Shown here: positions 1 to 15,896 of the stretch, in pieces
Layout: every line of letters begins with the position of its first letter
Position numbering within the stretch: the stretch's first letter is position 1
The notes under the pieces: generated by a model
Told to the model about the DNA's origin: nothing
Seen by the model: the letters and a program-made list of their open reading frames with translations, nothing else
Databases searched by the model: none
Assembly: GCA_043718025.1 (NCBI GenBank)
Contig: JAYSWN010000016.1
Coordinates: forward strand, 1-15,896
Direction of reading: 5' to 3'
Length of the DNA: 15,896 nt
Source: Pseudomonadota bacterium
Lineage (GTDB): Bacteria > Bdellovibrionota > FAC87 > UBA2466
Made by a program: the position numbers and the translations under genes

Positions 1-115
1 CTCAGGAAATACGCCCGCGACCTTTCCGGCCGGAAAGTGGATGGGCACCTTTGCCTTTAGACAGTGCACCGTATCGATGTCCGCGCCAATGTTTCTCCCG
101 ATGAGAAAATCGCCG

Positions 116-191
116 TAGATTTGTTTGTTTGTGAATTTTTGCGAGGGCTTAGAAAGACGGCGCAGCGTGCCTCTCTCTCCGCCATTCTTTT
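116..191 (+). repeat. 76-bp direct repeat, copy 1; contains tRNA-Ser-like 3' end CCTCTCTCTCCGCCA (170-184), putative att site
   Basis: Ungapped manual alignment to 1367-1442 gives 69/76 identity. TCTCTCC-G-CCA matches the acceptor 3' strand, G discriminator and CCA of bacterial tRNA-Ser. Confidence 0.85.
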
Positions 192-355
192 CATTTCAAT
201 TACGAGTTCCGGAACAAAACCGAAAGCAGTCGAAAAGTACCGAAACTGAAGAGGGACCCAGAAGAATTCATTCGAAAACAGCTAGAGTGTGATGCGGCTT
301 CGCCAGGATAACGGCCGAAGTTGCGTTCCCACGGCACACTGAGACGTCATCAAAC

Positions 356-721
356 TCAGGCCACCAGCTTAAATTCGATTTTTCCATAGTCGACCACCGG
401 CGTCTTAACGGTACGTCCGTTGATGACCGCCGATTTCAGTCGAATCGCACCCATTTCCTCGAGGAAAAGGATAATCTTATTCAGATTGGAAACATCCATA
501 TCCGTTCGTTTCGCGAGCTCGTATACCGACCTGGGCTTATGCTCTCTAATCGCGGACAAGATTGGGATGCTTTTGACGAACCGCTCAAAGTCCTTACGGC
601 TACCAAAAGAGATCTCGTAGTGAGGTTCCTTGAACTCTCTCCGTTTGACCTTCTTCAGTGCCTTTTTGAAGTCCTCTAGGACCTGCGACGAACTCTTTAT
701 TGAAACGATTAACTGCTTCAT
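356..721 (-). CDS. HTH antitoxin / transcriptional regulator (HVO_A0114/MarR-like wHTH, TumA-like), 121 aa
   Basis: KPRSVYELAKRTDMDVSNL...LEEMGAI helix-turn-helix and C-terminal KTPVVDYGKIEF typical of partners of DUF6516. ATGA overlap (718-721) with the upstream toxin. Confidence 0.8.
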   Translation of the reverse strand: MKQLIVSIKSSSQVLEDFKKALKKVKRREFKEPHYEISFGSRKDFERFVKSIPILSAIREHKPRSVYELAKRTDMDVSNLNKIILFLEEMGAIRLKSAVINGRTVKTPVVDYGKIEFKLVA

Positions 722-1008
722 ACGTTCACTCCCAAATGAATGAGAACCAATTCCTTAAAATCATCGACCAGCGGCTCCAGACCGCGAAAGTGGTACTCAC
801 TCTCCTGGTCATCGACATGTACGTGATGTCCTTTCGGATGATGGTTATCCATCAGCACGAATCGCCCCGTAAGTAGGCTCTTACATATCATGCGATACCT
901 TACCCCGTCGGGGTACTCAGCCGTAACCGCGACCTCGTGGGCCTTAAGTTCCAGTATGACGCCCTCGGGCCGGCGATCCTTATGCCAAAACATCAAGGTC
1001 GCCTTCAT
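718..1008 (-). CDS. DUF6516 (TumE-like) toxin, 96 aa
   Basis: Motifs YPDGVRYRM, MDNHHPKGHHVH and YHFRGLEPLVDDF match the DUF6516 pattern. Coupled to the HTH gene in toxin-first order. Confidence 0.8.
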   Translation of the reverse strand: MKATLMFWHKDRRPEGVILELKAHEVAVTAEYPDGVRYRMICKSLLTGRFVLMDNHHPKGHHVHVDDQESEYHFRGLEPLVDDFKELVLIHLGVNV

Positions 1009-1202
1009 ATTGGTCTAACCTTACCAATATTAGGCCGTTTCTGACAAGTCCGAGCCTTGGGCTGACTTAGACACCGATTAAACGCCGCCAGACTAGACGC
1101 AGGACCGCACCCAATGTCCTCCAACGCTTGCTTGGGATTGTGGATGACCTCCGCCATACAAAGCACGGCCATGAGGCCGCCAATCCATTCAAAGAGTTTC
1201 AC
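1005..1202 (-). CDS. Small hypothetical protein (65 aa, MKLFEWIGGLMAVLCMAEV...), hydrophobic N-terminus, 4 Cys
   Basis: GTG at 1202 is preceded by a GAAAGGA Shine-Dalgarno. The stop overlaps the toxin ATG (ATGA 1005-1008). No family recognised; may be a remnant. Confidence 0.45.
   Translation of the reverse strand: MKLFEWIGGLMAVLCMAEVIHNPKQALEDIGCGPASSLAAFNRCLSQPKARTCQKRPNIGKVRPI
1007..1047 (-). promoter_or_regulatory. Sigma70-type promoter (-35 TTGTCA 1047-1042; TGn -10 TAAGGT 1023-1018) overlapped by operator palindrome ATATTGGT-N8-ACCAATAT (1007-1030)
   Basis: Perfect 8-bp inverted repeat covering the -10 box and the toxin start codon; 18-bp spacer between boxes. TA operons are typically autorepressed this way. 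Confidence 0.6.
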
Positions 1203-1366
1203 GTGAGTTTCCTTTCGCCCGAAAGGGGCAAAGGTCATGAAAAGTTGGTAGGGCGGCAAGAAGACGTGGGGAGCGTGCGGCCCGCAGCTTTCCCGATCGG
1301 GACACGTCGCGGTGCTCAGCTCATTTCGATGCAGTTTCGTTCAGTCACGGGTCTTGAGTAACTCGT

Positions 1367-1442
1367 TAGATTTGTTCGTTTGTGAATTTTCACGACGGCT
1401 TAGAAAGATGGCGCAGCGCGCCTCTCTCTCAGCCATTCTTTT
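1367..1442 (+). repeat. 76-bp direct repeat, copy 2; tRNA-Ser-like 3' end CCTCTCTCTCAGCCA (1421-1435), putative att site
   Basis: 69/76 identical to 116-191. Flanked by inverted ACTCGTTA (1361-1368) / TAACGAGT (1457-1464). Confidence 0.85.
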
Positions 1443-1520
1443 TAATTTAAAAATAATAACGAGTGGGGAGCTAGGACTATTCAAGTTTAGGTGCCGAATA
1501 CTCGAGTGGTTGTGTCGATC

Positions 1521-2369
1521 TCATGTCTTGAGACGTTCTACGGAATCGAGAAAGAATTTCTCATTCCACAGTTCGAGTGTCTTTAAGTCTACGGGCCGTA
1601 GAAACCGCTGCACATCGGCTTTAGCTTTTTGCCAATCGATCTCTTTAATCCGGCTCGTTAGCTCCCCCTTGTACCAATCCATGTTGGCTTTGATCGCCTC
1701 GCCTTTCCACCGGCCGAACTGATCCAGAGCATTTGAAAGAAAGTTGAAGTTAGGAGTTACCTTCTTACTCACGTACCATAGAAAATCGAACCAATCGCGT
1801 CCCTTGACGTATTCACGACAAAGCAGGGCATGACTTTTTCCCGCGAAGAGGCTCGGAAGGTCATGCGCGGTGACCGAAAAGTTGATTGGGAAATCTAGAA
1901 ATTTAGTGTCTGTCTCGGCCCCCGCCGGAGGGTTTGTATCTACCTCCAATTTAATTTTCAGAGATCGCTTGGGACCATCAGCCTTCGGATAATTGACGTT
2001 TAGGAGACGTCCTAGTGAGTCATCCTTTAGAAAAGTATTTTGGACCGCATTTGCGGAGGACCGTGCTTCCACCTTAAGGTCATACCCGAAAGCTTTTAGC
2101 TCAGCGTTTAGGGAACCCAGATAGGAATTCAAGTCGAACTTTCTATCTACTTCAAGCAACGCAAAATCTAAGTCTTCAGAAAAACGCATTAAGCCGTGGA
2201 GGATTCGAAGCGCAGTGCCGCCTTGGAAGGCGGCCTTCTTGAAGAACCCTGCATTATACAGAGAGTTTAAGACGAGTTCTTGTGTAATTTCCTTGAGCGC
2301 GTAGTCCTCTTCTTGAGTGGATTGGCAATGGTAACTGTTTAACTTCTCCTGAATGATCTTCACGCTCAT
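1521..2369 (-). CDS. abiEii: AbiEii/AbiGii-family nucleotidyltransferase toxin (type IV TA), 282 aa
   Basis: FQGGTALR...RFSEDLDF NTase signature, IKLEVD, and KSHALLCR...KGRDWFD C-terminal motifs. Confidence 0.92.
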   Translation of the reverse strand: MSVKIIQEKLNSYHCQSTQEEDYALKEITQELVLNSLYNAGFFKKAAFQGGTALRILHGLMRFSEDLDFALLEVDRKFDLNSYLGSLNAELKAFGYDLKVEARSSANAVQNTFLKDDSLGRLLNVNYPKADGPKRSLKIKLEVDTNPPAGAETDTKFLDFPINFSVTAHDLPSLFAGKSHALLCREYVKGRDWFDFLWYVSKKVTPNFNFLSNALDQFGRWKGEAIKANMDWYKGELTSRIKEIDWQKAKADVQRFLRPVDLKTLELWNEKFFLDSVERLKT

Positions 2370-2995
2370 AGTTCAATTCCCTTTCTCAGAGCCCGTAAGA
2401 ATGTCTTTAGGCGCGTGCTTCGGTAGGTGTCTGCAATATCACTAAGGAGCTTGAAGGATAGTTGGCTCCAATAAGGTTCCTCGATTCTTAGTGATTCCAT
2501 CAATGCTTTTGGAGAGAGATCCATCTTGTGTGCAACAATATAATCCGCGAGCGCCTTTGTCGGGCTCGCGATTAAATACACGGTCTTTCCTTGTCGGTTA
2601 CGTTCCACACCAATGAAATTGAACTTGGGAATTCGCGTGTAACTGAAAATACCAACTGGTGTATCGAACGAGGCAGAACGCTTCAAACTCGCGCTTGTAA
2701 GCGTGTAAACCCCCTCCGGGATCCATCCATGGTGTGAGAGTGCGGATTCCAGGCTGACATAGGATGGGGCGTAGATTTTTTGGGCTAGTTCAAACCGATT
2801 TAGTGGCTCTCGCTGAAATCGCTTCCCGAGACTATAGACCCCTCTACGAAGCTGGATAAGGTCGCCATCTGCAATCGCTCTTTTCACGAGGCCATAGCGC
2901 CTGTTGGCCGTCCCCTCCAATAGGCTCACAACCTCAGTGTCCGTAAATACGTCTGTTGGAAGTGTTTCTCTAAGCTTTAGGGCTAATGTACTCAT
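2366..2995 (-). CDS. abiEi: AbiEi-family antitoxin / transcriptional regulator, 209 aa (start reassigned to ATG 2995)
   Basis: wHTH LIQLRRGVY, YVSLESALSHHGWIPE and ASPTKALAD motifs. ATGA overlap with abiEii. Confidence 0.88.
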   Translation of the reverse strand: MSTLALKLRETLPTDVFTDTEVVSLLEGTANRRYGLVKRAIADGDLIQLRRGVYSLGKRFQREPLNRFELAQKIYAPSYVSLESALSHHGWIPEGVYTLTSASLKRSASFDTPVGIFSYTRIPKFNFIGVERNRQGKTVYLIASPTKALADYIVAHKMDLSPKALMESLRIEEPYWSQLSFKLLSDIADTYRSTRLKTFLRALRKGIEL

Positions 2996-3011
2996 AAGTA
3001 TTTTTCTGCAT

Positions 3012-3100
3012 AATACTGTCAAATTATGACAGTATTTAGCTTAATAATCTACTTTATCTGAGAAAAATGCATGAAACTGTCATTTTACGACAGTTTCATG
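3012..3100. promoter_or_regulatory. Two AbiEi operator-like inverted repeats: AATACTGTCA-N5-TGACAGTATT (3012-3036) and CATGAAACTGTC-N7-GACAGTTTCATG (3070-3100)
   Basis: Both share ACTGTC-N7-GACAGT in the AT-rich region upstream of abiEi. AbiEi of S. agalactiae is known to autorepress via two inverted repeats. Confidence 0.8.
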
Positions 3101-3354
3101 TAAAAATACCTATTGTTTAATCATAGGCTATCTAACTATCTGTTTTTAATATTGAATTTGTAATCTGAGCGGAGGGTGTGCCTCCCGAAAATATCGATCT
3201 GACTGATTCGGCAGTCAGCTCCAAGCAACTGCGAGCGGGGGCAATCCGGTCAAATCGAAAACACAGTATGTCTGAATTATCGCCAATTCCTTTTTGTCGG
3301 TCCGGGGCCAAATCCCTTTTTGCGTCGCCTCTAACTGGAAACCAAGCTTTTCAG

Positions 3355-3374
3355 GAATCCGCACACTCGCACCA
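3355..3374 (+). other. tRNA-Leu-like 3' fragment GAATCCGCACACTCGCACCA, putative att remnant
   Basis: Parses as T-loop end GAAT, 5-nt T-stem CCGCA, 7-nt acceptor CACTCGC, A73 and CCA. No 5' half of a tRNA upstream. Followed by TTCTTT like the two Ser-like fragments. Confidence 0.55.
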
Positions 3375-3599
3375 TTCTTTGCGGGTCATTTTTTTCGATT
3401 CGTATGTTTCGAATCTTTAGCGTACCCACTCCCTCGATCCGTAGGCGAACCCCACTGGCACTGAAAAACACATTGCCTAATGTCTCATAAATAAGACGTT
3501 ACGAGCGTGTGGTACGAGTTGCTCCTCAGTGGCAAAAAGAGATCGGTGAGTTTCCTTATATGGACCCGCGGCGAGGTTGCCGACGCTGCGGAACCGAAG

Positions 3600-3725
3600 A
3601 TCCTAACTACAACAGACAATAAGGACTTTGAGACCTGCTTAATCTTGTCCCCCAAAAGGTGGACGTAGGTCATTGTGGTCGATAGGTCCTCATGCCACAA
3701 GATCTCACTCGCTGTCTTCACTGCC
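3600..3725 (-). pseudogene. C-terminal remnant of a tyrosine recombinase/integrase
   Basis: VKTASEILWHEDLSTTMTYVHLLGD matches box II (LLGH-x-D-x-x-TT-x-x-Y-x-H) including the catalytic Tyr, with G->W. The R and HxxR motifs are missing. End coordinates approximate. Confidence 0.75.
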
Positions 3726-4550
3726 TCTCTTCGCGAAAGACGGGATTGGGTGAACGTTTTATCGAGTGTGCAAGTGGTCGCTGAATTTGAGATCGATGGG
3801 CAGAAAATTACTGGTGTTCCCGTTGTGCAAAACGATTTTAATTTCGGTATCCGCACGTCGCAAATTCAAACATTTTCACTGCACCGGCTTAAAGCGGTAA
3901 CACCGCTTGGGCTCGAGGCGTCCGTCGACCGCAAACGCGACCCTAAACTTCTTGAAAGTGGCCGCCGGAAAAATTGGGATCATAGTTTTGTTAGCCAGAA
4001 AGAGTTTGTTGAAGGTACCCTGGGACTTCCTATCGAGGTCGAGATGAACGATGGAAGACGTTTTTTTGGGTTTGCCGGAAACGTTGATGAGCAGACTTGG
4101 ATGTTTCCTTTGACTCACCGTGGGGGCCTCGAACGAATTCGTTTGGCGGATATGAAATCAATTGGTTTGCAATCATCGGGACCAACTCGGATTGATCAAC
4201 TGGAATCTCTGCAGATTGTCCGTCCTCTAGTTCTCGACAGTGACTCAAAGGACGTTCGGCTAGAGAAACTGGCGGAAAGCCACGCGGAAGCCCGTCGAAT
4301 TCTTGACGCTATCGACCGCAATATTGAACAAGCGAATTGGTTTAGAAACTCAACAGTTATTGGTCAACTACGCCAAATGAACATTCGCGGCAAACAGATC
4401 ATTGCTGGCGTGAAGGTATACGGGAACGGCAATGTCCAAACGTTCATCGATGGTGTTTGGAACCAGGACCCCAAACTGGTCGAGACGATTAATAGCGCAA
4501 TGGATAAAGATTATCCTTACCGGTGCTGGCTTATGAAAGATGAACCTTAA
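3675..4550 (+). CDS. Hypothetical protein (~280-290 aa), start uncertain, probably 5'-truncated at the integrase remnant
   Basis: Long ORF with protein-like composition. The first ~17 codons are antisense to the integrase remnant and there is no clear RBS. Confidence 0.6.
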   Translation: MVDRSSCHKISLAVFTASLRERRDWVNVLSSVQVVAEFEIDGQKITGVPVVQNDFNFGIRTSQIQTFSLHRLKAVTPLGLEASVDRKRDPKLLESGRRKNWDHSFVSQKEFVEGTLGLPIEVEMNDGRRFFGFAGNVDEQTWMFPLTHRGGLERIRLADMKSIGLQSSGPTRIDQLESLQIVRPLVLDSDSKDVRLEKLAESHAEARRILDAIDRNIEQANWFRNSTVIGQLRQMNIRGKQIIAGVKVYGNGNVQTFIDGVWNQDPKLVETINSAMDKDYPYRCWLMKDEP

Positions 4551-4799
4551 GTTTCAACGCCCCCCAGTAACTTGCCAAAGCAGAAAGCTAAAGGAGTCTC
4601 ACCGTGTTGTGTTGAGATGTGGTGCGATAAGCAGGGGGAAGATCGGCTTGTTATTCATTGGTCGCTGACCAATTCCTGACCACGTCTCCCCAGAAAACCC
4701 CGTAATAGACGGTAGTTGAAAGGTGACAAAAATTGCAGTCTTACGGTGCAAACGCATTTCGTTTATATTGCGCTCCCAAGCCATTTTAAGGAGTTTTGC

Positions 4800-5294
4800 A
4801 TGAACTTTCTCTCGAAGTCGCGTTTTGCCCTAGTTTTGATTTTAGGCTTATTCCTCAGCGGATCCGGCTTCGCTGACGACAAAAAAGCCGAAACATTTTT
4901 CATGGCCTACGCGCCGAAGACAAATGGAGCAAAACTTTACTATCGAGGGTTGAAGACCAGCGTGAAGAAGGGGGACGCTGAGTACCGCGCGATTTTGGGC
5001 AAGCTGCACCTCGCGGCTGAACAAGCGGTTAAAGACGCTGAGGAGGCGGACAAGGCCGAAATCCAAAAAGACGCCAACGTAGCGATTGAAATTTGGTCGT
5101 TCAAGTACGGACGGGACACGGATACGAAAGCTGCAGCCGCCGCGAACATCATTCGAATCCTAAAAGGGTTCAAAGGCGAAAAAGACGAGGCAAAACCTGT
5201 GATCGCCATTCGCGGGTTCCGAGCTGCGATGAACGACCAGCCCAAAGATTTGCCCGTCGGTTTGGCTGACATGTTCACCGGTAAATCAGAATAA
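4800..5294 (+). CDS. Secreted hypothetical protein, 164 aa
   Basis: AAGGAG RBS before ATG 4800; signal peptide MNFLSKSRFALVLILGLFLSGSGFA. Confidence 0.75.
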   Translation: MNFLSKSRFALVLILGLFLSGSGFADDKKAETFFMAYAPKTNGAKLYYRGLKTSVKKGDAEYRAILGKLHLAAEQAVKDAEEADKAEIQKDANVAIEIWSFKYGRDTDTKAAAAANIIRILKGFKGEKDEAKPVIAIRGFRAAMNDQPKDLPVGLADMFTGKSE

Positions 5295-5377
5295 GGTTTT
5301 ACCGTTAATTATTTCAGTCTGGCGTATTAGCAATGTCTCGCGCCCCCAAACCCATCAAACGACATGACCTTGTTTTC

Positions 5378-5434
5378 AAGAAACGTATCCTTTACGAATT
5401 AAGGCGACATTTTCCCTTAGTAGGTAACGGATAC
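5378..5434. repeat. 57-bp hairpin repeat, copy 1 (possible bidirectional terminator or REP-like element)
   Basis: 56/57 identical to 15788-15844. Outer arms GTATCC(T)TTAC / GTAACGGATAC, inner TAAGG/CCTTA; followed by T6. Lies between convergent genes. Confidence 0.85.
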
Positions 5435-5441
5435 TTTTTTG

Positions 5442-6710
5442 CTACTGTCCCAAAAGCGAAAGTAGCTTTACCTTCGCCTTTTGATAGTCGCGCCTGCGTT
5501 CGAGATAGGTTTTTTGAAAAAGAAAGACCCGATCGTTGATTCCCAAAATGTCCGACGTTGTCCGCACGCCGCGATCGTACTCACTCATTCCCTGGGTCAG
5601 AAGCTTTTTTCCCTTTTCGATGGCTTCCTCGGCGCCGTGGATGAGCTCATGAATGTGCTTCAGCTCCTCTTGCGCCAAGCGAATGTCCGTTGAAAGCGTG
5701 CGCTTTTTATACTCCGCCAACGTTTGGCTCGCTTGGGCGGATCGGTGACCGCTTTCCGCTTCACGAATTTGCTGCGCCCCTTCAAAGACGTGCATCCTTA
5801 AGCGAAAGCCTACGGACCAATCGAAGCGGTCCTGAAGAAGCGGATAGAAGCGCTCGCGCAAAGTATAAAGCTGGTAGGTGCCATAAACATCAACCGCCGG
5901 GTGCCACCATCTGCCTTGCTGGCTCGCCTGCGCATCCGCGCTTTCGGCTTGGGCGAAGAGCGCCCTAGCTTCTGGATGAGAACCTGTTTCGGAAACCGCG
6001 GTAAGTAAGGCGTCATCGTGGTCGTGGGGAACCGCTGACGGCGTCTCGACCTTTTCGTTCTCCGGCCAGTTGAGCTTGGGGCGGAAGGCGATTTCGATGA
6101 GTTGGATCTCGTGCTGGCTACTCTCGATCTGTTCCTTAACCTGATGACCGGTCAGATCGAACGCAAGCACGTCGGTGTTGGCGATGAGACCTCTCGACTT
6201 TCGTCGGAAAGCCGATTTGGAGCCCTCGCCATTTCTGCGCTCCATCTCCTTTAACGCAGTAAGTAGCTCTCGTTCATAAACCAGATCCCAATACAGAAAT
6301 CTGACGGACGCTAATTCCAAACGAACGTTCTTTTCTTTTTCGGCCTCGGCCTGCGTGAGCTGGGCTGAACGGTGACGTTCCTCAAGAACGTCTTGTCCGC
6401 CCCGGTACACGTTCACAAAAAGTTCAAGCCCTCCGTATGGCTGGGTGTCGTTCGGGTAAGGACCGGTCTTGAAATGCTCGACGCCTCCAATAACGTCGAG
6501 GTGCGGAAGCAATGAGCGAGTAAAGTGTCCCGTTCGAAGCCGACTTGCTTCCACTGAATGCGTCGCTGCCTCGACTGCACCATTCTTCTTTTTGATAAGC
6601 TCCGGCAACTCTTCGTAACGGACGGCCGCCGCTCCGGCCGAATCCGGCAAACAAAGCGCGACGGAAAGAAACCCTTTCACGACGTACAAAAAACTAACTT
6701 TTCTTTTCAT
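5442..6710 (-). CDS. TolC/CzcC-family outer-membrane efflux protein, 422 aa (start reassigned to ATG 6710)
   Basis: GAAGGA RBS and signal peptide. Two OEP-like repeats (LLPHLDV..., WWHPAVDV...), C-terminal YDRGVRT...KLLSLLGQ. Last gene of the RND operon. Confidence 0.85.
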   Translation of the reverse strand: MKRKVSFLYVVKGFLSVALCLPDSAGAAAVRYEELPELIKKKNGAVEAATHSVEASRLRTGHFTRSLLPHLDVIGGVEHFKTGPYPNDTQPYGGLELFVNVYRGGQDVLEERHRSAQLTQAEAEKEKNVRLELASVRFLYWDLVYERELLTALKEMERRNGEGSKSAFRRKSRGLIANTDVLAFDLTGHQVKEQIESSQHEIQLIEIAFRPKLNWPENEKVETPSAVPHDHDDALLTAVSETGSHPEARALFAQAESADAQASQQGRWWHPAVDVYGTYQLYTLRERFYPLLQDRFDWSVGFRLRMHVFEGAQQIREAESGHRSAQASQTLAEYKKRTLSTDIRLAQEELKHIHELIHGAEEAIEKGKKLLTQGMSEYDRGVRTTSDILGINDRVFLFQKTYLERRRDYQKAKVKLLSLLGQ

Positions 6711-6738
6711 GGTATTTCCTTCCGTCGCCCCAATTTCT

Positions 6739-7182
6739 TTAATCGAGATTATCGAAGGCAACCAAAAGTTTCTGGCCCTTCTCGATGAGGACGACATCGA
6801 TATTAAACGGTTTCTTCGCCGGCTTGGGCGCTTTGCCTACAAAGGCGTCGCCCACTAGCTTGAGGTCAAAAGGCTGTTTCTTCGCCTTTTTGCCTTCGGT
6901 TTCGACCACCGCTTTTGCTGCCTTATCGAAAGTTTCGAGTTTCAAGGCATTCATCTGTTGATCGTAGAGGTAAACGCGGACACTGCCGTCCTCGTTTCGG
7001 ACGAGCTCACCCTTGTACAGCATCGTAGCCTTGGGACCGAGCTTCGCGTCCTTGGCCGCGACGACGGGCGAGATGACTCCGCCTTGCTTGGGCTGGTCCG
7101 TGAGCTTCGGTCCGTGACCTTCGTCGTGGGCCAAAAGCAAAGTGCCCCAAAGGACCAGTGCCATACTTAATTTTCGTTTCAT
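6739..7182 (-). CDS. Small periplasmic protein with N-terminal HDEGHG motif, putative metal-binding protein, 147 aa
   Basis: Signal peptide then AHDEGHGPK...KQGG. GAAGGAG RBS fits ATG 7182, which overlaps the RND stop (ATGA). Confidence 0.75.
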   Translation of the reverse strand: MKRKLSMALVLWGTLLLAHDEGHGPKLTDQPKQGGVISPVVAAKDAKLGPKATMLYKGELVRNEDGSVRVYLYDQQMNALKLETFDKAAKAVVETEGKKAKKQPFDLKLVGDAFVGKAPKPAKKPFNIDVVLIEKGQKLLVAFDNLD

Positions 7183-10100
7183 TGCCATTCTCCTTCTTCT
7201 TCCTTGCTATGGGCGGCCAGATACCGTTCGGTCGCCTTTTTTCCAAACTTCAAAAAAATTGTCGGCGTCACGATCAGGTCCAGTAGCGTCGACGAAAGGA
7301 GCCCACCCACGATGACCACCGCAACGGGGTAGAGGATTTCTTTTCCCGGCTGCCCTTTCGATAGAAGCAGCGGAATCAAGGCGACCGCCGCCGAAAGCGC
7401 GGTCATAAGCACCGGAATTAGTCGCTCTAGCGACCCTTTAATTACCATCTCCTCACCAAACTCCATGCCCTCTTCCTTCACGAGATGCAGGTAGTGGCTA
7501 ATCATCATGATGCCATTGCGACTAGCGATCCCGCACAGCGTGATGAACGCCACGAGGGTGGCCACCGAAAGCTCGCGCTCAGTGAGATAGATGGCCAAAA
7601 TACTTCCGATGAGCGCAAGCGGCACGTTGACCAAGACCTGGAACGTCATCATCCAAGAATGAAAATGGAGGTAAAGCACAGCAATGATCGCTAGGAGAGA
7701 AAAGGCACCGAAGAGGTACAGAAGACGCGATGCCTGCTGCTGGCTTTCGAACTGCCCTCCCAGCACCGTGTAATAACCTGTGGGAAGTGGCAGATCCGTA
7801 GTCAGCTTTTTCTCGATCTCCTTGACGATGCCCGACAGGTCTCTTCCGCTTGAGTTTGCAGATACGACAAGGCGACGTTGTAAGTCCTCGCGGTTCACCA
7901 TATTGGGGCCGGTGCCCTGATAAACTTGCGCCACGTCCCCCACGCGGATGGACTGCCCGGTGGGCAAAGTTTTAACCAGAATGGAATTAATGGCCTCCGG
8001 CGTTGACCGAGACTTATCGTCGAGCCGCATAAAGATGTCGAAGAGGGTCTGCTTTTCGATGATCTGAGCGACCGCCTCGCCGTTTAACGCCATCTCGAGT
8101 TCTTGGGCGAGAGTTCCCGTGCGAAGGGCAAAACGACCCGCCTCTTCGTGATCCATACCAATCTTGAGCTGGGGAATGAGCACAAGAGGCTCGACACTCA
8201 AGTCGACAAGACCGGGTACGGTTTTTAAAATACCTTCAGCTTTCGTTCCCAGGCGTCTGAGCTCGGATAAGTCGGGGCCGAATATTTTCAGCGCAAGCTG
8301 GGCCCGTACACCCGAAAGCAGGTGGTCCAAGCGATGGGAGATGGGCTGGCCCACGTTCACGTAAACGTCGCCAACTGCTTCGATCTTCTTTCGGATGTCA
8401 TCCAAGACAACTGTTTTCGGGCGCCCTTTCTCGTTGAAATCGACGTCAATTTCGCTCCAGTGCACCCCTTCGGCGTGCTCGTCCATTTCCGCCCTTCCCG
8501 TCCGTCGCACTGTCGATTTGGCCTCGGGAACTGAGAGGATGGCCTGTTCGATTTTGGTTCCCTGGGCATCGGACGCCGCCAGAGAAATGCCCGGCGCCGC
8601 GCCTACTCCAATGGTCGCCGTTCCTTCATTAAAAGGAGGAAGAAAGTTGTGACCCATGAGGGGCAAGAGCAAGAGCGCGCCCACTAATAAAACCGCGCTG
8701 CCTCCGAGCACGAGGTACGGGCGGTGAAGCGTATGGGCAAGAAGCCGACGATCGAAACCCTTGAGCGTCCGTGCGACAAAGCTTTCCTTTTTTTCCAATA
8801 GGTCCGACTTCGGCAGGAGGTAAGAGCAAAGAGCCGGAGTGACGGTCAAAGAGATCACGAGGGAAGCCGAGAGCGAAATGATGTAAGCCACCCCTAATGG
8901 CGCGAAGAGCCTCCCCTCGATGCCGCTTAGGAAAAAGAGCGGGATGAAAACGAGGATGACGATGAGGGTCGAAAAAATTATCGAGTTTCGAACCTCGGAA
9001 GAAGCTTCGAAGATAACCCTCATCGTGCCTTTGGGCCTTTCCAAAAGCTTGTTTTCCTTTAAGCGCCTAAACACGTTCTCGACATCCACAATGGCGTCGT
9101 CGACTAACTCACCGATGGCCACCGCCAGACCGCCTAGGGTCATCGTGTTAATGCTCAGCCCCATCCATTTAAAAACAATTGCGGTCGCAAGCAGGGAAAG
9201 CGGAATCGTAACGAGAGTGATGGCGGTCGTGCGTATATTGGCGAGAAACAGAAAAAGAACTATCGCCACGATGATGGCCCCATCCCTAAGCGCCTCTTCC
9301 ACATTTGAAATGGCCGACTCGATAAACCTCGCCTGCTTGAATAAATCCCCTTCGAGGTTAGTCCCCTTGGGAAGAACCGAGCGCAGCTCGACCAACGTCT
9401 TGTCGATCTCCCGCGTAAGCCGCACCGTATCGGCCTGCGGCTGCTTTTGAACGGTCATGACGACGGAGTGCTTGCCGTTAATGCTGGCCTCACCACGTTT
9501 CATTTTGGCGCCTATTTTGACCTCGGCCACGTCCTTTACGAAGACGGGTTTGCCAAGGTGCATGCCGATGGGCGCCTGCTCGATTTGCTCGAGACTTTCA
9601 ATTCGCCCAAGCGGGCGAATCAGATACTCCTTTTCGCCGATGTCGATGAAACCACCGGTAGAGTTTTCGCTAATCTCGGAAAGGGCGTGCTTTAGCTCCT
9701 CAAGAGGAATACCGCGCTGTTGAAGCCGATCGCTGGAAACAAGGATTTGGTACTGTTTCACCTCGCCGCCCATGACGACCACTTGGCTGATTCCAGAAAT
9801 GGTCATGAGGCGCGGCCGGATGACCCAGTCGGCAAGACTCCTTAGCGCCATGGAATCGACGGAGTTGTCGGGAGAGGATAGCCCCACAAATTGAATTTCA
9901 CCCATAATGGAAGTTACGGGGCCCATCATCGGGGTCATACCCGCCGGAATCTTCCCTTGCACGAGCTGCAACCTCTCCGCGACGAGCTGGCGGTTCTTAA
10001 AAACTTCGGTCCCCCAATCGAACTCGGCGTAAACTATCGCAATCCCGATGCCACTCGACGATCTCAAGCGCACTACCCCCGGCGTGCCGTTGAGCACTGA

Positions 10101-10310
10101 CTCGATGGGACGAGTCACCAGGGTTTCCACTTCTTCAGGGGCAAGCCCATGCGCCTCGGTAAGTATGGTCACCGTCGGTCGATTTAGGTCGGGAAACACA
10201 TCCACCGTCAGGTGACTGGTCACCCAAAGACCATAGACCATAAGACCCGCCGCAAAGGCGAGTACGGCCATTCGGTAACGAAGCGAAAAACGGATCACAG
10301 CGTCGAGCAT
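7179..10310 (-). CDS. CusA/CzcA-family heavy-metal efflux RND transporter, 1043 aa
   Basis: VDVFPDLNRP, GLAPEEVE, TM4 GELVDDAIVDVEN, ERLIPVLMTA, GGLLSSTLL motifs; His-rich EHAEGVH and HRLDH. AGGAG RBS fits ATG 10310. Confidence 0.96.
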   Translation of the reverse strand: MLDAVIRFSLRYRMAVLAFAAGLMVYGLWVTSHLTVDVFPDLNRPTVTILTEAHGLAPEEVETLVTRPIESVLNGTPGVVRLRSSSGIGIAIVYAEFDWGTEVFKNRQLVAERLQLVQGKIPAGMTPMMGPVTSIMGEIQFVGLSSPDNSVDSMALRSLADWVIRPRLMTISGISQVVVMGGEVKQYQILVSSDRLQQRGIPLEELKHALSEISENSTGGFIDIGEKEYLIRPLGRIESLEQIEQAPIGMHLGKPVFVKDVAEVKIGAKMKRGEASINGKHSVVMTVQKQPQADTVRLTREIDKTLVELRSVLPKGTNLEGDLFKQARFIESAISNVEEALRDGAIIVAIVLFLFLANIRTTAITLVTIPLSLLATAIVFKWMGLSINTMTLGGLAVAIGELVDDAIVDVENVFRRLKENKLLERPKGTMRVIFEASSEVRNSIIFSTLIVILVFIPLFFLSGIEGRLFAPLGVAYIISLSASLVISLTVTPALCSYLLPKSDLLEKKESFVARTLKGFDRRLLAHTLHRPYLVLGGSAVLLVGALLLLPLMGHNFLPPFNEGTATIGVGAAPGISLAASDAQGTKIEQAILSVPEAKSTVRRTGRAEMDEHAEGVHWSEIDVDFNEKGRPKTVVLDDIRKKIEAVGDVYVNVGQPISHRLDHLLSGVRAQLALKIFGPDLSELRRLGTKAEGILKTVPGLVDLSVEPLVLIPQLKIGMDHEEAGRFALRTGTLAQELEMALNGEAVAQIIEKQTLFDIFMRLDDKSRSTPEAINSILVKTLPTGQSIRVGDVAQVYQGTGPNMVNREDLQRRLVVSANSSGRDLSGIVKEIEKKLTTDLPLPTGYYTVLGGQFESQQQASRLLYLFGAFSLLAIIAVLYLHFHSWMMTFQVLVNVPLALIGSILAIYLTERELSVATLVAFITLCGIASRNGIMMISHYLHLVKEEGMEFGEEMVIKGSLERLIPVLMTALSAAVALIPLLLSKGQPGKEILYPVAVVIVGGLLSSTLLDLIVTPTIFLKFGKKATERYLAAHSKEEEGEWQ

Positions 10311-10575
10311 GATCACTCCTAAAAGAGTTCAAAGGAAAACAAAGGAACAACTGCAACTTAAGGCACGTTACACCGTCCTCGCAAGGCAAGGAAACGCCGA
10401 CAACGCAACTAGTCGATTTGGGTAAGTTAGGCGATAGGCGGGCGCAGTAGGCGCTGGGATTCCGGTGTTTCCGGGCGCAAGAAGGCAGCTAGCTCCACTA
10501 AGGGGTGAAGCCTTTTCCAGTCGCAACGCCTAAAGGCGGTGGTTTCCTTGGGGTGGCATCACGGGGTCCGAACAG

Positions 10576-11355
10576 TTAAATTCGATTCTCGCTTTCGACG
10601 TTTTTCTTTTTCAAAAAATTATTAAGCATCTTATGCTGGCGCTCCCCCACTGTCGCATCGATCGCCTCCTTTTGCTCCGGAAACAGATCGTACAGGTAAT
10701 ACTTCATCGACTTCACCATCTCGTACTCGACATTCTCATCCATGCCCTTCGCTACAGATTGGATTTCGGGCTTCATGTCTTTGTTCTTGACGTGAATGCG
10801 GCGAGGACCTTCAAGCGGGGAGGTCTCGTCGAGAAGTTTTCCTTCTTCAGCCACGGCCTTAGGATTCTCAACGCTGATGCCAGCATTGGTGATCAAGATT
10901 TTGAAAAGCTCTTTGCCCTGGTCATCGAAAATCGTACGCTCCTGGAACAATTCGCCGCCCAGCCCGCCCAACCAAATGTTCGGCTTGCCATCTGCGCCAA
11001 GTACATACGTCGGATGCACTACCCGTCCTTGTTTCAGGAGCGCCTTATCCACCGCTTCCACGCGCTTGGTCATCGCTCCCATATCGGTCGACGAAACTTC
11101 CGGTAAAAACCTTTTTTTCTGTTCGTCGCTCATATACCCGTAGAGCGATTCGGCGAATTCTTCCGCCCGCTTCGTTTGCCCTTCCCACTGCTTACGGAAT
11201 TGCAGTTCAATTTCAAATTTCGCAGCTTCAAGACCCAACATTTTCAATGTCACCTTGGCGTCGGGGCGTTTTAACCTCACATCAGGCTCTCCGTGGTTGT
11301 CAGCGAGCGAAATGAGGCAAGTAAACGCGATTAAGGCAAAAATAAACTCTTTCAT
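10576..11355 (-). CDS. Secreted hypothetical protein, 259 aa
   Basis: Long ORF with signal peptide MKEFIFALIAFTCLISLA; no family recognised. Confidence 0.75.
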   Translation of the reverse strand: MKEFIFALIAFTCLISLADNHGEPDVRLKRPDAKVTLKMLGLEAAKFEIELQFRKQWEGQTKRAEEFAESLYGYMSDEQKKRFLPEVSSTDMGAMTKRVEAVDKALLKQGRVVHPTYVLGADGKPNIWLGGLGGELFQERTIFDDQGKELFKILITNAGISVENPKAVAEEGKLLDETSPLEGPRRIHVKNKDMKPEIQSVAKGMDENVEYEMVKSMKYYLYDLFPEQKEAIDATVGERQHKMLNNFLKKKNVESENRI

Positions 11356-11367
11356 ACGCGTCTTCGG

Positions 11368-11383
11368 TGCAATAACGCGACCG
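11368..11383 (-). promoter_or_regulatory. Possible sigma54 -24/-12 promoter CGGTCGCGTTATTGCA
   Basis: GG-N8-TTGC spacing is exact. The implied start site is ~2 nt before ATG 11355, and there is no SD. Confidence 0.35.
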
Positions 11384-11543
11384 GCCCCGCAAGCCTGCGC
11401 GCACCATCTGGATACGACTAAAAACTGGGCGCCCGCAATGATAACGACAGGCCCGGCACGTTGGGAGGACTCTGGAGCTTCTCGCTCATAGCCGAGAGGA
11501 CTTACTAGCTACCAAACTCTACGCCTTCTATTACGAAGCAAGC

Positions 11544-12764
11544 TCATTTCAGATCTTGATTCGGCTCACACAACCGGGGTGGGTAACTGAAGAGGCCATT
11601 TCCAAAATCCTTGCCGCCTCCGCCTTTAATAAACAGGGAGTCCAATGGCGACTCGCCCTCTTGTTTTGGAGTAAAGTTGCGGTAGCGCCGTTCGATTTCT
11701 CCCAATTCGTTCTTTCCAATGACTCCGTAAGGCAAATTCCCTTTTGCCGATGGCACATTAATCTCACTGGTAAATAAGAGCCGCCCGTCTTCGCTCCAAG
11801 GTAAGTCGTTAAGGTTTCTAAAAAAACCATCTCGCGTCTGGGGATTCGCAGCCAGCTGCATTGTGTTTGAAATATCTAGAGCCCCTACCCTTTTACCGTT
11901 TTTTCGAAGCGCATTGCCCAGGGTACGCATTGCTTCGCTTCCTACTAAATTGCCCGTTACGATCGTGACCTTCCCGTCGAGTACTTTCTGGCGGATGCGC
12001 TGATATAAGGCGTCGTCGCCCAAGATCGTACTCTGCCAAGCCTCACCATCCTCAAAGGCATGAATCAGGCCCCGCAGCCTGTCGGGAAGGTGGACCTTGC
12101 CTTCTAAAATATCAAACATCGTTTTCGAAGGGCTTACGGCAATGAATCCATTTATCTCTTTAGAGCGCTGATCAATGTACTTGGAATACTCGGCCGAAAA
12201 CTCGGGGAGATTCAAACCCAACTTTTTGTACTTAGAATTGAATCTCTCCTGACTCGCTCGCTTCACTAGTTCCGCTACAAAAGACTGATCATCGAGGGGC
12301 TTTTGCGCGATGAGGTCCTCTTGAATCGCGCCCGTATAGAGCAAACTTAAATATTCATGCCGGGTTTTTGCCCGTTTAATCAACTCCAAGTTGATCCGGT
12401 TAAACGCGCTGATTCCCAAATCGTAATCAAATTGAACAATGTCCTCGAAGTCGCCAAGGGCCGCGTTACTTAATGCCCGCAAACCACTGCCTACGCCAAT
12501 ATAGGTACCCGTTAGAGATTTTAGGCATGGCTTCCACAAATGGGGTCGACTCTCGTTAGGGTTTATAAAAGTCCCGTCAACCCCTTCAAAGGGGTCTTCC
12601 TTGACGACGAAGCCTTGAAAGGAAATGTGGGAATCCCGGATAGTATTGCCGGGCAAAAGACTAGCGTTCCCGATGTTGGGGTCTTTAGTGGTTACGTGCT
12701 CCGAAAATACAACCGAGAACTCCGTAGACAATAAAATAAAGGCGATGAACCATACTTTTCTCAC
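11544..12764 (-). CDS. Secreted hypothetical protein with a SAM-methyltransferase-like motif pattern (LIC_10091-like), ~406 aa
   Basis: Signal peptide from GTG 12764. Motifs PNE, TYIGVGSG (glycine loop), QFDYD (acidic end of strand 2), VTGNL and ALDISN. Family assignment is from memory and tentative. Confidence 0.65.
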   Translation of the reverse strand: MRKVWFIAFILLSTEFSVVFSEHVTTKDPNIGNASLLPGNTIRDSHISFQGFVVKEDPFEGVDGTFINPNESRPHLWKPCLKSLTGTYIGVGSGLRALSNAALGDFEDIVQFDYDLGISAFNRINLELIKRAKTRHEYLSLLYTGAIQEDLIAQKPLDDQSFVAELVKRASQERFNSKYKKLGLNLPEFSAEYSKYIDQRSKEINGFIAVSPSKTMFDILEGKVHLPDRLRGLIHAFEDGEAWQSTILGDDALYQRIRQKVLDGKVTIVTGNLVGSEAMRTLGNALRKNGKRVGALDISNTMQLAANPQTRDGFFRNLNDLPWSEDGRLLFTSEINVPSAKGNLPYGVIGKNELGEIERRYRNFTPKQEGESPLDSLFIKGGGGKDFGNGLFSYPPRLCEPNQDLK

Positions 12765-12874
12765 TGCCGTCCAGAGTGCACATACCAAGCCAGACTGAAT
12801 GGGCCTTTATCCGTGGCGTCGTCGTGTATTCCTTCAGTTAATAGGCAGAAGGCTGTACGGTTGGCGGCCTCTTT

Positions 12875-14614
12875 TCATAGCTCGTCGGAAAAGACTTTTT
12901 CGGTGATTTTCCAGTACTTGTCTTGCTTGCGGGCGATGACGAACGCCGGCAGCCGGAAAAGGCGCTGATACGTCACCACGTCTTGAGGGCGTCGAAATTT
13001 TGACGCAAACTCGGGTCGCTTCAAGTGCGATCGCAAAAAATTGATATTAAATTTTTTGATCGACGAGGCGTTGCTAAAAAAATGCGCCTCGCTTAAATAT
13101 TTGGCGTCGTAGTCGAAGTACTTAATTTCCAAAAACGGATTGCCATTTTTATCCGTGCGCTCGTCAAACGTAATACGATCGGGGGTCAGTACGTGCGAGT
13201 TTTTAGACAACTTAGCTTGCTTGAGTTTGGCATGAGCATCCACTAACTCGGCCCGACACTGCTCGCAGTCCTTGGCCGTGAGATCGTTTTCGGCCCCACA
13301 CGCGTGGCATAGCTTGAGCCTAAAACGATAACCGCACGGCGTGATAACCAAAGTCTTTGGGTCTTGTGAAGAGCCACGGCATTTTCGCCCAAAATGCTCC
13401 ACCACATCACCATCCACATCGGTGTAACCCCAAAACGAGTTTTCAAAACCACATTGCGGGCACGGCACCATCACCGCTACCGTGTCTTTTGCCGGACGCC
13501 GATCGCAAATCTGAGGTGCGTAAATGTCATGCCCGACGCCCGTGTAATCCAGGATGTAGCAGTCTTTCTTTTCGGGCGACAGGCGTAGCCCACGCCCCAC
13601 AATCTGCTGATAGAGACTGTTGGATTCGGTGGGGCGCAAGATAGCAATCACATCCACGTGAGGGGCATCAAAACCGGTGGTCAAGACAGAAACATTCACG
13701 AGGTATTTAAACTTCTTTGCCTTAAAATCAGTAATGATGCGATCGCGCGCCGCCATATCGGTGTCACCCACCACGAGCCGCGCCTGCCCCTCCGGCAAGT
13801 ACGACAAAATTTCCTCCGCATGGCGCACCGACGCGCTAAAAATCATGACACCTTGACGGTGATAGCGCTCAGTAATGTCGACGATATTTTTGATGATAAG
13901 TGGGGTTAATTGTTTCTGGTTTTTGAGAATTTCTTCGATCTCAACCAGAGAATACATGCGGTCTTGTTCGGCCAGCTCCGAAAAGTCATAACACGTTACC
14001 GGAATATTTACCTTCACCGGTATGGTTAAAAACCGGTTTTTAATCATGTAGGAAAGCGGCAGCTCATAAACACACTGCTTAAAAAACCTCGGCCGATCTG
14101 ACTTGATTTCGCCATTACCCGATCGTTCGTAGATCCAGCCCAATCCTAACCGATACGGCGTGGCGGTGAGGCCCAAAATGCGGAGCTCGGGATTGTTACT
14201 CTTAAGCCGGCGAATCACTTCTTGGTATTGCGTGTCGCTGCTATCCGCCACGCGGTGGCACTCATCGATGACGAGAAGAGAAAAATCCTTGAAAAAATCG
14301 TCCGAAGCCCGTGCAATCGACTGCACGCTGCCAAAGATGGCTTTCTCGTGACGATCTTTTTTGCCGAGGCTGGCCGAAAAAATTCCAGCCTTTAGGCCGT
14401 AGCGGACATACTTTTCGTAGTTTTGTTCGACAAGCTCTTTAACGTGGGCCAGCACCAGCACCCTGCCCCGTGCGATGCGCGCGAGCTCGGCAATGACCAG
14501 ACTTTTGCCCGAACCCGTAGGCAGCACCACGGCGGCCGGCTCCTTGCTTTGCTTAAAGAACCGAACGACGTTGTCGACCGCGGTATGTTGATAATCTCTA
14601 AGCTGGTATTGCAC
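12875..14614 (-). CDS. radD: RadD/YejH SF2 DEAD/DEAH-box DNA repair helicase-like ATPase with Zn finger, ~579 aa
   Basis: LRDYQ, LPTGSGKS, LAHVKELVEQN, DECH, GLTATPYRLG, VLTTGFDAPHVD, QIVGRGLR; CPQCGFENSFWG...EHFGRKC...CGYRFR..C..C as in E. coli YejH. GTG 14614 start is inferred from homology. Confidence 0.92.
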   Translation of the reverse strand: MQYQLRDYQHTAVDNVVRFFKQSKEPAAVVLPTGSGKSLVIAELARIARGRVLVLAHVKELVEQNYEKYVRYGLKAGIFSASLGKKDRHEKAIFGSVQSIARASDDFFKDFSLLVIDECHRVADSSDTQYQEVIRRLKSNNPELRILGLTATPYRLGLGWIYERSGNGEIKSDRPRFFKQCVYELPLSYMIKNRFLTIPVKVNIPVTCYDFSELAEQDRMYSLVEIEEILKNQKQLTPLIIKNIVDITERYHRQGVMIFSASVRHAEEILSYLPEGQARLVVGDTDMAARDRIITDFKAKKFKYLVNVSVLTTGFDAPHVDVIAILRPTESNSLYQQIVGRGLRLSPEKKDCYILDYTGVGHDIYAPQICDRRPAKDTVAVMVPCPQCGFENSFWGYTDVDGDVVEHFGRKCRGSSQDPKTLVITPCGYRFRLKLCHACGAENDLTAKDCEQCRAELVDAHAKLKQAKLSKNSHVLTPDRITFDERTDKNGNPFLEIKYFDYDAKYLSEAHFFSNASSIKKFNINFLRSHLKRPEFASKFRRPQDVVTYQRLFRLPAFVIARKQDKYWKITEKVFSDEL

Positions 14615-14741
14615 TCGCGCCAAATCTTGCCACACAATGGGATGAGAAGGTACCAACTTACGTTTGCCCTAATCAAAATGAAGGCGCCAATTTAGAATCT
14701 GACTGAAACTATTAGACTCTTACCCAATGTATAATGACGCT

Positions 14742-15788
14742 ATGTCCACTTTGATCAAGTTACTTTGGCTTACCTTGTCGTGCCTTATCCCTACTGCCCG
14801 GTCGGCCGATATTTTTATTTTGGGGGAGGATCACGTAAAGGATGCCCAGAAGCGGAATCAAGTCTACCGCGCGATGGAAAAGGGAACCGTCTCCATCGCC
14901 CAAGAAGGACTTAAATTCGAAGGCAATGATCCTATTGCCCGTGCGTTACTTAAAAATTATCTCCTCGATCCGAACAAATCGACGTCGGTGTACGGGATCG
15001 AAAACGAGTCCGCCATTTTAAGTCGTGTGATTCTCCATTTCAGAACGGACATTCTCCGTTCCTTATTAAACAAAGAAAAAGGGCCATCGAGAAAAAACCT
15101 AGTGCGCAATTTATTCACCGCCTTAATAGATTATCCGTCCGTGGGAGAGGTGCTAACTAGGCTTTCGAAAGAGAGCAAAGTCTTTGAGGGTGAGGCTCAC
15201 GCCGCCTGGGTCAAGTCATTTGGGAAAGAGTGGCATTATGGGCCATACGCCGAAGCGGTGAAACGACTTATCAACAGACTTCTCCAACTTCCCAAAACCC
15301 CAGACGCCCAGACTTTGTTTATGGGCGCCTTCGCCAAAAAAGACAAAGTTGCGCTGAATAAATGGAACCTCCTAGTGGATGCTCTGACGACAGACGAACA
15401 GCTAATTTGCCTGATGAGCCTGGCCGCGGAGCTGCACAAGGGTTTAGCCAAATATTTTCTTGAAACCAAAATTATTGCCGCCGATTCCATTCCGCCTGAA
15501 CTGATAGCGGCAATCGACGCCAATTTTTTTTTGAAAAACCTGCCGCAGAGCGAAGTCGGCCTGGAGTATCAACGAAAAGTAATCCTTGAATACCGCAATG
15601 AAGTTTTTGCGGACAACCTAATGAAGGTCATTGAGAACAAGTGGAAGAACCGCAGGTTCCCCCTCGTCGTAATCGTAGGGAGTCTCCATTCCGACGGGCT
15701 GGCGAAGCTTCTCCAGGACAAACTGAAAGGGAAGGACATCAAGATTGCAAAAGAGGACCTAGCCCACTGGGTGCCACCCGCCAATTGA
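14742..15788 (+). CDS. Secreted protein with EreA/ChaN/TIKI(TraB)-superfamily motif pattern, 348 aa
   Basis: Signal peptide, then ILGEDH, IAQEG, YGIEN, YRNEVFADNL and VIVGSLH in the order typical of that fold. Confidence 0.65.
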   Translation: MSTLIKLLWLTLSCLIPTARSADIFILGEDHVKDAQKRNQVYRAMEKGTVSIAQEGLKFEGNDPIARALLKNYLLDPNKSTSVYGIENESAILSRVILHFRTDILRSLLNKEKGPSRKNLVRNLFTALIDYPSVGEVLTRLSKESKVFEGEAHAAWVKSFGKEWHYGPYAEAVKRLINRLLQLPKTPDAQTLFMGAFAKKDKVALNKWNLLVDALTTDEQLICLMSLAAELHKGLAKYFLETKIIAADSIPPELIAAIDANFFLKNLPQSEVGLEYQRKVILEYRNEVFADNLMKVIENKWKNRRFPLVVIVGSLHSDGLAKLLQDKLKGKDIKIAKEDLAHWVPPAN

Positions 15789-15844
15789 AGAAACGTATCC
15801 GTTACGAATTAAGGCGACATTTTCCCTTAGTAGGTAACGGATAC
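15788..15844. repeat. 57-bp hairpin repeat, copy 2
   Basis: Perfect 11-bp arms GTATCCGTTAC/GTAACGGATAC around a 28-nt spacer; begins at the stop codon of the upstream CDS. Confidence 0.85.
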
Positions 15845-15896
15845 ACTGCTGTCCGGTTTAATTTGAAGCCCTGAGAGGTGCTTTGGATGGGGCTCT

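Follow-up and report, generated by a model that had tools for sequence, protein, structure and literature searches.

Positions 116–4720 of the window (the whole 15,896-nucleotide stretch analysed here, which is all of contig C58) are probably the decayed residue of small integrative elements stacked at a tRNA-Ser(GGA) site. The comparisons below establish the identity of the cores, arms and gene families, together with the mosaic origin of the pieces. As for the history behind them, tyrosine integrases would have inserted related elements serially at the tRNA-Ser core. Every insertion would have added a right arm and a copy of the core, which would explain the presence of two 88%-identical arm-plus-core blocks. 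Deletions and insertion sequence (IS) activity would have stripped away the integrases, most of the cargo and the left arms, and pieces of tRNA-Met-targeting and other elements would have been fused in. The toxin–antitoxin (TA) pairs may have been retained through addiction, as a cell that loses an autoregulated TA pair would probably die or be arrested; AbiE may add abortive-infection defence. The block, now off the tRNA contig, could lie further down the same array or have been moved by rearrangement. We predict that its units no longer move, or do so only when an intact element next to them carries them along, in the manner of a CIME.

Cores and arms of the tRNA-Ser(GGA) type

Both cores lie within an 84-nt direct repeat (116–199 and 1367–1450, 88% identity, spacing 1251 nt). 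The preliminary description had reported three tRNA 3'-end fragments, two Ser-like and one Leu-like, and the two Ser-like fragments hold. Att core 1 (170–184, plus strand) matches the end of the host tRNA-Ser(GGA) at 15/15 positions and att core 2 (1421–1435, plus strand) at 14/15, with one mismatch; both are displaced 3' ends of this tRNA. The intact tRNA, which the same description had proposed to look for, is present at C128 c[141,230], on a different contig from the window. Repeat copy 2 with its downstream bases aligns with the tRNA end and its present downstream sequence over 43 nt (93%, E 7e-10). Perfect 14-mers of the genome's own tRNA tails occur displaced 14 times, compared with 3 for reversed controls; several family matches to the Ser core sit in unrelated sequence and were left out of the att-site counts. 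On C128, 140 bp separate the host tRNA-Ser(GGA) from the contig end, and the assembly does not join C58 to this contig; in G001 and G007, the intact tRNA and the displaced fragments share one replicon and one orientation, with the fragments on the downstream side. Neither ARAGORN nor Rfam finds an RNA gene in the window.

All three sites continue with CCATTCTTT, at spacings of 1251 and 1939 nt, in agreement with the earlier intervals of ~1.25 and ~1.94 kb. Nevertheless, a displaced fragment matching a host tRNA is found at cores 1 and 2 and not at the Leu-like site 3 (3355–3374, plus strand), a tRNA-tail-shaped 20-mer. Among host tRNAs, Leu(GAG) comes closest to it, at 14/20 with 9 contiguous, and a search of 301 genomes with up to three mismatches gave four places, none of them in an ARAGORN tRNA; those in G047 and on C187 of the host genome are not tRNAs, and one in G013 is inside abiEi. 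On these grounds, its assignment as a host or phylum tRNA-Leu end is rejected for now. Site 3 also has a 20/22 inverted match to abiEi (2729–2750); we rejected a conserved antisense copy of abiEi, since the inverted copy is absent from the AbiE loci of four relatives. No arm is shared between site 3 and cores 1 and 2. Site 3 is either a foreign att core or chance.

The arms were compared next to each core. Upstream of core 1, the preceding element (unit 0) is represented by a truncated right arm (116–169, plus strand), which is 88% identical to 1367–1420 and is fused to a heavy-metal P-type ATPase gene fragment (64–116, plus strand; RANVSPDEKIAV), in which 80–116 is 95% identical to a stretch in a 799-aa E1-E2 ATPase of G042. 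Core 1 is followed by a short left-arm stub (185–201, plus strand) similar to what follows the host tRNA-Ser(GGA) (171–199 is 93% identical to C128 154–126), and then by a truncated arm piece of a tRNA-Met-targeting element (202–258, plus strand), which shows 86–93% identity to arms ahead of tRNA-Met cores in G042, G044 and G011 and from which both ATGTCGCAC arm repeats are absent. The right arm of unit 1 (1203–1420, plus strand) contains a TCCCGATCGGGAC arm-type site at 1289–1303; in L016 and L158, homologous arms precede Ser cores, and in L015 one precedes an Asp core. Behind core 2 lies a second left-arm stub, again of the type found after the host tRNA-Ser(GGA) (1436–1464, plus strand; 93% over 29 nt against C128), which ends ahead of its CCTGGCCA repeats. 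Arm motifs at both ends are found in three Met units of relatives but in neither window interval.

Elsewhere, unit 1 recurs as a block only in its right 750 bp, comprising the TA pair, small ORF, arm and core. This right block ends in a Ser core with another flank in L158 (73% over 746 nt) and recurs with another TA cargo in G010. The 84-mer pattern has no match in the metagenome contigs searched; a shorter arm pattern gave 38 loci, one a true homologue (L158) and 37 chance matches, and in genome contigs the arm pattern gave two records, arms already known and not counted separately. The unit 1 arm has no match among phages.

These homologues bear on whether the repeats arose by local duplication or by mis-assembly of the metagenome bin, which we consider extremely improbable. 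The contig does begin in a palindromic, REP/MITE-like repeat found genome-wide (1–55; about 40 BLAST matches on many contigs), where the assembly breaks, and the bin (92% complete) has 4.7% contamination. However, independent unitigs cover 23–1184 and 1155–5421 at even depth (two possible source runs), and arm-plus-core homologues occur with other cargo in other genomes. A duplication is further opposed by the two intervals having no common sequence beyond the 84-mer.

Toxin–antitoxin operons and mosaic pieces

Interval 1 carries a TumE-family pair on the minus strand, composed of a TumE/DUF6516 toxin gene (718–1008, 96 aa) and a winged-helix (wHTH) antitoxin-like gene (HVO_A0114, PF25212; 356–721, 121 aa; E 1.2e-10). 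The toxin assignment comes from precomputed PF20126 matches, present for the protein itself and for many of the 64 homologues; a direct Pfam scan of the 96-aa protein gave no match. The inverted repeat overlapping the tumE start (1008–1029) is likely the operator. The pair is conserved at four further loci (L008, L010, L012 and L014) and, as in TumE–TumA, a DUF6516 toxin and a DNA-binding partner form a two-gene operon. A conserved small ORF with a hydrophobic N-terminus (1005–1202, minus strand, 65 aa) has equally placed counterparts in L158, L016 and L015, with 75, 48 and 48% identity, respectively, and has no Atlas match; it marks the right end of the unit 1 element family.

Interval 2 carries abiEii, an intact nucleotidyltransferase toxin gene (1521–2369, minus strand, 282 aa; Pfam AbiEii E 4.7e-30, PADLOC E 2.2e-101), and the abiEi antitoxin ORF (2366–3022, minus strand; NCBIfam TAA_AbiEi E 3.3e-10, PADLOC E 1.6e-56), whose start is likely the ATG near 2995. 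Two palindromes (3012–3036 and 3070–3100), conserved upstream of abiEi homologues in L004–L007, likely form the AbiEi operator, and an abiEi–abiEii operon with upstream inverted repeats is the arrangement of an AbiE type IV TA system. Each interval had been described as one self-contained TA operon. Both operons and their inverted repeats are confirmed, but interval 1 also contains the 65-aa ORF and the foreign arm piece, and interval 2 contains a likely terminal remnant of an IS (3177–3207, plus strand; 90–96% identity to the DNA immediately ahead of rve_3 transposase ORFs in G016 and G042). Two other runs contain AbiE at ~97–98% identity; there, different DNA is attached at 1452, 17 nt beyond the CCA, and unit 1 has no coverage at this level of identity. 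The closest abiEii homologues (G010, G013, G022 and G014) have no Ser(GGA) core beside them. AbiE travels without the cores.

Beyond site 3, three further pieces were recognized. First, the promoter/operator and 5' stump of a third TA toxin (3464–3543, plus strand), labelled RelE/HigB-like by eye, matches the beginning of a TA operon of the congener G001 at 78% identity; that operon sits 103 bp behind tRNA-Ser(GGA), and its partner is HTH_37. Second, the tyrosine-integrase C-terminal fragment of the preliminary description is confirmed as a 38-codon remnant (3626–3739, minus strand; NCBIfam E 7e-5), with 27/38 identities (71%) to residues 348–385 of a full, 403-aa PF00589 integrase beside tRNA-Met in G011. 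By this similarity, it belongs to the tRNA-Met-adjacent family and not to the Ser cores. Finally, a coreless right-arm remnant of the C140-type Ser element family (4665–4723, plus strand) is 84–88% identical to three arms on contig C140. The ORF at 3675–4550 has no homologue, and the promoter scan remained at chance level.

The ATPase fragment, the Met arm piece without arm sites, the two left stubs, the IS end, the HigB-like stump, the Met-family integrase tail and the coreless C140-type arm all support a mosaic, decayed origin. A counter-point is that the two TA operons and the two cores have stayed almost intact, perhaps through selection on the units.

Related arrays and the mobility of the units

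The preliminary description had also proposed to look for further repeat copies and an intact integrase. Contig C140 has three further core copies, each with its own 150-nt arm, and one interval with an intact 406-aa integrase-like gene. The left end of this intact integrase unit is also short and without CCTGGCCA repeats; thus, a short stub may suffice as a left site there, and 'truncated' may overstate the damage. The integrase matters for the possibility that unit 1 alone (185–1435) is a working non-autonomous mini-island, excisable in trans by a Ser-targeting integrase, with the rest being debris. We regard this as quite unlikely. Unit 1 is flanked by two near-perfect cores, its full right arm, small ORF and TA pair are kept as a block in L158, and an intact integrase adjoining a Ser core exists on C140, in a family that seems to need little left arm. 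On the other hand, the sites in the right arm of unit 1 are of the TCGGGAC type and not of the CCTGGCCA type of the C140 arms, the TCGGGAC-type left arm that follows the core in L016 is absent from 185–355, and core 2 carries a mismatch. Moreover, five queries and PF00589 found no integrase linked to TCGGGAC arms in the host genome, which is 92% complete. A joint at the cores, as left by excision, was absent from the contigs of four runs; since contigs drop rare forms, the missing joint is no evidence against excision.

In relatives, units without an integrase occur in tandem at tRNA-Ser, -Met, -Asp and tmRNA and often carry TA pairs. In tandem arrays at tRNA-Asp, tRNA-Met and tmRNA, an integrase is present in 8 of 23 hand-picked intervals and absent from 15. 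The preliminary description had interpreted the window as an integron-like defence array, with TA cassettes between tRNA att sites being taken up and rearranged in trans, and this interpretation is highly doubtful. It is favoured by TA pairs in both window intervals and in 7 of the 15 hand-picked integrase-less intervals of relatives, by TIR/ThsB and SLATT genes in one G007 unit, and by Met units of G042 and G044 that enclose different cargo between a shared 836-nt left block of arm and RelE/HTH genes (86%) and a shared right arm (81%). In the window, however, site 3 is not cognate, the integrase remnant comes from the tRNA-Met family, and each TA pair has its own operator, with no platform integrase or common promoter at the array head. 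In relatives, AbiE homologues are not bounded by cores, and the family cargo is not defence-only: another 7 of the 15 intervals have neither a TA pair nor a Fic gene, carrying LRR, LysR, oxidoreductase or arsenic-resistance genes or no genes. What stands of the earlier proposal of integrase-less tandem units on tRNA att sites is the att-derived Ser ends and the tandem units in relatives; the window itself has a site 3 outside the att system, no matched left and right arms, and a mosaic of at least four element types.

Relatives also contain cleaner integrase-less units of 1–2.5 kb, with arm sites at both ends, swapped cargo and a shared TA backbone, so the idea of trans-mobilized cassettes may hold for the family. 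As a tentative and rather less favoured proposal, this Bdellovibrionota-like family could maintain a system of non-autonomous 1–2.5 kb mini-islands, each with two cognate att arms, a TA backbone at one end and a single slot for exchangeable cargo. Such islands would pile up at tRNA-Ser, -Met and -Asp, and small integrase elements would mobilize them in trans, including one of a lineage-wide integrase family missed by Pfam. Unit 1 with its conserved 65-aa ORF would be a member, and the array would be a tRNA-anchored cassette store. Read as a decayed stack, the window is what islands ordinarily leave when they accrete and decay, here in a poorly studied lineage, and it illustrates that a TA-rich 'defence island' can form from residue, with no cassette machine involved. 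With the two-armed, swapped-cargo units of G042 and G044 and the C140 array with its intact divergent integrase, trans-mobilization of 1–2 kb TA units becomes directly testable. Island finders demanding one integrase per unit would miss such units.

Comparison with known systems

The closest parallels are accretions at tRNA genes. As outlined in the cited part of PMC5704250, CIMEs and ICE/IME accretions share tandem arrangement at one tRNA att site, integrase-less members arising from decay, and chimeric junctions, and CIMEs by definition keep attL and attR. Integration and transfer genes are absent from the ORFs of both window intervals, as in a CIME, and the cores are kept; the cognate arm motif is on the right side only, although a minimal left site may be short. 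Unlike in CIMEs, the left ends look truncated or foreign, and conjugation genes are absent from the window. The Dehalococcoides ssrA islands, in the account excerpted from PMC3146451, are likewise a stack bounded by short tDNA 3'-end direct repeats with conserved adjacent sequence, many without an integration module; they use a serine integrase, tmRNA and rdhA cargo, whereas the units here have tyrosine integrases, tRNA-Ser(GGA), TA cargo and smaller sizes.

Prochlorococcus tycheposons and tRNA-seeded islands (10.1101/2020.12.28.424599, abridged) and Islander tDNA tandem arrays (PMC4383910, abridged) resemble the window in having only partial tRNA copies between elements, with remnant integrase fragments and extra partial tRNAs. 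The replication module given for tycheposons in the cited section (10.1101/2020.12.28.424599) is absent here. By the rule in the cited section of PMC4383910, Islander calls a tandem only if each member has its own integrase, and would therefore miss the window units: the window has one 38-codon tyrosine integrase remnant, of another family.

Regarding the cargo, AbiE is described in the cited portion of PMC3985639 as a bicistronic type IV TA system with promoter inverted repeats and reported mobile-DNA stabilization and phage resistance, and TumE in that of PMC10584680 as a validated translation-inhibiting toxin, bicistronic with TumA. Both TA pairs here are bicistronic operons as in these partial accounts, with function predicted from sequence. 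Here, the partner of TumE is a wHTH protein of the HVO_A0114 type, whose gene follows that of the toxin.

Integrons are built from IntI, attI, attC and the Pc promoter. The window resembles them as an array of small units, some with self-promoted TA pairs, but the repeats found in it are tRNA-end cores with long arms rather than attC hairpins, and it has neither a platform nor IntI: the integrase remnant scores 22 bits against a TIGR02249 cut-off of 265. Arrays of this kind in this lineage were not described among the literature matches listed. In summary, since tandem accretion with integrase-less members is already described for CIMEs and ssrA islands, an integron-like mechanism is unneeded.

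tRNA-Ser cores and the neighbouring operons

The window comprises all of contig C58 of the host bin (G000; 4.14 Mb, 234 contigs, 92% complete). The names carried by protein homologues indicate a Bdellovibrionota-like lineage. Comparison of the window with itself gives an 84-nt direct repeat (116-199 and 1367-1450, 88% identity), and its cores at 170-184 (core 1) and 1421-1435 (core 2) match the 3' end of the host tRNA-Ser(GGA) at 15/15 and 14/15 positions. The preliminary description was right about both the repeat and the tRNA-Ser fragments. The intact tRNA lies on contig C128, 140 bp short of the contig end, and the match of the second repeat copy extends into the DNA behind it (43 nt in total, 93%). 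Displaced tails of its own tRNAs are frequent in the host (14 perfect 14-mers vs 3 among reversed controls), and in the congener G001 tRNA-Ser(GGA) is followed by an integrase-less 2.4-kb unit and a displaced core. Two sediment metagenome runs cover the window DNA in full and are its possible source. An artefact is a scarcely credible explanation of the locus.

Both predicted toxin–antitoxin (TA) operons are present. Interval 1, between the cores, codes for a TumE-family toxin (PF20126 in the database's precomputed annotation; a direct Pfam scan gave no match) with an HVO_A0114 partner. Interval 2, from core 2 to site 3 (3355-3374), codes for AbiEi/AbiEii, and its palindromes are kept in homologues. 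In G033, the end of a homologous TumE pair (L010 1054-1815) lies 36 bp behind an intact tRNA-Ala(GGC). Ser/Asp elements from four sources share, at their right end, a conserved 65-aa ORF whose N-terminus is hydrophobic (1005-1202 in the window, minus strand); no family was found for it, and a small membrane peptide is a possible product.

The right 750 bp of unit 1 (185-1435), with the TumE pair, 65-aa ORF, arm (the sequence flanking the core) and Ser core, recurs at 73% identity beside a different flank in locus L158, whose contig begins within the antitoxin gene so that the left end of the block is not visible there. Arms of this type also precede a Ser core in G010, with another type IV-like TA, and an Asp core closing a 7.7-kb unit in G007. 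The closest AbiE homologues (G010, G013, G022 and G014) have no adjoining Ser(GGA) core, and in metagenome runs X3 and X4 an AbiE copy of ~97-98% identity connects at 1452 to different DNA, and unit 1 has no coverage at this level of identity. By its sequence contexts, AbiE appears to travel independently of the unit 1 block.

Mosaic pieces and the third site

The intervals, previously described as mini-cassettes with one self-contained TA operon each, are instead a mosaic. Positions 80-116 derive from a heavy-metal ATPase gene. Positions 202-258 are an arm piece of the type preceding tRNA-Met cores (86-93% identity to G042, G044 and G011), cut immediately past that arm's two ATGTCGCAC repeats, which the piece lacks. 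The stretch at 3177-3207 matches sequence directly before transposase ORFs in two relatives, and 4665-4723 is a coreless remnant of a C140-type right arm. The reported tyrosine-integrase C-terminal fragment is real: 38 codons (3626-3739) are 71% identical to a full integrase adjoining tRNA-Met in G011. Behind cores 1 and 2, similarity to the arm that follows the host tRNA ends within 30 nt, short of its CCTGGCCA repeats. By motif count, arm sites occur in unit 1 on the right side only, and none occurs in 1436-3374. One observation speaks against reading the left ends as truncated: a unit with an intact integrase on contig C140 likewise has no left arm sites by motif count, so a short left end may be enough.

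Other pieces were observed in the window. A 291-aa ORF (3675-4550, plus strand), which runs antisense across part of the integrase remnant, has no homologues among 1404 candidates. Positions 4722-4787 are 80% identical to C63 22533-22598, a stretch followed about 400 bp downstream by a displaced tRNA-Leu(TAA)-like tail, and are possibly another arm remnant. A 58-nt piece (11472-11529) is 95% identical to a DUF6036 toxin-like gene in the C140 array. A 60-bp palindromic repeat (97%; 5375-5434 and 15785-15844), with related copies on C142, flanks a 10.4-kb block carrying an RND heavy-metal-type efflux system and a helicase.

In length and shape site 3 resembles a tRNA tail, and it was previously read as a Leu-like tRNA fragment; none of the host tRNAs matches it, the best agreeing at 14/20. 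With up to three mismatches it occurs at four places in 301 genomes, none in a tRNA. The chance expectation per 3.6 kb strand in the host is 0.26 for the generic tail motif and 0.03 for CCATTCTTT. Among nucleotide matches the best is to a stretch of abiEi in inverted orientation (2729-2750 vs 3354-3375; 20/22, E 0.009 within the locus), a pairing not seen in the homologous loci of relatives. Site 3 may be a foreign att core or a chance resemblance. In favour of the former, a promoter and toxin stump starts 90 bp behind it, with homology to a TA operon that lies 103 bp behind tRNA-Ser(GGA) in G001. Site 3 is outside the Ser set.

The C140 array and integrase-less units in relatives

Host contig C140 carries three further Ser cores, each preceded by its own 150-nt arm (82-89% alike) and spaced by 2019 and 3149 nt. 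This array (L001 3834-10600; three 160-nt arm+core repeats) adjoins no intact tRNA and is bracketed, in opposite orientation, by a 26-bp perfect direct repeat (139-164 and 10916-10941) resembling a degenerate tRNA-Asp-type tail. One interval holds an LRR gene and the other RelE/HigA, DUF6973 and a 406-aa protein; a DUF6036/HTH pair lies upstream. Pfam gives no integrase match for the 406-aa protein. It has 309 homologues, some annotated as site-specific integrase, its Atlas neighbours are of PF00589 at 0.97-0.98, and it is matched in 71/401 genomes. In 20 fetched loci, homologues often lie directly behind tRNA-Ser(GCT), -Asp, -Glu, tmRNA or fragments thereof. The gene is intact, divergent and tyrosine-integrase-like, with YxGR replacing HxxR by eye. 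Excision of unit 1 in trans, even today, is unlikely. Contigs of four runs contain no joint at the cores, but contigs cannot reveal rare circles.

We tabulated 23 intervals in a non-random sample, hand-picked via the window arms or the C140 integrase; in one, a partial arm stands in for the left core, and in another the right core is degenerate. Five integrase queries matched in 8/23, and the 15 without a match span 0.5-7.7 kb. TA pairs occur in seven of these 15 (toxin broken in two, one of these two judged by eye) and in two of the eight integrase-bearing intervals, and a lone Fic gene in one of the 15; the scan covered 52/97 listed ORFs, 10 others and the C140 ORFs, so the TA counts may be incomplete. 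In G007 a 5.9-kb integrase-less unit between Asp cores (L019 2886-8795) carries a Gp49/HTH TA, three TIR/ThsB-like genes, SLATT and MAP3K_TRAF_bd/TPR-S genes. Its gene content makes it a candidate defence system. Three Asp cores also occur on host contig C24 (L027 117-7963), where near-duplicate Gp49/HTH TA pairs open two units.

An integron-like defence array of TA cassettes, as first proposed, finds its best support in three tRNA-Met units that carry arm repeats at each end. Two of these have in common an 836-nt arm+RelE/HTH block (86% identity) and, at 81%, the right arm, with differing cargo. However, these units sit at other tRNAs in other genomes, and such an array is improbable for the window. 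The tandem integrase-less Met units with ATGTCGCAC repeats at both ends are at L089 3554-6021, L090 5530-8105 and L091 5371-10984. A mini-island system at the level of the family is rather doubtful, but would be of greater interest if true.

Probable accretion at a tRNA site

The identity of the site, the gene families and the mosaic origin are established, and the locus is probably a decayed accretion of elements at a tRNA site. Successive integrations would have used a regenerated core, with decay through deletion and IS activity, and the TA pairs may have been kept through addiction; AbiE possibly also serves defence. In the parts of the sources consulted, plasmid stabilisation is reported for AbiE (PMC3985639) and stabilisation of a composite island for HipAB (PMC8978831). 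Our literature search, at the level of titles, found no publication on such arrays in this lineage. The Islander account, as far as consulted, resolves tandems solely where every member has an integrase (PMC4383910). Tandem accretion with integrase-less members is an already described process, as the consulted portions report for streptococcal CIMEs (PMC5704250), Dehalococcoides ssrA islands (PMC3146451) and Prochlorococcus islands (10.1101/2020.12.28.424599), and by analogy the window would be a further case of it.
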